Assembly (NCBI GenBank): GCA_951406725.2
Contig: OX597831.1
Span: forward strand, 69,874,001 to 69,938,000
Reading direction: 5' to 3'
DNA: 64,000 nt
Origin: Octopus vulgaris
Taxonomy: Eukaryota
This document shows, in pieces, positions 1 to 64,000 of the stretch (its first letter is position 1; each line of letters starts with the position of its first letter). Below the pieces are notes generated by a model. The model did not search any database. It was not told the origin of the DNA and saw only the letters and a program-made list of their open reading frames with translations. A program made the position numbers and the translations under genes.

Positions 1-661
1 GAATCCACTTTTCATTGCAAGTTACAATATAGGTGAGAAATGGATCGGTCTGGTTACAGAGAAGAAACAACAAGCGAATTTCATATCTGCACGTTTTCTG
101 ATTTTCATTCAAATCGTGTGGTACCCATTTGTCAAGCTTTTTTGATTTTCCAATCACATACAAATGGTTGCAGACAGTTTTCTGGCTAACTTGCAGTTCT
201 TTTGTCAGTTCTTGAGTGGTTTTACATGGATATTTCTCAATGATGGTCTTTAATTGATCATTATTGATGACAGATGGGCGTTCATTATGCTTACGATCTT
301 CAAAGCCCAGATCTCCACTGCAAAATCGTTTAAACCATTTTCGAGCTGACCACTCACTGGTCATTTCCTCACCTAACATTTTGTTGATATCGCAAGTAGT
401 TTCAGCTGCTTTACATCCTTTTTTGAAGTTCAATAGCAAAATTACTCAAATATCACACTTTGACAGTTCCAATTCAGATGACTGTAACAACGGTGAAAAA
501 ATATCAATATTAATTTATTGATGCATTTGGGTAGGTCTATATCTGTATTATCAGACAAGTTTTTTAAAATGTTTATAAAAAAAAAAATTCAAAAGTCTGC
601 AAAACTCTGGTACAAATTCTTCATGGTTCAAAATGTTGCTTACTTTTAACTCAACCTGATA
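1..661 (-). mobile_element. Decayed mariner transposon, 5' part (TIR plus transposase N-terminus), continues past the window start
   Basis: Minus strand of 1-475 reads ...KAAETTCDINKMLGEEMTSEWSARKWFKRFCSGD...GKSKKLDKWVPHDL...DPFLTYIVTCNEKWI (WVPHEL and TxDEKW motifs, one stop). Mariner-like TIR TATCAGGTTGAGTTAAAAGTAAG on the minus strand at about 638-661. Confidence 0.9.
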
Positions 662-960
662 TTACATTTCACTTGCAGCTTCTGGAAAAATAAAAGACAA
701 AGCAGTCTGTGATTTTGGTTTTAAGCACAAAAGGCATAATTAGATATTGCAGAATTTGTGTGGTGCTCAAGTGATTCAGCTGTCTGTTAATAACTGATAT
801 GTAAATTGTTCTTTGCATGTTAGCAATAATGATTTCTCATAATGGTGTGAAGGAATGCACCAGTGACCAACTACAGAACTCAATGGTAATGGTTGTATTT
901 TTTTTATTTATTACATATTCTGAATTCAAATCCTCATCTCCACTATGTTTCTTCAGAACA

Positions 961-977
961 ATACACACACACACACA

Positions 978-1019
<42 letters not shown>

Positions 1020-1140
1020 CACACACACACACACACACACACACACAGGCACATACACACACGCACATATACACACACACAGACACACACACATGCACAC
1101 ACACACACAGACACACACACATGCACACACACACACACAT
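961..1140. repeat. (CA)n microsatellite
   Basis: Direct reading; explains the HT/CV ORFs at 817-1301. Confidence 0.95.
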
Positions 1141-1199
1141 GGGTGCATATGTATATCGAATGTTGCCAAACACAATACACTTCCTCACATTGCTGTTGT

Positions 1200-1425
1200 T
1201 TACAGATGATGCCAGCCTGCTGCTGGCTAGGCAGCAGCCAGGTCAACGTTTTCCCTGAACAGAATCCCAGTCCATTGCAGTGTTACCCATTTACAACTTA
1301 ATGGACTGAAACAAAGTGACATGAAGTGCCTTTTCTCAAGAACACAATGCACCACCAGTCTGTGGTTTTGATTGTGGAATCAAAACCACAATCTTGTGAT
1401 TGTAAGCATAACACACTAAACCATA
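1200..1425 (-). mobile_element. Degraded tRNA-derived SINE
   Basis: Similar to 58010-58345 (ATGAAGTGCCTTTTCTCAAGAACAC versus ATAAAGTGTCTTGCTCAAGAACAC). Confidence 0.5.
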
Positions 1426-1498
1426 CACTAAACCATAACACTAAACCATACACCCTCGCACACTCACACCTGTTTATAAATGTAATATATTTATATTT

Positions 1499-1800
1499 TG
1501 TTGTTGTTGTTCCTTCTCTAGCAACGCCTGGCTCATAAGGGTCGGTTTCCCGGTTTCTTGGCGTATAGATTCCCCACCTGAACAGGACGCTGGTCCGTCG
1601 CAACTGAGCTGCGAGATGCAGGAGGAAAGAGTGAGAGAAAGTTGTGGCGAAAGAGTCAGCAGAAGTTTCGCCATTACCTTCTGCCGGAGCTGCGTGGAGC
1701 TTAGGTGTTTCACTCATAAACATCACCCGGTCTGAGATTCGAACCCGCGATCTTTCGACTGTGAGTCCGCTGCTCTAACCACTAGGCCATGTGCCTCCAC
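1499..1800 (-). mobile_element. tRNA-derived SINE, octopus OR-like head, (CAA)n tail
   Basis: Minus strand GGAGGCACATGGCCTAGTGGTTAGAGC...GGTTCGAATC (Pol III A and B boxes); 10-bp TSD ATTTATATTT at 1489-1498 and 1801-1810. Confidence 0.9.
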
Positions 1801-3286
1801 ATTTATATTTATATCAGTTTAAACTATTCTAATTTGGAGCGGTCTCTGCAGCATTATCTTGATTGTCATTTGAAGCAATTTCCCTTTTTATATTAATGTA
1901 CTCGGGAATGATATGAACATTACAACTTCCATTTTCCCATTCTCTTAAAATGTGGTACAAAATTGTGATTAACTATGAAAAACTAATAAATAAATTTTCT
2001 GTGAATAAAATAAGCATTGACATAAATTTGACATAACAATTGTATTTGGATTAAATTGAAATATAAAATTACTGAAAATAATAATTGCTGCAAAATAACA
2101 TATGAATAACATTTGTTTTAATTCATTATTGAATTTTAATAATATGGTTGTTTTATCACAATAATTTAAAAATTTTATCATATTTTTGTTTTTTTGTGTG
2201 TTTAATTATTTACTTCCGAGAGTATTAGAAAGAGTTTTTTTCTTTCTTTTGTGTTAATTCAACATTTGACAAATGTTGTTATCAATAGACACCGGAATGT
2301 GTAAAAAAAATAGTTTTCACCACAATTTAGAAATAATTGATGGAAATCAAGCGATTATATCTCTAATGATATTTTATTCTATTTTATTATTTTCTTTTTT
2401 AATATTATAAACACTGTATAACTCTTTCCTAGATAGATTTTCATTAATATCTTTGGACTTGACTCAATGATTATATAGTGGTATCTTTTGATGCATATGA
2501 ATTGCATTAAAATTAATGTTTGCACTAATGTATGATAATGGCTATGATTGAGTCAGTTGACCTAACCATTGATTTGCTGATGCTTTGAGATCACCGACAC
2601 TCTGTGCCTTCTTTTGGTTTGGTGATCTAAAAAATCTGGAAGATCAAGTAAATATACGAAAATGTAGCTGTGATTAAAGATTACTTAGCATACCATTACT
2701 TTATTATATCTAAAAGATAATTAATTTTAATGAAATAGAGGCCATAAACTTACTTTTTCCTGGACGTTCTTGATTTTGTTTTTATTATATGAAGAAGTAC
2801 ATTTGAATTTATTCCTGGTTCTATGAAACTAATAATAAAACGTCTAAGCTTCTACTGTGGATTAAATTCTTAAGATATGTTTGATGATATTTCTTTGAGC
2901 AAGTTTAATCAATTGCACATAATATAGTTCACAATAGCACCAATACAATCTATTGTACATTTTTTCTTTTCTTTCTTTTTATTCATTTACCAATCATACT
3001 ATACGACAAGGATAGAAATCTATACTTTTCTTTGGTGTTCACAGAGAAGGATCAATTTATTAAAATAGTTGCCTGTTATAGGCAAGCAGTAAAGGCCTAG
3101 AAGAATATTAAGATATTTTCAAACAGAATTTCATTCTTTGGCTTTATGCTGTTTTTATTACATTACAGCTTAGAAATATTTTTGCTGTCTGGTGTTCATA
3201 GGTGATGGGGTTGTTTGGTTAGGTTATTGTAGTTACTTGATGAAAAATTCACTTCTATGAAACTTAAACTGATTCAATTATTGCAG

Positions 3287-3359
3287 GCCATTTATTGCAT
3301 TTTACTTTTCTGGATATAGGCGCCAAAACACTTGGACATTTATTCGTAAATTGAAGCAG
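3287..3359 (+). CDS. Candidate internal coding exon of an unidentified host gene, (x)PFIAFYFSGYRRQNTWTFIRKLKQ
   Basis: TTATTGCAG acceptor, CAG|GTATTG donor, 73 nt, open frame, non-repetitive surroundings. Protein not recognised. Confidence 0.4.
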
Positions 3360-4262
3360 GTATTGAAGCAATATATTCTTTAAATAATGGAGGTGAACTT
3401 CTGCAATCAAAATGACAGGAAAAAAAATCTAGAATTTTCTGGTAAAATTATTTTGTGTTTTAAAATGGTTCAGAAATAAAATATTTTAGTCTGCAGGAAA
3501 AATTGTTTTCTAATTTCTAAAATATTGCCATCAGTGATTAAAATCACTTCATAATAAAGTTTTGGGAATAAACCAGAACGTCTTTGATTAAAAGCTGGAT
3601 AACAGAGAAATTATATCATTCATGCAGTTTCTTAGATTATTAGCAAACTCATTATAAGAGCAGATCCTATTATGAAGCACAGCTGATTTATTTGTTTATT
3701 ACACTACAGCAGATACCATAGTAATATAATGCTAACCATTCTTAGATTGGCCATATTCTTATGACCATCTTCTCATTTTTTTCTAGTATAGAGCAAACAC
3801 ATAACAGTTTCCTTCTTGCTAGCAACAACAAAGAAAATCAGCTTTAGCAATTTATCACTCTTGACAACAACATAACACATTGAGGGCACAAAGATATTAG
3901 GAAGTACATACAACACCTCTACAGACATCTCAGCAGATATAGAAGATGTAATAGTAAAAAAACAACATGTAACACCAACACAAATTCCCTCGATTCTTCC
4001 TCTCTGAAGATGGAATAGTTGGCTTTTACATGGAAATCTTTGCACATTCAGATATGTGGCATATGCACAGCTACCCTAGAAACAGCTGTAAGAGACTTTG
4101 TACATTACTTCTTAATCACATATTTTCTCTAACAATTTCGTCTGAATTCTAAATTACATACTCCCAAATGATACCACATATTTTGTATGTTCATTCTTCC
4201 TTTCTAATATATGTGTGTGTTTATACACACATGCACACACACACACACACACACACTATACA

Positions 4263-4289
<27 letters not shown>

Positions 4290-4300
<11 letters not shown>

Positions 4301-4435
4301 ATTGAGGTAATCAGATCAGATGGTTCATATTTGTAGATATTTATTTATATATTACATTTTTTACATATATATCATATCATTCGGATTAGTGCTTGCTCCC
4401 ATTCTAGTGGGTTTTCAAATCTAGTGGGTTTTCAA

Positions 4436-4440
<5 letters not shown>
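4290..4440 (+). repeat. (TA)n-inserted interspersed repeat, same family as 7730-7880 (-) and 56552-56892
   Basis: Shared ATTAGAA..TGAGGTA.TCAGA...GATGGTT.ATATTT..AGATATTTATTT...TTCTAGTGGGGTTTTCAAAT; here with a 17-bp tandem duplication at the end. Confidence 0.7.
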
Positions 4441-4466
<26 letters not shown>

Positions 4467-4497
4467 TACACACACACATATATATATACACATACAT

Positions 4498-5255
4498 ACA
4501 AGGTGTGTCCAAAGAGTATCCAACTTCATTTTCTCCTGCCAAAACTAATGTTGCATGGGCAAAATCTTTTGGCTGGGAGGTGAGGCCATCCTCCCTGTGC
4601 ATGCATGAACATTTTCATGCTGGTAAGTTGCATCAGTCCTTGGCTGTTATGCCTAGTGTACAGATGTGTACTGCAGGGTTGTCAGATTTTCATTTTCAGG
4701 CAAGATGATCCTATACATCGAATAGAGATCAAAAACCCATGTTTCATCACCACTGATGATGGTCACGAAGTCTGGATCATGGTTTGCACAGTCCAACATG
4801 TTCTGAGTGATTTCCATGCTGAGTTGCTCCTGCTGCTCTACCAGCACTTTGGGACCGAATTTTGCTGACACTCTCCTCATGCACACATCTTTCATTGAAA
4901 TGGAATGCACTGACTCCGTGCTTATTCCCACTTCTTGAGCAATTTCCTGGGTTGCTACTCGATAATCTTCATGACCATTTGCCAAACCTTTTGAACTTGC
5001 TTCCCGTTTTGGCTTGTGGAATTCCTGCCTGAGCATGCCTCGTTCTCTACTGTGGTTCAGCTATGTTTGAAGGGGTTGTACCACTCCTTGATCTGAGTTT
5101 TGTTCTTGACACCATCATTGAAGGCTGGAATATTTTGGATGGTTTAAGCTTTTGGCAAAACTTGATGCAATATCTCTGCTTGATGCCTTCTGTGAAAACG
5201 AATATCCAATGAGCATGCACTACATGTCTGTATGTTGGGCATAACAGCCAGAAAC
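4498..5255 (-). mobile_element. Internally rearranged mariner element
   Basis: QRYCIKFCQKL (HTH start), RRVSAKFGPKVL and ISGDETWVF motifs in ORFs 4653-5036 and 5047-5352; 4640-4680 is an inverted copy of 5215-5250. Confidence 0.8.
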
Positions 5256-5525
5256 TAACAATAAACAACACCTTAATAGATAAACCCAAGACTAAAGGAG
5301 TGACATCCTCCTCTTTTGTTAGAAGTAGAGATAATTGGGTCCCTGGAGTCAATCATTCCTTCCCCCTCTACTAACCTCTAATTTTTCTGTCCTCATTAAA
5401 TATACACTATTCTGTTAAAACCATTCTGTCAACTGAAATAGTAGCAAAATCACTGAAAATGTTTTGCTCCATGGATTTTAAACTATGTTAAATCATTTTG
5501 CGTGTCCTTAATTTTAATGTTCATG

Positions 5526-5614
5526 AATTCATCTGATGAAAACGGTTTCTTTATAATGATGTAACATTTTCATTAATCAATTAAAGGAGTCATTTGAAAT
5601 GGCTGTAACAGATT
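5526..5614 (+). ncRNA. Degenerate type I hammerhead ribozyme motif
   Basis: AATTCAT-CTGATGA-AAACGGTTTCTTT...AAAGGAGTCATTT-GAAA-TGGCTG-TA-ACAGATT; stem II pairs 12 of 13 counting G-U; stems I and III eroded. Confidence 0.5.
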
Positions 5615-5916
5615 GACATCTGTACCTCTGCTATTACCCATTTATATTTCATTCACCTGTCTTGGAATCTGCCCTTTGTAAACATGATAGACTGTATATT
5701 TAATATAATGTACATGTCTGATTAGCTCAAGAGCGGATTTCTTCACTCGGCTGAGTCTAATTGTCTACATACACTGCAGGAATATTGACATGTCATAAAA
5801 AAAAACAACATGTAACACCAACACAAATTTCCTTGATTCTTCCTCTCTGAAGATGGAATAGTTGGCTTTTACATGGAAATCTTTACACATTCAGATATGC
5901 AGAATATGCACAGCTA

Positions 5917-6171
5917 CTTCTTTCCACAAGGCCTTAGAGTTAACTCTGCCACCTACACTGAGGTCCTGGAAATAATTAAGGCCTAAATAGACAGTGTATG
6001 CAATGGAAGGCCATATGTGTTTCAGTAAGACTATGTACTATCTCACGTGGCTCTAGCAACACAGGAATTGATGGCTGAGATTTTTCATGATCACATAATC
6101 CTAACATTTGGCCTCCTAATTCCCCAAATTTCAATCCATTGGACTATTACATGTGAAGCATTGTTGAGAGT

Positions 6172-6212
<41 letters not shown>

Positions 6213-6480
6213 GTTTATGAACACACGCATAACAGCAAAGATTCTTTGAATGCTACCATAGTCACAAAATGAACCAGGACCACTCGATTCGAGCATGTAG
6301 ATGATTTAGATCTCATATAGAAGCAGTTGTTGAAGCTGAAAGTGGCTTTATTGAATAACATTAAAGAAAAGAAGGTTTATTTTTATCCTCATAGCATTTT
6401 TTGATAAATAGAGTTATCTGTTACATATCTGTCTTTCTTATAAACATAAACCTGTCCTCAAATATACTATGCACCCTGTA
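5917..6480 (+). mobile_element. maT/DD37D-like Tc1-mariner transposon, 3' part with terminal repeat
   Basis: FFPQGLRVNSATYTEVL...RPYVFQ*D...WPPNSPNFNPLDYY...FRSHIEAVVEAESGFIE*, with stops and a (GA)n insertion; ends ...GCACCCTG-TA. Confidence 0.85.
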
Positions 6481-6544
6481 TATATATATATATATATATA
6501 CACACGCACACACAAACACACACACATGCACACACACACACACA

Positions 6545-6775
6545 CGGAGGCGCAATGGCCTAGTGGTTAGGGCAGCGGACTTGCGGTCGGAGGATCGCAG
6601 TTTCGATTCCCAGACCGGGCGTTGTGTGTGTTTATTGAGCGAAAAAACACCTAAAAGCTCCACGAGGCTCCGGCAGGAGGTGGTGATCCCTGCTGTACTC
6701 TTTCACCACTCTAAAGGCGGTGCTCCAGCATGGCCGCAGTCAAATGACTGAAACAAGTACAAAAAAAAAAAAAAA
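6545..6775 (+). mobile_element. Chimeric SINE: OR-like tRNA head joined to the 3' tail of the second SINE family
   Basis: Head matches 29343 and 36239 copies; from 6713 AAAGGCGGTGCTCCAGCATGGCCGCAGTCAAATGACTGAAACAAGTA matches 61866-61912. Confidence 0.85.
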
Positions 6776-6786
6776 TATATATATAT

Positions 6787-6871
6787 ACAGGGTGCATAAT
6801 ATATTTGAGGACAGGTTTACATTTATAAGAAAGACAGATATGTAACAGATAACTCTATTTATCAAAAAATG
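6787..6871 (-). repeat. Inverted copy of the maT element terminus (6396-6480)
   Basis: TACAGGGTGCATAATATATTTGAGGACAGG...TATCAAAAAATG is the near reverse complement of 6396-6480. Confidence 0.9.
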
Positions 6872-6877
6872 GTATGA

Positions 6878-6946
<69 letters not shown>

Positions 6947-7068
6947 CAATTCAGTAACACATAGAGAAAAAGAATCACCAACAATTATGTGTAGTTATAT
7001 TTCTGAAGTGACACACACACACACACACAGACATGTATGCATGTATGTAGGTACATTTGTATTATATA

Positions 7069-7133
<65 letters not shown>

Positions 7134-7166
7134 ATATATATATGTATGTATATATATATATGTATG

Positions 7167-7209
<43 letters not shown>

Positions 7210-7688
7210 ATGTATATATATATATTCAAATATATGTATACCTGTGTATGTATATGTATAGCCGTGTAAACTATTACATGGTAGATAACTTAACTGCTGG
7301 CTATCTATTCTAAATTGTTTCTTTACTTTTCATCTTGTTTTGTATTTTTTCATTCTATGTAAGAGTGGACTTGCATTATATATTTTCGCATTTTCTTTAT
7401 GAAAAATAGTCTCTGAAAATGTGTTTCTTACATCTTATGTAATAGTGTGATGATGTGGAAATTATTCAAACAATTGCACGAAAGAAAACAGAAAACTCCA
7501 TCATATTTCACTTATGGTGTTTTCTGTTCTTATTTCTTATATATTTTTATGGTGTGTTGTTGGCTATGTTCAGAATAGCTGCTACAATATACATGGATAT
7601 GCATTCACACATGTGGAATTGGTATTTTAACATGCATACTAAGTACTTCATAATGGGTTGGTTGTGCACTCACACACACATAGCATGA

Positions 7689-7729
<41 letters not shown>

Positions 7730-7732
<3 letters not shown>

Positions 7733-7880
7733 CAATTTGAAAACTCCACCAGAATGGACGAAAGCGCAAATATACGATATATGATATAAGTTATATGATG
7801 TATAAAAACATGTAATATACAAATAAATATCTGTAAATATAAAACCATCCGAATTTCTGAGTACCTCATTTCTTCTAATA
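7730..7880 (-). repeat. (TA)n-inserted repeat family (see 56552-56892)
   Basis: TAAGTTATATGATGTATAAAAACATGTAATATACAAATAAATATCTGTAAATATAAAACCATCCGAA is identical to 56824-56890. Confidence 0.85.
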
Positions 7881-7908
7881 TAAAATACCTGTACATCATC
7901 TCCAAACC

Positions 7909-7982
<74 letters not shown>

Positions 7983-8480
7983 TATAAGCAAAATATTCAA
8001 AAACTGAGATTTGAAATCAGATGTCACTACTATATTATCTGTGGATAAATTTTAAAATTAATGATATCACCAGCAATGACATAGGTCGGTCGCAGGTGTA
8101 ATACCATTAAGTAGCTATGAATTATAAATTTGTACGAAGTGTAAGGATGCTTAACAAGCATCCACCTGCTAGAAATAAGAGCTAAAGTCTTAAATTTATC
8201 CACCGTACTGCACCAAGATAACAGAGAAAAACATTATGTGAGGAAACCAGAAAGGATTAAAACATTTAACAGCACAAATAAAAATATTATGCAATTAAGG
8301 ATATCCACAAATCAGGTTTTGGCTTCTGAGTATATAAACCCTGAGCCTCATCAGTGTGATCTACCGGGTCATAATCCATAACTGTCACGTTAAACCCTGT
8401 GCAACTGGTTTTGTTTTGTGCCAAAAACAGAGCACATGGTGCATAAAATTTTATAAGCAAAACATTCTAACACTGAGATT
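7983..8480 (-). mobile_element. About 470-bp non-coding element with 28-bp terminal direct repeats and a degenerate hammerhead
   Basis: TATAAGCAAAA(T/C)ATTC(A/T)AA(A/C)ACTGAGATT at both ends; minus strand 8303-8360 reads ATCACA-CTGATGA-GGCT...AGCC-AAAA-CCTGA-TT-TGTGGAT. Confidence 0.6.
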
Positions 8481-8671
8481 ACACACATATATATATATTT
8501 AATAGATATATAAGTATAAGGGGGTGTGCTTCTGTATGTGTATGTTACTGTCTGCTTGCCTTGACGTCATGTGATAGTTGTATACAAGTGTCACAGCAAT
8601 GCAAGCAGTGCCCTTTTTCCCCATTTTCTGTGAAAACATAACTAGTCATGGGGGAAGCAGGTGAAGGTTGG

Positions 8672-8898
8672 TGAGCTGGCTGAAACGTTAGCACGCCGGG
8701 TGAAATGCTTTGCGGCATTTCGTCTGCAGCTACGTTCTGAGTTCAAATTCCACCGAGGTCGACTTTGCCTTTCATCCTTTCGGGGTTGATTAAATAAGTA
8801 CCAGTTACACACTGGAATCGATATAATGGACTTAATCCGTTTGTCTGTCCTTGTTTGTCTTCTCTGTGTTTAGTCCTTTGTGGGTAGTAAAGAAATAG
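8672..8898 (+). mobile_element. SINE with GTCGACTTTGCCTTTCATCCTTTCGGGG core (resembles the Meta-type SINE core), monomer
   Basis: Matches the unit of the 20.2-21.7 kb array; flanking duplication AGGTGAAGGTTGGTG. Confidence 0.85.
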
Positions 8899-9004
8899 GT
8901 GAAGGTTGGTGGGAAAATATGTATCCAGCCAGAGAAAATCCATCTCAATAAATTCTGTCTAATCCATGCTTGCATAGGCCCAATGTTAAACAATGAGGCA
9001 ATAA

Positions 9005-9128
9005 TTTTTTTCTACTCTAGGCACAAGGCCCGAAATTTTGGGGGAGGTGGCCAGTAGATTAGATCGACCTTAGTATGCAACTGGTACTTAATTTATCGAC
9101 CCCAAAAGGGTAAAAGGCAAAGTCTATA
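9005..9128 (-). mobile_element. 3' fragment of the same SINE family with the alternative CCTTGTGCCTAGAGTAGA tail
   Basis: Reverse complement matches 21610-21730. Confidence 0.7.
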
Positions 9129-9129
9129 T

Positions 9130-9700
9130 TCCATGGTAATTTTTGAATGTCTAGTTCAACTTCCCACATTTTAAATCCTCCTTTAAATTTTGTAACTATT
9201 TCCCTCTGCTTCTTGTCCAACAACAGGCAGCAATGCCACCCTTGTACATTGTCGGACTTGCGAGTGTCCACCACTCTTATATTTTTCCACCTTTTTATTT
9301 CTTCACCCAGGTCCTTATTCATATCGTCATAACATAACAGCAAAGTTAATTCTTTTCTTTTGGTGGGAAGTGGGGAGGTTGAACGGCTTGTGTCTGACTG
9401 TATTTGTTTTTGTGTTGGAGGGGGGCGGGTAGGAGGCAGAGGGTCAGTGGGTGTTGGGTGGGGTGGGGTTCTGTATTTATTTTACCTGGTTTCCTCCTTT
9501 TTCTTTTCCTTTTCTTGCCTGGTGTCACGCATTCGCCTTCTGTTCTGCTTTCCTCTTCTTCTGTTTCTGCTGGTGGTGTTATTTTTTCCTTTTCCCTTGC
9601 CAGTTCTTCCTTTCTCTTTTTGTCTTGTAGAAGGCAGTTTGCTCTAATGTGGCTATTCTGGCATTGCAAATAGAGATGGTACAGAAACAATTGTAACTTA
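9130..9700 (-). mobile_element. Possible LINE ORF1 (gag-like) remnant
   Basis: ORFs 9346-9690 and 9059-9343 contain a zinc-knuckle-like QCQNSHIRANC followed by a charged, basic linker. Weak evidence. Confidence 0.3.
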
Positions 9701-9916
9701 TAATTAAAGATGTGTTAAAGAATTTTCTTTGTCTTCTTCTTTTCATTGGATTACTTACTCTTTTCCAAACTCATTTTACGGCATAACCACCATGAAACTT
9801 GGATTTTCTACACATGAAGAATTCCAGCTTTGGCCTGAAACCTGACAGCATTGATAGCCCAGTATTCAGGTTAAGTGCTTCCCTAGAAATACCTCAACTT
9901 CACACCTCACCTGACC

Positions 9917-9955
<39 letters not shown>

Positions 9956-10364
9956 GTTCATCTCCTGTGTTCCTGCCTTTAGACCTTCACTTCATACACA
10001 CCAGCTCAATTTGATTCGTTCTGTGTTGAAAGACACTTGTTATTTCTTGCTGTTTGTAATTGTAATTGTGTACCATATTGTCCGTTTTTTGTTTGATTTT
10101 TGTCTTTGTTGCTGTACATATTCACTAGCTTTCTTACAAAGGGCCTAATGCTTGGAGTTTGGGGGCAACCAGCTCGAACAATCTCAAGTGTAACTGCCCG
10201 AAATATTCATGACTTTGGGGCTAGACTGAGGAAAGAAAGCCACGAATGACCCGTCTTTTTTTGCCTGTCCTTCTAATTGTTGTTTCTGTTGTCTGTCTTT
10301 GTATCATCTATCCGTCCTGTTTTAATGTCCTCTACTTCATTTCTGTTCCATTTATATATTCATA

Positions 10365-10411
<47 letters not shown>

Positions 10412-11399
10412 TATAATATAATATAATATGATACAATACGATACGATACGATACGATACGATACGATACGATATGATATAATATAATATAATATATAATA
10501 TACACACACTAACACACACAAATCTGAAAGACAGATGGAACAAGAAATAGTGATTTAAACAAGAGAAAGATCTTCCAATCAAAATATATTTACAGAGTAT
10601 TTAATAGTTCTGTGTATAAGGACAATTGAATGAAAGTGTATATGTTATGGTATTTAAAATCATTTCAGTTTTATTGAGAAAAAGTTTCTTGAACTTTAAC
10701 TTAATGCATAAACAGCAATATTTGTTATTTCTTCATGTAAATGTTTGTATTGAATGTGAATTTTTGATTAGTGCTTTGTTTATCTATGTTGTGCTTTTAA
10801 TTCACTTTAATTACAGTATCAATTAGCTTCTAATTAAAGCTATATGCACATTTAGAATCATTATGGTATTTTTGATGAACTTGTTTGATTAAATTTGTTG
10901 CATCTTTCCTTTTCCTGCAAAAATCAGTTATTTTTTGTTATTTTTGTAATTGTTTTGCCAAAAATCAATTGAATCTTATTCAAGAGATAGAAAAAAATGA
11001 TAATTTAAGATTTACATTAGTAATATTCAGCAAAGAAATTATTTTTATTTATGTCCTCATAACTGTTGTCATTATAATTTTTTTTTATTTGTGATGATTT
11101 AAAACTAAATCCTCACAAATTGTTTTCGTTTTCTTACTGCTTGAATATATTTGAATAAAGAAAAAAATCTTGAATATATCTTGTTTTATTCAATTGTGTG
11201 TTGTTCCAACTGGATGTAGTATGCTGCTGTATTTGTTCAAGGCTTATAATTTGCATTTCTCTCTCAACTTGACTCCCTTGGGCATTATATTCTATTTTCA
11301 TGTTATCAATTTTGCATTTTGTTCTGTTTCCTTTTATCGATATTTTTTATTATTTATGGTTTTCCAAGGCATTTTTGTCATGTTTATTTTTTAAAAGAT

Positions 11400-12030
11400 T
11401 CTTTTATGCAAAGCATTTTGAAAAAGGTTTGCTTTGAATTTCATAGAAATTTCTTACCTCTTTTGAAACAATGAAAAATTCCTAGAGAAATGTGAAAACA
11501 TCATGGCTATAATAAGCTTAAAACTTTTCAGTCTATTAATGACAAGCAAAGTAATTGGTAAAAGCTCGTGTTTGTTTAATTGCCCCTTTCATGTTTTAAG
11601 ATCAAATCCTTCTTAGATTGATTAAATACACATCAGTCGTATACTGACTGAAACAAGTCAGTTTTTGAATTCAACAAATTTGGAGCAGCCAAGATATAAC
11701 TGTACCAACGAACATTCTCGTTGTCAACTATTCTCAGTTCACTTTATTCAAATTGGAGCAACTCATATTTAGAGTCAACATAAAATATTTGAGCTCAATT
11801 ATTCCTCAAATAAAATTATATTATCGGTCAAAAATTCTATCAGACATAATATGCAAATTGAGATGCACATCATCAGAATTTTAGTGTTTTTATGACTCTG
11901 AGAATAGATGAATACCATCGTATCTCCCTCGACCCAGTCTTGCAGAAAATCAATCAGCTCATCAACAAACTCTGCTCTAGTAAATTTGTAGCTACTGATT
12001 ATCAGTGTTTTATCACTTATCAAAGAGCAT
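11400..12030 (-). pseudogene. Possible highly decayed DNA transposase (hAT-like)
   Basis: Protein-like fragments such as FVDELIDFLQDW and VRWYSYILAA (hAT RW-S-like); frames broken. Confidence 0.3.
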
Positions 12031-13042
12031 ATTCATTATTGTTATTATTTATTTGTGATCTGTATTAAATGAACAGAATCAAAAGCATTTCATCTGTGAT
12101 TATCTTTTTTTTTTCTTTACCTCAAACTACATTATCCAGTCATTGCTTCATTTTTTAAAGATGGCAGTACATGATTTCAGAGGCATTTCTTTGTTATTTC
12201 TAGCAGAAGAGTATAGGTTTCCTTGTAGGTTCAAAAGAGAAGCATCATGAATAATAACTTGTAACATCAGTTTAATATTTAGTTTATTATGACCCTTCTG
12301 AAATGTACTGTGGGAATATTTTCTATACTGTTAGGTAAGATTGTAGGGTAGATGTTACAAAACATGAGGTGAACAGCTATGAGATGGTTGATTGAAACAA
12401 ATTAGAGGGTTACTACCTTGAACTACAACCCAAAATTATATAGTATTACAAGACAGCCACCACTGCAATGGACTGGTCTTCTGAACTTCCCCGTATTATC
12501 TTGCCTGCACTCAAACCAAAGCATATTTTGGTTTCAGTGTTCAACTGACTTTGTAGTGTACTATCTAGTAATACCCCATATTGCTAAGAACAGTTCCACC
12601 TTAGCAAATGAATCCTTTTCTTTCAGTTGCTCTAGAATTTTAAAACAAAAGTAACATTTAAACCTGAACAATTGATCTTTAGGTGGTGAATTGGCAGAAC
12701 CAAAAGAGTGTTGGACATGGCTGTGGTGTTTAATTATGGCCATTTATATTCTAAGTGCCAATCCATCAGGCTCATCCATGTAGATATTCACAGTGAACAT
12801 CATGTGTATCAATCACTCCTGAGCATTTACATTCCTCTGCATAAAAGAAAATTATAATCACACAATTTGTTGGAGCAGCAAGTATTTAATAACAGGCTAA
12901 TTTAGCTCCACATTATTTAGAACTTCATTGGTACAGAATGCATCCACATCCCCAGATGTACAAAGTCTGAATAAAGTAAACTGTGGGTACAGTCTATACC
13001 TGTGAACTTTAATTAATATGGGGCTGAGTTAACCTGTTATAA

Positions 13043-13189
13043 ACATACAAACATACATGCATACATACACACATACATACATACATACATACACACACAC
13101 ATACATACATACATACATACATACATACATACATACATACATACATACATACATACGTACGTGCATGCATGCATGCATGCATGCATACA

Positions 13190-13223
<34 letters not shown>

Positions 13224-13302
13224 CATGCATGTATATGCACACACATACATACATATATACATGCATGTATATGCACACACTCAATCATAAACACACACAC
13301 AC
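13043..13302. repeat. (TACA)n/(TGCA)n microsatellite
   Basis: Direct reading. Confidence 0.95.
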
Positions 13303-13685
13303 ATGGAAATTGTTTCTAATATACATACAAGATAGGTATTAGATAGGAATTGTTAGATAATGAAATTGAGTTCAGTACTTTACAGGCACTTTATGTTACT
13401 GACCCCCAATGATAAAAAAAATTTGATCATGTTGAGATTTGGATTCAGAACGTAAAGTCCCACAATCAATACTGCAATGAATTTTCTCCAACTTTCTAAT
13501 GGTGCAGCCAATCTATCACCCTGGATTGTCTCTAAGATGGTGCAATGACAAGAATTTGGTGGGATGAGATGATTGTATTTGCCCAGTTTTTAACTGGTAC
13601 TTTATTTTATCAACTCTACAAGGATGCAAAGTGAAGAATTCTTCCTTGAGGATTTCACCTCAGAATGTAAAGAGATAGAACAGAT

Positions 13686-14553
13686 ACAAAAAGGTACCCA
13701 AAAGAAGCCAGAAATATGCAATATTATTTTATTGACTTTTATTACCTTCAAAGTATTCTCCATTTGAAGCATACATTGATCCAGGTGATTTTCCACTATT
13801 TGAAGCAGTTCTGGAACTCTTGTGAAGTGATGCTTTTTAATGCCTTCATTGTTTTTTCTTCACCTCTTCTACATCTGTAAATTCCATAGCACCAGCTAGT
13901 GATGAACTTCGAAACATGGTCTAGATCAATTTCGAACTGTTCTTTCAGTTCATGACATGCATTCAGTTATGGCTGCTTTTGATGAGGCACAAAATTTTGC
14001 TGCAACTCTTTTCACTTGCACTTTCTCACTCAAAATTCGTTGGCAGGAGCTCCAGAACACATCAGTCATATCAACAAGTTCGTCAGTTGTTCGGTGACTG
14101 TCCTCTAAGATGAGTTCATGAGTTTCCATTTTTTCATTCATTTGGAAGGTTGGTGGTCATCCTGAACAAGATTGGTCTTCAACCAACAAGCGACCATTCC
14201 TTAAAGCATGGAAACCTCTCGTAAACTTGTGTTTTGCTCATGGCAGCGTCCTTGTAAGCAGTTTTGCCTGCCATTTTCTCCAGCAGAAAACAGAATTTCA
14301 TGGAAGAACTCTGTTCCTTTGTTTCAGTCATTGCAAAAATCATCGAACAGAGCAGAAGCACAACAAAACAAAGACACGTCACATGGCACTATGACTCCAC
14401 CCGATGGCGTTGGTCAGCCAACTGATGCCTGAGGGTTGCATGGCGCTGGTCAGCCGACTGATGCTTCAGGGTCACATCTAGCAGTGGAAGCCTGAACTAC
14501 TGTGGGTTTACCCCACAGAGAACGTTTCCTGTTTCTTTTGGGTACCCTTCATA
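13686..14553 (-). mobile_element. Non-autonomous, internally deleted mariner
   Basis: TIRs AAGGTACCCAAAAGAAGCCAGAAA and TTTCCTGTTTCTTTTGGGTACCCTT; MKFCFLLEK, AMSKTQVYE, SCQRILSEKVQVKRVAAKF and a C-terminal QMENTLKV remnant; catalytic middle missing. Confidence 0.85.
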
Positions 14554-16821
14554 TTGCAAGGAATCATATCCAATGTCCAAATGGTTCTACTCTTCTAGCA
14601 GGACCTTTGGAAAGATTGCATTTCATAAATTTTCCATTTTTATATCGATGCTTGAAGTTCATAACAGTATTTGTTATATTGAAGGTTTTTATTACAATAA
14701 GCTAAAGATAGATTGAAGCTATTGCAAAATGAGGGTTTAGATTGCTTCTATTGTTACAACATAATAAGGTCCAGTCTATGGCATGGTTCATCTCACAGCT
14801 GAGACTGGCTGTTTCTTACAAAATGTTTTCCTGATCTGTAAATGCCACTGAAGCCACCTCTTTATGCAAGACTATGATAATATAGAACAATCACCTTATT
14901 TTGAATATAATTTCTTTGACATGTTACATATCATTGTGCCATCCAAGCTCACTATTTCGAATGAGATGTCAAAATGATTAGGAAATTCTAGTTGGTATAG
15001 CATGATTTAGATGAATGACGTCTATATTTTCTGGAAAGGCTCCACATTCACCAATAAACACCGTGGAAATTACATTATATGCAGGAAAATTATAGCATTA
15101 GATGTCAGAGCCTTGTCTTAAGTGCAGGTTATGTTTACAGGGAACTGTATTTCCTCTGAATACTAATGACTGTTCTGACATTTCTACTAAATGTATATTT
15201 TTAAATAGTTCAGTATATTAGTTATGGAAGAAGTCATAATTTCTTGTGTTGTGTTCATTATATTAGACAAAAATGTAGAACTGAGAATTGTTTCAACCCA
15301 ATATCATTAAACTTCATTAGCATCAATAATCTAAAGTTAGCTACATGCTAGGAGACTATTTTCTGTATACAGAGACGATTCAAAGCAATAAAACCACTTT
15401 CTTTGGGTGCACTAACCTTTGAACTAAATGAAGCAAAATAAAAAAACAAAAAAAAAAACTGCACAATCATATTTTTAGATTTTTTTCTTGAAATTATTAG
15501 CTTTCTCAATATTTTCTTCAGCAAGTAATTTCAGTTCTTTTGTAGGTCCATTTGTAAATCCTGAAGTGTAATGTTGAGGACAATAATGATGTCCATTTCT
15601 TTGATAATGTATGGTCTGACTTCAACTGGTTTCACTGCTGTTGTATCATAGGAGCACCAAATCATCTCAGTTTTTTTTTCCTGTTGTTTGAACATTGCTT
15701 GTCCCTTGATCACGTCTACTTGCCATAGTCAGTTCTTTCCTCAAGATTATCCTATTCTGTCCACTGCGCTTCATTCATATTATTTCATCATACTTATCTC
15801 CGGCTCTATACTGTTGCACATAACCAGTCCACTGTTCACTATCTATGTTCTTGTATTGTATTCATTGGCTTTCTCTTTGATACCATAGTCCACCAGCACA
15901 ATTATGCTCAATAATGTTGCTTCCCATTGTCTGTTGGTTTTACTTAAACTATCTCTTATTTCCTGTTTTTATTGTTCAAATTATGACCTTTGCACGTATT
16001 CTCTCATTTATTCTCTTGTTGCTTTATTATTGTTAAAATGTTAAGTGGAAATAAAATTTATAGTGTAAAAATTTGACTTCACTTATGTAGGATTTGAACA
16101 ATTATTGTAAGTTATTTGATACTTTTATCCCTTCTGTCAAAAAAAAAAGAAACAATAAATAAAACTTCTGCTTTCTACGTAGGATGAGAAACCACTTTCA
16201 ATATTTACCTTACAAAAGAGGTTTTCTTTTTTGTTGCAAACAAAAACGTTTCCTATTTTGATTTTATTGCAATGACATTTTGATCCCCCCTTTGAAGTAT
16301 AACATATAACCACGTGCTGAAGCAAGACAGGATAATACTATAGATAAGAATGTTTTCTAACCAAGTCAAAGAGTCAGAAATTTTAGGAGATGGAACATTC
16401 AATTACTTCAACATCGGTACTTGGCAAGTGTATATTTTACCAGTCCTGGAGGAATGAAAGGCAAAGTCAACTTCAGTGGTATTTGGACTCAAAAAATAAA
16501 GGGCCTTGATTATATACAACTAGACATCTTGCTCCACACTCTAATGATTCTGCCCAAAAACAGTACTTAAAATTGCAATTTACCGTTTTCTTTAAGTGTG
16601 CATGTATGTGAGTGTATGTGTGTATATGTATGTGTCTGAGTGTCTATCTATAAAATGCTTAACCAAATTAATGACATCATTGCAATTGATTTGGTGGGGT
16701 AGTGGGAGTCATCTAGCTGACAACACCCAAGTCACTGCATATACAGGCAGCATTAGTGAAAGGATATACACACAGTGAAAATGAGAGAATATACATTCAG
16801 TATTTGGTGGACACGCATATA

Positions 16822-17220
16822 CTCTCTTTTCTTTTACTTGTTTCAGTCATTTGACTGCGGCCGTGCTGGAGCACCACCTTTAATCGAGCAACTCGACCCC
16901 GGGACTTATTCTTTTGTAAGCCCAGTACTTATTCTATTGGTCTCTTTTGCTGAACCGCTAAGTAACGGGGACATAAACACACCAGCATCGGTTGTCAAGC
17001 AATGCTAGGGGGACAAACATAGACACACAAACAAACACACATACATATATACATATATACGACAGGCTTCTTTCAGTTTCCGTCTACCAAATCCACTCAC
17101 AAGGTATTGGTCGGCCCGGGGCTATAGCAGAAGACACTTGCCCAAGATGCCACGCAGTGGGACTGAACCCGGAACCATGTGGTTGGTTAGCTACTTACCA
17201 CACAGCCACTCCTGCGCCTA
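16822..17220 (-). mobile_element. Full-length tRNA-derived SINE (second family) with internal (TG)/(TA) tract
   Basis: Head AGGCGCAGGAGTGGCTGTGTGGTAAG...GGTTCAGTCCC; tail CAGTCAAATGACTGAAACAAGTAAAAG; near-identical copy at 60612-61050. Confidence 0.9.
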
Positions 17221-17442
17221 ATATATATATTAATGTTCGTTTTTATGTCCAGTTATAATAAGAACAATTGTACATTAATCTGAGGAGTTACTCCATACTT
17301 TTGTAGAGTATAAATTTATTATTCTTTAACAGGGATGGTATTGGCAGGGAATGATGAAGTCACTGACAACACTATTCTTGTTAGAGAAATTCATATATAT
17401 AGATATATATATATATATATATACATACATATATATATATAC

Positions 17443-17473
<31 letters not shown>

Positions 17474-17477
17474 CATA

Positions 17478-17529
<52 letters not shown>

Positions 17530-18235
17530 TACACACATATATATATATATATACATACATGTAGACAAACACACAGAGGATCAGTGAGAGTATGCACTAC
17601 ATGCATACAGTAGCGCTAGTATAAGCTGTAGAGTGACTGGCATTAGAAAAGAAATCCAGCCAAAGAGACCATGCCAAAGCAGACAGTAAAGCATGATGCA
17701 GTTCTTGGAGCCATTGGATTCTGTCAAATCACCCAACCTATGCCAGTATGGAACATAGACGTCAAATAATGTTGATGATGAATAACTCAGCCGTTTTTAT
17801 TTGTTTCATCGTTTTTTATTCTTTGATTATTTTTTTTTTTATGTGTGCGTGTGTGTGTTCAGTTTTCAATAGAGATTTACTGATTATATTGGGAACTTGG
17901 CGTCGACGAGCTGAGAGTGTTTTATGTTAGGTGCAAATGGTAGTTCTGTGGTAATTTTATGTTTCAGAAGAGAATAACAACATAGCAATACTGAGTTCGA
18001 AAAAAAACCCAAAAAAAGCCCACCCATATTAACATTCACACATTTCTCACTACACAAACACATATAAACACATACGTACACACACATGCACAAAATCATG
18101 TGAATTTGTGTTATGTAAATATATACTTTATGAGACCTTGCATTGCTTATTGGTGCTGGGAATAAAATAAGAATAATTAAATTAAGTACATATGTTTGCA
18201 TGCAGGTGCTTGTTTGTGTGTCTCCCCCTCACAAA

Positions 18236-18582
18236 TATACATGCACACATACATTCATAGAGACATGCATATATACATGCATACATGTATGCATACATAG
18301 GTACATGCATGCATACATACATACATACATACATACATAACTACATAGATAACTACATACATACATACATACATACATAACTACATACATACATACATAA
18401 CTACATACATACATACATACATACATAACTACGTACATGCATACATACATACATACATAACTACATACATACATACATAACTACATGCATACATGCATAG
18501 ATACATACATACATAGCTACATACATACATACATACATACATACATACATACATACATACATACATAACTACATACATACAT
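18236..18582. repeat. (TACA)n microsatellite with recurrent TAAC interruptions
   Basis: Direct reading. Confidence 0.9.
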
Positions 18583-19744
18583 GTTATTACTGGAAAAAAA
18601 ATTGAAAATCATTACAAATAACCAGAGTAAGTATGCGAGCAGAAAAAAATAATACGTTATAAGAGGCAATTTAAAAACATTTATCATTAAATTTTTGGCT
18701 GAAAACAAGAAAAGAACGATGACATAACCGTAAAAAAAAAATGTCAAAGCAATCAGGAAATAAAAGCAAACTTTCATAGTTTTTCTTAACAGAAAGAGAC
18801 AAGAGATTCTGAAAGAAATAATTTTCACAGCTGAAGAACAATGGAGACAATCTAGTGTCAATCTCTTTTTACTTGGAATTCTTTATAGTCCACTGTTGTT
18901 TATAATGTTTCTCTTTTAGAATCTGTTCAGTTGAGTAGAACAGAGTATAGCGCTGTCATAGTTGTTCTTATTGTTATGGCTGTAGTGCCAAGTCAACTCT
19001 GGTTCAGCAGACATTTGTTCAAAGACATTCTAGCAATGTCTTCAGATATAGTTTAACAAAAGTGATTACATTTTTAATGTGTCCTTCCTTTTCCCAGTCA
19101 GTGGGCTACATTCTGAGGAAAATTTGGCTACTATTTCTGCATTTTATTTGAATAGTGATTGGTTTGGGCATGTCATGTGATACTCTGCCATCATGTAGGG
19201 TTTACGAAGGAAGTCATCTTGAAAGACCCACTCCTCTCCCAACTGTCACAACGCATAAAAAACTTCGCTCTACATTGGAAGCAAATGAAACTCTCATTGA
19301 TTGGTCAGTGCTGCTGTCATTGCTTACAGTGGAGATTTGCCCTTCCTCCTGAGTGGGAGATGAATTAAACCATGTTGAAAGAGTATATCATCATCATCAT
19401 CATCATCATCACTACCGTCATTGTCATCATTTACTTTCCATGTTCCATTTTGGTATGGGCTGGATGGTTTTACAGGATCGGACAAACCCAAGGACTGCAT
19501 CATTCTCAGCTGTCTATTTTGGTATTAGTTTCTTTCTATGGCCAACCACTTTATACATTATTTCATGGCACTGGTACTGGTAATGTTGCTATGCAGCTTG
19601 CAAAACTATAAACCCTGAGAAAGCGACTTTCTGCTATGTATTTTGCTTTGTAAGGTTCAACTTCTTCAGAATAAATGGTTACAAATGCAACAAGTTGCAT
19701 GCCTGTTTGATGCCTGATATCGATGTAAAAACTTTACTTTTACA

Positions 19745-19782
<38 letters not shown>

Positions 19783-20227
19783 GGACATATCTACAAGCAT
19801 AAAGACAAAGAGAATGGAGTATGAAAAGTTGAGAGAATGTGAGACATATATTCAGTGAGGTAATGATGTGTTGACTGAGAGAGATTATCTCCTGCTGTTT
19901 ATTGTTGGTCAATTAAAGAAAATTATACAACAATTGTGATTGGTGAACAACAACAAAGGAGATGTCAAAGAAAAAAAAATCAATCAGCAAAAAGCGAAAG
20001 CATGACCGTTCTTTTGAACCATTTCAAGCAATAAGACTCTTTGTCAAATTAATGACATCATCACAAATAGAAGACTGGGAGACACCTGGCTGGGAACATA
20101 CTAGGAGGAACAAAGTCACTGCATTTCCATACAGTATTACTTAAAGGATATGCATGCAATGAAAGATAGAGAGAGAGAAAGGGTGTGTGTATATATAATC
20201 ATCATTATTATCATTATTACTGTTATT

Positions 20228-21730
20228 AAGGCGGCGAGCTGGCAGAGTCATTAGCACGCCGGGCGAAATGCTTAGTGGTATTTCATCTGCTGCTACATTC
20301 TGAGTTCAAATTCCGCCAAGGTCGACTTTGCCTTTCATCCTTTCAGGGTCGATAAATTAAGTACCAGTTATGCACTGGGGTTGATATAATCGACTTAATC
20401 CGTTTGTCTGTCCTTGTTTGTCCTCTCTGTGTTTAGCCCTTTGTGGGTAGTAAAGAAATAGGTATTTCGTCTGCCACTACGTTCTGAGTTCAAATTCCGC
20501 CGAGGTCAACTTTGCCTTTCATCCTTTCGGTGTCGATTAAATAAGTACCAGTTATGCGCTGGGGTCGATATAATCGACTTAATTCGTTTGTCTGTCCTTG
20601 TTTGTCCTCTCTGTGTTTAGCCCATTGTGGGCAGTAAAGAAATAGGTATTTCGTCTGCCGCTACGTTCTGAGTTCAAATTCTGCCGAGGTCGACTTTGCC
20701 TTTCATCCTTTCAGGGGTCGATTAAATAAGTACCAGTTATGCACTGGGGTCGATATAATCGACTTAATTCGTTTGTCTGTCCTTGTTTGTCCTCTCTGTG
20801 TTTAGCCCCTTGTGGGCAGTAAAGAAATAGGTATTTCGTCTGCCGCTACGTTCTGAGTTCAAATTCTGCCGAGGTCGACTTTGCCTTTCATCCTTTCAGG
20901 GTCGATAAATTAAGTACCAGTTATGCACTGGGGTTGATATAATCGACTTAATCCGTTTGTCTGTCCTTGTTTGTCCTCTCTGTGTTTAGCCCTTTGTGGG
21001 TAGTAAAGAAATAGGTATTTCGTCTGCCACTACGTTCTGAGTTCAAATTCCGCCGAGGTCAACTTTGCCTTTCATCCTTTCGGTGTCGATTAAATAAGTA
21101 CCAGTTATGCACTGGGGTCGATATAATCGACTTAATTCGTTTGTCTGTCCTTGTTTGTCCTCTCTGTGTTTAGCCCATTGTGGGCAGTAAAGAAATAGGT
21201 ATTTCGTCTGCCGCTACGTTCTGAGTTCAAATTCTGCCGAGGTCGTCTTTGCCTTTCATCCTTTCAGGGGTCGATTAAATAAGTACCAGTTATGCACTGG
21301 GGTCGATATAATCGACTTAATTCGTTTGTCTGTCCTTGTTTGTCCTCTCTGTGTTTAGCCCCTTGTGGGCAGTAAAGAAATAGGTATTTCGTCTGCCGCT
21401 ACGTTCTGAGTTCAAATTCTGCCGAGGTCGACTTTGCCTTTCATCCTTTCAGGGGTCAATTAAATAAGTACCAGTTACACACTGGGGTCGATATAATCGA
21501 CTTAATCCGTTTGTCTGTCCTTGTTTGTCCTCTCTGTGTTTAGCCCCTTGTGGGTAGTAAAGAAATAGGTATTTCATCTGTCTTCAAGTTCTAAGCTCAA
21601 AAGCTACCAGGGTCGACTTTGTCTTTCATCCTTTCGAGGTTGATCAATACCATTTAGACACTGGAAATGATGTAATCGACTAGTCTCCTTCTCCAAAATT
21701 TCAGGCCTTGTGCCTATTGTAGAAAGGATT
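20228..21730 (+). repeat. SINE-derived tandem array: one head, seven 184-185-bp units, one divergent terminal unit
   Basis: Units start with GGTATTTC at 20277, 20461, 20645, 20830, 21014, 21198, 21383 and 21568; 15-bp TSD ATTATTACTGTTATT at 20213-20227 and 21731-21745. Confidence 0.95.
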
Positions 21731-21744
21731 ATTATTACTGTTAT

Positions 21745-22095
21745 TCATCATCATCATCATCGTTTAACGTCCGCTTTCCATACTAGCATGGGTTGGAAGG
21801 TTCAGCTGGGGTCTGGGAAGCCAGGAGGCTGCACCAGCCCAGTCTGATCTGGTAGAGTTTCTACAGCTGGATGCCCTTCCTAACGCCAATTACTCCATGA
21901 GTGTAGTGGGTGCTTTTTTTGTACCACCTGCACAGGTGCCAGGCGAGGCTGGCAATGGCCGTGATCAGATGGTGCTTTTTACATGCCACCGGCACGGAGG
22001 CCAGTCAGGGTGGTGCTGGCAACGGCCACGTTTGGATGGTCCTCTTACGTGCCACCGTCACTGGTATCACAACTACAATTTCCATTGATTTTTAT
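21745..22095 (-). mobile_element. 3' end of an RTE-like LINE or derived element, (TGA)n tail
   Basis: CATCATCGTTTAACGTCCGCTTTCCAT...CTGGATGCCCTTCCTAACGCCAA; family also at 23500, 32763, 46010, 54930 and 57895. Confidence 0.8.
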
Positions 22096-22099
22096 TTGA

Positions 22100-22290
22100 T
22101 TATTATTTAAAACATTTCACTTTAACCCCAAGTGACCTAAAGTTCTGTAGGCTTCTTACAGAAACCTCGCTCATCAGACTCAGTTCACTGATTAACTCAG
22201 CTAACTGAGCCCTATGAGCTAGGTTTCTGTATAAGAAGCCTACGAAACTTTAAGTTGTACGGGGTCAAATCACATCGCTTTACATAATAA
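22100..22290. repeat. Fold-back inverted repeat with a degenerate hammerhead in each arm
   Basis: Left arm (-): CTGAGT-CTGATGA-GCGAGGTTTCT-GTA-AGAAGCCTAC-AGAA-CTTTAGG-TC-ACTTGG. Right arm (+): CCTATGA-GCTAGGTTTCT-GTATA-AGAAGCCTAC-GAAA-CTTTAAG-TT. Confidence 0.7.
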
Positions 22291-22768
22291 CACTGTGAAA
22301 CAAAATTTAATTCTTTTTTGTCTTTAGTCAGTAAGTGTTATTTTCTATTTGCTTCTATTTAGAAATCAAAAAGAAATTACTACTATTCTTCTCAAACCTT
22401 ACTTTTGTCACCTGGTCATCAATGTTTTGAAACAGATCTATTTTCCATTTCACAGAGATTCAGCATTGAGTTACTGAAGCAGAAATATTGTTATTGCAAA
22501 TGTTCTGCTCAATACTGCAGATTTGTTTGTCAGTTGCTTAACCTTAACCACTTGAGCATGTCCTTTAACGGCTGACAATATATGCATCTCTGAAGATGAG
22601 CAGGAGTATTGAGTGAGTGAGTATCATAGCCATGTGTTGAGAGGGATTATTCGGAGTTTGAATAAATCTAACAAAAGCAAATTTTGAAGGAAATATTCGT
22701 CCTTTTTCATACTTTCTAGTGGTAAGCAAATAGGAAATAACAGCTGCTATCCAAGGACAAAATTCGTG

Positions 22769-23110
22769 TTACGCCTAACTCATCGTAAAGTCAATACCAC
22801 CATGACTGATATCCAATCTACAGTGGAGAAGGCTAGCCACTGGATTTGGTTTAAAAGAGACGATGAGCGATGGCTAGAAGGATATTGAGCTTGATTTGAT
22901 AACCAGCTGATCTAGCAAGCGGGGCCTCATATCAGTGAGTGGGACCGGTGCACATTGATGCCGTCGAGAGGTAGGCACCGAAATGGTGCGCATTCTCTCC
23001 TGATGACCCCATACATTTGCTGGCTTCCAGTATACGGAGCTTTTGACTGGTAGCATTTGCATGTGCAAGTTGTTTGCAAGACATATAATATTTGTAACTC
23101 CTACTAAATG
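22769..23110 (+). mobile_element. 3' fragment of a restriction-like-endonuclease non-LTR retrotransposon (HERO-like) with 3' UTR
   Basis: 22769-22888 reads LRLTHRKVNTTMTDIQSTVEKASHWIWFKRDDERWLEGY*, resembling the E.AS.W.W.KR...W C-terminus of HERO-clade ORFs. Confidence 0.6.
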
Positions 23111-23499
23111 AGTCGAGTGACTCCTTTTGTTTTTCCACACACACAAACACACAAACACACACACACACTCACACACATACACACACACACACATGCAGTG
23201 TTGGTGAGGACATGCATATATACTGAGCAGATGAAAAGATATATATATAGAATGATAGTAACAGAAAATATAACCTCTCATTTGATTACACTATTGACCT
23301 GGTCATCCTCATTTTATCTTAAATCAATATTTGTTTAGTAATATATTTAAATTCTCTTGTCATTTGCTTCAGAACGTTTGTACATGTGCATGTGCACACA
23401 CATACACACACGTGCACGAGCATGCACATGTGTGTGTATGCTTGTATGCCTGTCTTTGTGTGTGAAATCTGCATTCAGAATATTGATGGTTAATATTTT

Positions 23500-23641
23500 G
23501 GCGTTAGGAAGGGCATCCAGCCGTAGAAACACTTCCAGATCAGACTGGAGCCTGGTGCAGCCTTCCGGCTTCACAGACCCCAGTTGAACCGTCCAACCCA
23601 TGCTAGCATGGAAAGCGGATGCTAAATGATGATGATGATGA
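23500..23641 (+). mobile_element. RTE-like 3' tail
   Basis: GGCGTTAGGAAGGGCATCCAGC...CATGGAAAGCGGATGCTAAA(TGA)n. Confidence 0.8.
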
Positions 23642-23714
23642 AGACTAAAATGCTGCAATTAATTTATCTGGTGCTCTGCGGAATCTGATATAGAAATAAT
23701 ATTACAATAGCTCT

Positions 23715-24406
23715 TATCTTTTACTCGTTTCAGTCAATGGACTGTGACCATGCTGGGGCACAGCCTTGAGGAATTTTAGTCAGCTCATTGACCACAGTAC
23801 TTGTTATTTTTTTCTCAAAGCAGGGTACCAATTTTATCAGTCCCTTTTGCCTAACTGCTATGTTACAGAGATGTAAACACACCAACAATGGTTGTCAAGC
23901 AAGAGTAGGAGACAAACAGAGGCACAAAGACACACACATGCACACACATACACACACATACACATACACACATACACACATACACAGACACACACACATA
24001 TATAAAAGTTTAAAAAATAGAGGTTTAAAAAGTCACCTTAAGGGATAGAAAATATCCAATGAATAACTGGTTTGTTGGCTATTATTTTGTTGTGAATAGT
24101 AATATTCCTAAAATGATAAGTTTAAATATAAATCTTGGTTTATAGATATTCGAATTAAAATCCAGAAAATGGATAAGTAGCATTAATATAATTTATATTA
24201 ATGCTACTTATCCATTTTCTGGATTTTAATGTGTGTATATATATATATATATATAGCTCTTTTGTCTTAATAACAGTCAGTCACAGTAATTTCCCTTTGT
24301 TTAACGGTCATTTTCAAAGCATTTTTTTGATGGCCATTTTATTATGGCTACCAAATAATTGTCACATATTAATTTTATATATATATATATATACACATAC
24401 ACACAT

Positions 24407-24463
<57 letters not shown>

Positions 24464-24630
24464 TGACAGGCTTCTTTTCAGTTTCCATTGACCAAATCCA
24501 CCCACAAGGCTTTGGTCAGCCCAGGGCTATAGGAAAAGATACTTGCTCAAGGTGCTATGCAGTGTTACTGAACCTGGAGCCATGTAGTTGGAACGCAAAC
24601 TTCTTCCCACACAGTCACACCTGTGCCTAT
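23715..24630 (-). mobile_element. Older copy of the second SINE family, split by about 460 bp of inserted DNA in its internal microsatellite
   Basis: Tail half 23715-24000 and head half 24465-24630 match the two halves of 16822-17220. Confidence 0.7.
24154..24230. repeat. Perfect palindrome, 38-bp arms, 1-nt spacer
   Basis: ATTAAAATCCAGAAAATGGATAAGTAGCATTAATATAA-T-TTATATTAATGCTACTTATCCATTTTCTGGATTTTAAT. Confidence 0.95.
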
Positions 24631-26719
24631 GTCACGCCTACACCTATAAGGAGGAAAATTTTCATTTACTTGAAAATGAAATACTTCCAAATGCTTCAAA
24701 TGTATTTTAACAAACGATACATAATACTTAATAATAATGTATTGAGAATATCATCTTACTGCTCTGAGCAGTATTTTAGGAAAGCTTTATAAACATGGTA
24801 ACTTTATGAGATGAAACCCTCTGCTTTGCTGGACAATGTTTTTAGTTTTAACCCTTCTCAGTAGTTTCGTGTATTTCTACCACACATCAAACAATCGCTC
24901 CAATCTCAGAAAAATTTGAAATCAAGAGAAAGTAGTCATGGTCTGCATTGGGTAAAAGTTTTTTTCAGAGGTGAAGTGAAAAACTGAATTGCTGAATGCT
25001 GGTCATTCTTCGAAACCAGCTGCAGATTTTCAATCAGCAGTGACTGTGTTTCCTTACCACACAATTTCTTATTTCAATCTACAAGACTTCAACCATTATT
25101 AACTCTGTGCTAGGAAAGTAAATAACTTTCCTTGTGGCAAAGAACGTATTCATGCCTAGATGTTCAACACTGAAATATATAGAAAACAGTTACGTAGCTG
25201 TTGTGATTAACAAAGCTCGCTGATTTCTTCCCAAAAGTTATATCTAGTTAGATGTAAAGATTCAATATACAACATTGTCATGATGCAAATTACTTAGAAT
25301 GATCTAACACAATATTTTCTTCCTATTTCTCTTTTCTTAACTCATTTATTACTTCACACCTGTGACTCACAGTTGCATTACGCAGAAAATTCCACATAAA
25401 TGCTATGCCAATGTAAAGAATAATACATATTATAGCACTAAATATATATCATGATTGAGCTTTTGCCTTTATTATTATATTTTCAGATCTGAAGAAATTA
25501 TTTTCTTTTTTTCTTAATACTTATCATTATTTCATAATTCAGCAAATTATTATTACCACTTCAGTTTTTATCACTTTGGATTTTTATGATACTGTTTTCC
25601 TTTTTGATTTTGTTTTTTCAATCCGAATTAATGTATTGTGTCCTTACAACCCATAAAGAAAGTTGTTGCTATGTCGTCTGTGTTTACCATATTAATGTTT
25701 GATTGGTTGCATCTAGTCATATAGTTATTGCATTCCCCATGGTGCTTGTCAAGATTTATCTCCTAATATAATGATATTGTCATTTGTCTACAGTATGTAT
25801 TATAAATACTTCATGCTTGGTTATTTTCTTGCATATAAAGCAAATGACATATTCTGTAACAATCGTTAACTGTTCAACTATATTAATGAATAAACTTAAC
25901 TATTTTTATCCATCAAATTTATTGAATATAAATTTGATTTAAACCTTAAAACTCTACAACTATACCACTCTCCATTCTATATCTTTTAGTACTAAATGTG
26001 TCTTCAAAATTTCATTTGTGTTTACTTTTGTTTCAAATTGCATTTCAAATAGAATGAAATGAAATCATTTCATATCACTTCAAAGGATTCAGAAAGTAAC
26101 CAATTATTTAGATTCTTTGTGTACAACACTTTTTCTCTAATCATTAGTACTAAATGTTTAAAAAACTTTCTTCTTCTTTGGAAAGTTAGATAGTGATACT
26201 TCAATAGACCTATCAGTTTCAGCTTTCCAAAGCTGATTGTCAAATCTGATTAGTTGAGTAGATAAATTGTACAAACAAATGAAAAATGGTTTATTCTCAT
26301 TACTTCACTCAATTACCTTATAACCAAGAACTATGGTTAATTAGTTTGGTTTTATTTAAGTAGCACTGGCTTTGCCAAAATCTAATTCTCTGGAGATTTA
26401 GACAAAATATACTCGAGTCATCATAAACCTCTACTTACTAGTAATTTAACAATTTAATGAAAGAGTATGAAATCATCGTTTAGCCTAAAAAATCAAAGCA
26501 GGAAGCAAAACATTTGTTAAAAAGTAGATGGTTACCATAATGCCTTTAAATTGGATTTACTCAACTATATTCGACAATCATGTCAGACAGATAATTGGAA
26601 GATGTTTATGGTATAGTTGCTCTGTTGCACTTTCTGATTTGAATCACATCACAGTTCTTTTGATTTTGAGTTTCTTATAAATATTTGAATTTTAAACATA
26701 TATTTATTTTATGTATTCA

Positions 26720-26787
<68 letters not shown>

Positions 26788-28969
26788 GTTTGATATTTAA
26801 TTATTTTCAAATTCCCTTGTGACATAATTAATTTCTTTGAACTTCTGTTTTGATTCCAGTTGTGGTTTCAATCAATTTGGGATTTGAATCAAATTTCGTC
26901 ACATTTATATTTAAATGCTATTATCAACATCAGATCTCAAGGTTCCCTCAAACAAACATTAAATCAATGATTTAACACTATTTGTATTCTTGCAAAGTTT
27001 AAACAATTGGCGGGTGCAGACTTGCCTGTGTACCACATGGATGCAGGTTTGATAGTTCTGTGGTTCCTTAGATAAATGCCTTCTACCATCCCTCATCAAG
27101 ATTTACTCATGGAGGAGTTAGAGTCGATTACCTTAGCTGTGGTCATAGTGCTGCACTAGTGGGGAGAATATGAACAGAATATATAGAGCAGTGCTTTCGA
27201 TATATTAATCCTTTTCTTACCTTCATTCATTAGTATATATGATAGTTGTCATCATGACACGTGTGTTGATATATTTATACAGCAGAAAATATAATAGTAA
27301 TTATAATCACGACAATATAGTAGTAAATACATTAGCAATGATAATTACATACACTAATTAATTTATGAAAGAGTAAATGTAAAACTAATACATTAATTAC
27401 AATGATGACAATAAATTTCTTCCTACCTTCTCAGACAGACTAGTTACTGTTCCATGCTTTTGCCGAGATATCTTGCATTAAATGAATGACACACTCTATA
27501 AAATCACTGAGAGTACAGCCCTTCTCAGTTCTAACACCCGTAATCTTTCAGTGCAGGTTTTGTATCAAATAATAATGGAATTAATTATACATTTTTTAAC
27601 ATAAATGAAATCAGATTTTTTTTTATGCTGTTGTTATTTCTTAGCCTTCTGTTAATTTTAAGCAAATAGTCTTGTGAAAGCAATTTGAAGCAAAGATAAA
27701 AGTCTATTTTTCCAGACATAATATCCCATTGCAAAGTGGGGAACCCCACTGCTATATTCTCATATATGCAGTGAGGAGCACACTGACCCAGTTTTGGAAT
27801 ATTGTATTTTTTCCATGGTCTAATCTGTCTTTGTATGTCTGTTGTTGTTGCTATTGTTGTTAAGCTGCAATTAAGCCATGATCAAGCAGATCTATGTTTC
27901 AAATGCCTTTTAGTTTTATTCTTATTGATCCAGCGGAAATTGCTATTTTCAAGACAACAAAATATGTTCTTAAGGAGTTTTGGTTGTTATTTTAATCCGA
28001 CCAGCAATTACATAAAATTTTTGTCCTTAGCTGTAAGTTCTGATGGAGGTAACACTAGTGTTTGGCAGATGTTATTTCTTTGGGTGTCCAGTAAATTCAT
28101 TATTATAAGATTTGCATGAGTAATACGATGAGGTAAATACACAGCCTGTAATTTTATTGCCTGGTAATTTCATTACAGTGTAGTTACATCATGTGCCAAA
28201 ACAATATCGATAAATTCTTTGTCATGCCAAATACATCTGCAGTAAATTCATTGTCATGTTTTTTATCTTCAGCGTAAATGCATCACTAAACATTATTTAA
28301 AGCTTTTATTCACACAGTAAATATGTCACATTTCATTAACATTGTATAAGAAATTCAATGACAAACATTCATTTATCTCAGATTTACTCAATATTCACAA
28401 GAGAAAATAGAAATCAAAGTTACATTTAAAAATGAACTCAAAACAAAAATAAAATATGCAGCTAAAAGATGACACTATTTTAAATTGTAGAATAGAAAAA
28501 ATATACTGAATTCCTCTTAAATAATCTAGTGTCACAATTTTTGAGGATGCATTGAAATGTTGCACTTCAATATTTTATATTTCTTTTTTATAATATAAAA
28601 TTTCTGCTGCCTCAATAGAGTGTTCCAATGTTTCTTTCTTTCTTGATTATTTCTTTTCCAAGGTTACTGAAAATTTCCAAATCATAGGATGGAAATTCTA
28701 GTCTTTGAATTTCTTTTAATGAAATGTGATGCATCTATAAAAATTTCAATAATATTCAGCAATGAAATTACTCAGTGAATAAAAAGCATGATGATGAATT
28801 TACAAATGATCTATTGGATAACAATATAATTGATATGTAATTAAATTACAGGTGATGTATTTACAACAATGTAATTACTTACAATAAATTACCTGAATGA
28901 GTTTACTGTGAGTCATTTCTAGCACTAACTTCAGAGGCACCTGTCTGCACGGATTATTGATGCTGTTGC

Positions 28970-29343
28970 TTGTTTGTTTGTTGAGTAAAGCGGTCTTCAT
29001 CCCATTAGTGGGAGAAGTCTGAAATGTGGTCCTTTACTATTCATAAGACCCGCAGAAGAGAAAGCAGGTCAACCCCCGACACCAAAAGCATCGACGGATG
29101 GATGAATGCGCATCCAGGCTCAGCGGTTGCATAGGAAGTCGGGAACAAGAAACAGGAAGAAAGAGTGAGAGAAAGTTGGAGCGAAAGAGTACAACAGGGG
29201 TCGCCACCACCCCCTGCCAGAGCCTCGTGGAGCTTTAGGTGTTTTTGCTCAATAAACACACACAGCACCCGGTCTGGGAGTCGAAACCGCGATCCTTCGA
29301 CCGTGAGTCCACTGCCCTAACCATTGGGCCATTGCGCCTCCAC
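28970..29343 (-). mobile_element. OR-like SINE with a distinct 3' module and (CAAA)n tail
   Basis: Same tRNA head as 1800, 6545 and 36239; TSD TGATGCTG(T/C)TGCT. Confidence 0.85.
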
Positions 29344-30069
29344 TGATGCTGCTGCTATTGTCATGACCTTGTGATTAAGGTAGTACTAGTTGGAATCAGA
29401 AATATGCCCAGGTGTTTGAAGGTTAAGTATCATTAGGGATGCACTTGGCTCTGGCAGTAACTTGTGCCCATTGTCAAGAAACCTTTATTTTTGATGCTTT
29501 TATTCAATTGTTTAAGGTAATTTATGAGTTCTCTGTGTGCAACATGTGAAGATATGATGATTGGTATGTTTTTTTTTCATTTGTGGTTTCTTGTTATAAA
29601 AAGAGATTGATGAAAAGTAATGTAAGACTAGAATAATCCATAAGGAATGTATTGTATTGCTTGTATAATGGTGGTGCTTCTTTATGTCAACCAAATGTGG
29701 TGCCAGTGAGTGGGGTGTGCATGAATTTGCTTTCTTGATTGTCTTCTGTGAGTTCTGTAAATAATAGAAAAGTATTGGAAATAATTCATAATGTTGGTGC
29801 TTGCAAATACTCCATATGTATGTGTGTGTGTGTGTGTGTGCATAAAGGTGTTTTACAAAAAGTACTTGATACAATTACAATTTTAAGAAAGGTTTTCTTA
29901 GAAGTCATCTATCTGAAAATAGTTTTTTGTAAAACTGAATGGCACGAGACTTTTGGGAAGAAGCTTTTATACTGTGTGTATTGTGTGTAAGCGCTTTCAT
30001 TGTCCCACTTTTCAAATACACACTTATCCATATAGAGGAAGCTGTATTTAGAAATGGTGTTAACCCTTT

Positions 30070-31090
30070 CTGGTTTAGTTTCAGATTTAGAATTTTCTTA
30101 TAAAATATTGTGCTTTTGTCTTTCTCAGTTGATCATTTTTATCTTTTATTTTGATAAAAAGAAATATTTTGATTTTTGGATTTGGTTTGCAAGATTCTTT
30201 ATATGAGTTCGTGCGTTGAAGCATATTCTTTTGTGTCTGGGGAGAGTCATTTTCTTTCAGTGCCTTATTATTTAACACACTCACCAGTAAAAAAATTGTT
30301 TTAAATATACATATGCATGTATGTATATGAATATGTATGTATATGTATGCACTCACACACACACACACACACATGTAAGTGGGGAGGGGTTGCACTTGGC
30401 AACTTTTATCCACATTTGCTGATTCTTCGGTTACCACACTTTCTTGAACATGTTACCTTGAGGATACATTATGGCTCCTCATCCTCATCACATATTTTTG
30501 AATTTTCCATTTGCACAAATGTCTAGATGTTTCCCTACATAGAAATGATAAATCTTTAATTTGCTTTTTGTGTACATCTGGTTAGTTTTGTTTCTATTTC
30601 TTCAATGTAATTCTCATTGTAGTGTGGGGATGTAATGGAGTATATTTTTGCCTTGCAAATCATGCTTTCATTCACCTTCAGTTCATTCTCAGTTTTGAAT
30701 CTTTTAGTTATTCTTTATTCTGTTAATTCATATGTACCATAACAAGGCTTCCCACAGTTTTCTACCTGCATTATTTCCTTCTCAGATGTGAATCGCACCT
30801 CTGTTAGGTGTCTTTTAAGATTTGGTGGAAGTCTTTGGCAGTTTATTATTTGTGATTCTTTAACTATTTGTCAGAAATTTTGGTAATTGATGTAGAACTG
30901 GGAGGTATCATTTGGCCAAAGGTAGAACGTTGGGGTTTTCTAGGATTAAGTGTGACTACATGTTGAACATTTATTTATATTTGTATTTGTTGTCACCCCC
31001 ATTGTGAGTGTTTCTCTATTGAGCAGAGATTGAGATTTTGTTTTTCTTTGTTTATAGCATAATTTATTAAGTCTTTGAGGTACTTTTGCT
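30070..31090 (-). mobile_element. Penelope-like element remnant (linker and GIY-YIG endonuclease region)
   Basis: Minus strand fragments QIINCQRLPPNLKRHLTEVRF...CGKPCYGT...LKVNESMICKAK-IYSITSPHYNENYIEE...KHLDICANGKFK and KIFLFIKIKDKNDQLRKTKAQYFIRKF; frameshifted. Confidence 0.7.
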
Positions 31091-31468
31091 TCTGTAGGAA
31101 GCACATACCCACTCACAGACACACACACACACACGCACACACACGAGTATGCAAGCACATATATGTATGTGTGTGCATGTGTACATACAAATAGCTCCAA
31201 GAAAGCTATAAAATAATTTTTTACATCTATTATGACTATGTCAAGAAATTTGTCTAAAATTGTTTTAAATATACATATGCATTTATGTATATGAATATGT
31301 ATGTATATGTATTCACTCACTCACACACACAAACACATACACACACACACATGTAAGTGGGGAGGGGTTGCACTTGGCAACTTTTATCCACATTTGCCGA
31401 TTCTTCGGTCACCACACTTTCTTGAACATGTTACCTTGAGGATACATTAGGGCACCTCATCCTCGTCA
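30292..31468 (+). repeat. About 200-bp direct duplication (30292-30490 and 31256-31468)
   Basis: AAAATTGTTTTAAATATACATATGC...GTAAGTGGGGAGGGGTTGCAC...CCTCATCCTC(A/G)TCA present twice. Confidence 0.9.
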
Positions 31469-31802
31469 GATCTTTTCTTTAAGTGTCACTCAAACCATCC
31501 ATCTAGCACTGCATCGCTTCCTACCCATCTTCCTCACCATCCTTATCCCTCTCCAACTTTCTCTCTCTCTCTCTCTCTAACCCCCTGATGCTACTTTTAC
31601 CCTTTCCCTCACATTACCCCATTCCCTAACACTGTGTTAGTCTATCCCTTACTGATCTCCATCAAAAGTAAACCTATGTAAAGACAACCAGAACTGACAT
31701 CGATCTTGACAAACCCTCCATCCCATGAAAGCATGGAATGTCAATGATATACATACAATGTAATGGGTACATCCTGCTCAACCCCAACTTCTCAATCCCA
31801 CC

Positions 31803-32031
31803 TATTTCTTTACTACCCACAAGGGGCTAAACACAGAGGGGACGAACAAGGACAGACAAATGGATTAAGTCGATTATATCGACCCCAGTGTGTAACTGGT
31901 ACTTTTTTAATCGACCCTGAAAGATGAAAGGCAAAGTCGACCTCGGCGTAATTTGAACTCAGAACGTAGCAGCAGACGAAATACCGCTAAGAATTTCACC
32001 CAGCATGCTAACGATTCTGCCAGCTCGCCGC
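31803..32031 (-). mobile_element. SINE monomer (array family)
   Basis: Full head and unit; 15-bp TSD CTTCTCAATCCCACC. Confidence 0.9.
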
Positions 32032-32762
32032 CTTCTCAATCCCACCACTCAACTAACCCCGTCACCATTACCATTTTGCTCCTTTCTCTTTTACACTAAC
32101 ATCTTATATTACCATTCTCTCACCTCTTTCCTCTGTTGCAGCCATTATCCCCCCACCCACCAACATTTTTCATTCTGCTATTCGCTATTCTCTTCACTAC
32201 CATCCTCTCACAGCAATAAATCCATTTTTCTATCATACTTTTACTTCTATACTTTCAGCCATGGAGACTTCCTTTTAACTAATGAGCTAAAAGGCGACCC
32301 CCACCCCCCATGACTGCTGGTGCCATGGGAGAATGCACCCAGTACTTTCTGTAAGGTGGTTAGTCTTAAGAAGAGAATCCAGCCTTAGAAACCATGTCGA
32401 AATGGAGACGTTGGTGCAAGATATGGTGCTCTAACCTGCCAGATCCCATTGAACTATCCAACATGTGATTACATGGAAAACTAATGCTAAATCATGATGG
32501 TTAGCAATGTTGCTGATAATGATGATAATAATGGTGATGCAGCAGCAGCAGCTGCAGTAGCAGCAGCAGTAATAGTAGTAGCAGCAGCAGCAGCGTATGA
32601 TGTTTATTTACTCACAAGGTATTTGTGTTTTCAATACTGCCCAATTTTAGGAAATGACAATAGAATCAAACCCAGAACCATGGCTGTGATCTGACCTGTT
32701 ATTGTCTGTGTGTTTTATGAGTATCTATGAAGTATGTGTGTAATATTATGCAAATTATGAGA

Positions 32763-33510
32763 CATCATCATCATCATCATCATCCTCGTTTAACGTCCGT
32801 TTTCCATGCTAGCATGGGTTGAATGGTTCAACCGAGGTCTGGAAAGCCATGAAGGCTGTACCAGGCTCCAGTTTGGTTTGGCAGTGTTTCTACAGCTGGA
32901 TGCCCTTCCTAACACCAACCACTCCATGAGTGTAGTGCGTGTTTTTTACATGCCACCGGCACAGGGGCCAGGGGAGGCTGGCAAATGGCCACGATCGGTT
33001 GGTGCTTTTATGTGTCACCGACACGGACGCCAGTCAAGCTGCACTGGCATCTGTCACATTCGGACGGTGCTTTTTACGTATCACCGGCACGGGTATCTTA
33101 TCTACAATTTCCATTTGATTTTTATTTTGATGTTGGTGTTGACGTACTTGACTCAATGGGTCTTCTCAAGAACAGCAGGTCACTCTACAATCCAAGGTTG
33201 GCACAGCAGGCCGTCCTGCAAGCCATGAGCTCACTTCATTTGTTGGGTCTTCACAGTCACAGCATATCTCAGAGGTCCCAGTCTTCATCATTTCCTCTTT
33301 GAGGCCCTACATGCCACCGGCACAGGTATCACAACTACAATCCATACGATTTTTTATTTTGATGAATTTGACACAATAGGTCTCCTCAAGCACAGCAGGC
33401 CATCCCACAAGCCATGAACTCACTTTATTTGTCGGGTCTTTGAAGTCACAGCATATTTCCAGAGGTCTCGGTCTTTCGTCATAGCCTCTGTGAGGCTCAA
33501 CGTACGAAGG
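32763..33510 (-). mobile_element. RTE-like LINE 3' UTR fragment with internal tandem repeats
   Basis: (TGA)n tail, repeated GGTGCTTTTTA.GTG.CACCG motifs and a duplicated block at about 33080-33300 and 33310-33500. Confidence 0.75.
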
Positions 33511-34044
33511 TTATTTTTCCCATTTTTCCTTTTACTTTATCAGAATGTACTTAAAAATTTACAGATCTTATGTTGGGTCTTAACACTGTCAGTTTGTATG
33601 ATTGCAATGTCATGTTCTTTAAGATGATGAAATACTTTATTTTTGTAATTACATTTGTTTAGGGTATTAAACTTTGTCTTATGATATAAATTTCTTATGT
33701 CATTCATTGTTCTGGATTTTGCATGATGTACTTAGGTTTTTGGTATGTTGATTTTTTGATGTCATAGTATAATGCAAGACAAAATTGCTGCTGGAACAAG
33801 CAACATTCATCAGAAGATAATGGAATCTAATCTTTCTGTATTGCATTTTGCTAAGAGTCAAAGTCTGTTTAGTTAACACTATACTGAGGTGAGTTGATCA
33901 GCTATTTGTTATTTATAATTTCACTGCTTCTACAAGGAGATAGTATCCATCTTCTACAGTTTCTAGTAAATTCAATACTCATGTCCAATGATCAGCTAAA
34001 ATCTCATTAAAAATAATATATATATATATACGTGTGTGTGTGTG

Positions 34045-34262
34045 TGTGTTTATGCTTGTGTGTCTGTGTTTGTATCCCCAGCATCACTTGACAACCGATG
34101 CTGGTGTGTTTACTTCCCCGTAACTTAGTGGTTTGGCTAAAGAGACTGAAAGAATAAGTACAGTACTAGGCTTGCAAAGAATAAGCCCTGGGGTCGATTT
34201 GTTCAACTATAGGTGGTGCTCCAGCATGGCCACAGTCAAATGACTGAAACAAATAAAAGAAT
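34045..34262 (+). mobile_element. 3' half of the second SINE family
   Basis: GACAACCGATGCTGGTGTG...CAGTCAAATGACTGAAAC. Confidence 0.85.
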
Positions 34263-35851
34263 ATGCAGAATTTTTGAAGACATGATTCATTAATAAAGTT
34301 TATATTGACTTGTATGACAAGTATTACTTGCTTTCATCAATATGATCGGGGTTTATCTTTTCTTTATCCTGTATGAAGAGTGATAAAGTAATACACAATC
34401 AATATACTGGGATTATGTTTTGTGACAGATACAAGAAATAAGTTTGATTTTATTTATAAACAAAAAAATGAAAACCAATTGTCGTCTAGATATATAAATC
34501 CTGGTCTTACTACTTTATTTTTTAATAAAACAAAATATTTATTTCTGTTTCTTTCTTGAACTAGAATAATACGTAAGGGATATCTTTTGACAAATTGATG
34601 CTTAATCCTATCCAACAAGTAATCTACCACTGTGTAACTTTATCACAGAAGAAATTGGATTATTCTCTTTGATCAGCAGATCAACAACTGAATTCTCTTA
34701 TGGTCAGTGAAGTATTTTTTCTACTCAATTTACCACCAGAAAGTAAATATCCGAAACTTATTTATCTCCCAGTAATTGCCTCCCCTTCCTTGAAGCTTTT
34801 CATCAAACTTCATTCATCAAAAGGAAATCAACTTTACTATCACTTTACCATGTTTACATAGAAAGATTTGCCATTCCCACCAGATATTATCCTAAGATAG
34901 GTAGATTTTTCTTTTACACTGAATAAATTTGATTTTATATTATTAACATAAGATCTTAGATCAAATAACTTGAAGCAAAGTCAACATGTTTTCCCTTGGA
35001 GTAAAGACTGTTTGCTTTAAATTCTGGTTGGCTTTGCACAACAAACAAATGAAGTTTAAACTATTAAAAGATGATATTGAAGTGGAGTAAGCAGCTACTT
35101 ATTATTTGTATTTTTGATGTTGTGGCAGCAAGGTTGGATCAATTCCTTGAATCTCTATAATCTCTTTTATTAAATCTTCTGTGTAAAATATTACTCTATA
35201 AAACCCAATGTCAAATCACTGAAGTCATATTCTCATTCTAGCTTGAGTTTTCTACATAATTATCTTTTTCTTCTTTTCCTCCTTTTAATATTGATTCTAC
35301 ATTTAATATCGTTATGTAATAAAATGCTATATCCAATCTTAGTTTCACAATTGTTGCTTTTTTTTTAATTTGTCAAAATGTGGTAACATTTCACCAGTTT
35401 GGAGAAAGGGTGTAGAAACATTCTGTGTTTTGCAATCATAAATCAAATAATTAATTACTCTATCCTTATGTAGGATTATTAATTAAAATATATTAAGTCA
35501 GATACACTTCCTAAAACTGATTTGTTTTTGTTTATGCAGTATTTATTTCTATTTTATGCTTATATCCTTTCGACTGCACTAGCATAGACTATAGAGTCAG
35601 ATGAGTCCATGTTGGTATGAATCAAGTGAATTCAGGACAGCAGTGATACATAGTTTAAATAAATCTATGATATCTTCTTTTCTTAGTCATTTCTGTATAA
35701 GAGCAAAATATCTGGAAACTATAAAAAATATTTATGAGAGTAATCCTAGTTGAGTAATAGACTCATAAGGTACTGAATTCAGGCAGAAAAGTGATGACTA
35801 TGGAACTGGTGAATGCTTTGTCATAGATTGACACTGGTTATGAAGGGATGA

Positions 35852-36239
35852 TGGATGGAAGCACTCTGTCGGTTACGACGATGAGGGTTCCGGTTGATCC
35901 GATCAACGGAACAGCCTGCTCGTGAAATTAACGTGTAAGTGGCTGAGCACTCCACAGACACGTGTACCCTTAACGTAGTTCTCGGGGATATTCAGCGTGA
36001 CACAGAGAGTGACAAGGCCGGCCCTTTGAAATACAGGTACAACAGAAAGAGGAAGTAAGAGTGAGAGAAAGTTGTGGTGAAAGAGTACAGCAGGGATCAC
36101 CACCATCCCCTGCCGGAGCCTCATGGAGCTTTAGGTGTTTGTGCTCAATAAACACTCACAACGCCTGGTCTGGGAATCGAAACTGCGATCCTACGACCGC
36201 GAGTCCGCTGCCCTAACCACTGGGCCATTGCGCCTCCAC
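35852..36239 (-). mobile_element. OR-like SINE with a third 3' module
   Basis: Same tRNA head; different body ending GGAACCCTCATCGTCGTAACCGACAGAGTGCTTCCATCC; TSD GAAGGGATGA. Confidence 0.9.
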
Positions 36240-37939
36240 GAAGGGATGACGAAAGTTGAGATAAAAGAGGTCATCTGCTGCTTTTGAGTAAGCTAACTGC
36301 GGTACATACTTGGATAAATGCTTCTAACCCTGGCATTGGTAGCTGATTAAATGAACTCATTTCTTATTACATTATACTATTTTCCAGATATCTCTACAAG
36401 GCTTTTCAATTTCTTTTTGATACTGTCACATCATTGCTTCATAATGATAACTGTCTGAAATGCGACATAGAGAATCTGACATTTTGATCAAATAAGCCAA
36501 TATTAGTTCATTAACTGTTCTACAATGACACTAATTGGCTGAATATTTTCAAAGCTTAATACTCACAAGGTAATTTCGCAATGACAAAATGAAAATGCCA
36601 TCATTCTGTCTGACACTTGGATACTCGAAAATATTTTAAATCACTTAACTGATTATAATTAATTCCTTCATTAAACACGACTGTTCTCTCTTTGTACATT
36701 ACAGAAGTTTAACTGTTCACAATAGCTAAATTTAACTCTTTACATTACTCAAGTAGTTTATATGTCTCTGTCTGTCTACAATGTTCCTAACCAATTATTC
36801 CCACCACCCACCTCCAAATATTCTCTAATGTCTCTTTTTTTTTTTCAAGTTAATGTTTATCAAAATTTATTTATTTTCTCACTTACATTGTTTGCATTGA
36901 TGCAAAATAAATGGATTTTAAACTTTTACTCAAAAACATTTAATTACAGTCTCAACATTATTTATTTTTTTCGTGTTGTTAGTTAATTCTTTTCAGTTCC
37001 GTTCAAGGAGAAGATCTACGTCTCAATTGTATAGTGTTAGACAGTTTAGAACAATTGCAAATGTTCTGGTTTACAAACGTCATAATTTAGAATTGCCATG
37101 TTGCAGTTATTGTGGTGCAGAGAAAAGAGTGAAGTGCTTTGTAAAAGAATTTAGACTCTTTGGAAATATATAAATATGTTTTATTAATTCCTACAAGGAT
37201 TATACTGTGTCACTACCAATCCAAAGAGAATATCCAATGAAAGTGTTAAGAGAGATGAATAGCTAATATGTCTTTTTGGTAAACAAAAGTTTATAGATTA
37301 TATTTGGGTACATATATTAGTTTGTGCGTGCAACACACTTAAATTGCTTGCAGTATGTATATGTGACTACATGTGGATTCATGTGAGAATTTTTCTTTAT
37401 AGTATATACAAATAAATAATTGTGTGTATGAGAGCAAGATAAGTTTAGCTATTCAATAAATGTATTCTGATAAGTGTGTGATGTAAATAATTTAGTTGGA
37501 ATCTAAACTTGATATTACAATGGAGAAAGGATTTACTGAGGGCAACCAGTGTAATGCGCTTTTCTGGACTTGAGTAACCTTTTAGTCTTTATCTGGAGGA
37601 CACAGTTGTTCTGTTATCCTAAAAGGGGTTGATGTGCAACTGCAATTGTCCAACTTTACATCAATAAAAAATGTACTTGTTTCCATGAAAAACAAAGAAA
37701 CAGTAAAAATATGCATTGAAAGTCAAGGTCCATGACTCATGGTTGAAAAATGGTTAGTGTCCCAAGAGTGTCCTAAGAGATTCTGTTATTCAATGGACAG
37801 CTACCTCTATTCATGAATTACAGAATTACAAAATATTTTCCATCCTGTAATGGTTTGTTATGTTGGTTAAAATGTATAAGTCAAGATATTCTTCCATTAA
37901 CTTCTCAGTTTATTGAAAAGGTAAAACATTGGTATTGTT

Positions 37940-38155
37940 AAGGTGGAGATTTGGCAGAATCGTTAGCTTAGTGGTATTTCGTCTGCTGCTACGTCCTGAG
38001 TTCAAATTCTGCCGAGGTCGACTTTGCCTTTCATCCTTTCGGGGTCGATTAAATAAGTACCAGTTATACACTGGGTCGATATAATCGACTTAATCCGTTT
38101 GTCTGTCCTTGTTTGTCCTCTCTGTGTTTAGCCCCTTGTGGGTAGTAAAGAAATA
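37940..38155 (+). mobile_element. SINE monomer (array family)
   Basis: Unit match; TSD GGTATTGTT at 37931-37939 and 38156-38164. Confidence 0.9.
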
Positions 38156-38232
38156 GGTATTGTTTACAGTAGTAACAGGTTACAACTAACTGAGTTACGT
38201 AACAATTTTAAATGACATTTGTAAGCCTAAAC

Positions 38233-38419
38233 CAACGGTTCCTAATCTTTTCACAGTGGTTCCCAGCCCTTTTATTTAAATGGGTTTTCCCACGAACCCC
38301 TATTAATATGCTTACCATTATGTACATATATATATGATATTTTGGGTTTTGTTCATGGACCCATAGTACTTCTTTTGCGGACCACCCAGGGTTCATGGAC
38401 CCCAGTTTGGGAACCACTG
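38233..38419. mobile_element. hAT-type MITE
   Basis: TIRs CAACGGTTCCTAA and TTGGGAACCACTG; exact 8-bp TSD GCCTAAAC at 38225-38232 and 38420-38427. Confidence 0.9.
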
Positions 38420-38662
38420 GCCTAAACAGTACATCAGTAGATCTAATCAGTAAGGTATGTTTCACTATTCTTTTACTCCTTTACTGGACTACAAATGGAC
38501 AGTAGCTAAGCTATGGCTCAACCTTCAAGGCCTTTAGCCAATTATTGCTAGCAGTTACTTTATCATTCTCATATAGTTGGAAAGCCAAGTCAACATAGAC
38601 AGGATTTGAACTCAGAATATTACTATAAAGTTTGTCTGATGCTCTTTTGATTTGCCATCAAC

Positions 38663-38723
<61 letters not shown>

Positions 38724-38730
38724 TTCTCTT

Positions 38731-38767
<37 letters not shown>

Positions 38768-38807
38768 TCTGTGTTTATGAATATGTGTTTATTTTCTATT
38801 TATATTA

Positions 38808-39080
38808 AAATTGCTTTGCAAATGAGTAAGAAAGATAATGCAATGTCATAACCTTATATGGTTAATGGACGGGGGGGGGGGTAGTATGGTTGAATAACAT
38901 TGTTTAAAGGTGTTAAGTCATGATGATGATGATGATGATGATGTTGATAATGATGAGGATGATGATGATGATGACTTAACACCTTTATACATCTTTAATC
39001 AACCAAACTACCCCATCAGTCCATCAACCATATAAGGTTATGGCTTTGCTTTATCTTTCTTATTCATTTGCAAAGCAGTT
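38808..39080. repeat. Aged fold-back inverted repeat, about 110-bp arms around a (GAT)n spacer
   Basis: TGCTTTGCAAATGAGTAAGAAAGATAA...TAAAGGTGTTAAGTCAT versus ATGACTTAACACCTTTA...TTATCTTTCTTATTCATTTGCAAAGCA. Confidence 0.9.
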
Positions 39081-40601
39081 TCTAAGTGAATAACAATTTT
39101 CTTGGATTATATTATTTATCTGAATTAAAATAGTTTTATTTTATGCTTAGTGGTTTGAATCTTTGATTAAAAACATGTTAAGACACAAGCTACCAAGAGA
39201 CCTTCTGTGCTCAAATTGCAACTGATGACAGCCAAATTTCTCACAACCATATCTTAACTTACCATCTTAAAGAAAGAAGGATATACATTGTTCTGTAGGC
39301 TTAGATCACTATTGCTAAAAAATTAAGAGGAAATGGTTAAATATGGAATGTTGTATAGCATTGTTCTGCTTGACGAGGCTTCCCTAAATTAAGTAACAAC
39401 AGCCTGTTAAGATTTGTAAAATATTGTTATTACACGCAATATGATGATTAGGCAGATTCATTTGTCATTCATTACATATATTTTAGTGAAGCATTCTTCC
39501 ATATTTCTGCAACTTCTGGGACGGTAATACATTAGCAAATAACTACAAACATTTCATTAGAATCTTTTCACATGAGCAATGTAATTAAGTTGAGTGAGAT
39601 AATTTAGCAAAGCAAATTTCATTTCTTTCTAATGCTATTTCTGGATGATGTCAAAATTCCAAGAGGTAGAACAGGTAGAGAATGTTATTATTAAGTTTCC
39701 TTCAAATTTTTACGTCTATTTTCAGCAAATTGAAAGTTTTCCTTTCCATAATTTTGTGTAATTGAAATCCATTTTCACCAATATTCTTTAAAACTAGCAC
39801 TGTCTTTATTTCTTTGAACAATCTACTATTTTGGAAGATATGTCTATCAGTGGTTGTTGGACTTATTATTCTTATTTATGTTCAATTATGAACTGAATAT
39901 TGATTTTGAAAACTGCCATCAATTTTCTAAATGCTGATTTATTTCTGTGATGCCACACTTTTATGTCCTGGTCAACATGGTAACAGATCACACTATCTCA
40001 ATTTTCTCATGCAAAATAAAATTCTTCTTACCCGTGTCTTTCATAGAATGTACACACATAACTACTCAAAGAACTAATAAACATTTTTTTTTTTTTTCAA
40101 GGACAATGATGGTTATAAATGAATGCAAATCAATAAATTAACAATTGGTTTCTGATAAAGTTCTATCAAGAAGATATTCAATACAGACAACATTCTGATT
40201 TTCATGAAATGGAAACAAAAGCAAAATTAATCATTTTAAGTCTTCTGCTTTTTAATAACTGAATTAATGGTAGCACCAGTCAGCTCCCTTTGTTAGAATT
40301 TTAGTGTAGAGTGATTCCGGTGTTGGTGTACTAGTAGTTATGAAAGTAAAAATAACAAACATTTATGTTTGCAAATGTAGGGGTTCTTAAATTCACTATT
40401 TACTGTGAAAGTAGAAGAGAAATAAAACATGGACATAATACCATTAACACTATCTCTCTTCCTTTGTGTCAGCATGAACCCAAATTAAAAAGAAATGAAA
40501 TTTTTAGAGAATTTGGAATAACAATGGCAAAGTTGCTTGCTTTCTAAAGGAAACAAGTAAATACTGTAAAAAATTGGCAACTCGTCTAAAAAGTACAGTA
40601 A

Positions 40602-40710
40602 ACCATCTACAGTACAGCAAACAAACTGTACCATCTACAGTACAGCAAACAAACTGTACCATCTACAGTACAGCAAACAAACTGTACCATCTACAGTACA
40701 GCAAACAAAC
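40602..40710. repeat. 28-bp minisatellite, about 3.9 copies
   Basis: ACCATCTACAGTACAGCAAACAAACTGT starting at 40602, 40630, 40658 and 40686. Confidence 0.95.
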
Positions 40711-40856
40711 ATTTCAGTACCTTAAAAAAGAACTCACATCTTATCAGGATGTTATCTCTGAGAGGAATAGTTTCTACGAAGCTATTTCATATTGTACCTT
40801 CTGAAAAGAGTCTTCAGTTGGTTTCTATGAGTTATCTTTCTCTCTCACTCACTCAC

Positions 40857-41119
40857 TCCATCCATCCATCCATCCATCCACCCACCCACCCACACCCACC
40901 CACCAACCCATCCATCCATCCATCCATCCACCCCCCCACCCACCCACCCATACCCACCCACCTACCAACCCATCCATCCATCCATCCATCCATCCATACA
41001 CCCACCCACCCACCCATACCCACCCACCCACCAACCCATCCATCCATCCATCCATCCATCCATCCATCCATCCATCCATCCATCCATCCATCCATCCATC
41101 CATCCATCCATCCATCCAT
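40857..41119. repeat. (CCAT)n/(CCAC)n compound microsatellite
   Basis: Direct reading; explains the MDGW ORFs. Confidence 0.95.
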
Positions 41120-43079
41120 TGTAAGTGCAACTCTTATTATGAACATGCCACATGTACAGAAGTACCAGTAAAATATCCTCCTCCTCCTCCCCATCATCCT
41201 CATCCTCATTATCGCCGACAATATTTTTGGTAAGTAGGTCAAAGGAACGACAGTTCCATTTCCTAGACTCTTGAGAGCAGTACCATTACTATTCAGTTTC
41301 AACTTTTATAAGTTGACATCTGAAGTGAAAAGATTAATGTCTGGTAAAGTTCATGGGTTCATGGATTAGTACAGGGCCTGGGATGAGATGTGAGGCATAA
41401 TAAGGATGGTGGCAACCAGGAAGATATGAGGATTAACTGTTCTTGAACAGAAAAAACACAAAGAGTGGAACAAAATGTCAGTGGGTAAGATGTAGTGCAG
41501 TACAGTAGTCAGGGTATATTTGCCATTCAATAAAATAACTTTCTTTTGAATCTAGTGTACAATGATTTCATGTATAGCAGCACTTGAAGTAATTCATAAA
41601 TTACTATCAGCACCAGTGACAACAACAAAGCCAGCCAACCAATTGAAAAACCTTTATGATAATCCTTCCATCTACTAGAAATATTAAGCCACCAAATTTC
41701 CCTCAAACGCAGCCTACTATCTTAAAAGGAAGAGATGCATCACAGAATTTAGTCCAGCATACATAACATCCAAATAAAAGATGCAATTAAATGCAATTTA
41801 AATAAATTTTTTAAAATGCAATAATCCTAAATTAAATGCCTTTAGTCGTAAGGTGTGCTCAACTAGGGTTGATCCGAGGTTGAATAAAAACAATAAATAC
41901 AGCAGCAACTGCAATGAAGAGGGAAGTTCTATGCAGTTGTTTGATCTGCTGGAAATGGTAGGTAAATTTCTCTCAAAGCATGCTGCAGTCTTAACAATTA
42001 AAAAGGGCAACATTAATAACAGAAAGAAACTCCTAATAATGCACAAAAAATACCAGTTAGTCTGAAGTGGAATCATAAATCTGCTCAATTATCATAGGTT
42101 TCTCAATGAGGCTTGATATTGGGCTATATAACATCTTCGTCACAGCAATTACAATTACTAAAAACATTATCATGACCACAATTATCATCAGCAGCATCAC
42201 CCTACAGTCAATATTATAACCTGGAGCAAAGGAACTACTGTGGTCATCTGAATTGCAAGAAATAACAACCACAATTCCTTCGATCATTCATTATTATCAT
42301 AAAACAGAAAGGAAGCAGACATTGTAATGCTGAATATACAAAACAACAGCATGGTCAGTGCAAGAATAGTTTCAATTAAGATTGCTGAGAGCAGCAGTGG
42401 AAGCTAAGCTGGCCCTGTAGCAGGGCAACCTAGTAAGGGTCCAAACTATAAGCTCCTGAAAGTTCTAGATTATGAACAATTTACTTTAACATTTCAAGTT
42501 GTAATACCACTAAGTTATGGCTTAAAGAGTCATGTTAATCCTGAAGATTATGGGCAGAAATAAAAAAATTTAAAAAATTGAGTCCTTATTGTACATGCGT
42601 GGTTTTGTGCATGTGCACTTCCTAATAACTTTTGTAATAATGCTTATTTTTTAAATGAAATTTCTCACCGATTCATATTTGATACATAATTACAATAATG
42701 CTTGTGCAATTAGAATATATGCATGATTAAGAATTTTATGAGGAAATGCATGCTAATCCAAACAAGTGCAATAACTGGTATTTTATTTTCTATTTTGAAT
42801 TTAAACGATAAACTCTGGGATACTCAAAGCTGATTTCCCTTGTGGAATTTTCTGCAGTGAAAGGACTTCAGCAATCAAAAATGTCTTTTTGAGAAAAGAA
42901 AAAGTATAAACATCTGCTCAGTTAATTGGATGATTTATTGGAACATAAATATAATGTCAGAAATTCCTTTAGAAATTTTAAGTAATGTAGAAGGGAAAAT
43001 TATCATGATTAAATGAAATGAATCTTACAAGCTTTTTTCAGAAGTAAATGTTTCATTTCACTAAAGTTAATTTGCCCTG

Positions 43080-44200
43080 CAAATATACTTTCGATACTAA
43101 GGGTAGCTCGGTCATTCTGTCTTTTCTATGTCATTTTGCTCTTCACGAAGTCATGAAGTTTTAACATGCTGAAAGATCTTTCTGTAGATGCTACCTTCAC
43201 TGGTCTTATGCCAAATATTCACTGTGCAATCTATACAAGTGGGAAAATGTCCTTTAATTTATGTCCTTTTTATTATATTTTAAAAATGTGCAGCTGTATA
43301 TCTTCCCCAAAGTTTGATACATGTTTTGTTTTAAAGCACCTTATTTTCTCTGGCATAGATTCTGGGAGATCATTTGTGTATTTGTCCAATAATCTTGTAC
43401 ATGCAAAGTTAAGTTCATCAGCTGTCATGTTTCTATACTGCCATGGAATGCTCTTTTGAACAACATCAAGTGAAATTCTCCAAACTTTGCAAACATTTTA
43501 TATAAGTAACGACCTGTGGAGGAATACGATTGCCACAACATGCACAGATGCTGCTGCTAACATGACAAGAGAACACAATCTGTTTTTTTCCAGAGACAAA
43601 CAACTGCATAAAAACAATTTTCTCTAGATTATCAATATTAAATATCATTAAAACCAATTTATTATATATAAAATTATTTTCTCAATGATTTAATACATCA
43701 AAAACTACTTACAAAATCTTGCTGTTGCACTCAAAAACTTACTGACTGTTTCATGGAAAGGTTCATAGAATTGTACTGAAGCTTTGTACAGAAATAATTG
43801 ATTTTCCCTTATCATAGTGAAATCAGAATTAGTTTCTTGATTGAGGAAAAGATTGTTTTTCATTTATCTTATTTCACTGATGTCTTGATAAAGTCAATGC
43901 TCTAAACTTGTCCCTCTAAGGAAAGCATTCATATCTGGTTTTATAAACTGGAAAAAAATTAGAGCATTGTGTGAGAAAACCCAATAAAATGGTATATGGA
44001 ATTATCAGAAAGGAATTATCCGTTATTTCCTTTTCTGCAAACATTTCAGAAGCCACAATTAGTAAATGCTACCAAAAAATGCCACTTTTGAAGATTTAAA
44101 TGTTTGATTTGTTACCTTTTAGTAATGCGTTAGTTTGTATGATATGGAAAATATTCTCCAAAAGTTATGGGAAGAAATTATTGGAATGAAATTTGATACT
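43080..44200 (-). mobile_element. Decayed hAT transposase, C-terminal dimerisation domain
   Basis: Minus strand LKDIFPLV*IAQ*IFGIRPVKVASTERSFSMLKL...KMT*KRQNDRATLSIES at about 43085-43260 matches the hAT dimerisation motif; upstream extent uncertain. Confidence 0.75.
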
Positions 44201-45509
44201 ACTCTAAAACTATTATTACAGTTTTTTTTAATTTTCAAAGTGTTTCAAGTGAATTTGTACCTACTTAACAGAACCCACATTACTCAAAGATGGCAATATG
44301 TTGTGTGGACGCCCCCAGACGATGAAGTAGGCTAGCCCAATACGTAGAAATAGAGAGAGAAGTCTAGACGTCAAGGTAGACTAGAACAGAGTAGAGTTGA
44401 GTAGAAGGCATTCGAATGTGCAACATAACACAATACAAATCCTGCTTCCATCCGGCTTAGTATGAAAAATGCTTTTCAGTTTTAGCGAATAGGAAACTAA
44501 ATATGATACTTGATTAACATAACTAGATTTATTATAGGCTTTTATTTGTGAGTATTTTACTCACAGTTCATTTACATACATAGTTTACCTACTTTTTTCA
44601 ATTTGTCCAAAACTACAGCAAAGAAAATAATAAGCATACAAACTCTATTTTGTATCTTCATTAGTGGAGAATCAAGTATTTGGCTGTTTGAGACCTGCTG
44701 GTTTGGATTACTTAAAGATATTGGGAGTCAATTAATCGATCATAAAGTTCTTACTGTGGTAGCTAAGATAATTGGTCACGTGGCTAAAGTTGTTCATTCA
44801 TCACATAGTTTGGGTTCAAAACTAATAACCTCACTGGTAATGGGATCAGAGGCATCTAACTCTTATGCTAGGCAATTAAAAATCTGCTCAGATTCAGGCT
44901 GCTTGAGTTGGTAGCAGGTATCAGTTTTGTTTCAGGGAGCTTAATAATGTAGTTAGAAGTTATGGCAGGGCACCCACTCCTTTTAGCAGCTATAATCTTT
45001 GTACACAGATTTAAAGAATGAGAAATGATTTATTTTTCTACAACATATTAGATATTTGCGCAATGTGTTCAAATAAGTTTTATTTGAGATACATCAACTA
45101 AAGTCAAAATAGACGAATACTAGGTAATATAAAAATTCCTATGTACATATATATATATGTGTATCTGTGGATGTAAATGTGTTTGCTTAAATGTTTTTAT
45201 TTTTATATTTTTATAAGGTTCTTCCTATTTTAATATTGCATTTTCCATTAGTGAGATTTCAGATGGAAATTTACTTGCAATTTTCAGTAGATCAAGCAAC
45301 AGCATAGAACATCTATTATTAATGACCTTAGAATTTTTGAGGGCCAATCTTACATTGCAGAATATTTAATATTTAGCAAAGCTGATGATAATCATTTTTT
45401 CTTCTTATAAATATTAATTAATAAATATGTTTGTAATAGACATGGCATTTGCTAGTTGATGCACGAGGGAAAGAGAAAATGCTAAATAATTGAGTTTTGG
45501 AATTACATT

Positions 45510-45635
45510 GGTTCGGCAAAAGAGACAGATAGAATAAGTACTGGGCTTACAAAGAATAAATCCTGGGGTTGATTTGTTTGACTAAAGGTGATGCCCCAGC
45601 ATGACCGCAGTCAAATGACTGAAACAAGTTAAAAT
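45510..45635 (+). mobile_element. 3' end of the second SINE family
   Basis: GGTTCGGCAAAAGAGAC...CAGTCAAATGACTGAAACAAG. Confidence 0.8.
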
Positions 45636-45908
45636 AGAAAGTAATTAAGGAAGAAAAACCAGCTCAAGGATTAGCTGAATGTTTCTTGATAGCTTGCTTT
45701 CTCCAAATTAATGATAAGCGATGGGATACAGCAAGTATAAGATGAAATATACATTTAATTTCCATTTTATAAAAGATTCACATGAAATAAGTAGATGCAC
45801 ATGCTGTTTTTCTACATTAAATCTTGAGCGAAATAAAATTATCCTTGTTGCTCAAAGTTTATAATGATGATGATGACAACAATTTTAGCAATGCTCTAAT
45901 GAAATGTA

Positions 45909-45955
<47 letters not shown>

Positions 45956-46009
45956 ACACACACACACAAACACACACACACACAAACACACACACACTTG
46001 ATCCTTCTT

Positions 46010-46530
46010 GGTGGCATGTAAAAAGCACCATCCGATCGTGGCCGTTGCTAGCCTCGTCTGGCCTCCGTGCTGGTGGCATGTAAAAAGCACTATCCGATCA
46101 TGGCCGTTTGCCAGTCCCGCCTGGCACGTAAAAAGCCCCCACTACACTCACGGAGTGGTTGGCGTTAGGAAGAGCATCCAGCTGTAGAAACACTGCCAGA
46201 TCAGACTGGAGCCTGGTGCAGCCTTCTGGCTTCCCAGACCCCAGTTGAACCATCCAACCAATGCTAGCATGGAAAGCGGATGTTAACCCTTTAGTGTTCA
46301 GATTATTCAATCAAACATAATGGCTATTGATTCCCATTGATTTGAATTAATCATGCATTATCTCATATCTTCAAGATCTTGATGGTGTAATTACTTAATG
46401 TAGAATAACATTGTAGGGTAGGTGTGAGAGCCTGGATCTGGTCAGTTTGAACATAAAACAGATTAACTATTTTGACCTGATATGGCCGGTTTAAATACTA
46501 AAGAGTTAAACGAGGATGATGATGATGACG
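46010..46530 (+). mobile_element. RTE-like 3' end interrupted by a TTAA MITE
   Basis: Tail ...GCGGATGTTAA resumes as TTAAACGAGGATGATG after the insert. Confidence 0.8.
46287..46505. mobile_element. piggyBac-type MITE
   Basis: TTAA duplicated at 46283-46286 and 46506-46509; termini CCCTTTAGTGTT and AATACTAAAGAG. Confidence 0.85.
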
Positions 46531-47012
46531 TACATGTTTATTTTCTTTGCTGGCATTAGTTGGACAATATACACAACAAACAATGAAGGATTATCCCTCT
46601 AGGCAAAATACTTCATAAGCTCTCTGATGGCAAACCAGGCTAACAGTATTTCTTAGATTAGTGAAGAAGTCCAGATAATCTTTTGGTAGGGTCCAAGGTT
46701 ATGGTTCATCACAATTCTATATTGTAAATCTGTGGATGGGCTTCAGGCAAACTGGATTTGTGCACAGAGTGATATATAAGAAACATATTAGAAATAATGG
46801 TCATTACATCCTCTATTGGAACTTACTGCAAACTTGGAAACAGTTGTAAGTCAAGGAAAAGTATGTAATTACCATTATTTTTGGCTTGTTTCTTATACAT
46901 ATACATATATACATACATCCCTATCTATCAGTCTATCTTTCTATCTATCTCTATATATATATGTATGTAAATGTGTGTGTGTGTGTGTACATATGTGTGT
47001 ATGTATATATGC

Positions 47013-47067
<55 letters not shown>

Positions 47068-47125
47068 TATTCATATATATATATATGTATATATATATAT
47101 ACATATACATATTCATATATATTTA

Positions 47126-47171
<46 letters not shown>

Positions 47172-47200
47172 CGCATATATATATATATATATATATATAT

Positions 47201-47825
47201 AAATTCAACAACATTTGAGGAACGGCCTCAATAGGCCATTAGACCCACTAGAAAGAGCAGCCAAGACTCAAACCGCCAAGTAGTAGTAATTCAGAAATTA
47301 ACGGAAAATTAAAAAAACATTTACCCTATTTATCTTTAGACAATGCATTGTTTCGACGTTTTTAATGGCAAACCAGCCTAATTAAATTAAATTAAACTTA
47401 ATCAAGTCAATCTACCAAAGGCTACGTCTCATCGGTAAAGAAGCCAGGAGGGACAGATATACACGAGGCAGCAGTATCTATGCCCCGGGAATATCTGCCC
47501 TAAAATTTTCAAAACCACCGTAATCGCGCAAACTTATCAGCAGCAAATATAAACTGCTGATTCAATTTCAGAATTAGTCAGAAAATCATCAATTAATCAA
47601 TCAATATAGGGTAGCAAAAAATGCAATAGAAATTTTTTCGCCACCAGCAGTCTAGTGAGAAAGAGAAAATAGTCAGAGACTATATATATAAATTCAACAA
47701 CAATTGAGGAACGGCCTCAATAGGCCATTCGACCCACTAGAAAGAGCAGCCAAGACTCAAACCGCCAAGTAGCAGTAATTCAGAAATTAAAGGAAAATTA
47801 AAAAACATTTACCCTATTCATCTTA
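47201..47825 (-). mobile_element. Retrozyme-like element: 489-nt unit plus about 135-bp terminal redundancy, in (TA)n
   Basis: Direct repeats 47201-47336 and 47690-47824; internal hammerhead; no ORF. Confidence 0.75.
47333..47441 (-). ncRNA. Type I hammerhead ribozyme with long stem II insertion and a CCGAUGA core variant
   Basis: TCTTTA-CCGATGA-GACGT-(about 65 nt, inner AGCCT/AGGCT stem)-ACGTC-GAAA-CAATGCATTG-TC-TAAAGA; all three stems pair, GUC cleavage triplet. Confidence 0.8.
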
Positions 47826-49240
47826 TATATATATATATATATATATACGCACACATATTCAACGGGAAGGTTGAGTATATGTATATTTAGATATACATTT
47901 ATACATGTTTACATAGATACTCACATATATGTATACACTTATATATATATAACAAACTATAAACTATATAAGTTTATAGTTTGTTAAATTGCCAAGCAGT
48001 TGTGGAGAAAAATAATACAAAATTATAAATCCTCTTGTTTTCAGTGGTCAATATTTTTGTTATTGCTGTTGCTGTTCCTGTTATTGTTGTTATTGTCCTC
48101 GTTGTTAATCTCATATATCTCCAAAATCTTATACAATCACAATCTTTTGCAAGATTTCAGACTCTCTTGAGGAATATTCTTGGGCCACATAATTAGAGCC
48201 AAGGTTGTTTCTATTATGGTCAGTAACTGCAATACAGAGAAGTCTTAATTCTTCACACTATTTGATACGGTTACAGATAACAATGAATAGAACTGTTAAG
48301 AACCAATAAATGAAGATTTATGACATTCTTGGATACTTTGCATTGAATTTCTCACTATTGACTTTTGATGTTTTTTTGAAACTGAGATATGAGCTGAGGT
48401 CTCTTCAGGATTGCAAATATTATTTAATAATGGAAATAAGAAGAAAAAAGTAAAAGAAGCCATGTAAAGTTAGAATAAAGATTTTGTTTTTATTCTCTCA
48501 ATATATCCAATCCTCATTTAAACAATTGCATGATATCTTCTCTAGTAATCTATTTAAAAGACTCTATTCAACAGTTTCATTCCTACTGTTTCATTCCTAA
48601 ACCTTGGGTGACACTGATTGAGAATCTATTCTAGGTGTAAACATCCCCTCTTCTATACAAGTATAGTGAATTTATGACTGCAATCTACTGCATTTAAAGA
48701 TGGTAAGATGTGATTTGAAAGAAGTTTGGCTGCTATTTCTAGCAAGTCTTGCTATTTTGAAGAAATTCCTTTGTTTGTTTGTTTTAGAAGTGCTGAACAG
48801 ACAGAAAATGAGGAGTTTACCTGAATGGATTTGGACAGGTCAATTGATAGTTTATTGATAGGTGACAATGAACAGATGATCAGTCCATGTGTTATTAACT
48901 ACAGAACAGATATTAAGGGATTTGTTGATAAAGCACCAGTAGGTTTTGTCTTCTTGCTGATAATTTATGCCCTTCGCTCATTTATGTACCCACCAAAGGT
49001 ATATGCATCCATACATCCATACCAATACACACACACTCTCTCTCTTTCTCTCTCTCTCTCGCTCTCTTTGTGTCACACACACACTTAGTTATTTTGAACT
49101 TACTAATTTATAGATTTATTAGTTTACCAATAGAATACATAAGAAAAGATTAACCTCACTTTTTTTGTCACAAACTAAGATGTGACACTGACTAATAGAT
49201 ATGTGTATACAAACCTCATATATATATACACACACACACA

Positions 49241-50147
49241 TACAAGGAGGTACCCGAAGGAAACTGCAATTTTGTAATGTTATTTTATTCACTTGGTTTT
49301 ACATGCTTACACTTTTATTACCCTCAAAATATTCTCCATTTGAAGCAATGCATCAGTCTAGATGTGTTTCCCATTGTTTGAAGCACTCCTGGAACTATTG
49401 TCAAGTGATGCCTTTTAACGCCTCCCTCGCTTTTTTTCTTCACCTCTTCTACATCTGCAAATTCTATAGCACCACCTTTCATCAACAGTGATGACCTTCG
49501 AAGAAAGGTCTGGATCAATTTCCAACTATTCCTTCAGTTCTCAACATGCATTCAGCTGTGACTGCTTTTGATCATCCATGAGCAAGTGACAAATTTTGTT
49601 ACAAATCTTTTCACTCACAATTCTTCATTTAAAATTCGTTGGCAGGAGCTCTAGGACACACCAGTTTTATCAATAAGTTCATCAATTGTCCGTTAGTGGT
49701 CCTTCACAATCAGTTTGTGAATTTTCATGATGTTTTCATTCGTTTGGGAGGTCAAAAGTCACCCTGAACGAGGTTGGTCTTCAAGCAACAAGTGACTATT
49801 CCTAAAGCAGGAAAATCACTCATAAACTTGTGTTTAGCTTATGGCAGCATCTTTGTAAGTTGTTGGAAGTATGAGAACTGTTTTGGTTGATGTTTACCCT
49901 AGCATAAAACAGAATTTCCTAGAAGCACGTTGTTCCTTTGTTTCAGCCATTGGAAAAATTGACAAACTGGGGTGAAGCACTGCAAAACAAAGACGTGCCA
50001 CTTGGCAGTACAACCCCACTTGATACTGCTGGTTGGTAAACTGATGCCTGAGGGTCGTATCAAGTGACTTCTAGCAGCAGAAGCCTGAGCTACAATGGGT
50101 TTGTCCCACAGAGAACGTTTCTAGTTACTATTGAGTATCTCATTGTA
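49241..50147 (-). mobile_element. Second copy of the deleted mariner family (13686-14553)
   Basis: Colinear similarity including the deletion junction (AAATTC.ATAGCACCA...GTGATGA.CTTCG). Confidence 0.85.
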
Positions 50148-50155
50148 TATATATA

Positions 50156-50270
50156 TCACGTGATCACGTGACCGACCAGGCTATCAGATGTTGCTACACA
50201 TCGCTGGTCACAATGCGCTTTGCATTGTTTTAGCCTTCAAACGATGCCACCCCGCTGGCTAAGCGAGCAT
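50156..50270. repeat. CpG-rich interspersed repeat fragment, class unknown
   Basis: TCACGTGATCACGTGACCGACCAGG...GCTAAGCGAGCA stands out from the AT-rich background. Confidence 0.4.
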
Positions 50271-50989
50271 GTATATTGCTGTCTGCTATACCCCTTCACC
50301 ACTATCATGCTATATTTATAACTGGTCATTTCTACATCAATAGCTACTTGATTTACAGTAATCAATTATTTATCATTATTCCTCTAGCTCCATGTCTCCT
50401 CTCATTTCTTTCCACTCATTCACCAATGCCATCCTTCTCTCTCTTTCACACATTTGGTCTATCTTCTTAATGTTACCCTCCCTTCTACCTACTAATGCAT
50501 ATTATTCTAGACTCATGGAGAGAATCATGGAGTACAGTATCTCTACAAGCACTCATATAATGATAAAGTGCATTTCCTAAAGTGCTGGATGAACAAATGG
50601 AGACATCAAAGAATCAAAATTACCTTTAGTCTTATCTTGGCAGGAACAGAACCTCTCCAGAGTTGGTTCCGTGAAAATTTGAAACCCAGTACCCTTTAAC
50701 ATGGTTAGTGGATATGTAGAGACATTGTAAGGTTTACAAAAGTGCCTAAGTGTTTTCTTATTGAGGGCATAGCAACCTTGCTAGTACTAGTATCATGAAA
50801 AAATATGCTTTGTATATTCTGTGAAGTAAATGGCACCAGTAAGGGGTATCAAGCTGTACATACTATGTCAAATAAACTGACTCAGACTGGCACAGTCTGC
50901 AGAAATTGTGCCATACATAGAAAGATGTAAAATGGGTGGTAGAGCTTTTGAATTCAAAAAGGTGAACAAAGTTGTTGTTGGAAAGATGG

Positions 50990-51620
50990 TACATTATATA
51001 ATGGGCTTCTACCAGTTCAACTACAGGATGTCAGAGCTTTAATGCCCAAGGATGGAAAATGTTCATGATATAGTAAATGACTGACAGAGAGTATTTGTCT
51101 GGTTGCACAGCTCTGAATGACTTCCTGTTAATATTCTGAACAAGATGTACGTTCTAGATTAGAGAGGCAAACTGTAAGTGTGGGCATATTAATTACTCAA
51201 TACAGATTTAAATAGAGAACCAATGGACAGTTGACAAAGGTTTTACTGAGTGATGCTATGACATCTTTGGCCATTTTTAATAGTTTTAATTATGTAGTTC
51301 AGCCACCACAGATCATTGTTGACAATAATGCCTAGGTCATATTCATCTTAAGGTTGGTGCCGTGGAGAGAGGAGGTAAATTCTAAGTTTTTCCACCCAGA
51401 ATGTAATGTGAGTTGTCTGACAGCAATCCCTTGCTGCATTGTGTTCAAATTGGGTTGCAGAAAAGATCTGTAGCATATGGGCTCCATTCTTCTTGTCTCA
51501 ATATAGAGCTTAATACCATCTATGTATTATGGTTTAAGTTGGTTTTATTTCATTAATATAGGCTTCTAACAACAGGAGGCCAAGAGCAGAACCCTGTGGA
51601 CACCAGATTTGATCACATAC
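50990..51620 (-). mobile_element. CR1/L2-type reverse transcriptase remnant
   Basis: Minus strand fragments IKSGV-QGSALG-LL...YIN, EYDLGIIVNNDLWW and IQSCATRQI. Confidence 0.65.
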
Positions 51621-51766
51621 AGGGGAGAATGTTGTCCCAGAACCATAACTATATGCATGTATATTTATGTGTGTATATGTATTATGCATATATGTATGTA
51701 TGCCTATATGTGTATTTATATCTATCTTTATCTATACACACAAATATATGTGTGTATTTGTATGTA

Positions 51767-51806
<40 letters not shown>

Positions 51807-53122
51807 CACATACACACACATATACACACAATATTTTCATATGCTGAAAATCTTATCAGAAACAGAAATTCAAAAATGTATACTAAAAGAAGCAACAAAA
51901 TCCATAATCAATTTTTATTTGTGTGTTACTTCTCTTGTTACTGCTTCAATAAGGATAAAAATTCTATAATATATTGATGCTTTAAAAATGTTGTAATAGT
52001 TAAAATTGTTAAAATTTTACAATGTTGCCCAAAGCCAGTGAATAAAGATTTATACTAGAAGCAGTATTAAGTGTAACAAGAGATATTCTGAAAGCCTTTT
52101 CTTGCATTTTGCTCCTCCCTCACTTCTAATTTTTCAAATTTATAATGAACATCAATAAACACTAAATTCTTAATTCCTAAAGAAACACACAAAATCCTCT
52201 CCATGTTTTGGGTTTGAATTGACCTATGCAACATGACATAATGTAAGCATGCAGTTTTTGCCAACTGCATCAGGCATAGTGCAACACTACTTCATCTTTT
52301 GCCTCTCTAGATCAGGGGTGGGGGAACTTCTTATATTTAACACTTACATTGAAATTGAGATTAACAAAATTTTATTAAAAATGTAAATACATGGAAAAAT
52401 GTAATTAGATTTGTTGTGAAAATATAGTTTAAGTGACAATAATTTAAAACATAAACAAGATATCAAAATAAGAAATAAAAATATAGAGAAATGAAATTTC
52501 TGCACATTTATTCATGACCTTGAAAAAGTTAACTTTCACAGAAATTCTGCAATAATATAATTGTCCATGAACTATACCAGTAAAATATAAAGGTACTGAA
52601 ACATACTTTCACAGATGATAGGAAAATGGCACAGTGTAGAAAATTAAATTTTAGATTTAAACTTTCACTTTATGCAGATGTTAGGAGGAAAAAATTCCTT
52701 TCATAAACAGAATTCAGGATTTTAAACTTCAACTGAATGTGAACTTTCACCCTCTACTTTACGTCATTATCATTGTTTTAACATCCACTTTTCCATGCTT
52801 CCATCGGTTTAACAGAGTTTATTGAAGCAGATTTTCTACAACTGGATACCCTTCCTGTTGCCAACCCTTACCTGTTTCCAAGCAAGGTAATATTTTCCCA
52901 TGGCCAGACATGTTTTTGCAGCATGCTGAAAATGAATGATATTCATTTACAATGATCAGGCAATGTCAAAGAATAGAGACACAAACATATATATATATAT
53001 ATATATATTTTACATTTTATCTTATATTAAACTTTTTAATACTTTTTGATAGTTATATATATTTAATAAAAAAAAATAAAATAAATAAATAAAAAAATAA
53101 AAAAATAAAAAGTAAAAATTAA

Positions 53123-53167
<45 letters not shown>

Positions 53168-53339
53168 TTATTAATATAAATTAATAATTTTTAATTTTTA
53201 ACTTTACATTTAAATAATTTAAATTTTGAATTTTATGTTTTATATATTTTGTATGTTATATTAATTAATTTTATTTCTATGTTTTGGCTTATGTTTTTCA
53301 CTGTTTGATTTGCATAATAGTGGTTTTATCTCTAATTTA

Positions 53340-53381
<42 letters not shown>

Positions 53382-53871
53382 TTACAAATACATACACACA
53401 CACACAAACACAAACATTATGCATGCATAATGTGAGAGAATACAGATCTTGAACCCAGGCAGGTGCTTTATTAGCACCTTGATATAATACAGATCTGCAA
53501 ATTGCATCAAATTATAGGGAACATTCAGAATTGTTTAAGATAAGCAATTAACCTGTACTTCACTTGTTAGGAAAATCCTGATTCCTCTTCATTGGATTTC
53601 ATACTGCATACAGAATATATACTCAAGTCATCACAGAGAAGAATGGAGAAAACTTACATCCTTGAAGTTATTTATTACAGAATTAGTCTCATTAAATTCC
53701 AATCCAACATTATTTCTGCTGGATTTAGTGTCAACTAAATGCATATAAATGCTACATCAAAGAACACTAGGACACTTATCCAGCAGAAACACATGGCATA
53801 TCGGAATTTAATGAGAATAATACTGTAATAAATTCTGAAGATATAATATTCTCCATTCATCTCCATATGCC

Positions 53872-53929
<58 letters not shown>

Positions 53930-53949
53930 TATATGTATGTATATATACA

Positions 53950-53984
<35 letters not shown>

Positions 53985-54049
53985 GTATGTATATATATAT
54001 GTATGTAGATATATATATATATATGTATGTATGTATATATATATGTATG

Positions 54050-54080
<31 letters not shown>

Positions 54081-54096
54081 ATATAATGCATATATG

Positions 54097-54189
<93 letters not shown>

Positions 54190-54387
54190 GTATATATAAT
54201 AAATATTAGGGAATAAATCCAAATTTACAGGGAAAAATCAGATTTAGGATTGAATCCAATTTTATAGTAAAATATTATATTATATTAAATTAGAGGCAAA
54301 ACCACTATTATGCAAATCAAACAAAGAAAGACTTAAGCCAATACATAAAATAATTTATATAAATTTAGAAATTTAACAATTATAAAT

Positions 54388-54448
54388 AACCACTACGATC
54401 GTTTCATGTCTTATTTCAGCACATCTTTGAGACATTCTTCAGGTGGTT
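54388..54448 (-). ncRNA. Type I hammerhead ribozyme, intact core
   Basis: AACCAC-CTGAAGA-ATGTCT-(18 nt)-AGACAT-GAAA-CGATCG-TA-GTGGTT; palindromic minimal stem III as described for Penelope-associated hammerheads. Confidence 0.9.
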
Positions 54449-54710
54449 TGAAAACCTAAAATATAATCAATATATTTAAGATATAAATAATCTATATAAT
54501 CTAAATAAAAATTTACTTATAATAAACTCTATTATTAAATATGATTATATCGAAATCGACTATAATGTTAAATATTAAAGTTAATATTTAACATTATAGT
54601 CGATTTCGATATAATCATATTTAATAATAGAGTTTATTATAAGTAAATTTTTATTTAGATTATATAGATTATTTATATCTTAAATATATTGATTATATTT
54701 TAGGTTTTGA

Positions 54711-54771
54711 AACCACCTGAAGAATGACTCAAAGATGTGCTGAAATAAGACATGAAACAATCGTAGTGGTT
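54711..54771 (+). ncRNA. Mirror copy of the hammerhead with two substitutions
   Basis: AACCAC-CTGAAGA-ATGACT...AGACAT-GAAA-CAATCG-TA-GTGGTT. Confidence 0.8.
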
Positions 54772-54874
54772 ATTTATAATTGTTAAATTTCTAAATTTAT
54801 ATAAATTATTTTAGGTATTGGCTTAAGTCTTTCTTTGTTTGATTTGCATAATAGTGGTTTTGTCTCTAATTTAA

Positions 54875-54926
<52 letters not shown>

Positions 54927-54929
54927 CCA

Positions 54930-56062
54930 TGTGTTAGATGATTTGACTGAAACTGGTAAGCTGCAGAGCTACACCAAGGTTCCAATCTGATTTGACATGG
55001 GTTCTATGGCTGGATGCCCTGCCTAATGCCAACCACTCCAAGAGTTGTAATGGGTGCTTTCTATATGCCAGTAACATGACACCAGCATCAGCCACAACTG
55101 CCATTTTACTTGGCTTGATGAGTCTTCTTAAGCACAGCATAATGCCAAAGGTCTTGGTCACTTATCATCTTTGTGAGGCCCAATGTTCAAAGGGTACCTT
55201 TTATGTGCCATTGGCTTGGATGCCTATTACATGACAATGGCATCAACCATGACAATGGTTTCACTTGGCTTGATGGGTCTCCTTAAGTACAGCTTATCAC
55301 CAAAGGTCTTGGTCACTTGTCATTGTCTCCATGAGGCCCAATGTTTGCAGATCATGCTCCACCACCTTATCCCATGTCTTCTTGGGTTTACCTCTTCCAC
55401 AGGTTCCCTCCACAATCAAAGATCAGCACTTCTTTACACAGGTGCTCTCGACCATTTGCATCACATGACCATACAAGTGTGGTTGTCTCTCTTGCACACT
55501 GCATCTGATGCCTCTTATGCCCAGACATTTGCTCAAGATGCTAACACTGTCATACATGCACACTCACATTGCACATCCTGCGAAGCATACTAGCTTAATT
55601 TCTTTCAAACCAACATAAGTACTCGGTGGTCACAGCCAATGTTTCACTGCTGTGTAGCATGGTTATTCACATACAAGCATCATACAGTCTGCCTTTCACT
55701 CTGAACGAGAGAGCCTTAGTTACCAACAGAGGTAGAAGTTATCTGAACTTTGCCCAGCCTATTCTTATTCTAGCAGCTATGCCCTTGCAACATCCACCTC
55801 TGCAACTAACTTCGTCACCTAGATAATGGAAACTATCAACTACTTCTAGCTTTCCCTGCTGGCATTTGATGGAGTCTATTTTCTTTATATTTTCAGCGTT
55901 TACTGTACCTGTGCACCTTCCACACAAAAACTATTTTCCCTGTTAACATTCCTCTGATATTGCTGCGCCTCTTATGTATCTATAGCTTACACCAGGTACA
56001 TTTTATGGAGTTTTTACCTATGCCTTTTCTACAGATCAATCAGGATCATCTACCTGAAGGGA
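54930..56062 (-). mobile_element. RTE-clade LINE, 3' part (post-RT region and 3' UTR)
   Basis: LEVVDSFHYLGDEVSCRGGCCKGIAARIRIGWAKFR*LLPLLVTKALSFRVKGRLYDAC, followed by the 3' UTR shared with 21745 and 32763. Confidence 0.9.
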
Positions 56063-56551
56063 TTTGTGTTTTATATATATATATATATATGTACACATTT
56101 CTTTTGCTATGAACATATATATTTATATATATATATGAACATATATATTTATATATGTGTGTGTGTGTGTGTGTGTATGTGTGTGTGTGTGTATGTGTGT
56201 GTGTGTGTGTATGTATATATATATATATATATAAAATCGTTTTGCATGGATGTACACTTTATTTAGAACAGAATGGAGTAAATAGAAAAAGAACACACAT
56301 GAAAATGAAGTGTTGCTGAAGAGATCACAGACGTTTGGTGAAAGATTTCCAGACAATGGACATGTGTTAGAATAATAGAGTAAGAACAATAATAAACAAG
56401 TGAATAAAAAATATATAGTCCATGTGCTTATTTGGCAAAAAATAAATGATCCCAAAATACTATATATATATGTGTGCGTGTATGTGTATATATATATATA
56501 TATATATCTGAAATATATATGAATATAATTATGTATGTATGTATATATATA

Positions 56552-56715
56552 TATTAGAAGAAATGAGATACTCAGAAATTCAGATGGTTTTATATTTACA
56601 GATATTTATTTGTATATTACATGTTTTTATACATCATATAACTTAGATCGTGTGTTAGCGCTTTCTCCCTTTCTAGTGGGGTTTTCAAATCAAACTAAGT
56701 TCCTGTGTGAAAAGT

Positions 56716-56753
<38 letters not shown>

Positions 56754-56887
56754 ACTTTTCACACAGGAACTTAGTTTGATTTGAAAACCCCACTAGAAAG
56801 GGAGAAAGCGCTAACACACGATCTAAGTTATATGATGTATAAAAACATGTAATATACAAATAAATATCTGTAAATATAAAACCATCC

Positions 56888-56892
<5 letters not shown>
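56552..56892. repeat. Near-perfect palindrome (about 140-bp arms) centred on (TA)n
   Basis: 56579-56718 is the reverse complement of 56751-56890 with one mismatch near the outer end. Confidence 0.95.
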
Positions 56893-56942
<50 letters not shown>

Positions 56943-56979
56943 TATATATATATATGAATATATATTTATTTTATAGAAG

Positions 56980-57032
56980 GAGCTTCTACAGGACTAGAAC
57001 TGTTTCATTCAAAAGAAATCATCAGGAAGCTC
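56980..57032 (-). ncRNA. Compact type I hammerhead ribozyme
   Basis: GAGCTTC-CTGATGA-TTTC-TTTT-GAAT-GAAA-CAG-TTCTAGTC-CTG-TA-GAAGCTC; 7-bp stem I, intact core, U-U mismatch closing stem II. Confidence 0.85.
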
Positions 57033-57232
57033 ATATATATATATATATATATGAATATATATATATATGTACCTAGGCATTTATATTAATATGTATGTGT
57101 ATATCTATCTATCCATCTATCCATCTATCTATCTATATATATATAGTTCAAATTTACAGTAAACAAAAGATGAAGACAGGTGTAGGACAACAAGCAGGTG
57201 CATTAAATTAATGTTCAGGAAGAATGGAGAAG

Positions 57233-57270
57233 TCTTTTATGTTTCGAGCCTGCACTCTTTAACAGAAAGA
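57233..57270 (-). ncRNA. Hammerhead-like variant, degenerate
   Basis: TCTTT-CTGTTAAA-GAGT-GCAG-GCTC-GAAA-CA-TA-AAAGA. Confidence 0.4.
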
Positions 57271-57679
57271 TTTAAAAGGTAGAAAATGGAGATAGAAAGA
57301 AAAAAACAAAATGAGAAATAAATGTACATAGTTCAATGGTCGAACATGATGAAATGACTGGAAAAAAGAGTCTGAATGAAAGGGAGATAATAATAATAAT
57401 AATGAGAACGAGGCATAGGCATGACTGTGTGGTAAGAAGTTTGCTTACATATCATATGCTTCCAGGTTTATTCCCACTGTGTGACACCTTGTGAGAGCCT
57501 TTGGTAGATGGAAACTGAAAGAAGCTTTCAGTTCTATATCTAAGAGATGAGGAATTATGTACATTATCTATATGGGCACATGGCATAGTGGTTAAGAGTG
57601 CAGGTTACTAACCAAAAGATTCCAAGTTTGATTCCAAGTATTGACCTGAATAATGATAATAACAATAATAATAATAATG

Positions 57680-57724
<45 letters not shown>

Positions 57725-57772
57725 TCGAAAAATACCTTAGGAATGAGAGCCCAAGTTCGAAATTTCCCCCAA

Positions 57773-57818
57773 GACACCGGATGAAGGCTAGAGGGTATAT
57801 CAGCCAAAACGTTGTGTT
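57773..57818 (+). ncRNA. Degenerate minimal hammerhead in an (AAT)n-associated repeat
   Basis: GACAC-CGGATGA-AGGCT-AGAGGGTATATC-AGCC-AAAA-CG-TT-GTGTT; two core changes. Confidence 0.55.
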
Positions 57819-58009
57819 AACAACAAACAAATATCCGTGAAATGTAAATAATGAAAGAAACCTGTTATGTATATATATATATATATATATGACTGGCCTG
57901 GTGCAGCCTTCGGGCTCCCCAGACCCCAGTTGAACCGTCCAACCCATGCTAGCATGGAAAACGGACGCTAAATGATGATGATGATGATGAGGATATATAT
58001 ATATATATA

Positions 58010-58342
58010 AAGGGTAAAGACCCCCTTCGGTCATGAGTGACCATGGGTTTGCACCTAGAGAGTTACCCTCTGAGGCACAAGTCTGGGCAAGGTTGTTTTT
58101 ATGGAAGACCAGTAGTCGCCCATGCATACCGGCCTCCCCTCTCCACGCCACCAGTGTTATCCAAGGGAAAGACAAAGGTCGATACAGCTTGGCACCTGTG
58201 ACGTCGCAACTCATTTCTACAGCTGAGTGAACTGGAGCAACGTGAAATAAAGTGTCTTGCTCAAGAACACAGCATGCAGCCCGGTCCGGGATTCGAACTT
58301 ACAACCTCACGATCGTAAGCTCGACGCTCTAACCACTGAGCC

Positions 58343-58345
<3 letters not shown>
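58010..58345 (-). mobile_element. tRNA-derived SINE, third family
   Basis: Minus strand ATGGCTCAGTGGTTAGAGCGTCGAGC...GTTCGAATCCC then TTGAGCAAGACACTTTATTTCACGTTGCTCCAGTTCACTCAGCTG. Confidence 0.85.
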
Positions 58346-58413
<68 letters not shown>

Positions 58414-58499
58414 GAAATTATAATTAACGGTATCTAAGAGATACCACTATACTAGAGATAGCAGTCAAAGCTTGACTCTAAAACCACATCATGTTGTCA

Positions 58500-58950
58500 T
58501 GCAGTGATGGTGGAGACACACAGACACATAAACACACACACACACATAAACACGCACACACACATAGACACATACACGCATGCATGAACAAACACATACA
58601 CACATATACTGTGGTAGGCCTCTTTCAGTTTCCATCTACTAGATGCACTCACAAAGCTTTGATCAGAATGAGGCTATAGTAGAAGACACTATATGGCAAC
58701 TTCTACAAGTTACCATATAGTGAGACTGTACCAGGAACCATGTGGTTGGGAAGCAAGCTTTTAACCGCACAGCCATACCCGTACACACAAACACACACAC
58801 ATGGTTCTGTTAGTTTCCATCCACCATATTCATTTCCAAGGCTTGGGTTGTTCTAAGTCTACAGTAGGAGAAACTTGCCCAAGATGCTATGTAGTGGAAA
58901 TGAACCAGAAAGCATGTGATTAGGAAGTAAACTTTTTAACCACACCCATA
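58500..58950 (-). mobile_element. Two degraded 5' halves of the second SINE family
   Basis: TTTCAGTTTCCATC...GGAACCATGTGGTTGGGAAGC pattern twice. Confidence 0.65.
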
Positions 58951-60034
58951 TCATTGCCTAAATAAAGCAATAATGCAATTCCTATCATCTCCTCTTCAAA
59001 ACACTGTGGTGAAAGAATATAATAAATTAATCAAAGAAAAGGAAAATGATGCAATGTGATTGACATCTTTTGCTTTTCTCATTTAATTTCTTGTAAACTA
59101 AAAATGCTATATCAGGTTTAATATTTTACAGTATTTATTTTCATTCCATAATTTTCTGTGATCAAATGTTGCTGGAATCAACTTTATCTTACATCATCAA
59201 TTCAATCAATTATGTCTCCGTTCTTATAAATATGTGACATTGCATTAATTCTAGGAAGCAATATTAGCTGATAATTTCAGTCAATATCAGCAATCCCATA
59301 GCTTCTACTCCTCATTATCATCATGGTTTATCAGGTATTTATCCTCATTGGCAATAATTTGACAGGTTTTTCTAACAAACTTTCTTATTCTGTTCCTATA
59401 TTTCAAAGCAACTCAGTGCAAGCAGATCAAATCACATGTTCTTAGCTACCGTCATTTATCAGACACAAGTGCAGAGTCTGCAAGCTGTTGCATTTTTGGA
59501 AAGGATTAACTTAGTCTCAAAAATAAAGAATTAGATTTGCATGATGCAATATCTGCTAGTAAGATCTTGCATGAACATACAAAACAATAAATTGCTAATT
59601 CCTAAAAACCTAAGAAATGCAATAGCGTTGAGTTATTGCAATGCTAAAAATACCATTTTATTTCAACTGTTTCTTCGGCATTCTTTCTGCATATTTTATC
59701 AAAGTATCTTCAGTTTTCTATTCACAAAAGATATCATGTATTTGTATGATCAGTTGCTTAGTAACTATAATCTTATTTGATGTACTACTATCAAAAATGC
59801 ACTTAAAAAAAATACAATTTATGTGTTGTCACACCTAAGAAATGTTTCATTACAGGTGAAATGCTTGTAGTTATGATTATGGTGTTGGTATTAGCATCAA
59901 CAAGGAAGCTACCTCCATTGCTTCCAAAAAAAAAAACAAACTGGAAATAGCATCCAAATTTCCTCCAAATTACGCTATACTAGTTTTAAAAAATGTAAGA
60001 ACATATTGGTTAATGTAGTTCTTGTAGTTAATGT

Positions 60035-60265
60035 AGGCGGCGAGCTGGCAGAATCGTTAGCACACCAGGCGAAATGCTTATCGGTATTTCGTCTGCCACT
60101 ACGTTCTGAGTTCAAATTCCACCGAGGTCGACTTTGCCTTTCATCCTTTCAGGGTCGATTAAATAAGTACCAGTTACGTACTGGGGTTGATATAATCGAC
60201 TTAATCTGTTTGTCTGTCATTGTTTGTCCTCTCTGTGTTTAGCCCCTTGTGAGTAGTAAAGAAAA
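60035..60265 (+). mobile_element. SINE monomer (array family)
   Basis: GGCGGCGAGCTGGCAG head and one unit. Confidence 0.9.
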
Positions 60266-60611
60266 AGATATATTCCCTTTCTAACACAGTGGTTATAAAG
60301 AGAATGTCTTTGGTCATTGGTCTGATTAACCGACATTAGCAGTAAAATGGCATCATTTGAGAGAATCAGAATAAAAGACAAACCCTTCCATATGACCTAC
60401 AAAATCTTTTCAAAAACTGATCTATAGAGTTAAGATTAATGTTTTGGAAGAAAATACAAGCCTTCCAGCAGACAAAAACTAATGACAATTAGCCAACAAG
60501 GAAGCCTACATGGATCCCTCAATCTTTTAGAAATAGCAGCTACATTTCACTTATATTTCACTCACTTGCTTTGGCAAAGAGGATACATTGAGAAGTATGG
60601 TTTTAGATACT

Positions 60612-60833
60612 CTTTTTTTTACTCTTTTTTACTTGTTTCAGTCATTTGACTGCGGCCATGCTGGAGCACCGCCTTTAATCGAGCAACTCGACCCTGGGTC
60701 TTATTCTTTTGTAAGCCCAGTACTTATTCTATCGGTCTCATTGCCGAACCGCTAAGTAACGGGGACATAAACACACCAGCATCGGTTGTCAAGCAATGCT
60801 AGGGGGACAAACACAGACACACATACATACACG

Positions 60834-60890
<57 letters not shown>

Positions 60891-61050
60891 GACAGGCTTC
60901 TTTCAGTTTCCGTCTACCAAATCCACTCACAAGGCTTTGGTCGGCCCGAGACTATAGTAGAAGACACTTGCCCAAGGTGCCACGCAGTGGGACTGAACCT
61001 GGAACCATGTGGTTGGTAAACAAGCTACTTACCACACAGCCATTCCTGCA
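60612..61050 (-). mobile_element. Full-length second-family SINE
   Basis: Near-identical to 16822-17220. Confidence 0.9.
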
Positions 61051-61662
61051 CGAGTATGAAATAAAATACATAAAATATACCAAACGCACAGCCTTTAACT
61101 GCCCAATTCATGAAGCTGTATCATGGGCTGTAAGAAGCAGGAGCAATGAAATTCTTATGATTGTTTTTTTAGCTCACTGTAATATGTACAGATTTTCCTG
61201 TAAGTTTAGATGCTACTGTAGAAGCATTATGCGGTCTTACATTTAATTCTATCAGCATTGCTTCAGAGCGAATAGTGTTTCACAAAATTTAATTAAGCTA
61301 TTTTTAATTAATCATTTGTGTAAAATTTTAAAAAAATCATTAGTTTATAAACTGAGAATTCATTTTTAATTCTCTGTCACGTCTTTTTCAAGTTGATTGA
61401 AAAATGACACACTTCTGATGAATATACCACAAAAAATTTTCATTCCATTTCTAATTAACAATTGCCTTCTGAACAATAGGGCAGCAGTGGAGAAGAAAGA
61501 GTGGAGCATCAAACAAAATACCAACAGTTTCATCTAAGAAGCTTACATCTTCCTTTTGTCCTACCAAGAATGATAAAATAATATGTACTAAGCATAATCT
61601 GGGACCAATTCAGTTGGCTGGACCCAACCCTTATAGATTTATTGAAATGGTCAGTATCAGGA

Positions 61663-61709
<47 letters not shown>

Positions 61710-61715
<6 letters not shown>

Positions 61716-61928
61716 TGTGTGTGTCTGTGTTTGTCCCCCTAGCATTGCTTGACAACCGATGCTGGTGTGTTTATGTCCCCATCACTTAGCGGTTCGGCAA
61801 AGGAGACCCATAGAATAAGTACTGGGCTTACAAAAGAATAAGTCTCGGGGTTGAGTTGCTCGATTAAAGGCGGTGCTCCAGCATGGCCGCAGTCAAATGA
61901 CTGAAACAAGTAAAAGAAAGAAAAGAAA
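61710..61928 (+). mobile_element. 3' half of the second SINE family
   Basis: Direct match to the family tail. Confidence 0.9.
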
Positions 61929-62332
61929 GAATATATATATATATATATACTTTATCAAAAAGCAGTCAAAATATCCCAAAGACTGTTACTCAGAGTTTCA
62001 CATTCCTGTTTGCTGGACAGTTTCCTTTAGAAAGGAGCTAGATAAAGTTATATGCAAAAATACAATTATTTTCATAGATACAAATTTGAAAATGGTTTTG
62101 TTTCATTGGTCCTTTCATTGGTCTTTTCAATAACCGGTTGCATGAAATAAGAAATTGCAGTTTAAAGTCATATTATAAAAATCGAAGAAAAGCTTAAATC
62201 AAAAATAGCTTATGAAGAAGGAAAATGGCCCGAATACCCAGGGTAAATAATTAGCTGTAAAAATAATAATAAATTAGAAATATTAAATTTCTAAATCTCT
62301 CATAGAGATATGTATGGTGGTGGGGTGATAGT

Positions 62333-62600
62333 ATGGTTGTATACTGTCAATCTAACATGAACGTGACAGTAGGGGGTTACACCACTGCTGTTTAGCCCTA
62401 GGAAGCATCGACGCTTCCTGATGGCTTTGACACATTTTTCCTGTGTCCTTATATACATTTACGAAGGGGAGACAATGTATATATGGACACAGGAAAAATG
62501 TGTCAAAGCCATCAGGAAGCGTTGATGCTTCCTAGGGCTAAACAGCAGTGGTGTAACCCCCTACTGTCACGTTCATGTTAGATTGACAGTATACAACCAT
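62333..62600. repeat. Fold-back inverted repeat, 127-bp arms, about 14-nt loop
   Basis: ATGGTTGTATACTGTCAATC...CTGTGTCC.TATATACATT versus its reverse complement at 62474-62600; two mismatches seen. Confidence 0.95.
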
Positions 62601-63330
62601 TCTAATTATAAATTAATAAATTAAAAGATATATCCATTTAAAAATTTTCTCGTTACATTACATATATATTTAGCAATACATACACATACCAAACAATCTG
62701 TAATATACATATATATACACTAAACATACAGACACAGATACAGGGCTATATATATATATACAGACATATACAGGCAAAGCATAAAAACATACAAATGCAT
62801 ATATATGTATGCATGCACACTCACACAAGACCTCCTCGTGTATGCTTATACAAGTTAGTAGTTATAGCCGAAAGAAAGAAGAGGAAAAAATCAGAGAATA
62901 ACAAGTAGGGAGTGGACAGAAATAATGGAAAAAGAAGAAAAAGAAATAAAAAAAAGAAACAGAAAATAAGAGAGAGAATGGGAAAAATAGAGTTAGAGTG
63001 AAATGATTTGCATTCCAATAAGTATCTAACAAAAGTTAGATACTTTATTCAGCTTGCAAAACCTACACATGAAAATGCACACACATATTCATGCATACAA
63101 ATATACAAATATATATGTACGCAAATACATACCCATATATATATATATATATATATGCAAAAACATGCCCATATATATATATAGATATATAATAATAAAT
63201 ATTAGGGAATAAATCCAAATTTACAGGGAAAAAATCAGATTTAGGATTAAATCCAATTTTATAGTAAAATATTATATAATATTATATAATATTATATAAT
63301 ATAATATTATATATACACAAATACATGCCC

Positions 63331-63361
<31 letters not shown>

Positions 63362-63387
63362 TATATGTACATACACATATGCATACA

Positions 63388-63430
<43 letters not shown>

Positions 63431-63479
63431 ATATACATGTACATATACATACATACACATGAATATATAGAGTCATATC

Positions 63480-64000
63480 TTCACATCAAGATAATCATAT
63501 ACATCATAACATATATACACAAACATTTTAAAAAACTGTCAGGTATATATAATACTAAAATGTTAAAATAAGGAAATTGCACAATAAATTAACATAGCAT
63601 AATTAAATGCATGAGTGAACAATACAAATAAACCTTGGCGAAGCTTAAGCTTAGATTTATAAAATAGTCAAAGGCTTTCTTAAAGGTGAAGTCGAAATAT
63701 GCACTAGCATTGTAATACAAAATAACTCTAAGGTATAAAGTCAAATTCCAATGCGACAGTCAAAATTTTCCAAAAGTCAAAACATTTTACCCATATGGTA
63801 TTTTATTGGTTGACATTTTAAATCTTGTGGCATGCCTGCAAGAATTTAAGTGCTTGCATCTCTGGTTCAAAGCATGTTTATCCTGGAATAGGATGAAAAA
63901 CTTTTCTGAGAGGCAAAGATTACATTTCATGAGTCTTTTATAAGGTCTATGTCTGTATGATGATGCTTTGTTAAATGTATATGCAATTTAGTGTGAAAAT
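63480..64000 (-). mobile_element. Penelope-like element 3' end (GIY-YIG C-terminus and 3' UTR), continues past the window end
   Basis: Minus strand RPYKRLMKCNLCLSEKFFILFQDKHALNQRCKHLNSCRHATRFK matches the CxLCLxEK...LNxR...CRH end of Penelope-like ORFs. Confidence 0.8.

What the first reader, a model, noticed from the sequence alone, without database searches (positions are those of the whole stretch)
56965..57032. An insertion that is almost nothing but a hammerhead
About 65 bp of unique sequence between (TA)n tracts, 53 bp of it a compact type I hammerhead with a perfect 7-bp stem I and intact core. On the minus strand the insert starts exactly at the first base of stem I. It is the simplest candidate to test.
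Basis: seen in the sequence. Interest (0 to 1): 0.7.

Follow-up and report, generated by a model that had tools for sequence, protein, structure and literature searches.

The report
Hammerhead at start of Penelope transcript
This 69-base insert is one of thousands of genomic copies of a hammerhead ribozyme motif from a Penelope-like jumping gene, and it is likely a complete DNA copy of the first 68 bases of that element's capped RNA, which would mean the RNA begins with a self-cutting motif; cutting itself is untested.

Summary
The hammerhead layout is real (minus strand 57031-56981), but the sequence is not unique: at least 4,554 arms carry this core. It belongs to a Hydra-clade Penelope-like retroelement that inserts into (TA)n; full-length copies with RT and endonuclease were found. 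The U-U pair is the family state and common in the clade (14 of 25 published motifs), so it needs no repair. Stem I is 6 bp; the seventh pair comes from an extra G absent from the parent. About 69% of arms lack the parent's upstream sequence and pile up at stem I, 29 bases after a TATA box; 50 of 95 AT-flanked copies carry that G, the known footprint of a copied cap. 3' ends fall at two fixed sites (+68, +140), usually one of each per head-to-head insertion. So the insert is likely a full cDNA from the near start site to the cap. A predicted hairpin hides the cut site in RNA longer than 60 nt. No RNA ends or cleavage were measured. The scan noted the paired ends before, in another genome (e1-8804728). 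New family of a known kind, with useful mechanistic footprints.

The parts
56964..57031 (-). Copy of element bases +1 to +68 (hammerhead plus short 3' end); a solo short arm
   Evidence: Identical to the full-length copy L071 over 68 of 68 bases
57032..57032 (-). Extra G not in the parent; likely the reverse-transcribed m7G cap
   Evidence: Parent has T here in 44 of 46; G in 50 of 95 AT-flanked copies (hand count)
57026..57031 (-). Stem I 5' strand (6 nt); its first base is the inferred transcription start
   Evidence: TATA box at -29 in the parent
57019..57025 (-). Catalytic core, first half (CUGAUGA)
   Evidence: Sequence
57007..57018 (-). Stem II: U-U next to the core, 3 bp, 4-nt loop
   Evidence: U-U as in 14 of 25 Hydra-clade motifs
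57004..57006 (-). Catalytic core, second half (GAA)
56988..57003 (-). Stem III (4 bp) with an 8-nt loop holding the palindrome CUAG; predicted dimer contact
56986..56987 (-). Predicted cut site, between A17 (+45) and G (+46)
   Evidence: Hammerhead rule (established knowledge); not measured
56981..56986 (-). Stem I 3' strand
56972..56990 (-). Competing 8-bp hairpin (+42 to +60) over the cut site and stem I 3' strand; predicted off state
   Evidence: Pair probability 0.84-0.97 for RNAs of 64-200 nt, against stem I 0.99 for the 51-mer
56890..56963 (.). (TA)n target tract at the 3' end; holds a GA-interrupted unit
   Evidence: a 24-base string ending at 56965 recurs at 57039, a possible target duplication
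57033..57068 (.). (TA)n target tract at the 5' end

Best explanation
The insert is a 68-base piece of a Hydra-clade Penelope-like retroelement plus one extra G, and it is likely a complete cDNA copy of the start of that element's capped RNA. Shown: the element has one ORF (RT, then endonuclease), a hammerhead in its terminal repeat, a TATA box 29 bases before stem I, and two fixed 3' ends at about +68 and +140; most copies sit in (TA)n as head-to-head pairs with one arm of each length. Inferred: RNA polymerase II starts at the first base of stem I, so the RNA begins with the ribozyme; the element's protein nicks both strands of a (TA)n tract and primes two cDNAs on sense RNA, one at each internal start site; when it uses the sites near the RNA's 5' end, the cDNA runs off after 68 or 140 bases and copies the cap as G. 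Here only the short arm was kept. Predicted: the ribozyme is mostly held off by a hairpin over its cut site, so uncut RNA is the usual template; when switched on (by dimer formation or by the element's protein) it would cut off the cap with 45 bases, or cut tandem transcripts into units. This copy has no promoter and is probably a dead end.
For: Family and parent; Hydra features as defined in PMC8557442 section 11. 5' pile-up: 3,164 arms lack parent sequence at -16 and -13 of the core against 1,390 that keep it. Extra G: base before stem I in AT-flanked copies is G 50, T 19, C 15, A 11 of 95, single G in 48 of 50 (hand count; p 7.5e-9 against 25%). Among 41 copies without A at +1, 13 still carry the G one place further out and 9 carry a single G on +2 (hand count), which fold-back priming does not predict. 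A full-length copy (L088) starts the same way. An extra G marks full-length L1 and SVA insertions and is attributed to the cap (PMC3287187; PMC11702581). 3' ends: 25 of 48 arms at +66 to +76 and 21 of 48 at +139/140; one long plus one short arm at 32 of 40 short places and 18 of 20 long places (I picked mostly paired places). Two pairs among the 100 rows carry the G on both arms. Two internal RT start sites that define the tail, uncut RNA as substrate and a protein-assisted hammerhead were shown in vitro for a Poseidon element (PMC11167929).
Against: No RNA 5' end was seen; only contigs were available, which show no start or strand. Many head-to-head joints sit in the AGCT palindrome of stem I, and 30 of 77 joints at the cut site look like fold-back at stem I, so structure also shapes the 5' ends. 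45 of 95 AT-flanked copies lack the G, and 15 have an unexplained C. The D. virilis Penelope promoter is internal and TATA-less, with its start 46 bp before the intron (PMC2377424), and a second hammerhead family in this window gave only 1 AT-flanked match, not starting at stem I, so the layout is not general. Folding is a prediction; no cleavage was measured.
Confidence: 0.75

Rival explanations
1. Same element, but stem I is a truncation hot spot and not the RNA start: the cDNA folds back on its own copy of stem I, stops there, and gains the G by self-templated extension.
For: Fold-back would add G first; 30 of 77 cut-site joints look like fold-back; many joints use the AGCT palindrome. Self-priming was proposed for inverted Penelope joints in PMC3846280.
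Against: Extension beyond one G is rare (2 of 50); the G persists when +1 is mispaired (13 of 41); a TATA box lies at -29 in 45 of 46 upstream-extended copies; the two arms end at different 3' sites, which one self-primed strand does not explain.
Confidence: 0.15
2. The short unit is a non-autonomous mini-element (retrozyme- or SINE-like) that is itself transcribed and recopied.
For: Short copies outnumber ORF-bearing ones (3,164 short-start arms; 133 candidates for an RT piece); the hammerhead and tail are far deeper than the ORF in contigs of runs guessed to be RNA; animal retrozymes are reported to derive from Penelope-like elements (10.64898/2026.07.22.740005, part 1 read).
Against: Short copies lack the TATA region; no long tandem arrays were seen in the loci read; short and long copies share the same subfamily variants and the same two 3' ends.
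Confidence: 0.07
3. The boundary is a splice acceptor, as in D. virilis Penelope, where the intron ends at helix I; the insert would be a copy of spliced RNA.
For: The parent has a pyrimidine-rich run and AG two bases into stem I; PMC4209133 reports that arrangement.
Against: No constant upstream exon is seen: copies go from flank straight to the G, which would need a 3-base exon.
Confidence: 0.03

Closest known systems
Hydra clade of C-terminal EN+ Penelope-like elements (Craig et al. 2021, PMC8557442; passages, section 11, supplement parts 2 and 53 and search hits read)
   Same: Single ORF with DKT, RW[K/R], CxCX5C linker, CxxC and CxH motifs, YRDD RT; canonical type I hammerhead near the 3' end, often with U-U beside stem II; (TA)n target; inverted 5' copy and tail.
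   Different: Not the published octopus family Hydra-1_Obim (other hammerhead and protein, compared by eye). Unit is about 4.3 kb because of a microsatellite-rich 3' UTR of about 2 kb; the tail is about 70 bases, not 30-40. A start at stem I and a cap G are not described in the parts I read.
PAc, Poseidon element of the green anole (Frangieh et al. 2024, PMC11167929; parts 1-2 of 4 read)
   Same: Two internal RT start sites that define the tail; AT-rich target cut on both strands; hammerhead at the repeat-ORF junction; uncut RNA is the template.
   Different: Other clade; there the ORF starts inside the hammerhead, here the ATG is at +183; the transcription start was not mapped in the parts read.
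Minimal hammerheads of Penelope-like terminal repeats (Cervera and de la Pena 2014, PMC4209133; parts 1-2 of 4 read)
   Same: Type I motif in the terminal repeat, many solo or opposite-strand copies, palindromic loop III, weak activity expected.
   Different: Here stem III has 4 bp and stem II only 3 bp with U-U in place of the G10.1-C11.1 pair that they report as highly conserved.
Metazoan non-LTR retrozymes (Cervera and de la Pena 2020, PMC7229834; passages read)
   Same: Short non-coding dispersed copies with a type I hammerhead.
   Different: Retrozymes are tandem 170-400-nt units that make circular RNA; these copies are head-to-head or solo pieces of an autonomous element.

Membership tests
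Type I hammerhead ribozyme | Core CUGANGA, GAAA and NUH cut triplet | tested here: met
Type I hammerhead ribozyme | Three stems, open at stem I | tested here: met
   6, 3 and 4 bp; fold within 0.3 kcal/mol of the minimum for the isolated motif, disfavoured in RNA of 60 nt or more
Type I hammerhead ribozyme | Canonical G10.1-C11.1 pair | tested here: not met
   U-U in all 30 ORF-picked arms; a variant shared with 14 of 25 Hydra-clade motifs that PMC8557442 lists as canonical
Type I hammerhead ribozyme | Structure kept across variants | tested here: inconclusive
   In 30 arms the only recurrent changes inside the motif are at N7 and loop II; no compensatory pair changes seen
Type I hammerhead ribozyme | Self-cleavage | not testable with these tools
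   Indirect junction counts are mixed
Hydra-clade Penelope-like element | Single ORF, RT followed by a C-terminal GIY-YIG-type endonuclease | tested here: met
   endonuclease recognised by motif (YIG) and by likeness to the published Hydra proteins; Pfam gave no relevant hit
Hydra-clade Penelope-like element | RWK motif and DKG changed to DKT | tested here: met
   RWR (as in Hydra-1_Crog) and DKT
Hydra-clade Penelope-like element | CxCX5C linker; CxxC and CxH in the endonuclease; no CCHH | tested here: met
   Read by eye in P0001
Hydra-clade Penelope-like element | Canonical hammerhead near the 3' end and (TA)n target | tested here: met
Hydra-clade Penelope-like element | Generally under 3 kb (a tendency in the paper, not a strict criterion) | tested here: not met
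   4,340 bases between hammerheads in L071, owing to the long 3' UTR
Hydra-clade Penelope-like element | RT falls in the Hydra clade on a tree | not tested
   No tree with the published references was built; 870 unnamed relatives, best ones about 40% identical
Non-LTR retrozyme | Tandem non-coding repeats of 170-400 nt, each with a hammerhead | tested here: not met
   Head-to-head pairs or solo arms
Non-LTR retrozyme | Abundant circular RNA | not testable with these tools
   Only contigs available

The most novel reading that the evidence does not exclude
In this element the hammerhead is the first 51 bases of the capped mRNA and works as a switchable decapping device, held off by a downstream hairpin. 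Each insertion is built from two sense-strand cDNAs, primed on opposite target strands at the two internal start sites and run to the cap, which would settle the sense-or-antisense question for Penelope head-to-head insertions. The single-G losses at +46 and +49, seen mainly in arms copied from the RNA's 5' end, would be scars of RT crossing a cut or protein-held ribozyme, a genomic record of activity in vivo.
Probability: 0.3. Interest if true: 0.7.

Novelty: new member of a known kind. Interest (0 to 1): 0.45.

Why it matters
The motif itself is an ordinary Penelope-type hammerhead. The value lies in thousands of young copies whose ends can be read to the base. They point to the RNA's start, to the two places where copying begins, and to sense RNA as the template of both arms. 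PMC3846280 left sense versus antisense open, and PMC8557442 calls the role of these hammerheads unclear. A ribozyme at base +1 narrows the possible roles (cap removal, or cutting tandem transcripts) and gives a compact test RNA of under 200 bases.

Tried and rejected
Chance match: rejected. Decayed copy needing U-U repair: rejected. Naiad or Neptune parent: the YRDD RT with C-terminal endonuclease fits Hydra; the Neptune-like ORF in L064 is a separate insertion into a (TA)n of the element. Cleaved RNA as the main template: arms starting at the cut site are few. 231 arms have a non-G at -3 of the cut; 8 of 30 read were point changes or indels in whole ribozymes. Exact starts with an AT-only triplet number 21 against 5 at a matched control site (p 0.0025, an upper bound since at least 1 was an insertion in a whole ribozyme). 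But among the first 100 of 501 rows, read by eye, junctions were spread: 15 at -10 to -8, 16 around the cut (6 with 6-base microhomology), 13 at +2/+3. Inconclusive. Flank palindrome caused by this insertion: inverted repeats lay near 11 of 120 places against 2 and 4 in two half-size controls, and in 4 of 45 window blocks, and the arms are another high-copy repeat; unproven. Start at stem I in a second family: 1 match, negative. RNA: no RNA holder listed on record; laying contigs gave no starts or strand, and the insert itself was skipped as repeat. Rfam: no hit. Pfam: no relevant hit. Earlier scan notes by sequence: none. PMC5785218 (hammerhead dimers in Penelope-like elements) is not held; I saw only its title in a reference list. 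Not-in-print statements rest on searches only; the supplement of PMC8557442 is cut and was read in part, and bioRxiv supplements were not seen.

Full report
Numbering: +1 is the first base of stem I (window 57031, minus strand). Counts marked 'hand count' were read by eye from a tool listing.

Observation. The stretch between the (TA)n tracts at 56890-56969 and 57033-57068 reads on the minus strand as a type I hammerhead: stem I, core CUGAUGA, a U-U beside a 3-bp stem II, GAA, a 4-bp stem III with an 8-nt loop, and a GUA cut triplet. My descriptor found this motif and one other in the window and none in 100 shuffles. Rfam does not recognise it. The isolated 53-mer's hammerhead fold is 0.3 kcal/mol above its minimum; stem I pairs have probability 0.92-1.0, stem III 0.30-0.35, stem II 0.13-0.18.

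It is not unique. The window lies in a 2.8-Gb genome. An exact 26-base core occurs 1,643 times, control 0. Allowing two subfamily positions, 3,164 arms lack the parent's bases at -16 and -13 of the core and 1,390 keep the upstream sequence exactly, at least 4,554 in all. Most short copies read are head-to-head pairs in (TA)n.

The parent. Longer inverted pairs led to an ORF with a YRDD-type RT and a C-terminal endonuclease. Of 20 further places picked by RT similarity, 6 have the terminal repeat directly before the ORF; the ATG is at +183 and the unit is 4,340 bases in L071. The protein has RWR, DKT, CxCX5C, CxxC and CxH, the features that define the Hydra clade in PMC8557442 (section 11), whose members also target (TA)n. 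It differs by eye from the published Hydra-1_Obim in hammerhead and protein. 870 unnamed relatives were found, the best mostly about 40% identical. No tree was built.

The U-U is native. It is unchanged in all 30 arms picked without regard to the ribozyme; the only recurrent changes inside the motif are at N7 and in loop II. 14 of 25 distinct Hydra-clade motifs in the paper's table have the same U-U (hand count). PMC4209133 reports G10.1-C11.1 as highly conserved in other Penelope hammerheads, so this is a clade variant.

Why the insert starts at stem I. The parent has T at -1 in 44 of 46 upstream-extended copies and a TATA box starting at -29. In copies with an AT-only flank the base before +1 is G 50, T 19, C 15, A 11 of 95, and the G is single in 48 of 50 (hand count; this window's copy is one of them). 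Among 41 copies without A at +1, 10 read G-T and 3 G-G before +2, and 9 have one G directly on +2 (hand count). A full-length copy starts with the same G (L088). [quoted passage not shown] I infer that transcription starts at +1 and that these copies are complete, not truncated. Against: no RNA end was seen; fold-back-like joints exist (30 of 77); D. virilis Penelope has a TATA-less internal promoter (passages of PMC2377424). By eye, the two published sea-cucumber Hydra consensuses have a TATA-like run about 30 bases before stem I and an initiator-like CAGTT at its start, while four others are unclear (the initiator consensus is recalled). A second hammerhead family in this window did not show the pattern.

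The 3' ends. 25 of 48 arms end at +66 to +76 and 21 at +139/140; both ends are AT-rich and merge with the target. One long and one short arm make up 32 of 40 short places and 18 of 20 long places (places were picked mostly as pairs). This matches the two internal RT start sites that define the tail of the anole Poseidon element in vitro (PMC11167929) and agrees with an earlier unchecked note on a Hydra-type element in another genome (e1-8804728). Since the start sites lie within the first 140 bases of the RNA as well as at its far end, priming at the near copy gives cDNAs of 68 or 140 bases. The window's insert matches +1 to +68 exactly. A 24-base interrupted (TA)n string recurs on both sides, a possible target duplication. 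PMC3846280 (passages) explained head-to-head joints by self-priming on antisense RNA and left the question open; arms with different 3' ends, and two pairs with the G on both arms among the 100 rows, favour two sense-templated cDNAs.

Does it cut? Unknown. In RNAs of 64-200 nt an 8-bp hairpin (+42 to +60) covers the cut site with predicted probability 0.84-0.97 and stem I falls below 0.1. Two copies are predicted to pair through stem III and its CUAG loop, as proposed for other Penelope hammerheads. Arms that start at the cut are a small minority, and the evidence for an excess there is mixed (21 against 5 exact starts; no clear peak). Indels at +44 to +50, mostly loss of G at +46 or +49, occur in 17 of 133 arms that start at or after +1 against 3 of 103 that extend upstream (p 0.008; 2 poorly aligned arms dropped). 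Loss at +46 borders the cut, loss at +49 does not; nick crossing, hairpin slippage or damage to single-stranded cDNA could each explain it.

Verdict. A real hammerhead motif of a known kind, in a family of Hydra-clade Penelope-like elements that I did not find described. Its copy ends give testable inferences on where the RNA starts and how insertions are built. Interest 0.45.

Noticed in passing
window 56578-56891: A 157-bp, 99% perfect palindrome centred on a (TA)n tract, ending at the tract that holds the insert. The arms are a different, very high-copy repeat. A link to this insertion is unproven.
   Followed up: partly
window 54210-54870: A near-perfect head-to-head palindrome of about 330 bp per arm with a second type I hammerhead family (54448-54388 minus, intact; 54711-54771 plus, with point changes): 6-bp stem II, palindromic stem III without loop. 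One search found no sign that its copies start at stem I.
   Followed up: partly
window 57242-57261 (minus) and 56316-56350 (plus): Worn hammerhead-like core words in two other high-copy repeats, probably ends of other Penelope-like families.
   Followed up: no
window 20277-21635: Tandem array of 7.4 copies of a 184-bp unit, 94% alike; it resembles a cephalopod SINE (recalled, not tested).
   Followed up: no
G000, listing: 10 of 41 copies have T in place of A at +1 while keeping the extra G, more than later mutation would give; possibly misreading of a methylated cap-adjacent A (speculation).
   Followed up: partly
element +46 and +49 (window 56986, 56983): Recurrent single-G losses, mainly in arms copied from the RNA's 5' end (17 of 133 against 3 of 103); unexplained.
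   Followed up: partly
L071 element +74 to +96 and +145 to +158: A small predicted hairpin follows each of the two 3' end sites, each trailed by a similar CCTTAT word; candidate signals for the RT start, as suggested by e1-8804728.
   Followed up: partly
L064 (reverse strand about 3250-5800): A Neptune-like Penelope element inserted into a (TA)n tract inside this element's 3' UTR (the clade label rests on recalled motifs).
   Followed up: no
L061, L066 3' UTR: About 2 kb of the element is mixed TA/TG microsatellite that travels with it, so the element spreads its own target sequence.
   Followed up: no
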